Below are positions 1 to 64,000 of a stretch of 64,000 nucleotides of DNA, piece by piece. The stretch is from Alphaproteobacteria bacterium (lineage in GTDB: Bacteria; Pseudomonadota; Alphaproteobacteria; G965222575): positions 1,088,001-1,152,000 of the forward strand of contig OZ244958.1 of assembly GCA_965222575.1 (NCBI GenBank), read 5' to 3'. The notes below the pieces were generated by a model, which was not told the DNA's origin, ran no database searches, and saw only the letters and a list, made by a program, of their open reading frames with translations. The position numbers were made by a program, and so were the translations under genes. Every line of letters begins with the position of its first letter. The first letter of the stretch is position 1.

Positions 1-2
1 CT

Positions 3-1214
3 GTGACCTTAGGGTGTCGGCTGAATTTTTCTGAATCCCAGCGCATGGTACAAGGGGCTAGGAAGTGCGGGGAGAAAGACCTAGTGATTGTGAACACTTG
101 TGCTGTGACGTCTGAAGCTGAGAGGAAAAGTCGCCAAGCGCTACGTAAAGCGAAAAAAGCATTCCCTCATGCTAAAATTGTTGCAACGGGGTGTGCTGCG
201 ACTTTGAAGCCTGATGTATTTTGGGCTATGAAAGAGGTTGACCAAGTGATTCTGAACAAGGATAAAATGATGGCTTTTCACCCTTCTTCGGAGGATGTTG
301 AGCTGCGGAACTCCTTTGTTCCTCTGTTTGAGAATCGGGCTAGAGCGTTTTTGCAAATTCAACAAGGCTGTAATCACCGCTGTACTTTCTGTATTATCCC
401 CTATGCTAGAGGGCAAACTGTTTCTCTAACCAAAGAGCAGATTGTACTGCAAGCAGAGGAGCTTTTACGCAATGACTCCTGTAAGGAGCTTGTTTTGACA
501 GGAGTAGATATTGCTTCTTATGGTAAGGACTTGAAAGACCCTATGACTCTTGGACAGCTGTGCTGTTTTCTCCTTGAGTCTTTTCCTTCTTTACACTTGC
601 GTCTCTCCTCTTTAGACCCTGCCTGTGTAGATGAAAATATTTGGCATCTTTTAGAGAGTCATGAGCGGTTTGCACCTTATTTACATCTTTCTATGCAGTC
701 TGGCACTGATTTGATACTCAAGCGTATGAAGCGGCGTCACTTGACGGCAGACCTTATTGCTCTAAGCCAACGGGCACAAGCCATTGACAGGCCCCTAACA
801 ATTGGTGCCGATATTATTGCCGGCTTTCCAACTGAAACCTCTTCGCACCATAAAGAAACTATGGCCCTTATTCGTAAGATGAAGATGACCTTTCTCCATG
901 TTTTTCCCTATTCTATCAGAGTTGGAACGCCAGCCGCACGCATGCCCCAAGTAGCAGGAGAAGCCATCAAAGAGCGTGCGTTCGAGTTGCGTAATCTTGC
1001 GAAACGGCAGCTAAACCGCACTTTTGTCAAGTCTGTAGGACAAACACAAAAAACCCTTATAGAACAAGTACAGGAAAATGTTTGTAAAGGAAAATGGCTT
1101 AATTTCCTGCCTATTGTATTTTCCATGCCTAGAGGTAACTCTTTGCAATGCGGACAATTTGTTCCTGTGACAGCCAAAGATTATACCTCTTCTCACCTTT
1201 TGGGGTGTTTATAG
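3..1214 (+). CDS. mtaB: tRNA ms2t6A37 methylthiotransferase MtaB (5' end probably outside the window)
   Basis: TLGCRLN..ES, NTCAVT and TGC UPF0004 motifs; radical SAM CNHRCTFC; LHVFPYS..GTPAA. Confidence 0.9.
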   Translation: MTLGCRLNFSESQRMVQGARKCGEKDLVIVNTCAVTSEAERKSRQALRKAKKAFPHAKIVATGCAATLKPDVFWAMKEVDQVILNKDKMMAFHPSSEDVELRNSFVPLFENRARAFLQIQQGCNHRCTFCIIPYARGQTVSLTKEQIVLQAEELLRNDSCKELVLTGVDIASYGKDLKDPMTLGQLCCFLLESFPSLHLRLSSLDPACVDENIWHLLESHERFAPYLHLSMQSGTDLILKRMKRRHLTADLIALSQRAQAIDRPLTIGADIIAGFPTETSSHHKETMALIRKMKMTFLHVFPYSIRVGTPAARMPQVAGEAIKERAFELRNLAKRQLNRTFVKSVGQTQKTLIEQVQENVCKGKWLNFLPIVFSMPRGNSLQCGQFVPVTAKDYTSSHLLGCL

Positions 1215-1343
1215 AGAGGATTGGTGCCTTCCCTTCATCTGTTGTAACGCTGAGATTTCTCCGTAGAGGTTGCACCTAGCACTTGCCCCAACGTATGAGA
1301 ACTTGCTTATAGCTTTGGGAAGAGCTGGGGGATTTGTACTATT

Positions 1344-2666
1344 TCATAAAACTTTGGCTTTTCCTTGTCCATCTTGAAAATCCAAAGAGATGAGGTCTTC
1401 TGTGTTTAGGGCTTTTAACTGGGTGACAATTTGGCCATTTTTTTTGACCACGACAAAGCCTCGTTCAATGGTACGTTGATAGTTGAGTGTTTCCAACAGT
1501 TGGTGTAGCCGTTTGAGGGTTTGGTGATAGGTTTTGAAGATATTTTGAAGGGGTAGGGCAAGAGATTGAGAAAGATGTATGAAAGTGTTTTTTTGTTGTT
1601 TGAGTTTATTTTTGGGGTGGAGTTCTATGAGGGAGAGGTGTTGTTGATAGAGTTCCCCCTTAAGGGTGTTGAGGTGTATTCTGGTAATTTCTTTAATGGT
1701 TTCCAGGGTTTTTTGTATTTTGTGGTAGAGCTTTTGAAGGTGTTCTAGTGGTGAAAGGATGCCTTGTTTTAAGGAGGCTAGGTATCGGTGTTGGGTTTGT
1801 ATGGAAGAGAAGATGCCTTGATAGGCTCTTTCTGAGAGTCTTTGGAGAGTGGTTTTGAGGGTTGGAATTTGAGGCGAGAGGTATTCTACAGCTGCGGTTG
1901 GGGTGTGTGCTGCTTGGGTTGCGGCATAGTCTGAGAGAGAGGTGTCTGTTTGGTGCCCTACGGCGGAAATCACAGGAATATGACTGCTTGCAATGGCGCG
2001 CACGACGGCTTCTGCGGAAAACGGCAGGAGGTCTTCCAGACTGCCCCCCCCTCTAGCGACAATGAGGACATGAGGTTTTGGCATAGGGAAGGGAGGGGTA
2101 TTGAAGCCTTTGATAGCGGTTACAAGGGATTCCACTGCTTCTTCTCCCTGTACGAGAGTTGGCCATAAAAAGATTTCCTGCACAAATCGGTTTTGAAAGC
2201 TTTTCAACATATCTTGTAGAACAGCTCCTTGAGGAGAGGTTATGAGGCCTATACGAGTAGGGAAGGGGGGAAGAGGAGGTTTTGTAGAGGGGTCAAATAA
2301 TCCTTCACTAGCAAGGGCTTTTTTTCTTGCTTCAAGGGCTTGTAAAAGAGCGCCAATGCCCGAGGGCTTAATAGAGGTGATGACCAGTTGATACATCCCT
2401 TTCCTGTTATAAGTTGTGACTGTGCCTTGGCATAAGACACTCATGCCTTCTTGGATATCTTTGATAGAACAGCTACCACGCCAAATGACTGCTGGTAAAA
2501 CAGTGTCTTTTTCTTTAAGGGTTATGTAGGTATGCCTAGCAGCGCTTGTGTGTATGCTGGAGATTTCTCCTTCTACAGCAACAGAGTCGAAGCGGCTTTT
2601 CAAGAGGAGTTGAATCTGTTCGGATAACTCACAGACTGATAAGTGTCCTTTATTGGAAGACATCAT
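1344..2666 (-). CDS. xseA: Exodeoxyribonuclease VII large subunit
   Basis: VEGEIS, ITSPQGAV.QD, ARGGGSLEDL, SAVGHQTD, TPTAA, RGF at the C-terminus. Confidence 0.95.
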   Translation of the reverse strand: MMSSNKGHLSVCELSEQIQLLLKSRFDSVAVEGEISSIHTSAARHTYITLKEKDTVLPAVIWRGSCSIKDIQEGMSVLCQGTVTTYNRKGMYQLVITSIKPSGIGALLQALEARKKALASEGLFDPSTKPPLPPFPTRIGLITSPQGAVLQDMLKSFQNRFVQEIFLWPTLVQGEEAVESLVTAIKGFNTPPFPMPKPHVLIVARGGGSLEDLLPFSAEAVVRAIASSHIPVISAVGHQTDTSLSDYAATQAAHTPTAAVEYLSPQIPTLKTTLQRLSERAYQGIFSSIQTQHRYLASLKQGILSPLEHLQKLYHKIQKTLETIKEITRIHLNTLKGELYQQHLSLIELHPKNKLKQQKNTFIHLSQSLALPLQNIFKTYHQTLKRLHQLLETLNYQRTIERGFVVVKKNGQIVTQLKALNTEDLISLDFQDGQGKAKVL

Positions 2667-2690
2667 GGGTGAGGTGATGAAGAAAGACTT

Positions 2691-3152
2691 TTAGCGTTTT
2701 GAAAACTGAAAACTTCTTCTTGCTTTTCGCAAGCCATATTTTTTTCTTTCCACTCTCCGTGAATCTCTAGTGAGGAGTTTATTAGCTTTAAGGGGAGCTC
2801 TGTGGTCTGGATTGTAAAGGGCAAGAGCCTTAGCAATGCCATGTCGAATAGCAGAAGCTTGTCCGGAGAGACCCCCTCCTTTTACTGTACAGAACACATC
2901 GAAAGGTTTGCTAGGATTGATGATTTCAAAAGGGTGCTGTAAGCAGACTTGTGAGGAAAAGCGTAAGAAATACTCAGTACTTTTTTTCCCATTGACTGTG
3001 ATGGTGCCGTTGCCTTGTTTAATCCAGACTCGAGCGATGGATTCTTTTCTTTTTCCTGTAGCGTAGGCACGTCCTAATTTATCGATTTTAGGCTCTAGCC
3101 GTGGAGTCGGAAGCTGTGGAGTCGGAGATTTTTCGTTAGAAGGAGTAGACAT
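2691..3152 (-). CDS. rpsI: 30S ribosomal protein S9
   Basis: [28 protein letters not shown]. Confidence 0.98.
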
Positions 3153-3158
3153 AATGGG

Positions 3159-3635
3159 TTATGATGTAAGAGTATTTTTGGGATTTTGAGAGGCGAAATC
3201 TATTGTGGTAGGGTTTTGTGCTTGATGAGGATGGGTATCTTCTGAATAGACGAATAGGTGTTTTAGTTGCTTTCTAGCGAGAGAACTAGTTTTAGGGAGC
3301 ATTCTTTTTACGGCTAAGATGATAAGTTGAGGTGCTTTTCCTTTTTCCAAGATTTTTTTAGGGGTTTGACTTTTGATACCTCCCGGGTAACCTGTGTGCC
3401 AGTAGTAGGTTTTTTGAGACATTTTTTGCCCACTTAAGGCAACTTTGGAAGCATTTGTAATAATGACATAGTCTCCATCGTCTCTATGAGAGGTATAGCT
3501 TGGTTTATGTTTGCCGCGCAAGAGGGTTGCGATTTTTGTTGCTAAGCGACCGAGAATCAGGCCTTTGGCGTCTATATGAAGCCATTGTTTATGGAGGCGC
3601 AGGTTTGTGGTGGTTTTGGTAGAGCGCAGTAGCAT
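3159..3635 (-). CDS. rplM: 50S ribosomal protein L13
   Basis: IDA...LGRLA...LRGKHKP, HTGYPGG, HPH.AQ.P; lies upstream of rpsI. Confidence 0.98.
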   Translation of the reverse strand: MLLRSTKTTTNLRLHKQWLHIDAKGLILGRLATKIATLLRGKHKPSYTSHRDDGDYVIITNASKVALSGQKMSQKTYYWHTGYPGGIKSQTPKKILEKGKAPQLIILAVKRMLPKTSSLARKQLKHLFVYSEDTHPHQAQNPTTIDFASQNPKNTLTS

Positions 3636-3720
3636 AGAATCTTTTGAAGAATTTGTTTAGAAAAAGAAGGGTACTATATTTTTGCGAGGTAATCAAGGGA
3701 GAGAAAGGGGTGGGATTTTG

Positions 3721-4596
3721 TTAGAGAATCTTCATTTTTTTCAGTAGAGATTGTATAAGTTTTTTCTTGTGTTGTGAGAGTTCTATGAGAGGCTGTCGCA
3801 CCTGTGGAGAGGATTTTCCCATGAGGGAAAGGGCATATTTCGTTGGAGAGGGATTGCTGTCTAAAAAGAGAGCTTCAAAGAGAGGGAACAAGGTTTCGTG
3901 GTATTGGAGAGCGGTTTTGAAGTCTTGGTTCAAAGCAGCTTGTACAAGGGCTTTACAAAGTTTTGGTGTGACATTGGCGCAAACAGATATGACGCCTTGT
4001 GCACCACAGGCGAACGCGGGGAGAGCGGAGTGATCATCTCCCCAGAGGATAATGAAAGGGTGATGACATTGTTTGCGTTGTTTTGTGGGGCGGGTGAGGT
4101 CTGAGGTTGAGTCTTTCACGCCGTAAATGCGTGGGAGTTCAGAAAGGCGCGCCATGGTATCAACTGTGATATCAACATGTGTTCGCGCGGGAATGTTGTA
4201 GAGATATAAGGGAATAGAAGTAGCATCATGGACAGTTTTGAAGTGCTGGTAGAGTCCTTCTTGGGAGGGTTTATTATAATAGGGGGTCACGAGCAGAGCG
4301 GCATCGGCGTGCAGTTCTTGTGCGAGATGTGTGCGTTTAATAGTACTGCTGGTATCATTAGTGCCAGTACCAACCATAATAGGCACCCGTTGAGAGGATA
4401 CTTGGAGGGCTTCGGTGATAATTTCCTGTGTTTCACTTGGTTTTATGGTAGGAGACTCTCCTGTGGTACCAAGCACTAAAATGCCATCAACTCCTTCAGC
4501 AATTTGCCAATCTACAAGTTGTCTGAAGCACTTTTTGTCAATCTTGCCCTCTTTGAAAGGAGTGATAAGGGCAGAAATCAGGCCTTGGAAAGTCAT
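3721..4596 (-). CDS. dapA: 4-hydroxy-tetrahydrodipicolinate synthase
   Basis: GTTGES, PYYNKPSQEG, LYNIP.RT, GVKDS. Confidence 0.96.
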   Translation of the reverse strand: MTFQGLISALITPFKEGKIDKKCFRQLVDWQIAEGVDGILVLGTTGESPTIKPSETQEIITEALQVSSQRVPIMVGTGTNDTSSTIKRTHLAQELHADAALLVTPYYNKPSQEGLYQHFKTVHDATSIPLYLYNIPARTHVDITVDTMARLSELPRIYGVKDSTSDLTRPTKQRKQCHHPFIILWGDDHSALPAFACGAQGVISVCANVTPKLCKALVQAALNQDFKTALQYHETLFPLFEALFLDSNPSPTKYALSLMGKSSPQVRQPLIELSQHKKKLIQSLLKKMKIL

Positions 4597-4667
4597 TGAG
4601 CAGTTTTCGTGTACGGCTTTACTTCTTATTCTATCATAAGTACTCTGTAACAGTAAGGAGTTATTAA

Positions 4668-6794
4668 TTGCCTGCTATGAGTCAACATCTCCCAAATTTT
4701 TGCCGCTTGTCTATAAAGAGAGGCTCTGTGTTACGCGTTTTATCAGGAGGAGGCCTTTTCTTTATTGCCCTCTTTTGTCATGCTTTCGCTTCCACAAATG
4801 CGCCTGTTTCCCTCCCTGTTTTTCGCCCTTCTTCTGATAACATACCGCTTCCTCTGTTGCGCCCCTCTCTTCCTGTTCCAGTTTTTCTTGAGGAGAAAAG
4901 GCCTTTTGCAAAGTCTCTGTTAAAGGATTTTCAAGGCAAGTCTGTATGGCGTGTGATGAGGTCTTTACACCAGAGTCATTTTTCCAGAGCTTGGAGGCTA
5001 GCACATCACGAAGACTTGAAAAACACCATTTTATGGCTCTGGGCTACAGAAGAAAAAGCCTCTGTTTCCTTTCCTCTTTTAAGCGCTCTCATGAAGGATA
5101 AGCCCTCTATTGCTGGTTATAAGTCTCTTAAGGAAAGTCTAGAGAGAGGGAGTATGCAGTCCCTTTCTGCTGAAGAAATAAAAGCTTGGTTTGACCTCTA
5201 TCCTCCTGTCACGGGCAAGGGGCTGCATTTATATAGCAAAGCGCTTTTAGAACTTGGAGAAGAAGAGCTTGCGCGCATCCTTATCCAACGTCTCTCTTGG
5301 GAAGGGATGTTGAACGACCCTGATTTTTCTTATCTTCTAACGCCTTCAGACTATAGTCATTGGGCACGTGGTATAGCAGCTAGAGAAGGGAGGAGTGCTA
5401 CCTTACATTTTATGTCCTTGCAGGAAAATATAGATTTTACCTATGATAAAGTGGATATCTTAGGACATCAGGCCTTTGTGTTATTAAGCCGTAATCGCAA
5501 GACACAAGCCCTAGAGATTTTTCAAACGCCTTTCCCTCGACCTGTACATAACTCTGCTCATTGGTGGTCACTGCAACGTTCTTTAGTGGCGTACTTCTTG
5601 CGAAAAAAAGAGTTTCATCACGCCTATTCCGTCGTTGCTTCCAGCAACCATTTAGAAGGAAAATTTTATAGTGATATCTCTTTCTTAGCCGGATGGTTAC
5701 AGATGAGGATGCAAAATCCCCAAACAGCCTTTTGGCATTTTCAAAAGCTTCAACACCACAGCTATTCCTTGGAACAAAAAGCCAAAAGCGCTTATTGGCT
5801 TGCACGTGCCTTAGACGCCATACCGCCCCCTAACGAAGAGGATGCCAATGTGTTAGAAACAATGCTACCTACTAACGAAGAGGATTCCAATGTATCAGAA
5901 ACGATACTACCTACTAACGAAGAGGATTCCAATGTATCAGAAACGATACTACCCCCTAAGAACAAGGAGGAAGCAAGATATTGGTATGAATACGCTGTGA
6001 CATTCTTGCAAACTTATTATGGACAAAAAGCCTATCAGATGATTGAAGACACCACAGTTGCCTCTTTAACCTATCAATTGCCTACAGTATCTCCCTCACC
6101 TAATCCCCAGGGATATAGTGAAAAACTCTTAAAAACGCTAGATTTTTTAGGAGAAAACTATGGACTGTATCGCTTAGCCATGGACATGGCTCAAGATATT
6201 GAAACGCAACAACAAGCAACAAATTTTTTGCATACCCTAACTTCCATGGGCGATAAAACACTTGTGGTTAAAGTATCAGAAATTTTAGAAGAAAAAGGGT
6301 ATCACACTTTTCCTTTAGGCTATCCGCTTATCTCTTTGCCCTTATCTGAGACGTTATCGTTGAAAGACAAAGCCCTGATTCATGCTATTGTGCGGCAGGA
6401 AAGTCGTTTTCAGAGGAATGCTATTAGCTCTGCCGGTGCGGTGGGAGTGATGCAACTACTTCCTAAAACGGCGCAATATGTAGCGAAAAACCATAACATG
6501 CCCTATCAATATCATAGGTTACAAACAGATGTGGCGTATAATATTACTTTAGGCTTTCTGTATCTGAAAGACTTGATTGAGTATTTTCAAGGACATGCTT
6601 CCTTAGCTCTTTGTGCTTATAATGCAGGAATATTACACGTTCAAAAATGGATAGAACATTACGGAGACCCAAGAAAAGGAGAGATTTCATGGATTGAGTG
6701 GCTAGAATCTATCCCCTTTTTGGAAACCCGTCTGTATGTTCAAAGAGTTTTGGCTAGTGAGTATATCTATCGGCGTCTTTTGGAAAATCCTTGA
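4668..6794 (+). CDS. slt: Slt70-like soluble lytic murein transglycosylase (start codon uncertain)
   Basis: C-terminal SLT motifs RQES.F, S.AGA.G.MQL.P.TA, AYNAG, ESIPF.ETR.YVQRV; divergent from dapA as in alphaproteobacteria. Confidence 0.88.
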   Translation: MPAMSQHLPNFCRLSIKRGSVLRVLSGGGLFFIALFCHAFASTNAPVSLPVFRPSSDNIPLPLLRPSLPVPVFLEEKRPFAKSLLKDFQGKSVWRVMRSLHQSHFSRAWRLAHHEDLKNTILWLWATEEKASVSFPLLSALMKDKPSIAGYKSLKESLERGSMQSLSAEEIKAWFDLYPPVTGKGLHLYSKALLELGEEELARILIQRLSWEGMLNDPDFSYLLTPSDYSHWARGIAAREGRSATLHFMSLQENIDFTYDKVDILGHQAFVLLSRNRKTQALEIFQTPFPRPVHNSAHWWSLQRSLVAYFLRKKEFHHAYSVVASSNHLEGKFYSDISFLAGWLQMRMQNPQTAFWHFQKLQHHSYSLEQKAKSAYWLARALDAIPPPNEEDANVLETMLPTNEEDSNVSETILPTNEEDSNVSETILPPKNKEEARYWYEYAVTFLQTYYGQKAYQMIEDTTVASLTYQLPTVSPSPNPQGYSEKLLKTLDFLGENYGLYRLAMDMAQDIETQQQATNFLHTLTSMGDKTLVVKVSEILEEKGYHTFPLGYPLISLPLSETLSLKDKALIHAIVRQESRFQRNAISSAGAVGVMQLLPKTAQYVAKNHNMPYQYHRLQTDVAYNITLGFLYLKDLIEYFQGHASLALCAYNAGILHVQKWIEHYGDPRKGEISWIEWLESIPFLETRLYVQRVLASEYIYRRLLENP
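5826..5957 (+). repeat. 42-bp tandem repeat x3 inside slt (PTNEEDSNVSETIL)
   Basis: taacgaagaggat starts at 5831, 5873 and 5915. Confidence 0.95.
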
Positions 6795-6929
6795 GGCCTT
6801 TGTGAAAAGACGGATGAAAATGTCCAAAAGAGACGCAATTGATGTCCAAAATTGGAGCAGGCTGGCCTTTGCCCGATTAGATTGAAGCCTTTTGCAAATA
6901 GAGGACTTGGGGGGGGTTCCTCGCTTAAT

Positions 6930-7829
6930 TTAGGATGAATCCTCCAACAAATTTAACTGCTGCTTTCCAGCTCTTTGCTCAAGAACTTTCTTGACTGTGT
7001 AGGTGGTTTTAAACTTCCCATCTACCCCTGTAAATTGGCGCATATGAACATTACAGATCAACATATCTTCCTTTCTGAATGATATTTCCTTAGATTGCAC
7101 TCTAGCGATAAAATCCTGATCCTCAAAAGAGACATATAAATCCTTCGAACCATCACTCACGCGCCACTTATTTCCTTCTTCAAAATCCGGAGCAAGAATT
7201 GTATATACGCACTTAATTTCTTCATTCAGAATGTCTTCCTCCGCCACCTCAGGTACCGCAAAGAACTCCCTCTCCTCTCTTCTAATTGCACATGTTGTTT
7301 TCTTATCTCGCGAAAAAGTAATTTCTGTTACCCCTTCCTTTCTTAAAGGAGCAGTTAAATCCTTCAACCTCTCACGAATAACTCGGCTTCCCAGTAATAC
7401 CAGCCTCTCCTTAGAAGTTTCTAGCCTGTCCCCATCCTCAGTTACAATAGTGATTTTATCTCCATCCCTTTCTGTTTTTTTGATTTTCCTGTTTTTTAGC
7501 CACAGGATAAGGCCTATCACTCCTCCTCCTATCCCCAAAATCTCTTTCCCAAGAATAAGTTCTATGAGATTCACTATATCAGAACTACTTACATTTGAGA
7601 AAATCCCAGAGATACCCGTCTGAACAAGCCCAATATCAACACAAAAGGACCCCCCCTGCATAGCACGCACATTAACATTAAGACGGACATTAGACTCATT
7701 TAAGAGCATGTTAGCCTCACGAAAAATCTCTCCCAAAGACAGAAGCGCAGGCGCAAGATCGCGCACATCCATCTCTTGGTTTTCCAGAGCCTTGCCTCTG
7801 AAAGTTATAAGAAATCCATCACTTTTCAT
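6930..7829 (-). CDS. Hypothetical protein, 299 aa, probably horizontally acquired
   Basis: Long ORF (MDVRDLAPALLSLGE...); coding strand is purine-rich, unlike flanking minus-strand core genes. Confidence 0.75.
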   Translation of the reverse strand: MKSDGFLITFRGKALENQEMDVRDLAPALLSLGEIFREANMLLNESNVRLNVNVRAMQGGSFCVDIGLVQTGISGIFSNVSSSDIVNLIELILGKEILGIGGGVIGLILWLKNRKIKKTERDGDKITIVTEDGDRLETSKERLVLLGSRVIRERLKDLTAPLRKEGVTEITFSRDKKTTCAIRREEREFFAVPEVAEEDILNEEIKCVYTILAPDFEEGNKWRVSDGSKDLYVSFEDQDFIARVQSKEISFRKEDMLICNVHMRQFTGVDGKFKTTYTVKKVLEQRAGKQQLNLLEDSS

Positions 7830-7964
7830 GTTTTAGATACTATCACAAATCTCCTGTAAAAAACAGTAGAAGAAATAATTGTGGTAAAAAATTAGAGTCA
7901 CTTGACAACGAGTGAAAAAGCTTGCTGAATGATAGTGTAGAGAAGGGGGTTTGTCCTTTTTGGC

Positions 7965-8615
7965 TTACAGGGCTAGGGTGATATATTGTTCTGTAACATC
8001 TGGGGTAGAGGTGTTGGGGAGGGGAGATTTTTTCTGAGATATCTTCATATGTTCTTCCTTTATTATGTTGATTTTAATGGAAGTTTTCAACATTTCTTTT
8101 TGGTAAATTCTCATCATATATTCTAAAGCAGCCAAAGGGGTTGTAGAAGCACCAGAGTAAGCGCAGTGTTTTTCGGTATTGTGACAACTTGTTAAGAGAA
8201 TATGTCCTCCATTTTTTGAGGCTTTGAGAAGGGGCGTTAAGCCACAGAGGAGGGCTTGTACGCTATGGAGATTATTGAAGGCGTCTTTCCAGAGGTTAGG
8301 GGGGATATGGGCTATGGGGCGCAGGGGGGTGGGTTGCAGGGGATTGAGTACGAGGATATCTAGCATTTTCCAGCGTTTTCCTATTTCGTAGCAGGCTTGT
8401 AGAATTTGGCTTGTTGCGGCTGGAGGGAGAGGGAGTAGAGTAAGAGCTGGCTGTTTTATGTCTTGTTCTAGGGAGTTAGCTAGTAGGTCTAGTTCTTGAG
8501 CTGTTGGGGCTGTAGCAATGACGTGTGCGCCTTCTTTTAGGTAGGCGGTGGTGATGGCTTTTCCTCTATCTTTTGTAGCACTTGTTACCAAAGCAAGGCG
8601 ATTTTCAAGGCGCAT
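7965..8615 (-). CDS. Degenerate SDR-family oxidoreductase
   Basis: LENRLALVT..., EGAHVI, LDILVLN; sits downstream of purF; cofactor and catalytic motifs are eroded. Confidence 0.75.
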   Translation of the reverse strand: MRLENRLALVTSATKDRGKAITTAYLKEGAHVIATAPTAQELDLLANSLEQDIKQPALTLLPLPPAATSQILQACYEIGKRWKMLDILVLNPLQPTPLRPIAHIPPNLWKDAFNNLHSVQALLCGLTPLLKASKNGGHILLTSCHNTEKHCAYSGASTTPLAALEYMMRIYQKEMLKTSIKINIIKEEHMKISQKKSPLPNTSTPDVTEQYITLAL

Positions 8616-8616
8616 A

Positions 8617-10080
8617 TTACTTCAGACTGAGTTGCGTTTGCGTGGGTTTTTGTTCTATTTTATCCACAAGAGGGGAAGGATAATGACCTGTTAGGCAAGC
8701 ATCACAAAATTCTGTTGTTTTGCGACTTTTGTTTGTTTCTTCTTCTGTTTCCAAGATGGCTGTTTTGAGGCCTTGTAGCGAAAGATAATGCAGACTGTCA
8801 CAGCCGATGAAAGAGGCAATGTCTGAGGGGGTTTTATGAGCAGCGATGAGGTCTTTTCTTTGTGGTGTGTCCACTCCATAGAAGCAAGGGAAGAGGTTAG
8901 GGGGGCTTGCGATGCGAAAATGGATTTCCGCAACACCGGCCGCTCGTAAGTATTCCATGATACGTTTAGCTGTTGTGCCGCGCACAATGGAATCATCTAC
9001 TAGAACGATTTTCTTGCCCTTGAGCAGGGTAGCATTAGGGCTATGTTTTATACGGGTGCTCAAATTTCTGATGTGTTGCTTAGGTTCAATGAACGTGCGT
9101 CCGATATAGTGATTTCTGATAATAGCGAACTCTAGGGGGATATCAGATTTTTGCGCGTATCCTAGAGCTGCTGGGTTGCCTGAATCTGGTACGGCCACTA
9201 CCATATGAGCGTTTATGGGGGCTTCTTGCGCTAGCTGGCGCCCTATGTTCTTGCGGACTTTGTAGACATTGCGATTCCCTACAGTGCTGTCAGGACGAGC
9301 AAAATAAATATATTCAAAAATACAAAACCGCTCTTGCCCCCGCGAAGGATAGGTGCCGGCAAGAGACAAAGGATGAGATGTTAAGCCGTTGTCATTAATG
9401 ATGACAATTTCTCCCGGTTTGACATCGCGTATAAAGGTAGCACCAACAGCGTTGAAAGCGCAGGTTTCTGAGGCTAAGAGATAATTCTTGCCTAGTTTTC
9501 CTATGACTAAGGGGCGTATGCCTAGGGGGTCTTTAATGCCAATGAGTTCCTTAGTCGTTAGCAATACAAGAGCGAATCCTCCATGAAGCTGACAAAGACT
9601 GTCTGTTAACTTGGAAAGTATGGTTTTTTGAGAACTTTGGGCGATGAGGTGAAGAATGATCTCTGTATCTGTTGTGGATTGAAAGGAGACATTCTTCAGA
9701 GATTTTTTCAGTGTCTGGGCGTTGGTGAGATTGCCATTATGGGCAATGACCAAGGGATGCTGCATGTTGATGGCCATAGGCTGAATGTTTGCAAGATTTG
9801 AAGCCCCTGTTGTTGAGTAGCGATTATGGGCAATAGCAGCAGTCCCTTTGAGGGTTTTGATAACATTTTTCTTTGAAAAAATATCTCCAACAAGGCCGGG
9901 CTTTTTGTAAAGATGTAAGGTCTCCCCCTCCATTGAGGCAATGCCGGCGGCTTCTTGTCCTCTATGTTGCAAGGCGTTCAAAGCAAGCGTTGCAAGAGCA
10001 GCCGCATCAGTGGTATTCCAAATCCCAAACACACCACATTCTTCATGGAATTTATCACCTGTTGGAGGGTAGTTAACCAT
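8617..10080 (-). CDS. purF: Amidophosphoribosyltransferase
   Basis: EECGVFG, LQHRGQE, RYSTTG, HNGNL, C.FEYIYFARPDS, VDDSIVRGTT; start placed at ATG 10080, overlapping the cvpA stop. Confidence 0.96.
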   Translation of the reverse strand: MVNYPPTGDKFHEECGVFGIWNTTDAAALATLALNALQHRGQEAAGIASMEGETLHLYKKPGLVGDIFSKKNVIKTLKGTAAIAHNRYSTTGASNLANIQPMAINMQHPLVIAHNGNLTNAQTLKKSLKNVSFQSTTDTEIILHLIAQSSQKTILSKLTDSLCQLHGGFALVLLTTKELIGIKDPLGIRPLVIGKLGKNYLLASETCAFNAVGATFIRDVKPGEIVIINDNGLTSHPLSLAGTYPSRGQERFCIFEYIYFARPDSTVGNRNVYKVRKNIGRQLAQEAPINAHMVVAVPDSGNPAALGYAQKSDIPLEFAIIRNHYIGRTFIEPKQHIRNLSTRIKHSPNATLLKGKKIVLVDDSIVRGTTAKRIMEYLRAAGVAEIHFRIASPPNLFPCFYGVDTPQRKDLIAAHKTPSDIASFIGCDSLHYLSLQGLKTAILETEEETNKSRKTTEFCDACLTGHYPSPLVDKIEQKPTQTQLSLK

Positions 10081-10654
10081 ATTTTTGTTGTAGTTTTTTG
10101 AGTTTTTTGCGCTCCTTTTGAAAATCTTCAATGTTTTTCTTAATAGGTTTAGCAATACGAGAAGGAAGAAAAATTGTAAACAGTTTAGCACCTCCGTCTA
10201 AAAAATATCGTCCCTCTGAGTCCCTGATGAAACGCGGCAAACTATAAGGAGACACAAAAGTCACCACAAGAAGCCACACAGCAGACATAATAAGTGTTGA
10301 TTTCGTAACGCCTATCACGAGGCCGAGAGCATGATTGAGGGTCTTGTACTTGCTACTTTGAACATGAGAGGAAAGAAAAGTCGCTATGAGTTTCAAGCCC
10401 CAAAAGGAGCCAAGAAAGACAATAAGAGAGGAGATAATGCCGTTGAGAAACGAGTTCATAATATAAGGCTCTGTGAAATAAGTGACAATGCCAACGCTAG
10501 TAATGGTGATGACAATAGCGCCTCCCAAAACGGCTAAAGACAAAATCTCTTTCATGGCTCCCCGCACCATGGAAAATAGCCCTGAAAGAAATAGGAGGGC
10601 AATGATGGAAACATCTAAAGCATTGGCAGCCATAGGGAACCCTTTTGAAAACAT
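10073..10654 (-). CDS. cvpA: CvpA family membrane protein
   Basis: LD......L.SG...RG..KE.LSL and LG...G motifs; hydrophobic; directly upstream of purF. Confidence 0.88.
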   Translation of the reverse strand: MFSKGFPMAANALDVSIIALLFLSGLFSMVRGAMKEILSLAVLGGAIVITITSVGIVTYFTEPYIMNSFLNGIISSLIVFLGSFWGLKLIATFLSSHVQSSKYKTLNHALGLVIGVTKSTLIMSAVWLLVVTFVSPYSLPRFIRDSEGRYFLDGGAKLFTIFLPSRIAKPIKKNIEDFQKERKKLKKLQQKYG

Positions 10655-10830
10655 TAGAGTGACACAGTCATTACGATAACAATTTTACTTTTTTAAGGCT
10701 ATAAAAATTTCGAGAGGATAGAGCCTCTAAAGAGAGGGGTTTTCAGAGGTTAGACATACTAGAGTTGAGAGGAATTTAACTTTTTTTCCTTAAATGGATA
10801 AAGAATAGGAATAACAGAGAGAGTGTGTGA

Positions 10831-11133
10831 TTGCAGAAGATGATATCAAAAGAAAAGCTAGAAGATTACTATCACCGCGCCTTAAAGGGTGACGGAATAG
10901 CGCAATACCAACTTGGGTTGGCTTATTCCACTGGAGATATAGGAGGGAGGTGTGATTATGTCTCTGCTCACCAGTGGTTTAACATAGCCGCTTCATTTGG
11001 CATTAAGGGCGCTAAGAAGCACCGTGAGGATATTGCATCTGTGATGGAGAAAAGGGATATAGAGAAAGCACAGGCTTATGCGCGCAAGATATTTGTATCG
11101 ATTGAATCGGGACTTTCGAAGCGCGGAATTTGA
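10831..11133 (+). CDS. Small Sel1-repeat protein
   Basis: AQYQLGLAYSTG...DYVSAHQWFNIAA..G. Confidence 0.8.
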   Translation: MQKMISKEKLEDYYHRALKGDGIAQYQLGLAYSTGDIGGRCDYVSAHQWFNIAASFGIKGAKKHREDIASVMEKRDIEKAQAYARKIFVSIESGLSKRGI

Positions 11134-11221
11134 AAGCATGCGTCTTTTTTGTTTGTCCCTTTTGGGATACCTGCTAAAGTAAAGGCGAGCTAGTTGAGGT
11201 CATGGGAAAAAAGGGTACGAA

Positions 11222-13150
11222 ATGCTCTATATTTTTGTTGTACTGTTACCGCTTGCAGGTGCTCTGTTAGGGGGGATTTTTTTAAGGATTTTCGGACAGG
11301 TTTTTGTTCAAGTTTTCACCTGTTCATGTGTGTTTTTGTCTTGTATTTTGTCTATTATAGGCTGGAGACTTTTTCCGAACACCGGGGTTAGCGTTTTTCA
11401 CCTTATGCCTTGGATAGAGGTAGGGTCTCTCTCAACAGCGTTTGCAGTTCGCCTTGATTCTCTTACGTTGGTGATGATGTTTGTGGTGACAAGTGTGTCG
11501 TTTCTTGTTCATTTATATTCTTTGGGGTATATGGCAAGAGATAGTCGTCGGGGTCTTTTCATGTGTTATTTGTCGTTTTTCACGGCAGCCATGTTGATAT
11601 TGGTAAGTGCTAATGATTATGGTCAGTTATTTTTAGGTTGGGAAGGCGTTGGGTTAGCCTCGTATTTATTGATTGGGTTTTGGTATGAGAAGCCGACTGC
11701 GGGAGCTGCAGCTATGAAAGCTTTTATTGTGAATCGCATAGGGGATATGGGGCTTTTGTTAGGGTTAGGCTTGATAGTATTTCACTTTGGGTCTTTAGAG
11801 ATGGATACGGTGTTTGCCCAAGCTCAAGACGGGGGGGTGCTAACCGTAGCAGGGTATAATATCCCTGTGGTGTCCCTGATATCCTTCTTTTTGTTTATAG
11901 GGGCTATGGGAAAGTCGGCACAACTTGGTCTTCATATATGGCTTCCTGACGCCATGGAAGGCCCTACTCCTGTCTCTGCTCTGATTCACGCAGCCACTAT
12001 GGTAACAGCTGGTGTCTTCTTACTTGTGAGGTCTTCTCCTCTTTTAGAATATGCGCCTTTTGTTCTTCAGTTTATAGGGGTCATAGGAGCGCTCACAGCG
12101 GTTTTTGCAGCTACCATTGCCATTGTCCAAACAGACATTAAACGTGTGATAGCCTATTCTACTTGTTCTCAGTTAGGGTACATGATAGCGGCGTGTGGGT
12201 TATCTGCTTATGGAGCGGCGCTGTTTCATCTTTTTACCCATGCTTTTTTCAAGGCGCTGTTGTTTTTAGGTGCCGGTGCTGTGATACATGTGTTACATGA
12301 GCAGGATTTAAGGCGTATGGGAGGGCTGCGGCTACACTTGCCTTTTACGCATATGATGATGTGGGCAGGAGTCATTGCTTTGATGGGCGTGCCGTTTTTT
12401 TCTGGCTATTTTTCAAAGGATATCATTATGGAGTCGGCGTTTGCCTCTTCTTTGGGTATTGGTATGTTTGTATTTTGGAGTACCTTGATAGCAGCTGTTT
12501 TAACGGTTATCTATTCTATAAGGATGATGGTGATGGTATTCTATGGTCCCTGTCGAGTTTCAACTGTGCATTTGAAGACACTTAACGAGCCTTCTTTTGT
12601 TATGCTTTTGCCGAATTTTCTCTTATCGCTAGGGTCTTTATTCATGGGGTGGCTTTTTGCCTCAAGGATGGTAGGGGAGGGGCAAAGAGACTTTTGGAAA
12701 GAAGCAATTTTTGAACGCTCTTTTATGGAAGAAGGGGTTTCTCTTTTAGAAAAAGCGCACCATGTCTCTTTTGGTGTTAAAATGTTACCGCTTGTAGCAA
12801 TAGTGATAGGGGTTATTGTCTCTTTAATCGTGTTGTTGAAAAAAGAGTGGATTGCGGGATTTATGACATACCACAGGCCTTTGTATCGTTTTCTTTTGAA
12901 TAAGTGGTATATAGATGAACTTTATGGCTGGATTTTCATCCGCCCCTTTGTCCTTCTTAGCAGAGGTGCCTATGCTGTGGATAGAGTGATTTTTGATAGC
13001 AGTATTATCAACAAGGTGACTAACAGCATAGGTCGTTTGTCCTCTGTCCTATCAAAGGCTCAAACAGGATACCTATACCATTACGCTTTTATGATGGTGT
13101 TAGGGATTTTTACTCTTGTTAGTATCTTGTTTTTGATGGATGGTAGCTAA
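11222..13150 (+). CDS. nuoL: NADH-quinone oxidoreductase subunit L
   Basis: GWEGVGL.SYLLIGFW, GKSAQ.GLH.WLPDAMEGPTPVSALIHAATMV. Confidence 0.97.
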   Translation: MLYIFVVLLPLAGALLGGIFLRIFGQVFVQVFTCSCVFLSCILSIIGWRLFPNTGVSVFHLMPWIEVGSLSTAFAVRLDSLTLVMMFVVTSVSFLVHLYSLGYMARDSRRGLFMCYLSFFTAAMLILVSANDYGQLFLGWEGVGLASYLLIGFWYEKPTAGAAAMKAFIVNRIGDMGLLLGLGLIVFHFGSLEMDTVFAQAQDGGVLTVAGYNIPVVSLISFFLFIGAMGKSAQLGLHIWLPDAMEGPTPVSALIHAATMVTAGVFLLVRSSPLLEYAPFVLQFIGVIGALTAVFAATIAIVQTDIKRVIAYSTCSQLGYMIAACGLSAYGAALFHLFTHAFFKALLFLGAGAVIHVLHEQDLRRMGGLRLHLPFTHMMMWAGVIALMGVPFFSGYFSKDIIMESAFASSLGIGMFVFWSTLIAAVLTVIYSIRMMVMVFYGPCRVSTVHLKTLNEPSFVMLLPNFLLSLGSLFMGWLFASRMVGEGQRDFWKEAIFERSFMEEGVSLLEKAHHVSFGVKMLPLVAIVIGVIVSLIVLLKKEWIAGFMTYHRPLYRFLLNKWYIDELYGWIFIRPFVLLSRGAYAVDRVIFDSSIINKVTNSIGRLSSVLSKAQTGYLYHYAFMMVLGIFTLVSILFLMDGS

Positions 13151-13152
13151 TA

Positions 13153-14772
13153 ATGCCTTTGCCTATTGTCTCCATTTTGATTTTTATGCCTCTTGTGGGG
13201 GTCACCAGTCTTTTGTTTACGAAGAGTGATGAGAAGGCGCACAATGCCTTTTGGGTGAGTCTTTGGACAACATTACTGGTGTTTTTTTACGCTATTATAG
13301 TGGCATTACTCTTTGATTCTTCCCTTACAGGCTTTCAATTTGTTGAGGAAAGGAGTCTATTAGGATTTTATCATGTCCGCTATATCGTAGGATTAGACGG
13401 CATTTCTTTAGCGTTTGTTCTCTTGACAACATTTTTAATGGTGTTGGTGATTTTAGCGAGTTTTGGTATTCGGCATCGCCGCAAAGAATATATGATTGCG
13501 TTTTTGATAATGGAAACCTTTATGTTAGGGGTATTTTGCGCACTAGATAGTCTGGTATTTTATATGTTTTTTGAGGTTGGGTTAATTCCTATGTTTTTGA
13601 TTATAGGGATTTGGGGGGGTAAGAATCGTGTTTTTGCCTCTTTGAAGTTTTTTCTTTATACCCTCTTAGGGTCTGTCTTTATGCTGTTAGCAGTGGTGTA
13701 TTTAGCACAGATTGGCAAGACAGATATGAGGCATTTTTTAGAAGCGGATCTGTCTTTTTCAGTACAGCGCTGGCTTTGGCTAGCCTTTTTTGCGTCTTTT
13801 GCCGTTAAGATTCCCAAGTGGCCCGTGCATACCTGGCTTCCCGATGCACACGTGCAAGCCCCTACAGCTGGCTCCATGATTTTAGCCGGAATTCTGTTAA
13901 AAATGGGAGCCTACGGTTTCTTGAGATTTTCTCTCCCTCTTTGTCCAGAAGCCTCTATTTTCTTTGCTCCACTGGTCATAGGTCTTGGCGTAATCGCCAT
14001 TGTGGTAGCTTCTTTGAGCGCTTTTCGACAGGAAGATATGAAAAAACTTGTGGCGTATTCCTCTGTAGCCCATATGGGCTTTGTTTCCGTGGGTCTGTTC
14101 TCAGGGAGTGCTCAAGGAGCAGTGGGGGCAATGGTTCAGATGATAAGTCATGGATGTATTTCGGCTGCCTTGTTTTTTTGTGTAGGGAGCCTCTATGATA
14201 GAACGAAAACCCGCAATATGAACGATTTCGGAGGACTGGCAAAGCCTATGCCTCTTTACGGAGGGATTTTATTGTTTTTCTTATTGGCTAGTGCCGCTTT
14301 ACCCGGTACCTCTGGTTTTGTAGGAGAATTTCTCGTTCTGATAAGCGCTTGGCATATTCACTGGGGAGTAGCCCTTCTTGTGGCAAGTGGGGTTATCTTA
14401 GGGGCTGTTTATCCTCTCTGGCTTTATCGAAAAATCGCTACAGGCCCTCTGAAGCCTATGGCTAATCTGACAGATTGTCACACAAGGGAGAAAATCATCT
14501 TGTTGCCTTTAGTCATGGTCGTCTTATGGTTAGGTCTGTATCCTAAGGGAGTCATTAAGCTGGTGGAATCTCCCCTTAATACTCTTATGAATCCTTACTT
14601 TGTTGCCTCTTCCAAACAATCACTACCCCTAGAAGATGGGGGTAAAGATTCTCAACAAAAAGGGCTTGACGCGCTTTCCAAACAATCAGTACCGCTAGAA
14701 AATAAAGGTGAAGATTTTCAACAAAAAGGGCTTGACACCCCTTCCAAACAATCACTACCGCTAGAGGAATAA
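13153..14772 (+). CDS. nuoM: NADH-quinone oxidoreductase subunit M with repeat-derived C-terminal tail
   Basis: HTWLPDAHVQAPTAGS, LLKMG.YG, AYSSVAHMG, LPGTSGFVGEF. Confidence 0.97.
   Translation: MPLPIVSILIFMPLVGVTSLLFTKSDEKAHNAFWVSLWTTLLVFFYAIIVALLFDSSLTGFQFVEERSLLGFYHVRYIVGLDGISLAFVLLTTFLMVLVILASFGIRHRRKEYMIAFLIMETFMLGVFCALDSLVFYMFFEVGLIPMFLIIGIWGGKNRVFASLKFFLYTLLGSVFMLLAVVYLAQIGKTDMRHFLEADLSFSVQRWLWLAFFASFAVKIPKWPVHTWLPDAHVQAPTAGSMILAGILLKMGAYGFLRFSLPLCPEASIFFAPLVIGLGVIAIVVASLSAFRQEDMKKLVAYSSVAHMGFVSVGLFSGSAQGAVGAMVQMISHGCISAALFFCVGSLYDRTKTRNMNDFGGLAKPMPLYGGILLFFLLASAALPGTSGFVGEFLVLISAWHIHWGVALLVASGVILGAVYPLWLYRKIATGPLKPMANLTDCHTREKIILLPLVMVVLWLGLYPKGVIKLVESPLNTLMNPYFVASSKQSLPLEDGGKDSQQKGLDALSKQSVPLENKGEDFQQKGLDTPSKQSLPLEE
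14611..14769 (+). repeat. 66-bp tandem repeat x2.4 at the nuoM 3' end
   Basis: tccaaacaatca at 14611, 14677 and 14743. Confidence 0.93.
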
Positions 14773-14778
14773 CGAGAT

Positions 14779-16242
14779 ATGGTGATTCTTTCCTATTTAC
14801 AAATTCTGTCGTTGCGCTGTGAACTGGGCTTAATCCTTTTAGGCTTGTTGATTTTTTTGTGGGGAATGTTCGCCCCGGAAAAACTTAAGGTTTTTGGCTG
14901 GTTATCCCTTTGTTCTTTGGCACTTGCAGGCGTCTATTTTATCAGTATTGCTTCCGTTGACACAGGGAGCACAAGGACGCCCGATGGGTTATATTTTGTA
15001 AGCTCTTTTGAGCTTTACGCTAAGGCGTTAATAGCCCTAACAAGTGCTGTCTGTTTACTGTGTGCTTTACGAGTTTTTGCCTTTCCTTCCAATGGGAAAG
15101 AAGAGGGGGAGGGCATGGAGTATTTTGTTCTCACACTTTTTGCCTCTGTAGCGATGATGGGGATGGTATCAGCTCATAATTTTTTATCGTTATATGTGTT
15201 ATTAGAGCTTCAAAGTTTGTGTTTGTACATTTTGTGTGCCATTGAAAGAAAAAACCCAAGAGCTCTTGAATCAGCGGTAAAGTACTTTGTTTTAGGAGGC
15301 TTAGCTTCTGGCTTTTTACTCTTTGGTATCTCTTTGCTTTACGGCGTTGTGGGGTCTACTTCTTATGAAGCGGTGAGTTTGTTTCTTCAACAAGGGCATG
15401 ATTCTTTTATCTTCTTGACATCACTTATGTTTATTGGTGGGGCATTGAGTTTTAAGTTATCCATTGTGCCTTTTCACATGTGGACGGCTGATGTTTACGA
15501 AGGGAGTAAAATGCCTGTGACGGCGTTTTTAGCCACAGCCTCTAAAGTAGCAGCTGTGGTGGTTTTTTGGAGATTTCTCTCCACTCTTAGCAACTATGAC
15601 ATTATCCCCTTATTCCTGATAGTTCTTGGTCTTTTTTCCATAGCCCTCGGGTCTATTGCAGCGATTTTTCAACGCTCTTTCAAACGTCTTCTAGCCTTTT
15701 CAACAGTAGCAAACGCAGGTTATCTTCTAATTCTCATCGCTCTCCATACCTCCATAGCCAAGACAGCCCTATTGGTCTATCTCACCATCTATGTGGTAAC
15801 GCTAAGCAGCATATTTGGTCTGTTGTGTCTGATGAGGAAAAACAATCAGTTCTTGGAGAATTTATCAGATTTTTGTGGATTGTATAAAACCCATCCTTTT
15901 TATGCTGCTGTTTTATCTACGGGACTATTATCGTTAGCTGGTCTTCCTATTTTTGCGGGATTTTTTGGGAAGCTGTGGGTTTTATCCGCTGTGATACAGG
16001 AAGGTGGTACTGTATGGTATATCTTAACCGCCATCATTGTGGTGTTAGCGGTTATTGGGGCTTTTTATTATGTGCGTATGGTGAAAATGATATATATGGA
16101 TTCTCCTGTGGAAGGGGTAGAGGTTTTAGAAGGCTGGACATTGAAAGCTGTTGTGTGTATTTCTTGGCTTTTCGTGTTGTTGTTTGTTTTTGTGTATCCC
16201 GTTTTGATAGACTACTTAAGGGTTCATATTAGTGGGATTTAG
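14779..16242 (+). CDS. nuoN: NADH-quinone oxidoreductase subunit N
   Basis: LELQSL, E...KYFVLG, FK...VPFHMW..DVYEG, SLAGLP..AGF.GK. Confidence 0.96.
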   Translation: MVILSYLQILSLRCELGLILLGLLIFLWGMFAPEKLKVFGWLSLCSLALAGVYFISIASVDTGSTRTPDGLYFVSSFELYAKALIALTSAVCLLCALRVFAFPSNGKEEGEGMEYFVLTLFASVAMMGMVSAHNFLSLYVLLELQSLCLYILCAIERKNPRALESAVKYFVLGGLASGFLLFGISLLYGVVGSTSYEAVSLFLQQGHDSFIFLTSLMFIGGALSFKLSIVPFHMWTADVYEGSKMPVTAFLATASKVAAVVVFWRFLSTLSNYDIIPLFLIVLGLFSIALGSIAAIFQRSFKRLLAFSTVANAGYLLILIALHTSIAKTALLVYLTIYVVTLSSIFGLLCLMRKNNQFLENLSDFCGLYKTHPFYAAVLSTGLLSLAGLPIFAGFFGKLWVLSAVIQEGGTVWYILTAIIVVLAVIGAFYYVRMVKMIYMDSPVEGVEVLEGWTLKAVVCISWLFVLLFVFVYPVLIDYLRVHISGI

Positions 16243-16961
16243 GACACTGTATTTTCAAGAGATAGCTAGCACGAATACTGAAGGTCTTAAGAGGGCTTTA
16301 TCGGGATGGGGTGAAGAGATGTTACTTTGGGCGGATTACCAGACAGCTGGGAGGGGTCGTTTTGACAGGAAGTGGTTAGGAGGGAGGGGGAATGTTTATA
16401 TGTCTATTGTGTGTTATCCTAATTTTTCTTTTCGTCGTGTAGGGGAGCTTTCTTTATCGACGGCTGTCTCAGTGGTGAAGGTATTGAGAGGATTTCTTCC
16501 TTCTGTTCGGTGCAAGTGGCCAAATGATGTGATGGTGAGTGCATAAGAAGTTGGGGGGGGTATTGGTAGAAACGGTGAGGAAAGAAGAAAGCACGCCTTC
16601 TTGGGGAGCGGTAATTGGTATAGGGATAAATGTTGTGGGGTGTCCACGAATAAAAGATGGGGGGAGGGTAGCGACTTCTCTTGTAGAGAATGGGGTTAGG
16701 GTAGCATCTGTGAAAGAATTGATAAAGAGTATTGCTGTCTCTGTAGAAGATGGCAGGCACCAATTGGAAGAGGAGGGGTTTTCTTTGGTCAAGAAAGCGT
16801 GGGAGACTTATGCTGTGGAGGGGGAAAGCATGAGAGTGAGGACTTCGGGAGGGATTTTAGAAGGAAGGTATTGCGGTATTGATGAGGAAGGGTCTGTTTT
16901 GCTAGGCACGCGTAGCGGTTATGAGGCGCGGATACGAATAGGGGAGGCGCTTTTATGTTGA
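16232..16961 (+). pseudogene. birA: Biotin-[ACC] ligase BirA split by a 1-nt frameshift (real or assembly error)
   Basis: STN, QTAGRGR and KWPNDV in ORF 16232-16546; KKLGGVL and IGIGIN in ORF 16539-16961; follows nuoN. Confidence 0.85.
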
Positions 16962-17650
16962 TAGCATTGGAGGGAATAGATGGAGCTGGCAAACGGACGC
17001 TAGGAGAGTCCTTAGTGGTGTTATCTGAGTGCAAGGGATATGAGGCTATGTTGTTGTCTTTTCCTTGTTATGGCAGGACTAAGTCTTCTCAAGAGATTGC
17101 TAACATTCTAAGGAATCATGATATAAGGGAGGAGGCCCCGGAAGTATTAGCGTTATTATTTTCTATGGACAGAGCAGAGAGTCTACCGCAGTTACAGGAG
17201 GCACTTGAGAAGAAGGATATTGTGTTTGTTGACCGTTATATTTTTTCAAATTTTGCCTATCACTTGCCGAGGCTTTCGTCTCTTCTGAGGCGGGAAAGGT
17301 TTGTACAGACCTATTTATCTTTGGAAAAGGAGCATTTTGGTCTTCCTATGCCTGATGGTGTGGTGTTTTTGGAGCAATTACCTGTGATTGCTGCTAGATT
17401 CAGGTTAAAGAGAGTAGCGGAGGGGGGACAAAGAGAAGATTCTTATGAGAAAGACGAGGGGTTTTTAGAAAAAGTCAACGATGCTTATGGGGAATTATTA
17501 GAGGACAAAGCGTTATCTCGTCAAGTAGGCTGTTGGTGGTATCGACTATTGGGGTGGAGAGAGGAAGAGGAGGGCTTTTGTTCTCGTTCTTTGGAAGATT
17601 TAACGCAAGAAGTTTGGCAAAAAGGATTAGTTCCTAAACTCAATAAGTGA
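16955..17650 (+). CDS. tmk: Thymidylate kinase
   Basis: EGIDGAGKRT P-loop, FP.YG, LF..DR, DRY..SN.AY. Confidence 0.88.
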   Translation: MLIALEGIDGAGKRTLGESLVVLSECKGYEAMLLSFPCYGRTKSSQEIANILRNHDIREEAPEVLALLFSMDRAESLPQLQEALEKKDIVFVDRYIFSNFAYHLPRLSSLLRRERFVQTYLSLEKEHFGLPMPDGVVFLEQLPVIAARFRLKRVAEGGQREDSYEKDEGFLEKVNDAYGELLEDKALSRQVGCWWYRLLGWREEEEGFCSRSLEDLTQEVWQKGLVPKLNK

Positions 17651-17725
17651 GGGGAAAAAGAAAAAGGCTATTTACTTTTTGCTGTTGTTTTATGAGTATT
17701 ATTGGTGTGTTGTGTGTAATGGGAT

Positions 17726-20700
17726 TTGGTATGTATGTCACCTAAAAGATTATCAGAAGACCTCATTAAGACGTTATCTTCGAAAATTTCTTTGAAGGAA
17801 AGAGGGTTTGAGGCGTTTTTCCAAGATTTTTTTCGAGGGTTTCCGGAAGACATGCTTGGGTGTTTAGAAGCCTTTGAATGGGAGAAAGTGGTGCGGTTAT
17901 CGTGGCGTTTTTTTTCTTCTCCTAGGGGCGGAGAGCATATAGATTCTGTTGGGTCTTTGCGGTATGTTGCGATTTTGAGAGAGGATAAGCCCTTTTTAGT
18001 AGATACGTCTGTGATTGTTTTGAAGCGGCTTGGTTATAGGGTTGTGGCGTTGCGTCATCCGACTTTGAGGGTGTTGAGAAATGAGAAGAAAGAAATCGTT
18101 AGGATAGGGGAAGGGAAATTAGAGACCTTAGTGGTGTTATGTTTGGATGATAGGGGACATGGTCAAGAGAAGAAGGTTTTACGAAAAGCGTTGAGGGAGT
18201 CCTTGAAGGATGTTTTTTGCATTGTAGAAGATTTTCCTAAGATGCTAGAGTTTACGCGTGCCTGTCAAAAAGACATTCATTCTCCTAGAGGGGAAGTACA
18301 CAGTCAAGAGATTAAGAGATTTCTTGAGTGGCTGATAGATGAGTCGTTTGTATTTTTAGGGTGTCGGACTTACAGGTATTATGATCTTGAGAAGGAGAAG
18401 AAGCCGTGGCGCAAAGTCGGGGAGGGGATAGGCCTATTGCGCAATCCTAAACGTCCAAGTTTTCAGGCTTTTAAGGAAGGAGACGAACAATATCAGCGCA
18501 CGATTCCTCCTTTGACTTTGGATTTTATCAGAAGTCAAGAGACCGTATCGGTGACAAAATCCTCTTTACGGTCTTTAGTACACAGGGACTGCTATTATGA
18601 TATTATCATGCTGAAGCAATGGGATTCTGAAGGGAAGGTTTTAGGGGAACAACGTATTGTGGGGTTATTTAGCTCTAAGGCTTATAACACCTCTATTTTT
18701 GAGATTCCGTGGTTAAGGGGGAAAGTCTCTGATGTGTCGCACCAATCGTCTCTTCAGGGTCATGATAATAAGGCTTTACATCACCTGTTGGAAAGATATC
18801 CGCGCGATGAGCTTTTTCAAATAACGCGTAAGGATTTAAGAGCTGTGGTTCTTGGGGTGTTAGATATGGAAGAACGCCCGCGATTGCGTGTATTTGCGCG
18901 CAAGGATAAGTTTGGGCGTTTTATGTCTTTTTTGCTCTATATTCCTGTTAATCAGTTTTCTACAAAATTACAACACGCCGTTGGGCGCTATCTAGCCAAG
19001 ACGCTTTGCGGAAGACAATCTGCTACTTATGTGTTAGTAGAAAACGATTCCATTGCGCGTGTGAACTATATTATAGGGCTAGGGCAATCAGTGAAAGTAC
19101 CGTCTATAGAGACGTTGGAATCTCATATTCAGGACATGGCGAGAAGCTGGTCTGATAAGATGAAAGAGGTGATTGAACAGAAGTTCAAAGGAGAAGTCGC
19201 TTTCAGAAAGCAACAGTTTTTGTCTTATTTTTCTGTTGCCTATACAGATGCGTTTTTAGGACAAGAAGTTTTAGATGATATTGAGAATCTGGAATCCTTT
19301 TTGTCTAATGGGGTAAAAGTGCAAGCCTCGATAACTGTTCCTCCCGAGTATAAAGGGTATCTGACTTTTAAGCTTTACGCTAAAGGAGAGCCTATTGAGC
19401 TTAGTGCTGTATTGCCTATTTTGGAAAATATGGGGCTTAAAACCATCAAGGAAGAACCTTATAGGTTACATAAAGAGAAGAAGACAATCTGGCTTCATGT
19501 CTATTCTCTTTTTTTTGAAGGGGGGGTACTTAAGAAGCACAGATTAAAAGAACGCGTACAGACAGCTTTTAAGGAAATTTGGGAAGGCCGTGTGGATAAT
19601 GATAGCTTCAATCGGCTTATTCCTGGCACTGGATTAGATGTTAGACAGGTGATGATATTACGTGCGATTTCCCGTTATTTAAGCCGTATTGGCATGCCTG
19701 TTCCGTCTCGGCGTCAGTCTTATATTTTGTTGAATTATCCCTTTATGTGCGAATTGATTTGTCAGTACTTTGATGTGAGGTTATCCCCTAAAGGAGGGAA
19801 CAACGCTAAAGAGAACAGAATTGTAAAAGCCTTTCAAAAGGGACTGAACACAATTACGAGTATGGATGAGGATAGGGTTTTTCGCCGTTACTTCAATGTG
19901 GTAGAAGCTATTTTGAGAACAAACTTTTACAAGCCTAATCAAGAGTGTGTTGTGTTCAAGATTAAGAGTGAAAAAGTTTTAGACTTGCCTTCTCCTAAGC
20001 CTTTTGTAGAAACGTATTTATGTTCTACTAAAATAGAGGGTATTCACTTACGCACAAGTGCTGTTGCAAGAGGAGGGTTGAGATGGTCTGACCGCTTACA
20101 TGATTTTCGCTCAGAAGTCTTAGGTCTGATGAAAGCTCAACAGGTGAAAAATAGTCTTATTGTCCCTTCTGGTGCTAAAGGGGGTTTTGTGTTAAGAAAA
20201 AGCGATCCCGACTTAACGCCTCAGAAAGATGCGCTACAAGGATACAAACAATACATACGCGGCTTACTAAGTGTGACGGATAACAGGATTGGCGATAAGG
20301 TACTTCACCCCCGCGGTGTTCACTGCAGGGATAAAGAAGACCCTTATTTAGTTGTGGCCGCCGATAAGGGAACAGCAACATTTTCTGATGTGGCAAATGA
20401 ATTATCTAAGGAACATGGGTTTTGGCTTTCTGATGCCTTTGCCTCTGGAGGTAAGCAAGGATACGACCATAAGGCTATGGGGATTACAGCCAAAGGGGCT
20501 TGGGAGTCGGTTAAGCGGTTATTTTTATCCATAGGGCATGATGTACAGAAGAAGCCTTTTACAGTGATAGGATGCGGTGGGATGGCGGGAGATGTCTTTG
20601 GGAATGGTATGCTGTTAAGTCCTTATATTAAGCTTATTGGGTCTTTCAATCATCGGCATATTTTTTTAGACCCCAATCCCGATTTATCGGAAAGCTATAA

Positions 20701-22339
20701 GGAGAGAAAACAGTTATTTCAGTCTGCTTTATCTTGGGGGGAGTATAGGAAGTTTGGCAAGGGAGGAGGGGTTTACGAGCGTTCTGCTAAAGAAGTTCCT
20801 TTGAATGCGGCTGTAAGAGATATGTTATCCGTAGAGGTTTCTTCTTTGCCTCCTTCAGAGGTTATTCGTGCTTTGTTGTGCGCCCCTGTTGATTTATTAT
20901 GGTTTGGTGGGATTGGTGTTTTTATCAAATCCTCTTTAGAGACGAATGAACAGGTACAAGATGTACAGAATGATGTGATACGTGTTAATGGGAGGAAGTT
21001 GCGAAGTAAAGTGATAGGGGAGGGGGCGAATTTAGCGTTGACGCAGCGGGGGCGTATAGAAGCTGCTAGTATAGGCATTAAGGTGACGGCAGATTTTATT
21101 GACAATGCAGGAGGGGTACATTGTTCTGATAGAGAGGTCAACATTAAAATGGCTTTAGCGCGTGCGGTGGGGCGCGGAGCTTTATCGTACAAGGACCGCA
21201 ATCTTCTTTTGAAGAAGATGACGGGTGATATAGAAAAACAAGTTGTATATGATAATTATTTACAGGCTTTGGCTTTATCCATTGAAGAAGAGGTTTCTGG
21301 GAAAGCGACGGAAAAGCTTCACAATTTTATCCAAGCTCTGGAGAGTGAAGGGTTGTTGAATAGGGAGGAAGAATATCTTCCCTCTTCTGAAGAGATGATG
21401 GGCATTGTGCAAAGGAAAGAGACCTTATCGCGTCCTATTTTGTCTGTTTTGTTGTGTTATAGCAAGATGTGGGTGAGAAAGTGTTTAGAGAGAGAAAATG
21501 AGCTTTCTGATGCTGACATTCAAAATCATTTGCCTTCTTATTTTCCTTGTGCTATGGAAGAGGGGTTTTTGGAAGACATTCGTTGTCACCCCCTGGGGAA
21601 AGAAATTGTCTACACGACTTTATCTAAGGATCTGGTACATTTTGGAGGACTTTTACTAGCTTTTGAGTTACAGAATTATTGTAATTGTAGTGTGACAACA
21701 GTTGCTAGAGCTTTTGAGTTGGTATGGCAGCTGTTTGACCTTAAGAGAATAGTGAAGAAGATTGAGTCTTTGGATGTGAAGGGGAAATTTTCTACACAGA
21801 TGGGACTGTTAGGGGACTTGCGTCGATTTATTTTTCACACAACGGCTCGAGTTATCAAGAGTGGTCTATTGGAGAAGATGTCTCTTGGTGTTTTAGTGGA
21901 GAAACTGTATCCTTTGGTTAAGATAGCTTTTAAGCGGTATAAGTCTCCTGGGATATTGTCGTCTAGTACTGTTATGGATATGGTGTTTTTATCACTTGAA
22001 GGGGTTGGGGACATAGAGACTGTGTGTTCTGTGGGAGATGAAGTTTCTAAAGGGTTGAATTTGAATACTTTGTTTGGAGGGGATGTTTTTGAAGGGTCTT
22101 TGGGAGAGCAAAAGGCGTTATTTATTCTTTTATCGGAGATTTTTCAAGCGAAAAGTACTCTTGTCAAACAAATCATCAATCACAACGGGACAAAGGTAAG
22201 AGAGTGTTTCAAACAGCATAAGCATTGTATTGACAGGATAAAGTCTTGCGGGCAAGGTTTTAAGAATTCAGGATATCGTGCGGAGCATTTAATTTTAGCC
22301 ATGGATAACTTAAATACTCTTATAAAGTCTTATGGATAG
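17726..22339 (+). CDS. Large NAD-specific glutamate dehydrogenase
   Basis: ARGGLRWSDR..DFR.EVLGL.KAQ.VKN, DPYLVVAADKGTATFSD, GYDHK.MGITA.GAW, GEGANL. Confidence 0.95.
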   Translation: MVCMSPKRLSEDLIKTLSSKISLKERGFEAFFQDFFRGFPEDMLGCLEAFEWEKVVRLSWRFFSSPRGGEHIDSVGSLRYVAILREDKPFLVDTSVIVLKRLGYRVVALRHPTLRVLRNEKKEIVRIGEGKLETLVVLCLDDRGHGQEKKVLRKALRESLKDVFCIVEDFPKMLEFTRACQKDIHSPRGEVHSQEIKRFLEWLIDESFVFLGCRTYRYYDLEKEKKPWRKVGEGIGLLRNPKRPSFQAFKEGDEQYQRTIPPLTLDFIRSQETVSVTKSSLRSLVHRDCYYDIIMLKQWDSEGKVLGEQRIVGLFSSKAYNTSIFEIPWLRGKVSDVSHQSSLQGHDNKALHHLLERYPRDELFQITRKDLRAVVLGVLDMEERPRLRVFARKDKFGRFMSFLLYIPVNQFSTKLQHAVGRYLAKTLCGRQSATYVLVENDSIARVNYIIGLGQSVKVPSIETLESHIQDMARSWSDKMKEVIEQKFKGEVAFRKQQFLSYFSVAYTDAFLGQEVLDDIENLESFLSNGVKVQASITVPPEYKGYLTFKLYAKGEPIELSAVLPILENMGLKTIKEEPYRLHKEKKTIWLHVYSLFFEGGVLKKHRLKERVQTAFKEIWEGRVDNDSFNRLIPGTGLDVRQVMILRAISRYLSRIGMPVPSRRQSYILLNYPFMCELICQYFDVRLSPKGGNNAKENRIVKAFQKGLNTITSMDEDRVFRRYFNVVEAILRTNFYKPNQECVVFKIKSEKVLDLPSPKPFVETYLCSTKIEGIHLRTSAVARGGLRWSDRLHDFRSEVLGLMKAQQVKNSLIVPSGAKGGFVLRKSDPDLTPQKDALQGYKQYIRGLLSVTDNRIGDKVLHPRGVHCRDKEDPYLVVAADKGTATFSDVANELSKEHGFWLSDAFASGGKQGYDHKAMGITAKGAWESVKRLFLSIGHDVQKKPFTVIGCGGMAGDVFGNGMLLSPYIKLIGSFNHRHIFLDPNPDLSESYKERKQLFQSALSWGEYRKFGKGGGVYERSAKEVPLNAAVRDMLSVEVSSLPPSEVIRALLCAPVDLLWFGGIGVFIKSSLETNEQVQDVQNDVIRVNGRKLRSKVIGEGANLALTQRGRIEAASIGIKVTADFIDNAGGVHCSDREVNIKMALARAVGRGALSYKDRNLLLKKMTGDIEKQVVYDNYLQALALSIEEEVSGKATEKLHNFIQALESEGLLNREEEYLPSSEEMMGIVQRKETLSRPILSVLLCYSKMWVRKCLERENELSDADIQNHLPSYFPCAMEEGFLEDIRCHPLGKEIVYTTLSKDLVHFGGLLLAFELQNYCNCSVTTVARAFELVWQLFDLKRIVKKIESLDVKGKFSTQMGLLGDLRRFIFHTTARVIKSGLLEKMSLGVLVEKLYPLVKIAFKRYKSPGILSSSTVMDMVFLSLEGVGDIETVCSVGDEVSKGLNLNTLFGGDVFEGSLGEQKALFILLSEIFQAKSTLVKQIINHNGTKVRECFKQHKHCIDRIKSCGQGFKNSGYRAEHLILAMDNLNTLIKSYG

Positions 22340-23702
22340 GGCTGATTTAGAGAGGGTGAGGCGGTTAGTAATAAAGCAGATGGCCTTTGAGCCTGATGAT
22401 AGGGTAGTGGTGGTGGCGATGTCTGGGGGTGTAGATTCCTCTGTAGCGGCAGCGCTTTTGAAGGAAGCAGGGTATCGTGTTGTTGGCATGACCTTACAGC
22501 TGTACAAGGCAGAGGGGGAGGAAGTTGCGAAGAAGAAAGCCTGTTGTGCAGGGGTTGATATTGTTGATGCGACAAAGGTAGCGGATACCTTAGGGATTGA
22601 CCACTATGTTTTAGATTATAAAGGGCGCTTTGAAGAGGCTGTGATAGTACCTTTCGCTAAAAGTTATACAGAAGGTAAAACGCCTATTCCCTGTATTCTG
22701 TGCAATCAAACGGTGAAATTTTCTGATTTATTGATGAGGTCTGAACAGCTGAAAGCGCGGGCTCTTGTGACGGGTCACTATATTCGGCGCTTGTCTCATA
22801 ATGGGATACCCTCTTTACATAGAGCTTGTGATGCGGCGAAAGATCAAAGTTATTTTTTGTTTGCTACCACACTTGAGCAGTTACAGTTTTTGAGGTTTCC
22901 CCTTGGTCAGTTTGCAACAAAAGTAGAAGTGCGGCAGTTAGCCGTTCATTTTTCCCTTCCTGTAGCGGAAAAGCCGGACAGCCAAGATATCTGTTTTATT
23001 CCCAATGGGAACTATGCAGACCTTGTGAAGGTTTTTTATCCTGAAAGCGTTAAAAAGGGGGACATAGTGAATCAGCAAGGGCAAGTGATTGGCACCCACG
23101 ATGGTATTGTGAACTATACAGTTGGACAACGCAGGCGTCTTGGAGTGGGGGGCTTAAAAACGCCTTTGTATGTGGTGGAAATTGATACGCTTAGGAACAC
23201 AATTGTGGTAGGCGAAAAAGAGGCTTTACGATGCGAGGAGCTACAGATTTATGAGGTAAATTGGCTTGGGGAAGAGCCTAAAAAGGAAAGGCTTCTTCAC
23301 GCGAAAGTGCGGGCGAACGCTAAGGCTGTTTTGGCGCGGTTTACCCCTCAGGACAATGGCAGAGGGAAAGTTATCTTCCAAGAAGAGGAATTTGCTGCAA
23401 GTCCCGGACAAGCATGTGTTTTTTATGATGATTCTCGTCTGATGGGAGGAGGATGGATAGGCCGAAGACCGTTAGGCCGAAGACCGTTAGGCCAAAGACC
23501 ATTAGGCCGGAGACCATTAGGCCGGAGACCGTTAGGCCGGAGACCGTTAGGCCGGAGACCGTTAGGCCGGAGACCGTTAGGCCGGAGACCGTTAAGACCG
23601 TTAGGCCAAAGACCATTAGGCCGGAGACCATTAGGCCGGAGACCGCTAAGCCCTAAAACTTTTCATTATCATACGCGCCCTGAATCTCTCAAAGAAGATT
23701 AG
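22332..23702 (+). CDS. mnmA: tRNA 2-thiouridylase MnmA with repetitive C-terminal extension
   Basis: [42 protein letters not shown]...GGGWI. Confidence 0.96.
23460..23648 (+). repeat. 15-bp tandem repeat (GGCCGGAGACCRTTA), 12 full units plus one partial, encoding (GRRPL)n
   Basis: Read directly from the sequence; there are no spacers between units. Confidence 0.97.
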
Positions 23703-23740
23703 GCATAGCGCTTTTATTCTTATTGTGGTAGTAAAGACTT

Positions 23741-26700
23741 ATGAAAAAAGGGTTTTATATTCTTATTTCGAGAAGAGTCTCAGTTTTGTTACTATTTATA
23801 GCTCTTGGGGTAGGGGGGTATATTGCCATTGGGAGTTTACCGCGCGAGGGGATGCCTGATGTGGTGAGTCAGCAATTAGTCATTCGTTTATTTCCAAAAA
23901 ACATTGGGTCTCCGCAAGAGGTGGATGCTTTATATGTGACGCCTCTTGAGAGACGTCTTGGAGACTTGGAATTTTTGAAGAGCATGAGACTTTACATAAG
24001 AAACACCCGTGTTGCTATTCGTTTAGAGTTTGAAGAAAAGGCTGATATTGAAGAGCGCAAGCGTTATGTACAGGGCATTGTTGATGGTGTTGTGAAGATG
24101 GATAGGGAGCCTGTTGTAGAGATTCCTTCTTTTGTTAATGAAGGGAGTGTGAAGCTGGTGTTGTACAAAGGGAAGAGGGAGTTGTTACAACAGACGGCGC
24201 TTATGTTGCAAGGGAAGATAGAGTCTGTAAGTGGGGTAAAATCTGTTTCTTCTTATGGTTTTGCGCCTCAGATTGTGAGAATTTTGGTAACCCCTGAGAC
24301 CTTACGGACATACAATCTTCAAGAAAGCCATTTTGCTCGAGCGATTGCTTCTGGTAAAGGAAGGTCTTCTGCTGGTTCTGTTAAGCTAGGGAGTCAAAAG
24401 TGGCCGGTGGTCATTGCCCAGGAGATAAAAACCTTAGAGGATATCCGTTCTTTGCCTCTTTTGGAGCATGGAGATGGTACTGTTTTAACGATTTCTCAGG
24501 TAGCGGAAGTGGAGAAAGTACGTCAAGAGCTTGAACGTTATAGTCGTTATAATGGCCATTCTTCCGTTATTTTGGAGGCGAATTTCATGCCCGGCAGTAA
24601 TGTTGTTGAGACCTCTGATGCTGTGAGACAAGCCATTAGAGATGTCATTGCCTCACAAGAGCAGGCAGGGGTTGCAGTAGTATTTCTTGAAGACAGAGGG
24701 CAAGAGATAAAAGAACTGCTGAGAAACCTTCAAAATACTGTCTTATTCTCTACGATTTTACTGGTGATGTTTTTGACTTTATTGTTAGGCTATAAAGAGG
24801 CTTTATTAGTGAGTTTGTGTATTCCCGGCTCTTTTTTGACGGCTTTTGTCGCCTTACATTTCTTAGGGATGACCTTAAATTTTGTCAGTCTCTTCGCTTT
24901 GATTTTCGTGGTAGGAATGCTAGTTGACGCTTCTATCATCATGGTGGAGAATGCTTTTTACCGTATAAAAGGCGGTCTTACCTCAAAGGCAGCCTTTGTT
25001 GATTCTTGTTATACCCTTTCTATTCCTATTATGACCTCGACTGCTACGACAGTTTTGGCTTTTCTCCCCTTATTGTTTTTTCCCGGCATCATGGGTCAAA
25101 TGATGAAGGTTTTGCCTATTACTGTGTGTGTAGCATTAATTGGCTCATTGGTGATGGCTCTTTTTTTTCTGCCTGCTATTGGCACATTTTTTTTGCGCAC
25201 CCCTTCAACAAGAGAAGAGAACCCCATAGAAGAAAATGATGCGCAATTATGGGGAAAGTGGACAAGGGCTTATGCGCAGTTTTTAGAAGGAATCTTAAGG
25301 TCACCTTTGAGGATTGGCCTTGTGATAACGGGTGTTGTCATTTTTGTTGCGGGGGCAGTGTTCTTATTGCCCGGGTTGAATAATAAGCTACAAATGTCTG
25401 AAGAATTCGATGATACGCGCGGCATGCTTTTTATTGTTAATGAGAGTCATTATTCTTTAGAGACAATGCGTACCCTTATTACGGAAATTGAAAACATAGT
25501 TCTCGAACAACCCTTTATCAAAAGTCTATCGAGTTCCTTAGATGAAGGCACTTGTAGAATGAGACTTATCTATAAGGAGAGCCTGAAAAAAGAAGCGGCA
25601 GAAGTGATGGATATGCTTTCGCGAAAGTTGGATGAAGAGTATGAAGGCCTTAGAATTGTAGATTCTTGGAGAGACTTAAGGGAAGGCGGGGGCGGAAGAG
25701 ATGTGGGGGGGCGTTATGTGGATATAGAGGTGGTGTTGCGTTCTGAGCATAAAGAATTGATGGCAGCTATAGCTGAAAAAATTCAACAATACATGGAAAA
25801 AGAAGGGTTTAAGAATCCCTCTTTATCCTCTGAGGATAATTCTTTACAGTGGGTTTTGACCCTTAAGAAACAGGAGATGTTGCGTTATGGGGTTTTGGAA
25901 AGTGATATTGCCAACGCCATTAAGAAGAATACCTCTGGGGTTATTGTGGGAAAATTCATTCCAGTGGATACCCTTGAAGAAACAGATATCTTGTTAGTGT
26001 TTGAAGGCGAAAATGAACAGGGGAGCAATATTGAAACGCTTTTGTTGAGAACACCAAAGGGAGATATCCCGTTGTCTCATTTTCTCACAAAATCTCCTGA
26101 CAGAGGGAAAGGCGTCATTGTCAGACGCAATAAAGAAATGTCTATATCGGTGGAGGCTACTGTACTGAAAAGTGGCTTTGAAGCCACTAGGAAAAAATTG
26201 CATCAATGGATTAAGGCTGAAAATTTTTCTCCTGTTGTGAGTATTGGGCAAGGGAAAAGAGAACGAGAGATGGAGGAATCAAAAGCTTTTGTCGGCAAAG
26301 CGTTTATTATTGCGCTACTGTTGATTTTTGTGGTGTTAATGGCACAGTTTAATTCCTTGTCACAGGTTTTAATCATTATGACCTCTGTGGTGTTATCCAC
26401 CGCCTTTACAGTTTACATTTTATATTTCAAGGAGAATGTAGAAGTCATCACAGCAGGGGTGGGATTATTAGCATTTGCTGGTATCATTGTGAATAACAAC
26501 ATTGTTTTAGTGGATACTTACAATCGTCTGAGAAAAAGTGACAAAATAGAAGCTATCAAGTTGGCAGTTGCTAGACGCATGCGTCCTATTTTGCTAACAG
26601 CCCTGACAACCTCTTTGGGGTTTTTGCCCTTAGTGCTTCAGATTCAAGTGGATTTTTTAGCATTAAGCGTGCGCCGTGCAGAGGAAACATTCGCAACAGT

Positions 26701-26863
26701 GCTCTGGACTTCTGCTTCCTCCGTGTTGTGTTTTGGGCTTTTATTCGCTACAATCCTCTCATTGCTTGCAACGCCGTGTTTACTAGCTTTTGCTTATTAT
26801 CTAGAACAACGGGTTGGTCAATTTTTCTATAAGATGAAAGCGACCTTGTTAAGCAAAAAATAG
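23741..26863 (+). CDS. RND efflux permease (AcrB-like, diverged copy)
   Basis: 1040 aa; GMLVDASIIMVEN, AQFNS, VNNNIVLVD, RMRPILLT. Confidence 0.9.
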   Translation: MKKGFYILISRRVSVLLLFIALGVGGYIAIGSLPREGMPDVVSQQLVIRLFPKNIGSPQEVDALYVTPLERRLGDLEFLKSMRLYIRNTRVAIRLEFEEKADIEERKRYVQGIVDGVVKMDREPVVEIPSFVNEGSVKLVLYKGKRELLQQTALMLQGKIESVSGVKSVSSYGFAPQIVRILVTPETLRTYNLQESHFARAIASGKGRSSAGSVKLGSQKWPVVIAQEIKTLEDIRSLPLLEHGDGTVLTISQVAEVEKVRQELERYSRYNGHSSVILEANFMPGSNVVETSDAVRQAIRDVIASQEQAGVAVVFLEDRGQEIKELLRNLQNTVLFSTILLVMFLTLLLGYKEALLVSLCIPGSFLTAFVALHFLGMTLNFVSLFALIFVVGMLVDASIIMVENAFYRIKGGLTSKAAFVDSCYTLSIPIMTSTATTVLAFLPLLFFPGIMGQMMKVLPITVCVALIGSLVMALFFLPAIGTFFLRTPSTREENPIEENDAQLWGKWTRAYAQFLEGILRSPLRIGLVITGVVIFVAGAVFLLPGLNNKLQMSEEFDDTRGMLFIVNESHYSLETMRTLITEIENIVLEQPFIKSLSSSLDEGTCRMRLIYKESLKKEAAEVMDMLSRKLDEEYEGLRIVDSWRDLREGGGGRDVGGRYVDIEVVLRSEHKELMAAIAEKIQQYMEKEGFKNPSLSSEDNSLQWVLTLKKQEMLRYGVLESDIANAIKKNTSGVIVGKFIPVDTLEETDILLVFEGENEQGSNIETLLLRTPKGDIPLSHFLTKSPDRGKGVIVRRNKEMSISVEATVLKSGFEATRKKLHQWIKAENFSPVVSIGQGKREREMEESKAFVGKAFIIALLLIFVVLMAQFNSLSQVLIIMTSVVLSTAFTVYILYFKENVEVITAGVGLLAFAGIIVNNNIVLVDTYNRLRKSDKIEAIKLAVARRMRPILLTALTTSLGFLPLVLQIQVDFLALSVRRAEETFATVLWTSASSVLCFGLLFATILSLLATPCLLAFAYYLEQRVGQFFYKMKATLLSKK

Positions 26864-26875
26864 GAGACTTGAGGA

Positions 26876-27979
26876 GTGAATAAAAGAACAGTTTTAGCCC
26901 TTGTGATTATGCTAGGGATTAGTGTGGCTTGGATAACAGCCGTAGTTGTGAAGCACAAGAAAGAAGCCAATCAAGAAGAAACAGCTAGTACAAGTGCTTC
27001 TTGGCAAGGCAAGAAAGGGGGCCAAAAAAGAGAATTTTTTGTTCAAGTTTCTTCTTTTGAAGCTACAGAAAAAGCAGTGATTGAAATTGCTAATGGGCAT
27101 ACAGAGGCTTATAGAGATGTTTATGTCACTCTTGCCTCTGGGGTAAAAGGAACAGTGCATAAGATTTTGGTTGCAGAAGGAGAGGCTGTGAAAAAAGGTC
27201 AAGTATTGTTGTCCATCACTCCTGATCCTGGCATGAGTGAAGATTTACAATCTGCCCGTTCTGCGTTACAAGACGCTAGAATTAATTTGAAGACGAATCA
27301 AGAATTATTCCAAGAGGGGTATGTCTCGGAAACCACTTTATTGAAAGTACGGGGAACATTTGAACGGGCACAGGCTAGTGCTAAGAAGATGGAAGAAACC
27401 ATTAGGGATTTGAAACCAAAAGCCCCTTTTGATGGATATCTGGAAAGCCTTGAAGTGGATATTGGGCAAAGTGTTGGAGGAGGTCTTAAAGTTGGGCGTG
27501 TCGTAGATATGGAGCCCTTGTATTTTGTAGGATTTGTCTCTCAACACAGCGTTCAAAAGCTACATGTTGGCCTCTCGGCACAAGTGGAGACAGCCCAAGG
27601 AGATACACGACAAGGGAAGATTGTGTTTATCAGTAATGTTGCAAGTCCTAATTCTCGTACCTTTGAAGTGAAAATCACCATTGAAAATAAGGATAGCTCT
27701 ATTAGAGCTGGCGTGGCAGCACAGGCTCATATGGTAACAGGCTTTGAAAAAGCGCACTTGATTAAGGCAGGGTACCTTACGCTTAACGCTGAAGGGCAAT
27801 TAGGGGTTAGAACTGTTGATGAAGAGCAGTTGGTCGTATTTTATCCTATTGAAATCCTAGAGGATACAGCAAATGGTATATGGGTAACAGGTCTTCCTTC
27901 AACAGTCATGGTTATTACGCAAGGACAAGAAATGGTGTTGGAAGGTGAGCGGGTGAACATACAGCATCTGAATCCGTGA
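26876..27979 (+). CDS. RND periplasmic adaptor (MFP)
   Basis: N-terminal TM; EG..VKKGQ.L, APFDG, SRTF.V. Confidence 0.9.
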   Translation: MNKRTVLALVIMLGISVAWITAVVVKHKKEANQEETASTSASWQGKKGGQKREFFVQVSSFEATEKAVIEIANGHTEAYRDVYVTLASGVKGTVHKILVAEGEAVKKGQVLLSITPDPGMSEDLQSARSALQDARINLKTNQELFQEGYVSETTLLKVRGTFERAQASAKKMEETIRDLKPKAPFDGYLESLEVDIGQSVGGGLKVGRVVDMEPLYFVGFVSQHSVQKLHVGLSAQVETAQGDTRQGKIVFISNVASPNSRTFEVKITIENKDSSIRAGVAAQAHMVTGFEKAHLIKAGYLTLNAEGQLGVRTVDEEQLVVFYPIEILEDTANGIWVTGLPSTVMVITQGQEMVLEGERVNIQHLNP

Positions 27980-30900
27980 AGCCTATTATTAGCAACATTC
28001 TTCAGAGAAAAAGGACAATCCTTCTTTTATTGTTTTTTACAATAGTAGCAGGGGTTTCTTCTATGCTGAGTATTCCCAAAGAGGCAGCTCCTGATGTTGA
28101 TGTTCCTGTGATGTATACGTCCATTCGTGTACCGGGTGCGGCGCCTAACAGCATAGAAAGGCTGGTGATACGTCATATAGAGAGAGAATTTTCCACTATA
28201 GAAGGCGTAAAAGCAATGACCTCTACGGCGTCCTTTGGTCATGGATCAGTTGTATTAGAGTTTGAAGCGAATTTTGATAGTGATGCTGCGTTGGAAGAAG
28301 TCAAAGATGCTATGGATGAGGCAGAAGGATTTTTTCCTAAAGAGGCAGAAAAGCCTGAGATTCATGAGATAAATGTTGCGTTGTTTCCCATTATCAGTGT
28401 TGTGGTGTATGGGAAAGCTCTTGATAGGACGCTTTACCGGGTTGCTGATGCGTTAGAGGAAAGCATTTCGCAATTATCTCAAGTGTTGGAGGTGAACATA
28501 AAGGGCAAAAGAAAAGAGGTAATAGAAATTACTATAGAGCCCTTAGTGTTGAAGAGTTACAACATGACTTATACGGAAGTGTTGAGGTCATTGAGTCAAA
28601 ATAATGTCTCTATTTCTTCTGGGAAACTTAACACTTCTGATGGGAGTTTTCCTCTTAAGATTATGGGAGAAGTAGAAAGTCTGAAAGATTTACTAGAATT
28701 TCCTATTTTTCGCGATGGGGATCATGTGGTGATTTTATCTGACTTAGCGACGGTGAGGTCTAGTTATGAAGAGGCAACGTCTTATGCGCGGTATAACGGA
28801 GAGCCGGCATTAGTGTTAGAGATTGTCAAAAAGATGGGGGAAAATATTATTGAAACCTCTGATGCTGTTCACAAGATTTTGGAGGTAGCGAATGGGAGGC
28901 TTCCGCAAGGGGTAGAGGTACGCATTACTACGGATCAATCTACGCAGATAAAGCGTATGGTTTCAGACCTTGGCAATTCGGTAATTTTATCGATTTTTCT
29001 AGTATTTTTAGCGGTCTTATTTTTCGTTGGGGCACGGACAGCAACCTTAGTATGTATCACGATACCAAGTTCTTTAATGCTAACATTTATGACACTGAAT
29101 TTCTTAGGCTTTACAGTGAATATGGTGGTGCTGTTTGCCATGATATTGGCCTCTGGCATGTTGGTAGACGGTGCTGTGATTGTAGCAGAATATGCGGACA
29201 GAAAACTCCGCGAGGGACACTCCTCTCAACAAGCGTTTCTTGAGGCGACTACTCGTATGTTTTGGCCTATTTTGACTTCAACTTCTACAACCCTAATGGC
29301 GTTTTTACCCCTGATGTTTTGGCCGGGGATTGTGGGGAAATTTATGAAGTATTTGCCCTTAACCTTATTAATTACTTTATCAGCCTCACTGGTGATGGCT
29401 TTGATTGTTCTTCCGACATTGGGGTCTCTTTTTTTCAGAAACAGCTCAGAAAAAGAGAGAGAAAATCGTCATATGCTACAACCCTTGATATCCGTTTATG
29501 TGCGCTTTATGAAATGGGCTGTGTACAGAGGACGCAATATAGCCTTAGTGTTAGGAGGCGTCCTTTTTTGTCTCGCAGGGATTGTGGTGATCTACAAAAA
29601 TTTTGGAAGGGGGGTAGAATTCTTTCCTTATGTTGAGCCGGAAAACGCTTATGTAAAAATTCATGCTAGGGGAAACGCTTCCCTTGAGAAAATACAGGAT
29701 ATTATCAAGGATGTAGAAATAAAACTTAGGGAAAAGCAAGAGCTTTTTGAATTCACCTACGCAACCATAGAAGAAGAGAAGGGGACAGATGTTGTGGGGA
29801 AAATAGACTTTACCTTTGTAGAGTGGTACAAGCGTCCTAAAGTTAAGGCTATCATAGAGGATTTGTCCGTAGCGTTTTCTACTATACCCGGTGTGGAAAT
29901 GGAGATTGGGTATGAAAAAGCGGGTCCTCCTTCTGCGAAAGATATTATAATAAGGCTTTCTTCAGAGGATAGTGAGGCCTTATTGTCTGTAGGGAAAAAG
30001 ATACGTTCTCATCTGGAATCCATAGAGGATTTAAGAGATATTGCTGACACGGAAGATTTGCCCGGTATAGAGTGGAAAATGACCTTAAATGAAGAGGCTG
30101 TTATGCGGTATGGGACTTCTAATTCTGAGATAGGTCTTGGGTTGAAGCTTCTGACGACGGGCTTAGTAATTGGAGCATATAAGTCTGCTTTATTAGAGGA
30201 AGACATTGATATTCTTCTTCGTTATCCTAAGTCGTATCGTAATTTACAGGAGTTGAAGAATTTTTCTCTCAAAACGTCACGTGGGGATATTCCGTTAGAT
30301 ACGTTTATGAAGTGGGAAGCTATTCCTAGGGGTGGCACCATAAGACGTGTGGATCAGTTGCGGGCTTTTGAAGTTAACAGCAGTGTGACGCCCGGCGTGA
30401 TTGTGAATGATAAGATTCAGGAAATTAGGAATTGGTTGGGAGAGCAGGATTTTCCTTCTACAGTAGAGATAGAATTTGTCGGTCAATTACAGGACCAAAA
30501 GGATGCAGCAGCTTTTCTACAAAAGGCTTTTGCGGTAGCGATTGTTTTGATGCTGGTGATACTTCTTACGCAGTTTAACAGTTTTTACCAATGTTTCTTA
30601 GTGTTAACAGCTGTTGTGATGTCAACACTTTCAGGGTTGTTGGGTCTTTTGATAGTAGGGAAGCCGTTTAGTATTGTGATGTCAGGCGTTGGGGTTATAG
30701 CCCTTGCTGGGGTGGTAGTGAACAACAACATCGTGTTAATAGACACTTACAATTATTTGCGGCGTGTTGTGGGAATGGAGGCTCTTGAGGCCATTGTTCG
30801 GACGGGGGAGCAACGGTTACGTCCTGTGTTTATCACGGCTTTTACGACGGTGATTGCTCTTCTTCCTATGATGTTACAGGTTAATGTGGATATTGTAGGG

Positions 30901-31074
30901 TTTGAGATTAGCCGTGGGGCGCCCTCTACGCAATGGTGGGTTCAGCAATCCTCTGTTGTCGCAGCAGGTCTTGCTGTTTCTACGATTTTAACGCTTGTGG
31001 CAACGCCTTGTTTTTTAGCCCTAGGGGTTTATGTTGGGCGTTTTCAACAAAGGCTAAGGAAGAAGAAAGCTTAA
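27976..31074 (+). CDS. RND efflux permease (AcrB-like)
   Basis: IPKE..PDV.VP, GMLVDGA, VNNNIVLIDTYN, RLRPV..T. Confidence 0.92.
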   Translation: MKPIISNILQRKRTILLLLFFTIVAGVSSMLSIPKEAAPDVDVPVMYTSIRVPGAAPNSIERLVIRHIEREFSTIEGVKAMTSTASFGHGSVVLEFEANFDSDAALEEVKDAMDEAEGFFPKEAEKPEIHEINVALFPIISVVVYGKALDRTLYRVADALEESISQLSQVLEVNIKGKRKEVIEITIEPLVLKSYNMTYTEVLRSLSQNNVSISSGKLNTSDGSFPLKIMGEVESLKDLLEFPIFRDGDHVVILSDLATVRSSYEEATSYARYNGEPALVLEIVKKMGENIIETSDAVHKILEVANGRLPQGVEVRITTDQSTQIKRMVSDLGNSVILSIFLVFLAVLFFVGARTATLVCITIPSSLMLTFMTLNFLGFTVNMVVLFAMILASGMLVDGAVIVAEYADRKLREGHSSQQAFLEATTRMFWPILTSTSTTLMAFLPLMFWPGIVGKFMKYLPLTLLITLSASLVMALIVLPTLGSLFFRNSSEKERENRHMLQPLISVYVRFMKWAVYRGRNIALVLGGVLFCLAGIVVIYKNFGRGVEFFPYVEPENAYVKIHARGNASLEKIQDIIKDVEIKLREKQELFEFTYATIEEEKGTDVVGKIDFTFVEWYKRPKVKAIIEDLSVAFSTIPGVEMEIGYEKAGPPSAKDIIIRLSSEDSEALLSVGKKIRSHLESIEDLRDIADTEDLPGIEWKMTLNEEAVMRYGTSNSEIGLGLKLLTTGLVIGAYKSALLEEDIDILLRYPKSYRNLQELKNFSLKTSRGDIPLDTFMKWEAIPRGGTIRRVDQLRAFEVNSSVTPGVIVNDKIQEIRNWLGEQDFPSTVEIEFVGQLQDQKDAAAFLQKAFAVAIVLMLVILLTQFNSFYQCFLVLTAVVMSTLSGLLGLLIVGKPFSIVMSGVGVIALAGVVVNNNIVLIDTYNYLRRVVGMEALEAIVRTGEQRLRPVFITAFTTVIALLPMMLQVNVDIVGFEISRGAPSTQWWVQQSSVVAAGLAVSTILTLVATPCFLALGVYVGRFQQRLRKKKA

Positions 31075-31187
31075 GGGGGGTAAGGGTGATAAAAAAATCT
31101 TGACTCTCTTCTTGAAGTCATTAACTATAGAGGTTGGATAAACTACCTGATAGAGCGCATCTCTTTAATTAGATAAACAATGGTATT

Positions 31188-31367
31188 GTGTCAGATAAAA
31201 ACACAGAGTGCAAGACATGTGCACGTGCTTTGCATCTTGCAGGGAATAAAGTGAAAAGTGAAGAGCTTTTTAAGTCTTGTGCCTGTCATGAATTGATTAT
31301 TTTACATGAAGGAGAACAGTATAAGTTAAGGCTCACTGTCAATAATAAATTAATTTTAACAAAGTAG
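31188..31367 (+). CDS. hemP: Hemin uptake protein HemP/HmuP, 59 aa, absent from the ORF track
   Basis: Manual translation from GTG: MSDKNTECKTCARALHLAGNKVKSEELFKSCACHELIILHEGEQYKLRLTVNNKLILTK; S..LF, H.GE.Y.LR.T and terminal KLILTK hallmark; sits upstream of the heme receptor. Confidence 0.92.
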   Translation: MSDKNTECKTCARALHLAGNKVKSEELFKSCACHELIILHEGEQYKLRLTVNNKLILTK

Positions 31368-31430
31368 TCCAGTAGCCAGCCACCCATTATAGGCAGCAAG
31401 CAAACGACCTTAAACAAGGGAATATTTGTC

Positions 31431-33503
31431 GTGCGTTTGTTTTGTTCTCTATTTTTTGCTTTTCTATTTTGTCAGTTTGGGTTTTTTAAGGCTTTTTCGG
31501 AAGAGGAAGTGATTCCGCTGGAAGAAGTATCAGTATATGGAGCGCGTGCTTCTTCGCTTTTTGAGCTCCCTGTTATGAGCTCGAAAATTCAGCTACAAGC
31601 TCCCGGAAGTACCTTAGCGGGCGATATGGCGCATCTTCTAGAGATTACGCCCGGAGTGAGTATTCTTGGGAGTCCTCGTAAGAGTGGACAGGATATTTCC
31701 ATTCGTGGATTTGACTCAGATTCTATTGTTCTTCTGATAGATGGGCGGCGCCAGATTTTTGAATCAGAGCACGATGGGGTTATTTTTGTTGACCCGTCTC
31801 TCTTGAAGTCTGTTGAAGTGGTGAGAGGAAGCATTTCTGCTCTGTATGGGAGTGGTGGTATAGGCGGGGTTGTGGCTTTTAAGACAAAGGATGCAAAGGA
31901 TTTTCTCACAGACGGTAAGCAACAAGGGGGGGCGTTTTCTTTACTCTACAGGCACGTTAACAAAGCATACGCACCCGCTCTTACTTTTTATGGGCGACAC
32001 TTTTACGGACAACATCTCCTAGATATCATAGGCCATGTGGCTCATCATTCTTCTGGTGTGATTCAACAAGGGGATGGCAACAGCTTACAATCAAAAGATA
32101 ACGGGAATTCTGCTTTGTTGAAAGCTTCTTTTTTGCTCTATAATCTTCATCTTTTTGAGGGACAATTCCAATTTTATAGAAATACCGCTCAAGAGCCTAA
32201 CAATGGAGCAAACACACGACTAGGCACACGCAATCCTATTGTGAATAAGCAAACAAATGATACCCAATGGAGCATGAAATATGCTTTTGATGATTTTGCT
32301 AATAAGGTATTTAAGCCTAAAGTGCATGTGTATTATAAAAGCACTGGGGTAGAAGAGACAGATACGTTAGCTGAGGGCATCAACGCCGCTACTCAGGTAC
32401 AATTGCGTCATATGAAAACTTACGGTTTTCATATGGACAATCAAGCACGCCTGAAAATACAAAAGCTTGACTATATCTTAACCATAGGGGTAGATATTCT
32501 CAAGAATAGCCAGCTTGGAAGTAATAGCATGGAGACAGATAACAGTCGGGGTGGAGTTCCTAATGCAGAAGTTGTTCATAAAGGGTTTTATTTTCAGAAA
32601 GAGTTGAAAAGTGCTACAACTGCTAAGAGGAAATTTTCTCTTATTCTAGGGGGGCGCATGGATACCTATAAAAGCTACAATAGCAGTAAGAGCAAGGAAA
32701 AAAAGTCTCAAGGGTTTTCTCCTAAAATTAGCCTTACTTATTGGCCTAGTAAGATTATCATGCTGTTTGGTTCTTGGTCTTCAGCCTTTCGTGCCCCTTC
32801 TCTTACAGAGACTTTTGCTTCTGGGGTACACTTTCCGGAGGAAGATGAAGGAAGAGTAGTGATAGTAAATGGGAGAGTAGTGTTTAATCATTTTCTTCCT
32901 AATACTGACCTTGCATCTGAAAAGCTTACGAACTTTGAAGTAGGTGCAGGGCTCAACCTTACGCATCTTCTCCTGCCTAAAGACCGTTTGACAATAAAAG
33001 GCGTTTGGTTCAAAGGGAAAGGCTCAAATCTTATCAATCAGAAGATTACACGCTCAAAACTCCCAACACAAAGCACAACACAATTTATCAATGTAAGCAA
33101 TGCAACCATCACAGGGTTTGAACTAGAAACACACTACCAAACACAACGCTTCAACTTAAAAGTAGGAGCCTCTTATGTCAAAGTCACAGATAAGAAGACA
33201 GGAGAATTTTTATCTGGTAACGTTCCTCTCACAATACTTATAGAGGGGCGCTATCGTCTATGGGACTCCATGATGATAGGGTGGCGCGCTCGAAAAATAG
33301 CGGACAATGATAGAGTGATAAAAAATCTCACCCCAACGGACGGATACCTCGTACAAGATATCTACTTTCGCTGGACTTTTCAGCAAGAAGTCGTAGCAGA
33401 ATTCGGTATAGAAAATCTTGCTAATGTAGCGTACAAAAAGAGTTCTATTTCTTTTATAGAAGAAGGAAGAAGCTATAGTTTTCGCCTGAGGTACACATGG
33501 TAA
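31431..33503 (+). CDS. TonB-dependent heme/hemoglobin receptor (HemR/HmuR-like)
   Basis: Plug motifs ISIRGF, IDGRRQ, EVVRG..SALYGSGG.GG; FRAP motif; terminal aromatic residue; operon context. Confidence 0.9.
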   Translation: MRLFCSLFFAFLFCQFGFFKAFSEEEVIPLEEVSVYGARASSLFELPVMSSKIQLQAPGSTLAGDMAHLLEITPGVSILGSPRKSGQDISIRGFDSDSIVLLIDGRRQIFESEHDGVIFVDPSLLKSVEVVRGSISALYGSGGIGGVVAFKTKDAKDFLTDGKQQGGAFSLLYRHVNKAYAPALTFYGRHFYGQHLLDIIGHVAHHSSGVIQQGDGNSLQSKDNGNSALLKASFLLYNLHLFEGQFQFYRNTAQEPNNGANTRLGTRNPIVNKQTNDTQWSMKYAFDDFANKVFKPKVHVYYKSTGVEETDTLAEGINAATQVQLRHMKTYGFHMDNQARLKIQKLDYILTIGVDILKNSQLGSNSMETDNSRGGVPNAEVVHKGFYFQKELKSATTAKRKFSLILGGRMDTYKSYNSSKSKEKKSQGFSPKISLTYWPSKIIMLFGSWSSAFRAPSLTETFASGVHFPEEDEGRVVIVNGRVVFNHFLPNTDLASEKLTNFEVGAGLNLTHLLLPKDRLTIKGVWFKGKGSNLINQKITRSKLPTQSTTQFINVSNATITGFELETHYQTQRFNLKVGASYVKVTDKKTGEFLSGNVPLTILIEGRYRLWDSMMIGWRARKIADNDRVIKNLTPTDGYLVQDIYFRWTFQQEVVAEFGIENLANVAYKKSSISFIEEGRSYSFRLRYTW

Positions 33504-34292
33504 AGACTTTTCTTACAGGCATATTTTTATCTGCGCTTATGCATGGATTGGTTCTACTAGCTCCTCTGCATCAACCAGAAACGAAAGGGTTTCACCCATT
33601 GGTTGTCTCTTTTGTAGCCCAAGAATTCAACTCTTCTCCTCCTCCTTTACCGCTCTTGCGCCTAAGAGACAAAGCCACAACTCCTCATGACAAAGAGCAT
33701 ACGGCTTCTCCTCCTCCACTACCGCTCTTGCGCCTAAGAGACAAAGCCACAACTCCTCATGACAAAGAGCATACGGCTTCTCCTCCTCCACTACTGCTCT
33801 TGCGCCTGACAAAGAGCATACGGCTTCTCCTCCTCCACTACTGCTCTTGCGCCTAGGAGACAAAGCCACAACTCCTCATGACAAAGAGTATACGGCTTCT
33901 CCTCCATACTGCTCTTGCGCCTAGGAGACAAAGCCACAACTCCTCATGACTTCGAGCGTACACAGCCTCTCGCTACTCCTCAAAAAATAAAGAAAAGGAG
34001 TCTGAAAAAAGAGAAGGTGTCTGTTATCACTAACCCAAAGTATCGTTATCGGGTTCCGCCTGACTATCCTCAAAGAGCATTAGATTTACGCCAAGAAGGG
34101 GTGGTGATAGTCCATGCTAAAGTTTTAGAAAATGGAAAAGTAGGGGCATTAAAAATTGAGCGTTCTTCTGGCTATATTCTTTTGGATACTGCAACATTGT
34201 CAGCGCTTAAGAAGTGGGAATTTGAACCAAGCTACAGAGATGGCAAGGCGGAAGTTTCTTGGGTAGAAATTCCTGTACGTTTTGTTCCGTGA
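33497..34292 (+). pseudogene. tonB: TonB energy transducer split inside a 72-bp tandem repeat
   Basis: N-terminal TM with S..MH in ORF 33497; YP.RA...EG.V and SSG...LD TonB_C motifs in ORF 33915. Confidence 0.85.
33635..33950 (+). repeat. 72-bp tandem repeat, about 5 units, two with internal deletions
   Basis: Unit encodes SPPPLPLLRLRDKATTPHDKEHTA; unit 3 lacks 25 bp and unit 5 lacks 4 bp. Confidence 0.9.
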
Positions 34293-34309
34293 TGTAAGTA
34301 TAGTGAGAA

Positions 34310-35374
34310 ATGTATTCTAGTGAAGAGATAAGGCAAAAGCACAAAGCGTTACGTCAAGAGTCTCCGTATATTCGTTCTCGGGATGTAGCAGCGATATTAA
34401 AATTATCTGAGGGGGAATTGCTAGCCTCTTATGTTGGTGATAATGTTCATCGTTTGAAGGAGTCTCCTCAGGGGATTATTGAGCAATTTGTGTCATTGGG
34501 AGAGGTGATGGGGCTTACGCGTAATGAGCATTGTGTACATGAGTGTCATGGGGTTTATAGAGGGGCGAAATTTTTTCAACATGGAAGCAGGGTACAGGGG
34601 TTGTTAAATAATCCTGATATAGATTTACGTTTATTTTTGAATCACTGGAGGTTTTGTTTTGCGGTGACAGAGGAGGTACGCAGTGGGGTGCGCAAGAGTT
34701 TTCAATTTTTTGATTCTGAGGGGTGTGCGGTACATAAGGTTTATTTAACGGAGAGGTCTTGCGAGGAGGCTTTTGAGAAATTGGTTGTTAATTTTCGTCA
34801 TCCGTCTCAAGTCCGGGGAATTGTGACGGAGTCTGGTGTAAGAAGAGCTAGGAAGGTTGCGGATAAAGAGATTGATTGGAAGGGGTTGCGCGGGGCTTGG
34901 GAAAATCTATCGAACACCCATGATTTTTTTCCTCTGTTGAAAAAATTCAAGGTAGGGCGCGTACAGAGTTTTCGTAGAATAGGGAAAGATTTCGCTTATC
35001 CAGTGGACAATCAATCGGCTCGTGAGGTGCTTCAGATAGCGCAGAATAAAGAGTGTCCTCTTATGGTGTTTGTAAGTAATAGAGGTTGTCTTCAGATTTA
35101 TTCAGGTTTTGTGAAGAAACTTGTAGAACATGGTTGTTGGTATAATGTTTTGGATTCAACATTTCATTTACATTTGCGAGAAGAGGGCATTGGCCAAACT
35201 TGGGTAACGCGCAAACCGACAGATGATGGGATTGTGACTTCTTTAGAGGTATTTGATAAGGAAGAGCGTTTAATCATTCAGTTTTTTGGCAAGCGCAAGC
35301 CCGGCATAAAAGAGCTTCAATCATGGCGCAACATCATAGAGGCTTTGCCTTCTCTCAGTACAAGAGCTTCATGA
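34310..35374 (+). CDS. hmuS: Hemin-degrading/transport factor HemS/HmuS
   Basis: LTRNE..VHE..G.Y, IDLRLF, S.QFFD..G.AVHKVYL, H.FF..L, QFFGKRKPG. Confidence 0.93.
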   Translation: MYSSEEIRQKHKALRQESPYIRSRDVAAILKLSEGELLASYVGDNVHRLKESPQGIIEQFVSLGEVMGLTRNEHCVHECHGVYRGAKFFQHGSRVQGLLNNPDIDLRLFLNHWRFCFAVTEEVRSGVRKSFQFFDSEGCAVHKVYLTERSCEEAFEKLVVNFRHPSQVRGIVTESGVRRARKVADKEIDWKGLRGAWENLSNTHDFFPLLKKFKVGRVQSFRRIGKDFAYPVDNQSAREVLQIAQNKECPLMVFVSNRGCLQIYSGFVKKLVEHGCWYNVLDSTFHLHLREEGIGQTWVTRKPTDDGIVTSLEVFDKEERLIIQFFGKRKPGIKELQSWRNIIEALPSLSTRAS

Positions 35375-36222
35375 TGTGTCGTTGTGTTTGGTTTTTGCTA
35401 TTATTAGCATATGTTGTACCTTGTGAAGCAAAGGAAAGTCGCATTGTTTGCGTTGGTGGGGTTCTAACAGAGATTTTATATACTCTTGGTGCAGGTCATT
35501 TGCTTGTAGGCAGTGACATTAGCAGTACTTATCCTGAGGTTGCAAAGAAATTGCCTAAAGTAGGATATGTCCGCACTTTATCTGCAGAAGGGATTTTGTC
35601 TTTAGCGCCGGATTTGGTGATAATAACAGACCAAGCGGGGCCACAAGCTTCTGTTTCGCAGATAAAAAGCACAGGCGTTGATATGCTAGTTTTGAAGTCT
35701 CCGCGTTCTTTAGATGATGTACAGGAAGTCATCAAGGTATTGGCAGCGGTGTTGGAACGCGTAGCTGAAGGAGAGCGGTTAATTGAGAAGATAGAGCAAG
35801 AGGCTAAGGTCTTGTCTGAGACGGTGAAGCAGCAGGGTAGGGCATGGCGTGTTTTATTTATTTTGCATCATGGTACGGGAGCGCCTATGGTAGCAGGTGT
35901 TGGCACAGCAGCAGATCATATCATTACGCTCTCTGGAGGCAAAAACGTTGTGACAACCTATAAAGGGTACAAGGCGTTAACGCCTGAGAGTTCTGTTGCC
36001 TTAAAGCCGGATATTATTCTCATGACCAAAAGGGGTCTTGAGCAGTTTGGCGGCAAGGAGCGTTTAGTACAACATCCCGGTCTTTCTTTAACGACAGCTG
36101 TTCAAAATGGCCGCATTATAGCTATGGATGCGCTGTTTTTATTAGGATTTGGTCCACGCACTATTGAAGCGGCCTTAGCGTTACACCGTCAGTATCAAGT
36201 GTATTATCCCTTTTCGCAGTAG
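35371..36222 (+). CDS. hmuT: Heme ABC transporter substrate-binding protein
   Basis: GG..TEI.Y.LG, VGY.R.LSAEG, LGFGPR; start placed at the ATGA overlap with the hmuS stop. Confidence 0.92.
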   Translation: MMCRCVWFLLLLAYVVPCEAKESRIVCVGGVLTEILYTLGAGHLLVGSDISSTYPEVAKKLPKVGYVRTLSAEGILSLAPDLVIITDQAGPQASVSQIKSTGVDMLVLKSPRSLDDVQEVIKVLAAVLERVAEGERLIEKIEQEAKVLSETVKQQGRAWRVLFILHHGTGAPMVAGVGTAADHIITLSGGKNVVTTYKGYKALTPESSVALKPDIILMTKRGLEQFGGKERLVQHPGLSLTTAVQNGRIIAMDALFLLGFGPRTIEAALALHRQYQVYYPFSQ

Positions 36223-36223
36223 C

Positions 36224-37237
36224 ATGATCCCATTTCGGCGCAAGCAACTATGGGTTTTAGGGAGCTTACTATTCGCATTGTGTGTCATGGTTGTATTAGC
36301 AGCTTTTACAGGTGTTGTGTCTATTCCTATTTTATCAGTATTTTCAGGGTCATTAGAAAAAGAGCAAGTGGCAGTGTTATTGTCTATTCGTTTTCCGAGG
36401 ATACTGCTTGCTTGTGCAGTAGGTATGTCTTTAGCGATTTCTGGAGCGGCTTTACAGGGTTTATTTCGCAATCCTCTAGCTGATCCGGGACTGATAGGCA
36501 TTTCTAGCGGAGCAGCCTTAGCTGTTGCGGTTTTGCTTGTTTTAGGAGGGAATGCTTTTGGAGCCCTTGGCTTATATAGTCTGAGTATAGGAGCATTTTT
36601 GGGAGGGATTGTGACCTGCTGGATAATTTTGAAGATAGCGCAGCACAATGATACGGTTTCGATGTCTTATATGCTGTTTACGGGGATAGCTCTCAACGCT
36701 CTTGCAGGAGCAGGTGTTGGTTTTTTATTGTACATGAGTGATAATGAGCAACTGCGCACACTCACTTTTTGGACTATGGGCACTTTGGGGGGGGCTTTAT
36801 GGCCGTCTGTAGTGGTGATGGTGACAATAGCAGTTCCCTCTATGGTATTTTTGATGCGTTTTGCTGGTCAGTTGAATATTTTTCTTTTAGGGGAGAAAGA
36901 AGCTTGGCACTTAGGAGTGGATAGTGGACGTTTGAAGCGTCGGATTATTGTGTGTGTGTCTTTGTTAATAGGGTCTTGCGTAGCAGTGAGTGGTATTATA
37001 GGATTTATAGGCTTAGTTGTGCCCCATATTCTGCGTTTAAGTATAGGAGCGGATAACAGGCTTTTGTTACCATCTTGTTGTTTATTGGGGGCTTTGTTGT
37101 TATTGAGTGCTGATACGCTCTCGCGCATTGTGATAGCGCCTGCTGAAATGCCTGTTGGTATTATCACTTCTTTGGTAGGAGGGCCATTTTTTTTATGGCT
37201 TTTGGTACGCAGTAAGCAGATGAAAGGAGCTGTATGA
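36224..37237 (+). CDS. hmuU: Heme ABC transporter permease
   Basis: QGLFRNPLADPGLIG, IGFIGLVVPH, GGPFFL. Confidence 0.93.
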   Translation: MIPFRRKQLWVLGSLLFALCVMVVLAAFTGVVSIPILSVFSGSLEKEQVAVLLSIRFPRILLACAVGMSLAISGAALQGLFRNPLADPGLIGISSGAALAVAVLLVLGGNAFGALGLYSLSIGAFLGGIVTCWIILKIAQHNDTVSMSYMLFTGIALNALAGAGVGFLLYMSDNEQLRTLTFWTMGTLGGALWPSVVVMVTIAVPSMVFLMRFAGQLNIFLLGEKEAWHLGVDSGRLKRRIIVCVSLLIGSCVAVSGIIGFIGLVVPHILRLSIGADNRLLLPSCCLLGALLLLSADTLSRIVIAPAEMPVGIITSLVGGPFFLWLLVRSKQMKGAV

Positions 37238-37977
37238 TAGAAGGGCGTAATATTTGTTATATTGCTGATAACAAAGCGATATTAGATAAGGTTTCCCTTA
37301 AAATCCACAGGGGAGAGATGGTAGCGCTTTTGGGTCCCAACGGAGCTGGCAAGACGTCTTTGCTACAATGCTTGACGGGGTGGTTGAAGGTGACAAAAGG
37401 GGAGGTAATCATGGAGAATAAATGTTTGCATACTTGGGATCATTACGCGCTTTCTTGTAAGCGTGCGGTTTTATCACAAAGTACGCCTATAGGGTTTCCG
37501 TTTACAGTGGAAGATATTGTTTTTATGGGGCGTAGTTTATATGGTTATGAAAGGTCTTACGAGGACAGAGAGATTGTCCGTGAGGCTTTAGAAAGTGTTG
37601 AGATGTGGTCTTTCCGGGATCGTCTTTTTCCGACGTTATCTGGAGGAGAGCAGAGGCGTGTACATTTAGCGAGGATTTTCACTCAAGTATGGTGTGAAAA
37701 AAAAGCCTATATATTTTTAGATGAGCCGATATCCTCTTTAGATTTGAAGTATCAGCATCATATTTTAAGTCTTATGAGTAGGTTTTTGAAGGAGAAAGGG
37801 TGGGCAATTTGTTTAGTGATTCACGATATTTCTTTAGCGGTTCAATATGCTAACAGAGTAGCGTTACTTCATAAGGGGAAAGTGGTAGAGTATGGGACAC
37901 CTGTATCGGTTTTATCTCCCCGGAATATACAAACAGTTTTTGACATTTCACCTGAACTATTAAAGAATAGAATATAG
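37234..37977 (+). CDS. hmuV: Heme ABC transporter ATPase
   Basis: GPNGAGKT, LSGGEQ, LDEP, H-loop. Confidence 0.93.
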   Translation: MIEGRNICYIADNKAILDKVSLKIHRGEMVALLGPNGAGKTSLLQCLTGWLKVTKGEVIMENKCLHTWDHYALSCKRAVLSQSTPIGFPFTVEDIVFMGRSLYGYERSYEDREIVREALESVEMWSFRDRLFPTLSGGEQRRVHLARIFTQVWCEKKAYIFLDEPISSLDLKYQHHILSLMSRFLKEKGWAICLVIHDISLAVQYANRVALLHKGKVVEYGTPVSVLSPRNIQTVFDISPELLKNRI

Positions 37978-37993
37978 AGGGGGGGGAGTAGTA

Positions 37994-38239
37994 ATGATAG
38001 TTGTTAAAATGTCTCATACAGAAGAGGAGTCCTTAAAACAATGTCTTCGTTTGAAGAAGGCATTGGATGTTTTGTATCAATTGTTGATGGAGCTTAGGCA
38101 AAGAGCGTTACATGAGAAGAGGGATGGAGTGAATGAAGCTGGTGTTATGATGATAGTGTTATCAAAGCGCTTGACAGGCTTCCATGCATTGCTCAAAGCA
38201 GCGCGCAAGGAAGCTAATAAAATAAAGCATAGACACTAG
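37994..38239 (+). CDS. Small helical hypothetical protein, paralog of 55000-55236
   Basis: G-rich RBS; shares D.LY.LL..L......EK.DGV.E with ORF 55000. Confidence 0.75.
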   Translation: MIVVKMSHTEEESLKQCLRLKKALDVLYQLLMELRQRALHEKRDGVNEAGVMMIVLSKRLTGFHALLKAARKEANKIKHRH

Positions 38240-38466
38240 ACTTTGCCGCCGCTTTTCTGTCAGTTATGGGAAGGGGATTAATTATCTCGGAAATCAGTCT
38301 TATCGTTACAATGAGAAGAATTTTCTGTCTTTGACAAGTTTGCGCCATCGCATAGTGCCGATTTCGCCATTGGGAGAAGGCCCTCGTTGCTGTTGAGTCG
38401 GGCGGGTAGGCGGGGTAGGTACTAGTTATAGCTTCCATTCCAATATTGTTGTGCTATAATTAAGGC

Positions 38467-38495
38467 TTGACAAACAAGTATTTTTATGCTATATT
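38467..38495 (+). promoter_or_regulatory. Sigma70-type promoter inside the array insert
   Basis: TTGACA-17 bp-TATATT with an extended TG. Confidence 0.75.
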
Positions 38496-38498
38496 TTC

Positions 38499-38715
38499 AA
38501 AATAAAGCAGATACATAAAAAGGTCAAAACAATGTTTCTAAAGGAAGAAATTAAGAGTATAGAGCTTTATTTTCTCCCAAAGCATTAAAAATGCAAGCAT
38601 GGAGAAAAAAAACTTTTAAGGAAAAACCTTTAAAGAAAAATCCTAAAAGTTAAACGAATTCCTCTGTAGTTGTTGTTGGAATAGAAAGGGAAGGCAAGAG
38701 CCTTCCCTTTCTTTA
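38499..38715 (+). ncRNA. Putative structured small RNA (about 215 nt) embedded in the CRISPR array
   Basis: Promoter upstream, three or four complementary stems, terminal hairpin; see findings. Confidence 0.5.
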
Positions 38716-38716
38716 T
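38683..38716 (+). terminator. Intrinsic terminator, possibly bidirectional
   Basis: AGAAAGGGAAGGC-AAGA-GCCTTCCCTTTCT, a perfect 13-bp stem followed by T-rich sequence. Confidence 0.8.
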
Positions 38717-39527
38717 ATGGGTTATAGCTTCCATTCCAATATTGTTGTGCTATAATTCTGTGCCATAACAGTGCTGTACCTGCTCTGTTATAGCTTCCAT
38801 TCCAATATTGTTGTGCTATAATTTAGCCATTTCAGTCTATATACAGTCTATGTTATAGCTTCCATTCCAATATTGTTGTGCTATAATTAAGACTCAGCAC
38901 TTAAGGCTACACTCAGAGTTATAGCTTCCATTCCAATATTGTTGTGCTATAATAAAATCCTCTCCGGCACTGCTAATTCTTACGTTATAGCTTCCATTCC
39001 AATATTGTTGTGCTATAATCTTGCTCGTACAACTCACGCAAATCCAGGAGTTATAGCTTCCATTCCAATATTGTTGTGCTATAATAGTTCTAAGGGATGA
39101 GGTAAGTGTCAACCCGTTATAGCTTCCATTCCAATATTGTTGTGCTATAATCCCTGCTTGAGGTACTCTTCAATCTCCATAGTTATAGCTTCCATTCCAA
39201 TATTGTTGTGCTATAATGGGGGGTGGGTTAGAAGACATTGAATCAATGTTATAGCTTCCATTCCAATATTGTTGTGCTATAATAATTCTTTGATAGCTGT
39301 TTCCCCCATGCGAGTTATAGCTTCCATTCCAATATTGTTGTGCTATAATAAACTAGGGAGGGAATCATGGTAGAAATATGTTATAGCTTCCATTCCAATA
39401 TTGTTGTGCTATAATCTTAACATCCTTGACGACATTGAGAAGATAGTTATAGCTTCCATTCCAATATTGTTGTGCTATAATATACCGGATGTAAGGCGCT
39501 GAAAAATGTACAGAAAGCCAAACAGTT

Positions 39528-39848
39528 TCAAAATAAAAGAAGCTGGTTGGCTTTCTGTTTTTCATTTTTTCTCTCTTTTCCTAACAAAATCTTCATCCGA
39601 CCATATTGCTTATCTGTTATCTGTAATGCTCTAATACTTCCCTTTGATGGAAGATTTTTTGTTAATCTTTGCATATGTTTCTCTACCCTGTCCTGCCCAT
39701 TACATACTCTAGCATATACTGAGTATTGTACCATCATATACCCATCTTTAAGTAGAAATTGTCGAAACCTCGTTGCTGAACGTTGCTCCTCTTTCTTTGT
39801 CACCGGAAGGTCAAAAAATACCCATAACCACATATAACGACCTATCAT
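39528..39848 (-). CDS. cas2: CRISPR-associated Cas2
   Basis: MW..VFFDLPV, FR.FLLKDGY.M.QYSVY.R, ITDKQY..M. Confidence 0.96.
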   Translation of the reverse strand: MIGRYMWLWVFFDLPVTKKEEQRSATRFRQFLLKDGYMMVQYSVYARVCNGQDRVEKHMQRLTKNLPSKGSIRALQITDKQYGRMKILLGKERKNEKQKANQLLLF

Positions 39849-40744
39849 TTTTCTCCGACTCTTTCCGGATACACCAACTCATCTGTACTCTGCTGACGAC
39901 TACAGATGCTCAAATATAAGACCACTTTATCGCACGATACCTGTAATGTATGCTCTTCTCCTCCCACCCGCACTAAGATATTAAGCAAATTACACAGCTC
40001 CTCTCTATGCGCTCTTGTCAACTCCCCTTCTTTCTTCAAGTCTCCCCTCTTGTATATCTCCAATACACAACTATCTACAAAGGGACGAAACATTTCTATC
40101 AAATCATCCGCTAAATTGTAACCATTCAATGTACTGCAATGATGTAACCCAAAACAAGGCAAAAATCCATAAGATACCAATGAACGCGATAGACACGCTC
40201 GCACAATTGCATATCCATAATTCAATGCCCCATTAATAGCATCTTCTCTCCCCCTCTTAAAATCATCAAATAAAGACGGCCAATATAAACGCGCCGCATA
40301 GGATTCCAGATTATCTCTATCACCTGATTTTACCCTACCTGATATCATTTTAAGTTTACGCGCCATATCCCTATCACGTCTTTCTAAACACTGTGCCTGA
40401 TTATTGATTTTATGCTTGATAATGAATTGCCAACTACGCTTCTTAAATGCAGATGTCCAGTTTTGTTGTACATGTGCCATTTCTGTTTGCCTATGGTGCT
40501 GGTGAAAAGGCATCAGTATCCCATTAGGCATGTGCTTCTCATCACACATCACCACCACAACACCATTATTTTGTAAATGAGATAGCAGTTTGGATGTTAA
40601 AGTAACCTGATGGCTTTCTAAAACCACACAGCCTATGTCTTCCGCTGGAATAGTACTTGAACCAGAGTCGTTGGTAATACAAACCTGACCATTTTTTACC
40701 GATAGGTGCGCTTTATTTTGTATGAGAAGAGATCGCCAAGACAT
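39845..40744 (-). CDS. cas1: Type II CRISPR Cas1
   Basis: MSWR, CDEKHMP.G, E..AA..YW, N.ALNYGYAI.R, NLADDLIE.FRP.VD. Confidence 0.96.
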   Translation of the reverse strand: MSWRSLLIQNKAHLSVKNGQVCITNDSGSSTIPAEDIGCVVLESHQVTLTSKLLSHLQNNGVVVVMCDEKHMPNGILMPFHQHHRQTEMAHVQQNWTSAFKKRSWQFIIKHKINNQAQCLERRDRDMARKLKMISGRVKSGDRDNLESYAARLYWPSLFDDFKRGREDAINGALNYGYAIVRACLSRSLVSYGFLPCFGLHHCSTLNGYNLADDLIEMFRPFVDSCVLEIYKRGDLKKEGELTRAHREELCNLLNILVRVGGEEHTLQVSCDKVVLYLSICSRQQSTDELVYPERVGEK

Positions 40745-43700
40745 TACGTTTCTCTCTCTTTTCCTGATCCTTACCTTTACAGCTTATAATGACAGCTTCC
40801 TTGTGGTAGCCTAAAATATCTATACGATATTTAGAAAATTCCTCTAGCCCTTGTACACCTATACCTCTTATGCGACCCTCTTTAAGGGTTTTTTCATGCG
40901 GCAAAATGCTAATGTTTCCATTTCTTCTGTCGGTACCACGAAAATAGCCTTTTCTCTCTTTTTTCCCTTTAAGGGTAACAACATAATCGTTTGTATAGAG
41001 GGAAAACAGAAAGTGTTTATCATCTATTGCTGGCCAATCTTTCTCTCTCTTCACCAGATTTAATCACTTTATTCGGCAGAGAGGGGTTTTTACCAGCAGA
41101 ATGATGTGCGTATATCGGAACAAGATAATAGCCTCCTTTTTTAAATACCTTCTTACCCTTTTCATCCCGCACATCTTCTTCACAGAAAAACACATCCGTG
41201 CGAATCATCTCCCCCCGAGATACAATTCCTCCATTTATCTTTAATCCATCCTCCTTTTCCTCAGTGATAATGCGAATATGTTTGATTTCAGGGCCGTTAC
41301 TTCCATCTTTTCTTGGCATATATACTGGGGACGAAAAAGGATGCTTCTCTTTACCCTTTTCATTTTTCACAGGGGGGCTATCAAGCCGCTCTTTCAGCAC
41401 ATTATAAAGAGCGGCATTGCGTTCTTTATCTACCATCTTCTCCAGATCCCCTTTTTTGACCTTAGAGAGCACTATGCGTTGTACAATCCTTTCAGGATGT
41501 TCTTCTATCTCAATATGTGTCACACACTTATTATGAAGAAAAACAGGTTCTGAAAAAGCCTCTTTAGGGTTTTGATGATGGGCCTTCTTCAAACGCTCTT
41601 TTAGGAGTTGATACAACTCTTCATTGTCACCTTTCTTATCCACCAGCTTCTCTAGCTTGTCACTGGTGACCTTACAAAGCCGTAAGTGTTGTGTACGACG
41701 AGGACGAAGACTGCGCACAGTCTCTTCATGAGCAGCTCCTGTTATTTTGCAACGTCTTGCACGGCTTACAAAAACCTTCTCTACTGCCTCTATAGCATCC
41801 TCCCTAAAAGAATCCCATGCTTTTGGAATAAATTTACCCTGTTCCTTATATTTGTCATATTTATTCCAGTTGGTAAATTTCTGTACCATCTCTTGAGTAG
41901 AGGAGGCTACAATAATAGCATCCATGGCATGGTGAAGATTGTTATCACGATGTTTCTTCCCTAACCCCCACCGCCCTCGTAATTCTGCTGTTAACGCCCC
42001 ATTGCGGACTTGGACACGATTTTCATTTTCAGGGCCAAGTTTGAGATGGCTTTCAATGAAAGATTTTATTTCACGGGCAATGTACCTTGTATCGTTGAGA
42101 TTACGGGATTTAAACTCGTTTTCTTCCTCCTCTGTTAACTCCTCCATCAAAAGATGTCTTTTCTTTTTTTGTTGCCACTTAGGTAAATGATTAGCCATAT
42201 CCTCAAGGTCTGCAACATCTCGATCTATCCTTTGAAAATACGCATAGGGAATATCATTCCCTGCGTCTTGGTTTTCTGTCTTGAAAACAAGAACCTTATT
42301 CTGATAGGAATTATCAAATGTGCGACTTTTCGGTAAAATATGGTGAACTTCTGTTATGGCTCCATCACATACCTTTTGCGGCTCAATATATTTAAAAGAA
42401 AGGGCACATCTCTGTTCTTGATCTTTCCATAGACGATATCTCAAAATGTCTTCTCCTTTTGGCTCTCTACCTTCCAATTCCCGTATGTGGTTTTTAGCTG
42501 TTTCTCTCTCTTCTTCGTTCTTTTTTTGCTCCTTTTCAATATCAGAACGTGCTTTAGCAGATTTTCCTACCTCTCTAGAGAGTTCTATAAAGATAGACTC
42601 TGGCTTACCGTGTTTGCGAATACAAGCATTAACGACTTTGATAAGTTGAGCAATAGAGCGCCCCACAACCGGGTTAGGGATAAAGCCTTCATATGGCGGC
42701 AAGAGGTCTTCACTTCCTTTTGCTTTCTTAGAGTGGTGAAATCCCGCCTTTTCACAGGCCTCGTTATACAAATCCCCTTCTTCCATAAAGGGCAAAATCT
42801 TGCGAATGCACTTCAATGAAAGATGTAAAGTCCCACTAAAGGAAGTGATATGGCTTAGTTCTTCGGCTTCTTCATGAAAACCAATGTTTTTCAGCTTTTT
42901 GAGGATTTTTTTATCATCATGCTCAAAAGAAAGAATAGCAGCGGCGTGATCTAACCGGCCTCGTTTTGCGCTGTAGTACAGACTTTCGAAATCGGCTTCT
43001 GTCATCCCTGCTTTCAGTAAGGCCTCTTTCAAAATATGTCTATTTTTCAAGGTGACAAATATCTTTGTTGGTTTATCATTTTTTCTGTAAAAGTTTATAT
43101 GATGAACCTCACAGTCTAGGATTTTTGCCGCAGCAGTGAAAGTTACCCCGGTTTTGTCTTTCAGACATTTCTCATAAAGTTGTTTTTTCTTATCTGAAGA
43201 GATTGGCTTGTTCTTGACTTTAAGGTTGTTGAGTTTCCCCCAAAGAGCAAACAACTCTGCTGTAGGAGAGCATTTAGGTGCTCGTCTTTCCTTTGGAAAA
43301 AAGGTACATTGTCCTACTAACCCAGAGGAAGATTTTAAGGGGCGTTGGGTAAAGGCAAGGTCTTGAAACTTCTCTTGTAATTTCTCTGTGGCTTTTGTAT
43401 TGCCAAAGATACGTTGTTTCTCAAAAATGAGTTCTACCTCGTCTCCTAAATCATCGCGCTTGACTGTCCGTTCATAATGTCCTTCTCTATTCCGTTTCTT
43501 ATCACAAGTTGCTAGGTAGGCTCCGATAGTTTCTGCTTCTGCGGCTTCCTTTTCTCCTTGAAGTGTCTTAATACCACCTAAGGCCTTTGTGTTTTCCTTA
43601 TCTCCTGCTTCTTGCTTTTTGCTATTAGACTGATAGCCCCGTCGTTTTGCTATATGGAATAAAGCAGTAGCGAGTTCTTTATGGTCTAATAGCCTTTCTA

Positions 43701-43986
43701 GGGCCTCTTTTCGCAAGTTCCATGGGTTGCTTACACCAATTGCAGAAACTTCCAGCCCACGTTGCAAGAAGAGCTTTTTTATGGCGTTTTTACGACTAGC
43801 ACGGCGGTGAATAGTACGCCTTTGACTCCGAAATCCTCGTCTTTCTGCCGCTAAAGAGCCTTTATTTTTTGGTTTCTCTGCTGCATCAAAAACACGTACT
43901 CCAGCAAATGTTATCGTTTTCTCGGCTTTCTCTATCCCTGCAAATCCTACAGAAGCAATGCCTATATCTAACCCTAGCTTATACAT
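40713..43986 (-). pseudogene. cas9: Type II-C Cas9, frameshifted at about 41045 (988-aa ORF plus about 110-aa PAM-interacting part in another frame)
   Basis: LGLDIG RuvC-I, Arg-rich bridge helix, IELSRE, HHILP HNH, HHAMDA; the second frame continues with KDWPAIDD..FLFSLY.ND; no csn2 or cas4 present. Confidence 0.93.
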
Positions 43987-44010
43987 CAGTCCTCTCCCTA
44001 ATCTTACAAG

Positions 44011-44040
44011 TTGACAATTGCTAGAGATTTATTCTACTCT
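44011..44040 (+). promoter_or_regulatory. Putative tracrRNA promoter
   Basis: TTGACA-18 bp-TACTCT, about 6 nt upstream of the anti-repeat. Confidence 0.6.
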
Positions 44041-44046
44041 AAAATG

Positions 44047-44163
44047 AACAATATTGGAACTGTTGTTATAATAAGAGTGGTGGTTCTATAACCATCACAC
44101 GCGGGGTAACTGTTTACAGTATCCCCTTCCCCTTCACGGTGCGCCGTGAGGGGGCTTTTTCTT
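44047..44163 (+). ncRNA. tracrRNA
   Basis: Anti-repeat AACAATATTGGAA-ctgtt-GTTATAAT versus repeat reverse complement AACAATATTGGAA-tggaa-GCTATAAC; followed by stem-loops and a CCCCTTCACGG/CCGTGAGGGGG hairpin with a T-run. Confidence 0.9.
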
Positions 44164-44321
44164 TACAGAAGATACCAGAGGTCATAGCAAAGGAGCAAAA
44201 TACTTCTCCCATGTTTTGATTCCCTCGCACAAGGGGGCTAGTAGACCAAAGCCTCCATAAGACTTTCTTAAACTCACCCATTTATCATAGGGAGTTCCAC
44301 AATTAAAATTAGGTGATAGAT

Positions 44322-45600
44322 ATGCCTCTTAGCGCTGGAATGCAATTTTTGCAAGGAACACAAGGAGCAATGCCAGCGGGAGCCCTTAGAATAGAAGGTG
44401 GAACCCTCTCATACGCAATAAAGGGAAGTTTCCTCGATAAAACCGTGAAAAGCTATACAGGTGAGCTTCTGAATAAGAAAAACCAAGGGGTTTTTGAGCA
44501 TGTAGGAAAGATGCTAGCAGACAGAAAGTATGTCGCCAAAGATATTGCCAATGATTTTAGTAAATGCATCAAAAATCGTTCTGTAACAGTTGAAGACCTG
44601 AGAAATTTCATTGAGCAAAATAAAGATAAGTTTGATAAACCCTCCCCTCCTAAGACTAACTAAGCCTAAGCCTCGCTCTAGGCAACCCCAGCTTTCAGCA
44701 AGTGAAAGCCTCCCTTCTCGCGTGCGCCCGGACACTATAGCGTTAGAGATTAAGCAAATGTCGGAGATGAAAAAGGAAAGGGCAGAGCACTCTCTTGTGT
44801 CTTTAACAACTAATACCTTCTTAGATGATACTACGGTATTGAACGGTCTAGGCGATACAATAGGAATGATGGGTAAAGGGGCTGAACATATCCCATCCGG
44901 CGCATGGAGCAAGTTGAATGATATGCTTATTAGTAAGCTTGGAAAGACATTAGAAAATGAAACCCGCTCTAAAGAGGGGTTAGAAGAGACTTTTAGAGGA
45001 CATCTTAAGGATGTAGGAATGAAAGATACTGGAGAGCGGGGGATAACGTTGGGTGATGTGCGGTCTTTCTTAAAAACCTTAGATGATAAGCAAGTTCTCT
45101 CAGCAAGTGAAAGCCTCTCCTCTCCCTCGCCTAAGCCTTCTCGCTCAAGGCAACCCGATCTTTCAGCAAGTGAAAGCCTCCCTTCTCGCGTGCGCCCGGA
45201 CACTATAGCGTTAGAGATTAAGCAAATGTCGGAGATGAAAAAGGAAAGGGCAGAGCACTCTCTTGTGTCTTTAACAACTAATACCTTCTTAGATGATACT
45301 ACGGTATTGAACGGTCTAGGCGATACAATAGGAATGATGGGTAAAGGGGCTGAACATATCCCATCCGGCGCATGGAGCAAGTTGAATGATGTGCTTATTA
45401 GCAAGCTTGGAAAGACATTAGAAAATGAAACCTGCTCTAACGAGCGGTTCGAAGAGGATTTTAGAGGACATCTTAAGGATGTAGGGATGAAAGATACTGG
45501 AGAGCGGGGGGTAATGTTGGGTGATGTGCGGTCTTTCTTATCAACCTTAGATGACAAGCAAGTTCTCTCACCAGAATTGTCTGCTAAGTTAAAGTCCTAA
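44322..45600 (+). pseudogene. Frameshifted repeat-domain protein of unknown function (ORFs 44313 and 44611 are one gene)
   Basis: The junction segment is in frame in its copy at 52755-52948; contains a 468-bp internal duplication. Confidence 0.7.
44692..45570 (+). repeat. Near-identical direct repeat with a 468-bp period
   Basis: ctttcagcaagtgaaagcctcccttctcgc at 44692 and 45160. Confidence 0.95.
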
Positions 45601-45681
45601 GGGCAGGGAGACTAAGCAGAGGGGGTTTCTAACCCACCACAAGATAGCTAATGGAATAGGGCTCTGATATAGGGTGGTGTA

Positions 45682-45835
45682 ATGGAACGCTTAAAGCAGT
45701 GGTGTGCGGATATATAGCTTGCAGAAAGAGGGTAAGTATGATTATCTATTTGTAGATGAGAAAAGTTTCAAGAAACATAAGATGACTGCCTTTGCAGCCC
45801 TCCTCACCAGCTTGCAGAAGCATAAGGAGGAATAA
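45682..45835 (+). pseudogene. Remnant resembling the C-terminus of a type III restriction (Res-like) subunit
   Basis: MERLKQWCADI then, in another frame, KYDYLFVDEKSFKKHK...; recognised from memory, not searched. Confidence 0.5.
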
Positions 45836-45838
45836 CCC

Positions 45839-48800
45839 ATGACGATAGATAGCTTAACACGACAGATCAGCAAGCAACAACAGAGTAGCGATTTCGAGCT
45901 AAAAATAGAGATTGCACCGAACATAAATTTCGCATGCCATCAAAATAGCATTCCCTTTATAGAGAATATCTCCATCTTGAACAGTTCTTCCTCCATGTTT
46001 GAAAATCTCGAACTAAAAATGGAAGCATCTCCTAACTTTATAAAGCCAAGAACATGGCACTTAGAGAAATTATTAAGTGGTCAGGAAATTGAAATCCCTA
46101 AAGAAAAATTAGATCTAGAACTGGAAGGTGATTTTCTGTTTAATCTAAAAGAGTCCATAAAGGGCAATATCAGCTTTCTTTTGTATCAGGAAGATAATAC
46201 ACATGTTGCCGCAAAAAGTCTTAAAACGACAGCCCTTGCAAGAAATGAATGGGGAGGATATGGTTTTTATCCTGAAATCCTTGCAGCATTTTCCATGCCT
46301 AATGATGAAGCAGTGGATAAGCTGCTTCATCAAGCAACTAAGATTTTGCAAGATTCTGGAAAAACAAAGACAATAAAGGGATATGAAGACGCTAATCGTA
46401 AAGATGTTTGGCTTTATGCCTCCGCTATTTGGTCTGCACTCCAAACTTGGGAATCATCATATTCTTATCCTCCCAAAAGTTTTGAGTGTACAGGGCAAAA
46501 AATTCGAAGTCCGTCTACTATCTTTGAAACCCAAAGAGCAACATGTCTTGACACTTCCATGCTGTTTTGTGCTGCTCTTGAGCAAGCCAATTTAAATCCT
46601 ATAGTTATCCTTAAAAAGGACCATGCTTTTGTTGGATTATGGATGATAGATGAAAGCTTCTCGGACGTTGTGAATAAGGATGTTGTAGACCTTAGAAAAC
46701 GGATTGATTTAAATGATATTCTTGTGTTTGAAACAACCTTTATTACCAATCGCCCCCCACTCCCTTTCAAAAAAGCTATAGAAGAAGGCAAACAACATAC
46801 AGAAGAGGAGGGGGAATTTGTTGTTGCAATTGATATCAAACAAGCTCGGAACAAGCGTGTTACTCCTTTAGATTTTGCAAAGAGTGATCTAAGAACTAGG
46901 GAGGAGCCCAGAAAACAGGAGGAAAATATCTCTTTAGATGATGCTCCTGATGATTTAGAAGATATCTCTAAAATAGAAATCCCAGAAGCTTCAAAGTCCC
47001 CTAAAGATCGCCTAGAAAAGTGGCAACAAAAGTTGTTAGATCTCACTTTAAGGAATCCTCTTATAAATTTTAGATCTACAACGAGAAACATTACATCCAT
47101 TGTTTGTCCTTCACCTGCAAAGCTAGAAGATATAATAGCAAGCGGAAAAACGATAAATATACAACCACTGCCGGTTGATATAATAGAACAAAGACAAGAT
47201 ATACATAAGGCAAAAACAGGAGCCTTCTTGGAGAAGGAAGTTGCTCTTAAAGGCCTAGATAAAAACCAGCCTGTAATGTATGTACGAGAAGATAAAGACA
47301 CTCTTCAAAAGAGGCTTATCGGACTCTTTAGAGCAGCAAATCATGATCTAAAAGAAGGGGGGGTCAATACATTATTTCTTGCTTTAGGTTTTCTTGTTTG
47401 GAAACGGGAGAAAGATAAAAAGAAATGCAGAGCTCCATTAATTTTGTTACCAGTAGAACTGAAGCGAGCATCCGTTGTATCTAGACCGCAGATGGTGTCG
47501 AATGGAGAGAATACCAGTTTTAATAAAACACTTCTTGAAATGTTAAAGCGGGACTTTTCTGTTCCTATTCCCGGTTTGGATAAAGAATTACCCGCTGATG
47601 ACAGTGGGGTAGACCTGGGGAAAATATGGAATATTGTTCGCTTAGGGGTCAAAGATATTGAAGGATTTGAAGTTAAAGAGGATATTGCGCTCGGACGGTT
47701 CTTTTTTTCAAAGTATCTCATGTGGAAAGAGTTAGTAGATCGTACCGATGATCTGAAAAAGAATCCTGTAGTTCGTCTTCTTCTTGAGGGGAAAAGCGAT
47801 GTTTATAAGCAGAATCTTGCTTTTCCTAAAGAAAAAAGTTTGGATGAAAGCTATTCTCCTAAAAATATTTTCACACCGTTATCTGCAGATTCGTCACAGC
47901 TATCCTGTATCATAGCAGCCCAAGAGGGCAAGGATTTCATTATCATTGGTCCTCCTGGAACAGGAAAATCTCAGACCATTTGTAATATAATTACGCATCT
48001 TATAGGACATGGGAAAACAATCTTGTTTCTTGCAGAAAAAGTTGCTGCCCTCAATATGGTATATAAGAGACTTAAAGACAACAAACTTGGGCATTTTTGC
48101 TTAGAGATCCATTCCAATAAAGCTAATAAAAAGCATGTTCTAAATCAGCTTGAATCTGCGAGCCTTAGAGAGGAAGATTGTACATTAAGAAATGGCTGGC
48201 AGATAAAAACCTCTAGTTTACAAGAATATCGAGATAAATTAGGGCAACATCTGAAGAGTCTCCACACGAAACATAAGAACGGCATGACCATTTATGAAGC
48301 TATGGGAAAAGCACTTCAAAAAAATTCTCATATTGATCTTTCATTTTCAAGTGTTGATCAACACACGGAAGAGGATATACAAGAATTGCGGCAGATTGTA
48401 GGTGAGCTAAAAACTCTTGCTGAAAATAATAAAGAATACTATGAAAAAGGATCTTATCACCCCTTTGATTTCATTAAAAAAGAGGAGTGGTCAGAGAAAT
48501 GGAAGCAAGAAATATGTGATTTAGCGGATGATCTTAAATCACATGCAGAAAAATTTCATAAAGATATAAAAGAGGTTTTAGGACATTTTGATTGGGGGGA
48601 TAAGTTGCTCAGCTTTCAGCAATCGAATGAGCTGGTTAATCTGGCTAACATATTATTGAATCTTGAAAGAACAGAACCTGACTTTGTGCTTGGGCCTTGT
48701 GGATATCAAGATTATGAGAATCTAGAAAAAGGGCGTGATTTGCTAGAGCAGTATTGTTCAAAAACAAGGGATTTATCTGTGTTATATAAACCTCATGCAT

Positions 48801-51646
48801 GGCAATCTATTCAGGTTGAAGAATGGTGGCAAAAATGGAAAGCAGCACAGGATTTTTGGTGGTTAAAAACTTGGTTTTGGCGCCACAAAACCAAGAAAGT
48901 TCTCAAATCTTTAACCACACCTTCCGCTAAGAGGAAAAAGTTGAATCCTGAACAGGATCTGAAGATTTTTAGAGATTTGGAAAAATATGGTAAGAAAATT
49001 AGGGAAATAGGAGAAAATCTTAGCCACCTGCCTATCTGGGCTGGATTTGAAACAGATATGGAACACTTAGGAAATACCTTGGTTATTGCAAACAAGCTTC
49101 AAATAGTAGTCAATAATCTTTATGGAGATAGAGTGATACTCCAGAAATTCAAACAGCGGTTGCAAGAATTTGTGAAAAAACATAAAGAATTTCTAAGAGA
49201 AGATGTATCTTTTGGCCGAGCCTTAAAATGTGTTATTGAATCGCAAAAACACTATAAAGAAAATTTCGAGAGCCTGTCTAGACTCACAGATAACAGTAAG
49301 CTTTTTTCTTCTAATGAAGATACTCTTGGAACAGTGATTGATGGTTGCGAAGCCATTTTAGGTTCAAGCGGAGAATTGAGAAAATGGTGTCTTTGGCAAA
49401 CGGCATACAAGAAAGCAAAGAACAAGGAACTTAAGCCTCTATTAGATGTATTAGAAAAAGGCAATGTGCAACCTAAGGATCTAGAGAAAGCTTTTGAAGT
49501 TGGATATAGTAATTGGTGGGTTCGCAAGAAAATTGACCAAGATGATGTTCTCAAAACTTTTGATTCTGATTTACATGAAGAGAAAATTAGACAATTCAGA
49601 AAGCTTGATGAAGATGTTAGAGAGCTAACACCTGAGCATCTAAAGCAACAGAGCAAAATTCCTGAAGAAGGAGATGGTAATCTTAAAAAAGAAAAAGCGA
49701 TTTTGAACCGCCTTTTTCAACAAAGGCGTCCTCGTATGGCTGTAAGACGCTTGATGGACGAGTGTCCTAATGAGCTGAGACGTCTTACCCCATGTTTTTT
49801 AATGAGTCCTCTTTCTGTTGTGCAGTATTTGCCAGCAGATATGGAGACATTTGATGTTGTGATTTTTGATGAAGCATCACAAATTACTCCTTGGGATGCT
49901 ATTGGCTCTATATCACGTGGAAGACAGACAATTGTAGTAGGAGATAATAAACAAATGCCTCCAACTAACCTTTTTAATCGTGCCGATGCTGAATCAGAGG
50001 ATGAATCAGAGGATGATGAGGGAGACTTAGAAAGTATTCTAGAAGAAATGATAGCGGCAGGAGTACCTAAGAAAACACTATCTTGCCACTATCGTTCTAA
50101 ACATGAATCTCTCATTATTTTTTCAAACAAAAAATACTATGAGGGGGAGTTGATAACCTTTCCATCACCAGAGATTAAGGGTGATGCTGTAAAACTTGTT
50201 TTTGTTGAAAACGCCATTTATGAAAACCAAAAGAACCGTAAAGAAGCAAATACTATTGTTGCAGAAGTTATGCGCCGCCTTGAAGACCCAGAGCAAACAA
50301 AAAGCATCGGTATCGTTACGTTTAATAAAAAACAGCAAGACCTCATCGAAGAACTACTTGAGCATGAGATCGAGAAGAAGAGGCACTCTTTTCCTAACAT
50401 AATGCAGTACTTTAGTAATGAGAAAGTTGAGCCTGTTTTTGTCAAAAACTTAGAGTCTGTTCAAGGAGATGAGCGTGATGTCATTTTGCTCTCTGTCACC
50501 CGTGCTCCTGATAATAGGACAGGAAAAGTCCATATGCAATTTGGTCCTTTGAACCAAGATGGAGGACATAAACGGCTTAATGTGGCGATAACCCGTGCGC
50601 GGGAGGAGATGTTGGTATTTTCTTCTATTAAGTCAGGTGATATAGATCTATCTCGTATACAAGCACAAGCAAGAGGAGTGAAGGATCTGAAATATTTTCT
50701 GGAATATGCTGAATGTGGTCGAGAAGTGCTAGGATTACGCCCTCCAGAGTCTGTAGGGGATTATGAGAATGACTTTGAAAAAGCTGTATCTAGAGGCTTA
50801 GAAAATCGTGGTTGGACAGTACATCCCCAGATTGGTGTCTCCCGATATCGTATAGATATAGGGATTATTAATCCGAATAATAATAATGACTATTTAGTTG
50901 GAATCGAGTGTGATGGGGCATCATACCATAGTTCAGCAACTGCCCGTGATAGGGATAAGATACGGGAAGAGGTACTACGAAGGTTAGGGTGGGATTTACT
51001 GCGGGTTTGGTCGACGGATTTTTTTCATAATCCTGAAGGAGAATTAGATAAGTTGCATACAAAAATCGAAGAAATACGGCTCCATAGGGCAACCGGAAAT
51101 GGACACAAGGAGGTGGTAGAAGTTCCTGTGGAGAAGGGGGCAGATGTGAAGGCAAAGAACAATTACGGCGCAACACGGCTCCATGAGGCAGCCTATAAGG
51201 GACACAACAAGGAGGTGGTGGAAGTTCTTGTGGAGAAGGGGGCAGATGTGAATGCAAAGACCAATTACGTCTGGACACCGCTCCATAGGGCAGCCAATAA
51301 TGGACACAAGGAGGAAGTGGCATTCCTTGTGGAGAAGGGGGCAGATGTGAATGCACAGGACGAGGTCGGCGAGACACCGCTCCATAGGGCAGCCTCATGG
51401 GGACACAAGGAGGAAGTGGCATTCCTTGTGGAGAAGGGGGCAGATGTGAATGCAAAGAACAATTACGGCTGGACACCCCTCCATCTGGCAAGCTCGAATG
51501 GATACAAAGAGATGGTGGCATTCCTAGTGGAGAAGGGGGCAAATGTGAAGGCAAAGACCAAGGACGGCGATACACCGCTCCATTGGGCAACCGCTAAGGG
51601 GTACAAGGAGGTAGTGGCGTATCTCATAAGCAAGGGGGCGCTATAA
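45839..51646 (+). CDS. DUF4011 + SF1 (UPF1-like) helicase + Vsr/MTES-like nuclease defence protein (HheA-like) fused to C-terminal ankyrin repeats
   Basis: TCLD..HAF transglutaminase-like N-terminus; W..KLLDLTLRNPL; GPPGTGKS; DEASQ; VGD.KQMPP; QGDERD; RLNVAITRA; IECDGASYH..RDRD; ankyrin repeats from about 51077. Confidence 0.9.
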   Translation: MTIDSLTRQISKQQQSSDFELKIEIAPNINFACHQNSIPFIENISILNSSSSMFENLELKMEASPNFIKPRTWHLEKLLSGQEIEIPKEKLDLELEGDFLFNLKESIKGNISFLLYQEDNTHVAAKSLKTTALARNEWGGYGFYPEILAAFSMPNDEAVDKLLHQATKILQDSGKTKTIKGYEDANRKDVWLYASAIWSALQTWESSYSYPPKSFECTGQKIRSPSTIFETQRATCLDTSMLFCAALEQANLNPIVILKKDHAFVGLWMIDESFSDVVNKDVVDLRKRIDLNDILVFETTFITNRPPLPFKKAIEEGKQHTEEEGEFVVAIDIKQARNKRVTPLDFAKSDLRTREEPRKQEENISLDDAPDDLEDISKIEIPEASKSPKDRLEKWQQKLLDLTLRNPLINFRSTTRNITSIVCPSPAKLEDIIASGKTINIQPLPVDIIEQRQDIHKAKTGAFLEKEVALKGLDKNQPVMYVREDKDTLQKRLIGLFRAANHDLKEGGVNTLFLALGFLVWKREKDKKKCRAPLILLPVELKRASVVSRPQMVSNGENTSFNKTLLEMLKRDFSVPIPGLDKELPADDSGVDLGKIWNIVRLGVKDIEGFEVKEDIALGRFFFSKYLMWKELVDRTDDLKKNPVVRLLLEGKSDVYKQNLAFPKEKSLDESYSPKNIFTPLSADSSQLSCIIAAQEGKDFIIIGPPGTGKSQTICNIITHLIGHGKTILFLAEKVAALNMVYKRLKDNKLGHFCLEIHSNKANKKHVLNQLESASLREEDCTLRNGWQIKTSSLQEYRDKLGQHLKSLHTKHKNGMTIYEAMGKALQKNSHIDLSFSSVDQHTEEDIQELRQIVGELKTLAENNKEYYEKGSYHPFDFIKKEEWSEKWKQEICDLADDLKSHAEKFHKDIKEVLGHFDWGDKLLSFQQSNELVNLANILLNLERTEPDFVLGPCGYQDYENLEKGRDLLEQYCSKTRDLSVLYKPHAWQSIQVEEWWQKWKAAQDFWWLKTWFWRHKTKKVLKSLTTPSAKRKKLNPEQDLKIFRDLEKYGKKIREIGENLSHLPIWAGFETDMEHLGNTLVIANKLQIVVNNLYGDRVILQKFKQRLQEFVKKHKEFLREDVSFGRALKCVIESQKHYKENFESLSRLTDNSKLFSSNEDTLGTVIDGCEAILGSSGELRKWCLWQTAYKKAKNKELKPLLDVLEKGNVQPKDLEKAFEVGYSNWWVRKKIDQDDVLKTFDSDLHEEKIRQFRKLDEDVRELTPEHLKQQSKIPEEGDGNLKKEKAILNRLFQQRRPRMAVRRLMDECPNELRRLTPCFLMSPLSVVQYLPADMETFDVVIFDEASQITPWDAIGSISRGRQTIVVGDNKQMPPTNLFNRADAESEDESEDDEGDLESILEEMIAAGVPKKTLSCHYRSKHESLIIFSNKKYYEGELITFPSPEIKGDAVKLVFVENAIYENQKNRKEANTIVAEVMRRLEDPEQTKSIGIVTFNKKQQDLIEELLEHEIEKKRHSFPNIMQYFSNEKVEPVFVKNLESVQGDERDVILLSVTRAPDNRTGKVHMQFGPLNQDGGHKRLNVAITRAREEMLVFSSIKSGDIDLSRIQAQARGVKDLKYFLEYAECGREVLGLRPPESVGDYENDFEKAVSRGLENRGWTVHPQIGVSRYRIDIGIINPNNNNDYLVGIECDGASYHSSATARDRDKIREEVLRRLGWDLLRVWSTDFFHNPEGELDKLHTKIEEIRLHRATGNGHKEVVEVPVEKGADVKAKNNYGATRLHEAAYKGHNKEVVEVLVEKGADVNAKTNYVWTPLHRAANNGHKEEVAFLVEKGADVNAQDEVGETPLHRAASWGHKEEVAFLVEKGADVNAKNNYGWTPLHLASSNGYKEMVAFLVEKGANVKAKTKDGDTPLHWATAKGYKEVVAYLISKGAL

Positions 51647-53200
51647 ATCTAGCCTTTGTGTCTTAAGGCTTGACTTGACAGGAGACCCAAGAGAGTGATA
51701 CCCTGAGGGTATGACAATGTGCTTTCGTATTTTTATAACAGTCTATATAGGGACGTTTATTGGTGTCGTCCTTATTGGGGCATCTTTTCTCTTCATGAAA
51801 GATAAAAAGGACGAGGAGGGGCACTGGAAGATGGTGGCGTTCTTTGTAGAGAAGGGGGCAAATGTGAATGCACAGGACAAGGACGGCACAACCCTTCTCC
51901 ATAAGGTAGCCTCTGATAGGCACAAGGAGGAAGTGAATGCACAGAGTACGCACGGTGCAACCCCACTCCATCTAGCAGCCTTAGAGGGGAAAAAGGAGGT
52001 AGTAGAGTTCTTAGTAGAGAAGGGGGTAGATGTGAATGCACAGGACAATACCGGTGCAACACCGCTCCATAAAGCAGCTCAGGGTGGACACAAGGAGGTC
52101 GTGGCATTCCTAGTGGAGAAGGGGGCGGATGTGAATGCAAATGACGACAGGTACGGCTGGACACCGCTCCATAAAGCAGCCGAGGGTGCACACAAGGAGG
52201 TAGTAGAGTTCTTAGTAGAGAAGGGGGCAAACATCCACGCAAAGGACGACAAGTACGGCTATACACCGCTCCATCTGGCAGCCTTTAATGGGCACAAGGA
52301 GGTAGCAGAGCTCTTGTTAGAGAAGGGGACAAAAATCAATACAGAGAACAAGTACGGCTATATACCGCTCCATTTAGCAGCCTATATGGGACACAAGGAG
52401 GTAGCAGAGTTCTTGTTGGAGAAGGGGGCAAATGTGAATGCACAGGACAAGGACGGCTATACACCGCTCCATCTGGCAGCCGATAAGGGACACAAGGAGG
52501 TATTGGTATTCCTAGTGAAGGCAGGGGCAGATATCAATATCAAGAACAGCAAGGACGGCAATACACCGCTCCATATGGTAGCTTATATGGGATACAAGGA
52601 GATTGTGGAGTTCTTTGTAGAAGCGGGGGCAGATGTGAAGGCACAGAACAAGAACGGCAAGACACCGCTCTATTGGACAGAGGAGATATTTAAAAAAACA
52701 ACAGATGAAGAAAAAAAGAAGCGCCTCTCTGAGGTGATAGAGTATCTGAAAAGCAAAGATAAGTTTGATAAAACCTCCCCTCCTAAGACTAAGCCTACGC
52801 CTAAGCCTCGCTCTAGGCAACCCGATCTTTCAGCAAGTGAAAGCCGCTCTTCTCACGTACCCCCGGACCCTATAAAGGAAAATCATCGTGCGTTAGAGAT
52901 AAGTCAGCACAGTAAGCAAATGTCGGAGATGAAAAAGGAAAGGGCAGATGAAGAAAAAAAGAAGCGCCTCTCTGAGGTGATAGCGTATCTGAAAAGCAAG
53001 GGGGCGCAATAAATCTTGCCTTTGTGCGTTAGGGGCTTGACTTGACAGGAGACCCGAGAGAGTTATACCCTGAGGGCATGACAATACGCTTTCGTGTTAT
53101 TATAGCAGTCTGTATAGGGGTACTTGCTGGTGTCGTGTTTATTGGGGCAATAGAGACGTTTATTGGTCTCGTGCTTATTGGGGCATTTTTTCTATTCACG
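51644..53200 (+). repeat. Duplicated intergenic plus N-terminal block (51644-51790 versus 53010-53190)
   Basis: ggcttgacttgacaggagaccc.agagagt.ataccctgaggg.atgacaat occurs twice. Confidence 0.9.
51711..53012 (+). CDS. Membrane-anchored ankyrin repeat protein
   Basis: N-terminal hydrophobic helix; repeated G.TPLH.AA..GHKEV..FLVEKGA.VN. Confidence 0.93.
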   Translation: MTMCFRIFITVYIGTFIGVVLIGASFLFMKDKKDEEGHWKMVAFFVEKGANVNAQDKDGTTLLHKVASDRHKEEVNAQSTHGATPLHLAALEGKKEVVEFLVEKGVDVNAQDNTGATPLHKAAQGGHKEVVAFLVEKGADVNANDDRYGWTPLHKAAEGAHKEVVEFLVEKGANIHAKDDKYGYTPLHLAAFNGHKEVAELLLEKGTKINTENKYGYIPLHLAAYMGHKEVAEFLLEKGANVNAQDKDGYTPLHLAADKGHKEVLVFLVKAGADINIKNSKDGNTPLHMVAYMGYKEIVEFFVEAGADVKAQNKNGKTPLYWTEEIFKKTTDEEKKKRLSEVIEYLKSKDKFDKTSPPKTKPTPKPRSRQPDLSASESRSSHVPPDPIKENHRALEISQHSKQMSEMKKERADEEKKKRLSEVIAYLKSKGAQ

Positions 53201-54826
53201 TATAATCGGCAACTGGTGTTTGTAAAAACGCTTTTAGAGAGCGGTACACTTGATAAACAGGACGAGGACGGCACAACCCCACTCCACAGAGCGGTCATGG
53301 CTGGACAGTTAGTCAGGGCGCGCCTGTTAGTTGAGGCAGGGGCTAATGTGAATGCAAAGGACAAGGACGGCACAACCCTTCTCCATAAGGTAGCTGATAA
53401 GGGAGATAAAGAGGTGGTGACATTCCTATTGGAGAAGGGGGCTGATGTGAATGCACAGGACAACAACGGCTTTACACCGCTCCATGAGGCAGCATTTTGG
53501 GGACATAAGGCAGTAGCGGAGGTTCTTGTGGAAAAGGGGGCAGATGTGAATACAAAAAACAAGGACGGCACAACCCTTCTCCATAAGGCAGCAGCTAGAC
53601 ATGGACACAAGGAGATTGTGGTGTTCCTAGTGGAGAAGGGGGCTGATATCAATACAAAAAACAAGGACGGCAGGACACCGCTCCATGAGGCAGCATTTTG
53701 GGGACATAAGGCAGTAGCGGAGGTTCTTGTGGAGAAGGGGGCTGATGTGAATGCAAAGGACGAGGACGGCACAACACCGCTCTATATGGCAGCCTATGAG
53801 GGGCGCAAGGAGGTAATGGAGTTCCTTGTAGCGAAGGGGGCGGATGTAAATGCAAAGGACAAGGACGGCACAACCCTTCTCCATAAGGCAGCTAGACATG
53901 GACACAAGGAGATTGTGGTGTTCCTAGTGGAGAAGGGGGCAGATGTGAATGCACAGGACAAGGACGGCGAGACACCGCTCCATAGGGCAGCCACCCTTAG
54001 GCACAAGGAGATAGTGGAGATTCTGGTGCATGCGGAGGCGGATATTGAGGCACTGGACGAGGACGGCTGGACACCGCTCCATTGGGCAGCTAGACATGGA
54101 CACAAGGAGGTAGTGGCGTTCCTAGTGGAGAAAGGGGCTAATGTGAATACAAAGGACAAGGGCAGCACAACCCTTCTCCATTCTGTAGCCGCTAAGGGGC
54201 ACTGGAAGATGGTGGAGTTTCTAGTGGAGAAGGGAGCAGATGTGAATGCAAAGGACAAGTACGGCTATACACTGCTCCATATGGTAGCCTTTAATGGGTA
54301 CAAGGAGGTAGTGGAAGTTCTTGTGAAGGCAGGGGCAGATATCAATATCAAGGACAGCAAGGACGGCTGGACACCGCTCCATTTTGCAGCCTCTAAGGGA
54401 CACAAGGAGATAGTGGAAGTTCTTGTGGAAGCGGGGGCAGATGTGAATGCAGTAGTGGAAGTTCTTGTGAAGGCAGGGGCAGATATCAATATCAAGGAAA
54501 GCAAGTACGGCGCAACACCGCTCCATTTGGCAACCGGTAATGGACACAAAGAAGTGGTGGAGTTCCTAGTGGAGAAGGGGGCATATGTGAATGCACAGGA
54601 CAAGGACGGCAAGACGACACCGCTCCATTGGGCAGCCGGTAAGGGACACAAGGAGATTGTGGAGGTTCTAGTGAAGGCAGGGGCATATGTGAATGCACAG
54701 AACAAGTACGGCGAGACACCGCTCCATATAGCAGAGCAAGCATTAAAAGAAACAACAAACGAAGAAAAAAAGAAGCGCTTAAAAGAGGTGATAGCGTATC
54801 TTATAAGCAAGGGTGGGCAGCAATAA
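53078..54826 (+). CDS. Membrane-anchored ankyrin repeat protein (about 15 repeats)
   Basis: Same repeat consensus; start moved to ATG 53078 by homology with 51711. Confidence 0.93.
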   Translation: MTIRFRVIIAVCIGVLAGVVFIGAIETFIGLVLIGAFFLFTYNRQLVFVKTLLESGTLDKQDEDGTTPLHRAVMAGQLVRARLLVEAGANVNAKDKDGTTLLHKVADKGDKEVVTFLLEKGADVNAQDNNGFTPLHEAAFWGHKAVAEVLVEKGADVNTKNKDGTTLLHKAAARHGHKEIVVFLVEKGADINTKNKDGRTPLHEAAFWGHKAVAEVLVEKGADVNAKDEDGTTPLYMAAYEGRKEVMEFLVAKGADVNAKDKDGTTLLHKAARHGHKEIVVFLVEKGADVNAQDKDGETPLHRAATLRHKEIVEILVHAEADIEALDEDGWTPLHWAARHGHKEVVAFLVEKGANVNTKDKGSTTLLHSVAAKGHWKMVEFLVEKGADVNAKDKYGYTLLHMVAFNGYKEVVEVLVKAGADINIKDSKDGWTPLHFAASKGHKEIVEVLVEAGADVNAVVEVLVKAGADINIKESKYGATPLHLATGNGHKEVVEFLVEKGAYVNAQDKDGKTTPLHWAAGKGHKEIVEVLVKAGAYVNAQNKYGETPLHIAEQALKETTNEEKKKRLKEVIAYLISKGGQQ

Positions 54827-54999
54827 TTTTGTTAATGATGATAGGGTATTGAGTCTAAGCACTAGAGTTTAGTCGTAAAAAGTGCCTATTCATTGGCGTT
54901 AAGGTTTTAGGGAAAATTATTGATTGTGTATTTCTGCATAAGGATTTATTATGTAGATATCAATCTTGTACTCTTTTAAGAAAACAGGTTAGTGAGAAG

Positions 55000-55236
55000 A
55001 TGAATATTTACGATATAGAAGAAGAGTTATTATCAACGTGTGCTCATACGCAAGAGGTTGTTGATAGGTTATATGCTTTGTTGTTGTCACTTAAGGAGAA
55101 GTCTAGTGATGAGAAGAAAGATGGGGTACATGAGGTTAATATGATAATGATGATTTTATTAGAGAATCTTCAATACCTTGATGCGCATTTTGAGAAAGCC
55201 TATAAGGAAGCGCATAAGTTACAGCCTAATCACTAG
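55000..55236 (+). CDS. Small helical hypothetical protein, paralog of 37994-38239
   Basis: Shared sequence pattern and similar length. Confidence 0.75.
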   Translation: MNIYDIEEELLSTCAHTQEVVDRLYALLLSLKEKSSDEKKDGVHEVNMIMMILLENLQYLDAHFEKAYKEAHKLQPNH

Positions 55237-55286
55237 TGCAAGGGCTATCCCTCTGAGGTATAGAGAAGAGACCTTGTACAAAGGAG

Positions 55287-55493
55287 GTGAAGAAGGTTAA
55301 GAACCCTATTGTTGGAACCAATATAGAGTGTCCTGTATGGCTCTCTCCAGAGCAAGCAGCAGAGTATCTAGGGGTGAAGCGCCGTACTCTATGGGATTTG
55401 AAGTATGCAGGGAAAGGCCCCCCATACAGCAAGATAGGCAATCGCATTCGCTATACCCTAGACGATATCAAAGCCTTTGCTCAGGCAAGGTAG
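55287..55493 (+). CDS. Excisionase/AlpA-like HTH protein
   Basis: LSPEQAAEYLGV...TL......GKGPPY.KIG..IRY...D; GGAG RBS. Confidence 0.85.
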   Translation: MKKVKNPIVGTNIECPVWLSPEQAAEYLGVKRRTLWDLKYAGKGPPYSKIGNRIRYTLDDIKAFAQAR

Positions 55494-55707
55494 ATATATC
55501 CTAGTTGTATTAGTTATTGAGAAGATATTTTAATAGACTTACCTGATTTAAATACAGCCTTAACAAAGGTCTAAGGCGTATCAGAAAATCCTTTACTGAC
55601 ATGGATGAATATCAAGCTTTCCTTTATTATTCCCTTGACGCTCTTCATATTTTTTGTTTTCTTAGTAAGAGGTATGAAGTTCTTCCGTAAGGTGCAGTAA
55701 ATTTATC

Positions 55708-56580
55708 ATGGCAGTTGTAGTTCCTGAAGAAACAATTGAAGTCATATCAAAGATTTATCCTTTGTTTTATAATGTGAGAACAATTTATAAGCTTATAGAG
55801 GAATTGTGTTCTTCTTACCGGTTACCAGATTTTAGTGACGAATACGTCGATAGACAGCTCTCAGGATACGATTTTATACACGAAGACATAGGCATAACTA
55901 CAAGAGAAGACAGACAAGATGCTTTGGGGGGAATTATAAAAAAATTTCTGCTCAGAAATGTTGAGGATGGAGATTTGCAGATTCTTGCAGGATTTATTAA
56001 ACCCTTTATGGAGCAAGAAGTACACCGTGAAAGTAATAGACAAAAGCAAAAGCAAGATCGAAAGAAAATACTGCAGGCTCTTGGACGGGATGAACTGGAG
56101 TATTTAAAAGGTGGGCGTATTAGACCAATAATACAGATACAAGATATTGTCACAAGTGTATCGAATACTTTGCACGAAGCTCTTCCTGAGGGATTTGAAG
56201 AAAGGAAGAAAAAACTAGAAAATGCTTATAACGAAGAGTGGTATGATAATGTGCTCGTGCAAGCAGGAATATTATTAGAAGAAACCTATCTAGAATATGC
56301 TAAAAAGCATGGTATCCCTGCTTGCAAAAATTCATCTCACCTTGCAGAACCAGTACTTGAGCATATGAAGCCTCATCTAAAAAATGTAGATGAGAAATAT
56401 CAGGAGATTTTTCAAGCATTAAGGACTCTTGTAAAAAAAATTAAGGCTTTGAGAGATCAATATGGTGCTCACGGAACGAAAGAACCACAAAAGCCCATAC
56501 CTTCTCATAATGCGGCATTAGTTATGCACGCAGCTTTAACGCTCTCCTCTTACATTTTAGCGTGTAAAGAGGAAATATAG
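55708..56580 (+). CDS. Abortive infection-like protein with a C-terminal Abi_C/HEPN-like domain
   Basis: A..LLE motif and LRDQYGAHG (R-x5-H) followed by A.L...AA. Confidence 0.65.
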   Translation: MAVVVPEETIEVISKIYPLFYNVRTIYKLIEELCSSYRLPDFSDEYVDRQLSGYDFIHEDIGITTREDRQDALGGIIKKFLLRNVEDGDLQILAGFIKPFMEQEVHRESNRQKQKQDRKKILQALGRDELEYLKGGRIRPIIQIQDIVTSVSNTLHEALPEGFEERKKKLENAYNEEWYDNVLVQAGILLEETYLEYAKKHGIPACKNSSHLAEPVLEHMKPHLKNVDEKYQEIFQALRTLVKKIKALRDQYGAHGTKEPQKPIPSHNAALVMHAALTLSSYILACKEEI

Positions 56581-56665
56581 GCATATACGGCACTTCTCTT
56601 CTTCCATTTGAAAACTTCCCTGTGTCCTAGTATCCTGAAGTGTAGGAAAGAAGAGGAGAGGAGGT

Positions 56666-57838
56666 ATGCTCATCCCTTATCAGGCAAAGGTATATTCTCA
56701 TGACTTGACGGCTAAGAAGACAGGCTTTGAGAAAATGCGGGGCTTGGGGGCACAGGAAAAGGCGGTTGTGTTTACAGAATCCGTGCGCACACAAACCTAC
56801 TTGAAGCAGTACTTAGAGCAACAGGGGTATAAGGGGAGGCTTGCACTCTACAATGGTCAAAGCAAAGACCGCCAAGGGGTAATAGAGCAGTTTCAAAAGA
56901 AGGCGCAAGTTCTCATAGCCACAGAGGCAGCAGCGGAAGGGTTAAACTTGCAGTTTTGTTCCCTTGTGATTAACTATGACCTGCCGTGGAATCCCCAGAG
57001 GATAGAGCAACGGATAGGGAGATGTCACCGCTATGGACAAAAATACGATGTTGTGGTGATTAACTTTCTCAATGAGAAGAATGCAGCAGATGGGCGTATT
57101 TATGAACTTTTGTGTCATAAGTTCAAGCTGTTTGATGGAGTGTTTGGAGCGTCTGATGAGATACTAGGGCGTTTAGAGGAGGGCATAGACTTTGAGAGGC
57201 GTATCAATGAGATATTTGAGTCTTGCCGCACAAAAGAAGAAATAGAAGCTGCCTTCAGTGCACTTCAACAAGAACTCTCAGAGCCAATAGGTGAGAAAAT
57301 GGCAAAGGCACGCAAAATCCTACTTGAAGAGTTTGGAGGAGAGGTGGCACAGCACTTTGGGCTGGAGGATATCCAAGCCCGCACAGAAACCCTCCAGCAG
57401 CAGTTCTGGGAAGTCACTAAGCATATTCTCAAGGGGGAGTTTACCTTCAATGATAATCGCCGTGTGTTTGGAGTCTTTAAGCAGGAGGTCTATGAGTATG
57501 AACCGCCTGAGTATACCTTAGGGCGTTCGTTTGCGTATAGACTGGAGGCATTTGATACACCAGAGAAGCCAAAGCACTGGAACTTTATGACCCCAAGAGA
57601 GAAGAGGCAGTGGCGACTGCGTCCCTCTGTGTACACGCCTTCAAGCAAGTTGGGGCAACAGGTCTTAAAGGATGCAAAAGCCTTACCAACCCCGCCTGCC
57701 CACCTTGTCTTTGACGCTAGCGTCTTTGAGTCCTTTGGAGGAGACCTACACGGCACAAAGGGATGGCTGAGGGTTGAGGAGGTCTGTGTAAAGGGAAAGG
57801 AAACAATAGCCTACCTTAAAAACAAGGGAGTGCAGTAA
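56666..57838 (+). pseudogene. SNF2-family helicase with the ATPase N-lobe deleted and an ankyrin-gene-like tail
   Basis: Only C-lobe motifs are present (VFTES..TQ, TEAAAEGLNLQF, NYDLPWNPQRIEQRIGR.HRYGQ); no Walker A/B. Confidence 0.8.
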
Positions 57839-58023
57839 TCTTGCGGTATTGAGAGCCTTTTCCCCTTATCTACAATATCCCACGAGGGTTGCGACACACT
57901 AGCGGGGTTCCCCCTCAGTGGTATCAACCCTGATAAAGCCCCTATCCGCACCTGTGGGCAAACTGTGCGCAAGGGGCTAGCCTCCTGAGGCATAGAGTAT
58001 CCCTTCTGCCTCTCTGCGTCTGA

Positions 58024-58230
58024 TTAACCCCTTGAGTTTCTTACCCCCTGTTCTTCCCTGTTCACCTTCCTCCGCAAAGTAGAACGCTGTAAGGCTCCAC
58101 TGCCACAATTAAACGCAAACGACACCAACCCATCAAACTGACCATCACGCAATGGGACTCCTATCAAGCACAATACAGCTCCCTCCGCCCATAGTACATC
58201 TTTACGCAATAACGCTTCTGCTTCTTTAAC
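58024..58230 (-). pseudogene. Phage lysozyme (GH24) C-terminal fragment
   Basis: EA..LLRKD...E..V..LI.VPL...QFD.LVSF.FN.G.GA...STL.RK.N. Confidence 0.75.
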
Positions 58231-58239
58231 CAAAAATCC

Positions 58240-58579
58240 CCATTCTGCTCGTGCCTGTTGTAACGACCCTGTAATGGTCTTAAGTGCTGTATGCAACCCC
58301 TGAAACTCCATCCCTGTTTTGCCTATAGCCTTCAGGCCTCCTATGATGCCACGTATCCCAGCATAGGCCCCCTATTAACGCTACTCCCTGTCTCAACACG
58401 CCATTGAGCGCACGGGCAGAGGTATCAACTGCCTTCAATCCCATACTTGCAGGCTTACTGGCATGGGAAATCCTCTTTAAGGCTCGCTCCCCCTCGTTGC
58501 CAACCTTGATAAAGGATGAGCGGACTTTCCCTCCTCCCTCCAATGCCAAGCGTATTGATAGTGTTTTAGTCTTTGCCAT
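58240..58579 (-). pseudogene. Tape measure protein N-terminal fragment
   Basis: LSIRL..EGG..V......G..GE.AL.RI; follows the tail chaperones. Confidence 0.65.
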
Positions 58580-59303
58580 TATGTATATCTTGTATGGCTA
58601 AAAATACCCCCTCTGATACCCACCACTAGCAACTCCGCCAGTGCGTCTTGGTTGTAGCCAAGAACCTCTCCTAGCCGCAGAGCCACATCAAGAGGAAAAC
58701 GTTTGTGTATTTGTGTAGATAAGCGGCATGCTATATCCCACGCTTGCCAGCCTTCTTCTGTCTTCGGCTCGTACTCTAGGTAGGGACAGACTTTGCCGCT
58801 TTCGCTCCTTTCCCCTTTGCTACACGGGAGGTCTTGCTTACGGCACCCTTTGTAGTACTCCGACCCGTCTCCGAAGTGCCAGTGGACACGAGCCCTGAGC
58901 CGTTTTTTTCCTGCTCCAGCATCTCCCATAACCCCGTATACTGCTGCCTGAACACCTCAGCAACAGACCAAAAATTCTCAAAGAGTTCATCTATCTTTTC
59001 AGGGAGTAGGGGAGCGGGAACATCACTATTTGCCTCCAATATCCCCTCCCACTCCAGTATCCCAGCCCGTGCGAGACCACAGGTCAAATACTGCTCCGCT
59101 AGGGCTTGCCTCTTCACCTTAGACTCTATGGAAGGGGAGGGCGTGTCATCCTTGAGAGACTCTTCCCCAATGGCACGGAGTCTATACTCCATAAACGCTC
59201 TCCCTTGATAGAAAATAGGGCTTGTTAAAGGGCGCACCTTTACTCTTACCCCACTCCCGCATTCACTCCAATACGCTTTCTTTGGTATTTTTAATCTGAG
59301 CAT
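58579..59303 (-). CDS. Tail assembly chaperone pair (G and frameshifted GT)
   Basis: Overlapping ORFs 58776-59303 and 58579-58929 joined by A AAA AAC at 58902-58908; upstream of the tape measure gene. Confidence 0.7.
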
Positions 59304-59425
59304 ATATCCTCCTGCTGCTTCTTGATATTCAATATGGAAGTCGCAGGTTCAAATCCCGCCTCCCTAGATATCTTGATAATCTTCAATCCCCCTGCTATCC
59401 TTGACTCTGCAGGTCAAAAAACTTC

Positions 59426-59454
59426 TTGACTTTTATGAGTATGCCTACTATATT
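59426..59454 (+). promoter_or_regulatory. Promoter of the NYN moron
   Basis: TTGACT-17 bp-TATATT. Confidence 0.65.
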
Positions 59455-59491
59455 TAACATTAACCCCCCCCGTATGCTTCGGCTGCGGGCC

Positions 59492-59522
59492 GCAAAGCCC
59501 CTTCATGGGGCTTTCGCTTTTT
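59492..59522 (+). terminator. Terminator-like hairpin in the NYN leader
   Basis: AAAGCCCC-TTCAT-GGGGCTTT followed by cgcTTTTT. Confidence 0.65.
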
Positions 59523-59533
59523 AAGGCATCGTA

Positions 59534-59806
59534 ATGCAAACAGCTATCTATATTGATGCGTTAAACCTGTACTATGGATGCCTGAAAAAGACACCCTACA
59601 AATGGCTTGATTTGCAGGCTTTATTCTCAAATATCCTGCAAGATACGCATACCATCACCCACATCAAATACTTCACAACACTCATCAAGCCTGTTAGACA
59701 AAATAACAACGCTAAACAGAGGCAAGAAACATACATTAGAGCCCTAGAAACCCACATTCCAAATGACTGCTTCCCCTGCTTTCCCCCTGCCTTCCAGCAC
59801 CCATAG
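59534..59806 (+). pseudogene. NYN/LabA-like (PIN-fold) RNase, C-terminally truncated
   Basis: YID..NLYYG.LK...YKWLDL, IKYFT, RQ..Y..AL; homology ends near 59763. Confidence 0.75.
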
Positions 59807-60424
59807 ACTTTTACCAGCCAAAGTAGGAATAGCAGATTGCCAATTACTAGGTGCCGATAAATGTCCATCATTCCCTATCATTAGTGTTGTACTCGGTATT
59901 GTTAGTAGTACTCCATCATCAGCTAATGCATAAAACCTATATTGCCCTAACCCATTGACTCCTTTGGGTCCTTGAAGGGAGTCGGTAACCTCTATCTCTG
60001 CAGGCGTATCAACATACTCCACCACAATCGGTACCACGGCTCCCTTCATCGCCGCAGCCCCCTCAAGTGGCTCTGTCATCACCTCCGAACTGCCTATGGT
60101 GAGAGTGTCCACTATCCCTCCAAGCCTATCTGTTCCAGATAACGCTTGCTGGACATCCCCAATCAATTCATCAAAGGCTGCTTCCCGAACAACAACCTCT
60201 TTCTCTTGAACAACAACCTCCAGCTCCACCCTGTGCTGGTAAATATTACGAGGAGGAGAGAGTAATGCCTCTGGCTCTCCTTGGTCTCCATCTCTCAATA
60301 TCAGCAACCCTCCCTTTGGGATTGCTACAGGTAAAACTTCATTGCGCAAGACTGTTCTCTCTGGCAATCGCCTCTGTAAAACCCAAAAGAGTCTCCGCAA
60401 GACCTGCTCACTTTTTGTGTTCAT
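59744..60424 (-). CDS. Phage tail completion/terminator-like protein with an extended C-terminus
   Basis: VLRNEVLP..IP.GGLLILRDGD.GEPE..LSP...YQHR.ELEV; position in the morphogenesis module. Confidence 0.65.
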   Translation of the reverse strand: MNTKSEQVLRRLFWVLQRRLPERTVLRNEVLPVAIPKGGLLILRDGDQGEPEALLSPPRNIYQHRVELEVVVQEKEVVVREAAFDELIGDVQQALSGTDRLGGIVDTLTIGSSEVMTEPLEGAAAMKGAVVPIVVEYVDTPAEIEVTDSLQGPKGVNGLGQYRFYALADDGVLLTIPSTTLMIGNDGHLSAPSNWQSAIPTLAGKSLWVLEGRGKAGEAVIWNVGF

Positions 60425-61083
60425 TCTAATATCTCCCAGTTTTTGACCACAAGCGCAGGAATGCGGCTATGCCAGCGCTTTGAATCCTTCTTAAAATCAA
60501 TCTTTTTAGGCATCCGAACCTGTGGTACCAACCAAAACATCACCTTTGGTCTGACATTCGTGGGGTTTGAAGCCCCTTTCCGTATCCTGCGCAGTTTGCG
60601 AAATGCCCCCGTCTCCCTGCTATAGGGCGCCTGCAAGTTAGTGTCCACCAACAGCCCCTTCCCTCGATATGTTATGAAAGTCAAAGGGCCCTTCGCCTGC
60701 TCATACAAGGCAGGTGTTACCCGCTTGCCCCATATCCTCTTCGGCGCATTCCGTGTTGGTATCGCCAGCATCCGTCTCTCTTTCCCCCGAATAACATGCC
60801 CGTCCTCTAACCCCACCATGATGTCATGCTGGTCGCACTTAGGTTCCCCCTGAATGGTATAGGAGTCCTCTCCTACAGAGATACTCTCTCCTGCTTTAGG
60901 AGAGGGGATTTCAGATAAGCGCACTTGTAGGGTATGAGATGGACTATGGAAAGTAGCTTCCTGCCAGTCTACAACCCTACCTGGAGAGAGAAGTATGACC
61001 TTAATTGCCTCGCCCTCGTACACCCCCTCCACCCCCAAACACCGAAATAAAGTGTCTACTGCACCCTCAAAAGCAATACTCAC
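60421..61083 (-). pseudogene. Deletion fusion of a head-tail joining protein and the following neck gene
   Basis: N-half P..G..I..G...Y.IQGEP..D; C-half LAIPT..AP and F.LVPQV..PK. Confidence 0.55.
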
Positions 61084-61273
61084 TTCTCAGCAGGCGTTGT
61101 GCGCACTTGGTACTCATAGACCTTAAAAACTCTATCCCGTTGCTTTGCTGTGATGGTCTTGCCTAACAGTTCCTCAAGGGCTTGTACTTTAGGCTTTCCC
61201 TCTTTCGTGAACTCCTCCTTAGGCAACGTATGAATGGCTTGTATCAATGAGGTTGTCTCATCATCACTATCTC
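61080..61273 (-). pseudogene. Small phage head-region protein fragment (not in the ORF track)
   Basis: Manual translation ...AIHTLPKEEFTKEGKPKVQALEELLGKTITAKQRD...; no clear start. Confidence 0.45.
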
Positions 61274-61513
61274 CTAAGGGCTCTTTAGGTGGAAGATATC
61301 TCCGCCTTCATCAGTGGCAAAGTCCTTCCATAGCCCGCTATCCAATAAGACCTTCAGACTCTTACCCTTGCTCCCATAGACATCCCCTACAGCAAATTCC
61401 CTCCCCTGTATCACCCCTGCTGGGAGCAATTGCTGCAGGTGCCCCTCTAGGTTGGACAAAAGCCTATCCCTAATGCGGTCTTTGTAAGAGCCCATCCATA
61501 TCAGCGTGCCCAC
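61274..61513 (-). pseudogene. Phage primase N-terminal fragment
   Basis: LLP.G...G.EF..G...G..G.SL.V.L..G.W.DFA..EGGD. Confidence 0.65.
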
Positions 61514-61915
61514 GGCGGGACATCTGATGGAGGAGGTGCTGCCGAACGGGCTGGTGTCGCAGTGGGCTGGTAAGACCTCGATACGCCCTGTACATCTTCC
61601 CCCACTGCTTGGGTACCCGCAAGCTGGGATACCACAGAAGTCCCCATCACAGAGACATAGCTCTTATGCTCTGCTGTAATCGCTCCATCTATGGTGTTTT
61701 TGTCTAAGCCATAACTATCTTTGTCAATTCCTATCCTTGCTACAAACTCAATCCCATCAAGTCTAGCAAGATTAGGAAGCACCCTTTTGGCTTTTGCTCC
61801 CTCAGACTCATTATCTGGACGGAGACCACACGCAGAGTTGAGTACGCCTTTAATGAAAGACCGACCTATCCTACCCCAGACATTCTCCTCCCCATTCTGT
61901 GAGACTTTGGGGCTG
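61501..61915 (-). pseudogene. Phage replication/recombination region protein, 5' truncated
   Basis: W..IGRSFI..LNSA.G..P.D, LDG.EF.A.I, terminal P.WA. Confidence 0.55.
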
Positions 61916-61924
61916 TACAGACCT

Positions 61925-62209
61925 ATCAAACTCCAAACCTTGCGCCTAGAGCAGTTAGCATCAGAGGCACAGATTAACAAAGGGTACTTATGGGCTATTG
62001 AGAATCAGAGTCGTAACCCTTCTGGAGGAAAACTCCTGCGAATCGCCGATGCTCTTGATGTGAGTATGGAGTACCTACTAGATGAGACCAAAGAGACCCC
62101 TGATGAGAGTGTCTTGATGAAGGCTTTCTTTCGTAAGTTTGAGAAGTTATCCCTTGAAGACCAACACAAACTCATGCAGGTTATGAAGGCTTGGGGGGGG
62201 AAATCATGA
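61925..62209 (+). pseudogene. XRE-family HTH regulator, 5' truncated
   Basis: LEQLA......KGYLW.IEN....PSG..L..IA.AL.VS..YLL. Confidence 0.75.
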
Positions 62210-62640
62210 CCCCCCACGTGTGGGCAAATCGTGTTGTGGATATTCTCTCTGTTAAGGGCACTCCCTATCCCATAAAAGTTCAAAGGATTGCCTCTGGGGT
62301 GGCTAGAGTGGACAGACGCACGAGCAATGCTGGTGGTAGGCAAAGATGGCTTTGTCCTCTGGACATGGTGTAGTGATGCTTTGTTGGAGACAGGGTGCTA
62401 TCTTCAACCTAGAAAGAAGGTAATCCCTCTGCCCTCAAGGTCTCTTGCTGTCTGTAAAGAGCCTCCTTGTGATATCTTGAAAGGTGTGACGCACGATGTT
62501 GGGGTATGGCCATTCAAGGAACCAGTAAGAGAAATGGCAATGAAGGCTCCTGCCTATGATATGACCCTCTCCCTTCTTCTCTTTCCATCTGATGGCTGTG
62601 CTCTGTCGCGGCTCTTCTCCCAACTCCCTATACTTCCTAG
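62206..62640 (+). pseudogene. ImmA/IrrE-like metallopeptidase remnant lacking the HExxH core
   Basis: ATGA overlap with the XRE gene; P.I.V..IA N-terminus; C-terminal part lies in another frame. Confidence 0.5.
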
Positions 62641-62648
62641 AAAAAAAC

Positions 62649-62725
62649 TGGTCGGGGTGACAGGATTCGAACCTGCGACCTACTGCTCCCAAAGCAGCCG
62701 CGCTACCAGACTGCGCTACACCCCG
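62649..62725 (-). tRNA. tRNA-Pro (TGG)
   Basis: Full cloverleaf CGGGGTG...TT TGG GA...GGTTCGAATCC...CACCCCGACCA, 77 nt. Confidence 0.97.
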
Positions 62726-62727
62726 AA

Positions 62728-63549
62728 TCAACTCTCTTTATGCCTTCTCTTGAATAACAAAAATACCACCGCCTGTATCACCGTCTTCCCCTTGAAAACC
62801 TCAGAATGAAGATACACATACCAATATCCCCATAACGGTAAAGATAACAAAAGACCTAATTGTGCCATCAACAAAACTTTCCAAGGATACAGAAAAAATC
62901 CAACCAATACAATCGCAAAACCTATCAATAAAACTGTCATGTACTGCTTCTTAATTAACCTCACTCCCTTCATCGAACACGTAGGAAAATAACTAATCAT
63001 CAAAAATCCTAAAAATAAAATCCACACAATATGAAAAAACCAGTAATCCCAAAGAGAAATACCCTCTAAATCCAGCATCATAGGCAACAACATCAAACCC
63101 GCCGCCATAGGGGACGATAAACCAGTAAAAAATAACTCATCATACTTTCCCAACGGCTTCTCTTCCTCATAAGACAAAATATTAAAACGCGCTAAACGAA
63201 ACGCACAGCAAAGACAAAAAATAACAATCACTAACCAAAAAACCTTCTCGGTAAAACCGGCATACCCCTTAAACCCAACCGTGTAGTAATAAACTAAAAA
63301 AGCCGGCACAATCCCAAAAGATACAAAATCTGAAAGAGAATCTAACTCCACCCCTAACTTGCTAGATTGCTTCAAAAACCGCGCTAAGCGACCATCCAAA
63401 CCATCAAACAGTACCGCCACAAACACAAGACCTATCGCATAATGCCATTGATGCGTAAGTGCAAAACGTATGGACGTAAGACCGCTACACAAACCCAACG
63501 TCGTAAGCAAATGAGGAAGATACGAAACAAGCGAAAGCCTATTCATCAC
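62728..63549 (-). CDS. pssA: CDP-diacylglycerol-serine O-phosphatidyltransferase
   Basis: DGLDGRLAR...S..G.ELDSLSD.VSFG..PA, RLARFN. Confidence 0.93.
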   Translation of the reverse strand: MMNRLSLVSYLPHLLTTLGLCSGLTSIRFALTHQWHYAIGLVFVAVLFDGLDGRLARFLKQSSKLGVELDSLSDFVSFGIVPAFLVYYYTVGFKGYAGFTEKVFWLVIVIFCLCCAFRLARFNILSYEEEKPLGKYDELFFTGLSSPMAAGLMLLPMMLDLEGISLWDYWFFHIVWILFLGFLMISYFPTCSMKGVRLIKKQYMTVLLIGFAIVLVGFFLYPWKVLLMAQLGLLLSLPLWGYWYVYLHSEVFKGKTVIQAVVFLLFKRRHKES

Positions 63550-64000
63550 GCCTTCCTGGACAAAAGTGTTTCTCCACCAACGCTCCTATATCCACTCTTC
63601 ACCAATACCTGCCACTCCATAGGAACATAGACATCCACACGACTGCCAAAACGTATAAGACCAAAAATTAACCCCCTCTTCACCTCTTCCCCCTCCTCCA
63701 CATCACATCGAATACGACGCGCAATAAAACCTGCAATCTGTACCACTATTAACCTCTCCCCACTCCCTTTCTCTTCTAAAACCACAACACACCTCTCATT
63801 GTGTACACTCGCCTTATTCAGACTAGCCCTAAAAAACTTACCCCCCCTATACACAACCTTCTCAATCTTGCCCGATACAGGAAGACGATTCAAATGAACA
63901 TCAAAAATATTCATAAAAATACTAATCCTCCTATATTCCCCTTTTACTCCCGACTCCTCCGGTGCCACAGCACGTACTACCTCACAAACAACACCATCCG
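63546..64000 (-). CDS. psd: Phosphatidylserine decarboxylase (5' end outside the window)
   Basis: SIFM..FDVH.NR.P, NER, QIAG..ARRI, GLIRFGSRVD. Confidence 0.95.
   Translation of the reverse strand, partial: DGVVCEVVRAVAPEESGVKGEYRRISIFMNIFDVHLNRLPVSGKIEKVVYRGGKFFRASLNKASVHNERCVVVLEEKGSGERLIVVQIAGFIARRIRCDVEEGEEVKRGLIFGLIRFGSRVDVYVPMEWQVLVKSGYRSVGGETLLSRKA

Follow-up and report, generated by a model that had tools for sequence, protein, structure and literature searches.

The window analysed here, a 64,000-nt stretch of an alphaproteobacterial genome, contains one CRISPR-Cas locus, of type II-C. On the minus strand lie cas2 (39528-39848), cas1 (39845-40744) and cas9 (40713-43986), the last being split into two frames of 988 aa (43986-41020) and 113 aa (41054-40713). 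The tracrRNA is encoded divergently from cas9, on the plus strand at 44037-44164. Downstream of its anti-repeat (44037-44072) come a GC-rich hairpin and a T run, and the duplex of the tracrRNA with the repeat reaches -23.9 kcal/mol, a value equalled by 3 of 300 shuffles. The gene set is that of type II-C, with the Cas9 domains, Cas1 and Cas2 recognized by Pfam and no fourth gene (csn2 or cas4). No open reading frame (ORF) was found between cas2 and the array, and no cas family was found in the neighbouring ORFs. On the leader side, between the last repeat and cas2, a hairpin of -26.8 kcal/mol (39510-39558) overlaps the cas2 stop codon.

The effector gene is not intact. The cas9 frame breaks at a GAAGAGAGAGAAAG tract near position 41040, about codon 978, and the two parts align up to residue 977 and from residue 981 of the uninterrupted 1086-aa Cas9 of a relative. 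An error of sequencing within the (GA)n tract may account for this break. Furthermore, one spacer (39350-39379, plus strand) matches the genome itself over 30 of 30 positions, at 659502-659531, a site that comprises the ribosome-binding site and the start codon of a sucB-like gene following a sucA-like gene. Genome-wide, the spacer seeds of at least 13 nt are limited to this self-target and one 13-mer, and no protospacer was found when the array was compared with phages and plasmids. The combination of a self-targeting spacer and a defective effector is well known from systems that have been inactivated. With its frameshifted cas9 and its perfect self-targeting spacer, the CRISPR locus is decaying.

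The array consists of 13 identical 36-nt repeats (38425-39481). The start-to-start spacing is 65-66 nt for the last eleven steps but 296 nt for the first one. Thus, the first interval (38461-38720) measures 260 bp, against 29-30 bp in the other eleven. As had been predicted from the sequence, the two repeats that border this interval (38425-38460 and 38721-38756) are undegenerated: they are identical to each other at 36 of 36 positions, and to the other 11 copies as well. Repeats 2 to 13, with eleven spacers of 29-30 nt, occupy 38721-39481 on the plus strand. Outside the array, neither further copies nor half-copies of the repeat were found in the 1.216-Mb genome. The GC content of the 260-bp insert, about 0.32-0.34, is lower than that of the genome (0.457). 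The idea that the insert represents decayed repeat-spacer units could be ruled out, as it contains no repeat copy with 12 or fewer mismatches.

Each of the repeats is closed by TGCTATAAT, a candidate promoter read toward the cas2 end, and their common 3′ end, GTGCTATAAT, forms an extended -10 element on the plus strand; the copy in repeat 1 points into the insert. II-C repeats carry one promoter each, acquisition of spacers takes place at the last of them, and the oldest, "extra" one is that which transcription meets first, as set out in the accessible part of Feussner et al. (2025; PMC12080349), a study based on C. jejuni NCTC 11168 and on a survey of more than 650 systems. Public data fit this polarity: in a sequencing run, X2, the spacer adjoining the last repeat is unlike that of the window while the distal flank is common to both, which fits the entry of spacers at the last, cas2-side repeat. 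Repeat 1 (38425-38460, plus strand), of the same sequence as all the others, lies at the cas-distal and probably oldest end.

Could the long interval be an artefact, in which a misjoin at identical repeats has put unrelated DNA into the array? With 13 identical repeats, the order of the slots is beyond the reach of short-read graphs, and no contig of run X1 or X2 spans the whole stretch. However, the public run X1, which may be the source sample itself, contains a 326-nt contig that reproduces 38425-38750 with no difference and thus places repeat sequence on either side of the insert. Its depth of 20.1 resembles that of the flank (23.8) and of the cas2 side (18.5), and a 382-nt contig of the same run connects the left flank with repeat 1. 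In addition, the genome is assembled as one contig of 1,215,846 bp, in which the insert is found nowhere else. A misjoin therefore appears hardly credible. As identical repeats prevent the X1 contigs from fixing the slot that the insert occupies, its assignment to the first slot relies on the single-contig assembly. Run X2 covers the cas2 side as well as the left flank as far as repeat 1; the insert is uncovered and the gap is not bridged, which does not amount to evidence of absence. The insert is genuine: non-spacer DNA, present once, that fills the cas-distal and oldest slot of a II-C array.

The insert (38461-38720, plus strand) has near its start, in agreement with the original prediction, a near-consensus promoter of the sigma-70 type, TTGACA-17-TATATT, at 38467-38495 on the plus strand. 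It scores 11/12 and has a TG before the -10 element. Sites scoring at least 11/12 occur 46 times on both strands of the genome, and 8 of these 46 have the TG. Weaker promoter-like sites show no excess in the region (8, against 6.8 ± 3.0 in shuffles). A site as good as that of the insert arises in 215 of 20,000 shuffles of its sequence. Chance hardly accounts for a promoter of this quality, and the unit may well have retained some activity. The -35 element begins 7 nt past repeat 1, and at the other end the stem of a hairpin stops 8 nt short of repeat 2. From the sequence, transcription would start at about 38501-38503, and the insert may be described as an autonomous promoter-to-hairpin unit with a predicted A-rich, structured RNA of ~215 nt as its product. 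The sequence thus supports a self-contained unit flanked on both sides by perfect repeats of a II-C array.

Two small ORFs, of 18 and 20 codons, are all that the insert contains, both on the plus strand. The first, MFLKEEIKSIELYFLPKH (38532-38588), has an AAGG 8 nt upstream, and its frame stays open back to the repeat boundary, over 42 codons. The second (38591-38653) is Lys-rich and lies in the neighbouring frame, which is open over 32 codons (38555-38650). The 42-aa frame gave no match to longer proteins, and the 32-aa frame none among 1.84 billion representatives at E ≤ 0.001. Neither small ORF has tandem rare codons, which are a feature of CreT. Given the size of the ORFs, the lack of protein relatives in these searches and the lack of tandem rare codons, the insert was rejected as recognizable coding DNA.

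Folding of the predicted RNA gives -54.1 kcal/mol, compared with -36.4 ± 4.1 for shuffled sequences (z = -4.3; none of 200 shuffles as good). The minus strand folds comparably (z = -4.6), so that folding does not choose the strand. Three elements, all on the plus strand, are present in both the minimum free energy (MFE) and the centroid folds: a hairpin at 38570-38608 formed by UUUUCUCC/GGAGAAAA around GCAUU/AAUGC, a second one at 38611-38651 formed by AACUUUUAAGGA/UCCUAAAAGUU with one bulge, and a perfect 13-bp hairpin at 38683-38712 (-22.5 kcal/mol) with the tail UUAUAUGG. The three stems that had been predicted upstream of the last of these thus hold in part. The hairpins at 38570-38608 and 38611-38651 are recovered. 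The arms of the 10-bp stem 38499-508/38564-573 are perfectly complementary, but the stem is absent from both folds and, as had been noted, competes with the hairpin that follows. The 13-bp hairpin, in turn, had been called a terminator. Its helix is indeed perfect and stable, yet a terminator scan of the region listed two sites and the hairpin was not one of them, because T makes up only 4 of the 8 positions that follow the stem. With such a weak T tract, termination at this place is uncertain. As for known RNA families, none of 24 Rfam matches at E ≤ 10 reaches its gathering threshold, the best being BTnc005 (24.8 against 174.8 bits), and membership of the insert in a known family was rejected on this basis. 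A viral contig (L011) that matched a pattern built on the hairpin arms was treated as a chance hit: there the hairpin is the terminator after an unrelated gene and the flanks are dissimilar.

The insert has no second copy in the 1.216-Mb genome, the next best match being 16 nt long (E = 0.25), and none was found among phages and plasmids. Its ends, TAAGGC... and ...TATATGG, are not inverted repeats. These features are not those of a MITE or an insertion sequence, and the single copy rules out the multi-copy mobile repeat against which the original prediction had been set. Comparison with 40 relatives gave only two matches, of 22-31 nt (E = 0.003-0.009). In 400 class-level genomes, 11 had matches of 23-41 nt (E = 1e-4 to 1e-3 each) and none had a longer one. 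These short matches are chance. A 26-nt pattern from the insert found nothing in metagenome contigs, nor did two insert patterns in viral contigs.

Run X1 also contains a 2066-nt contig which, with a depth of 4 as compared with about 20 at the locus, belongs to another organism. It matches 38562-38663 with nine differences and 38678-38719, and lacks 38664-38677. The contig thus carries about 160 nt of the unit, after which non-repeat sequence begins at the insert/repeat-2 boundary: the similarity to the window stops within one base of this junction. The 3′ 160 nt of the insert are about 91-95% conserved in this second organism. Five of the listed differences come down to ACTTTTAAGGA being preceded by one A less and followed by one A more. 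Apart from these two homopolymer shifts, the changes that can be placed are an A>G at 38596 and the deletion of 14 nt; all four fall in loops or linkers and none in stems. This pattern is compatible with a conserved structure, as judged from two sequences, and the copy displays no covariation of the stems. Upstream of 38562, 30 letters of the contig match a stretch of the insert (38532-38561) in a more diverged version. Compared with the genome, the two 30-letter loose ends of the contig gave no counterpart, and for the 30-letter continuation after the copy the best match is 13 nt long (E = 0.27). As this continuation has no counterpart in the genome, the contig does not represent the locus of the window minus its CRISPR island. 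Judging by the contig, of which two 30-letter ends were read, all or most of the unit is also present outside the repeat context, in a low-abundance organism of the same community.

The second copy also bears on the possibility that the insert derives from the 3′ end of a small protein-coding gene together with its terminator, or from a small gene resembling prophage "morons", now frameshifted and with an RNA structure that is incidental. The frame of the 18-codon ORF is open over 42 codons from the repeat boundary, and the 30 letters of the other organism before 38562 would read as a similar peptide in that frame; with about 7 extra bases they would continue into the frame of the 20-codon ORF. 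Moreover, the 14-nt deletion in the other organism falls past the stop codon of the second ORF. These coding arguments are weakened by the protein searches described above, empty for both the 42-aa and the 32-aa frames, and by the predicted transcript start, which leaves most of the 42-codon frame upstream of it. Besides, the known differences consist of changes in homopolymer length, equally expected in non-coding DNA. Overall, a decayed gene end is an unlikely origin for the insert.

No genus-, family- or order-level relative of the genome was found among the genomes compared. In the species collection, the sole relative of the Cas9 (L010) is 45% identical, and a degenerate repeat pattern led to six metagenome arrays (L012-L017) whose repeats belong to the same family. 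All seven related arrays are regular, with a spacing of 66, 67 or twice 66, and a long interval occurs in none of them. Among the six in which the distal end is visible, five have a mutated terminal repeat at normal spacing. The absence of the unit from these seven arrays partly bears out a possibility that the original prediction had itself named as damaging, namely that the insert would have no CRISPR association in related genomes.

A local origin of the insert was also considered. Its similarity to the leader, to the tracrRNA region and to the flanks remains within that of shuffles, which rules out a duplicate of any of these. TAAGGC and TTTCAAAATAAA do occur 34 nt apart both past repeat 1 and at the true leader/cas2 end. 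A leader profile built from relatives found the true leader (E = 0.48), while the insert was not among the top 8 matches, and Cas2 has no protein-level match in the insert. With the alignment within shuffles and both the leader profile and Cas2 missing the insert, a leader duplication was rejected.

A close structural parallel comes from the insulators of II-C arrays. According to the accessible part of the survey by Feussner et al. (2025; PMC12080349), terminators or guide-sequestering hairpins sit directly upstream of the first repeat, in an upstream intergenic region with a mean length of 247 nt. In the window likewise, a stable helix stands before a repeat with a candidate promoter, within the 180 nt upstream of repeat 2, and the 3′ arm of the 13-bp hairpin falls inside the 25-nt guide position of that repeat. 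Unlike the insulators described in that part of the survey, it is not upstream of the first repeat of the array, since the perfect repeat 38425-38460 precedes it, and it comes with a strong promoter of its own and with a weak T tract. Before repeat 1, no helix better than in shuffles was found (z = -0.08).

This parallel leads to another scenario, in which the array proper would start at 38721, the 260 bp would be its original upstream intergenic region, whose terminator or hairpin keeps down an extraneous crRNA, and repeat 1 would be a stray duplicate. A hairpin 8 nt before repeat 2 and over its guide position would then correspond to the II-C layout, and the length of the insert to the reported mean of 247 nt (PMC12080349, as far as the accessible text goes). 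Solitary repeat units are numerous and those of type II mostly look like spurious duplications, as stated in the accessible part of Shmakov et al. (2023; bioRxiv 10.1101/2023.03.03.530964); and a unit without a following repeat in the other organism would fit an ancestral locus lacking CRISPR. On the other hand, repeat 1 is perfect at 36 of 36 positions whereas stray or terminal repeats are mutated in five of six arrays of relatives, no mechanism puts a full repeat exactly one unit-length ahead of a flank, and the continuation of the other organism's copy has no counterpart in the genome (best 13 nt, E = 0.27). A native flank is, in our opinion, a possible but doubtful explanation.

One of the possibilities put forward in the original prediction was a CRISPR-linked small RNA gene, acting as a toxin, a regulator or an insulator. 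Such a Cas9-linked addiction, regulatory or decoy RNA would have its precedents in CreTA, tracr-L and scaRNA. It would agree with the position of the unit exactly between two perfect repeats, with a strong promoter that is unlikely by chance, with a stable fold, and with the conservation of the 3′ 160 nt in the second organism at about 91-95%, the four placed changes being outside the stems. On the opposite side, thirteen guides were considered, 11 spacers and two pseudo-guides before repeats 1 and 2, and for none of the 13 was a repeat-proximal seed of at least 8 nt found on either strand of the insert, of the cas9/tracrRNA promoter region, of the left flank or of the leader. Pairing of the insert with the repeat (-18.5 kcal/mol) does not differ from that of shuffles (-16.4 ± 2.7; 69 of 300 as good), as compared with 3 of 300 for the tracrRNA. 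The insert was thus rejected as an anti-repeat, a tracrRNA-like RNA or a decoy. Its pairing with the tracrRNA and with the starts of cas9, cas1 and cas2 is no better than in shuffles (16-34 of 60 as good). Lacking seeds as well as pairing beyond shuffles, a guide logic of the CreTA, mini-array or tracr-L type was rejected too.

The remaining evidence points in the same direction. The small ORFs have no tandem rare codons, none of the seven related arrays has such a unit, no repeat follows the copy in the other organism, and cas9 is broken while the unit is intact. An active addiction module is unlikely, as such a module should not tolerate a frameshifted cas9. The toxin or regulator initially proposed is not supported, and a dedicated CRISPR-linked RNA looks very improbable.

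Several known arrangements resemble the locus in part. Like CreTA, in the accessible description of that module (PMC9458426), the insert is a small RNA gene physically tied to CRISPR repeats. There, CreA directs the effector to the creT promoter via partial complementarity, of which none was found here; and CreTA is known, from that same description, for type I (and V-A) effectors, whereas the effector of the window is a Cas9, and broken. As with the solitary repeats of Shmakov et al. (2023), one copy of the repeat stands apart from the main array inside the cas locus. The mini-arrays of the same authors, in the part of the work available, are built on intervals the size of a spacer, in many cases with a degenerate distal repeat, and match cas promoters in part, unlike the present interval of 260 bp with two perfect repeats and no promoter match. 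Finally, spacers of at least 100 nt, mostly transposon-like, are described in arrays of E. coli, P. aeruginosa and S. thermophilus (Kupczok et al., 2015; PMC4524480, in the text accessible), and a phage of S. pyogenes integrates into II-A repeats (Varble et al., bioRxiv 10.1101/2020.10.09.333658, likewise). All these cases have in common with the window non-spacer DNA bounded by CRISPR repeats. The insert differs from the long spacers and the prophages, as far as these sources describe them, in being a single-copy element of 260 bp without transposase, inverted ends or integrase. A limited search of the literature gave no CRISPR array described as having a giant spacer; similar cases may be listed in the supplements of PMC12080349 and PMC4524480, the latter including a table of long spacers (S4). 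The locus is a variation on long non-spacer intervals, solitary repeats and II-C upstream insulators, represented by a single case.

Considering the anatomy of the insert, its single copy, its absence from related arrays and the existence of a copy outside CRISPR, the reading that we favour, and to which we give an even chance, is that a segment of non-CRISPR DNA, with its promoter-to-hairpin unit, became enclosed between two repeat copies in a single capture event and today fills the oldest slot of the array. The unit would accordingly not have evolved as a CRISPR accessory. The "mini-gene captured as a giant spacer" and the "insulator", which the original prediction had listed as alternatives, fit the findings and prove to be the better half of its interpretation. 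Against a capture stand the near-exact filling of the slot by the unit, which could reflect selection for a function, and the placement of the 13-bp hairpin, which is what a native array flank would have.

Two routes of capture may be envisaged. In the first one, an aberrant integration by Cas1-Cas2 would explain both the base-exact junctions and the duplicated repeat. We know of no documented case of Cas1-Cas2 integrating 260 bp. In the second one, the unit would have entered by recombination or integration at a repeat, in the manner of the S. pyogenes phage, on the accessible account of it (10.1101/2020.10.09.333658). Once in place, two promoters, its own and the one contained in repeat 1, would drive transcription of the captured insert. 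The 13-bp hairpin would stop or sequester this RNA, so that no crRNA with a long guide would be produced from repeat 2. In doing so, it would act like the terminators or hairpins that insulate II-C arrays upstream (PMC12080349). It may even be imagined that the cas-distal slot of Cas9 arrays with promoters in their repeats is a recurrent site for cargo, where units captured by Cas1-Cas2 or by repeat recombination are kept because their RNA and terminator control the output of the first repeats, or because the RNA acts on Cas9. The present unit, with stems conserved in a second organism, would then be a working example. This extension is a speculation that we hold to be quite unlikely.

As a single, strain-specific case in a decaying locus, the insert is a curiosity and not a system. 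If the capture is true, however, the repeats of a II-C array would be able to accommodate DNA much longer than a spacer, with junctions exact to the base, and a captured terminator could do the job of native flanks, keeping stray transcripts from becoming guide RNAs.

Two short motifs, TAAGGC and TTTCAAAATAAA, lie 34 nt apart at both ends of the array, that is immediately 3′ of repeat 1 (38461-38510) and at the true leader, on the cas2 side (39492-39540), with an offset of 10 nt between the two sites. Homology of the pair following repeat 1 with the true leader was considered and is unsupported by profile and alignment tests. Immediately upstream of repeat 1, a G-rich tract, GGGCGGGTAGGCGGGGTAGG (38395-38424), occupies the position where the guide of an extraneous crRNA produced from this repeat would be found. 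The helix predicted around this tract is no better than those of shuffled sequences.

A terminator following an unrelated gene in the viral contig L011 (9426-9455) has a 13-bp stem identical to that of the insert hairpin (38683-38712). Kinship of the two was rejected and, since their flanks are unrelated, the shared stem appears to be the product of convergence or chance.

Public sequencing runs X1 and X2, the former of which may be the source sample, contain a second, abundant relative, showing 15 differences over 156 nt with window 38073-38228. Judging from its sequence, this relative would have no CRISPR locus at this site, because it departs from the window immediately 3′ of the 81-codon ORF. 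Besides, a contig of 3612 nt in X2 (depth 15) matches two spacers (window 38888-38917 and 39416-39447), joined across 498 nt of array, and carries non-repeat sequence upstream of the first match. This contig could come from a strain whose array has become shorter, or it could be a target element.

The second-newest spacer (39350-39379) is identical over 30 of 30 positions to the organism's own chromosome (G000:C1:659502-659531). The match falls on a sucB-like gene, at its ribosome-binding site and start codon; this gene is located directly after a sucA-like gene. The bases 3′ of this chromosomal protospacer are ATGCTCCT.

In cas9, the reading frame is broken at a GAAGAGAGAGAAAG tract (41020-41054, minus strand), thereby removing the final ~110 residues; this could reflect real decay or a sequencing error in a homopolymer or dinucleotide run. 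Finally, residues ~783-820 and ~833-866 of this Cas9 (window ~41400-41640) both align to residues ~855-910 of the uninterrupted, 1086-residue Cas9 of a relative. Alignment of two adjacent stretches to one part of that protein suggests an internal tandem duplication of ~50 residues in this Cas9.
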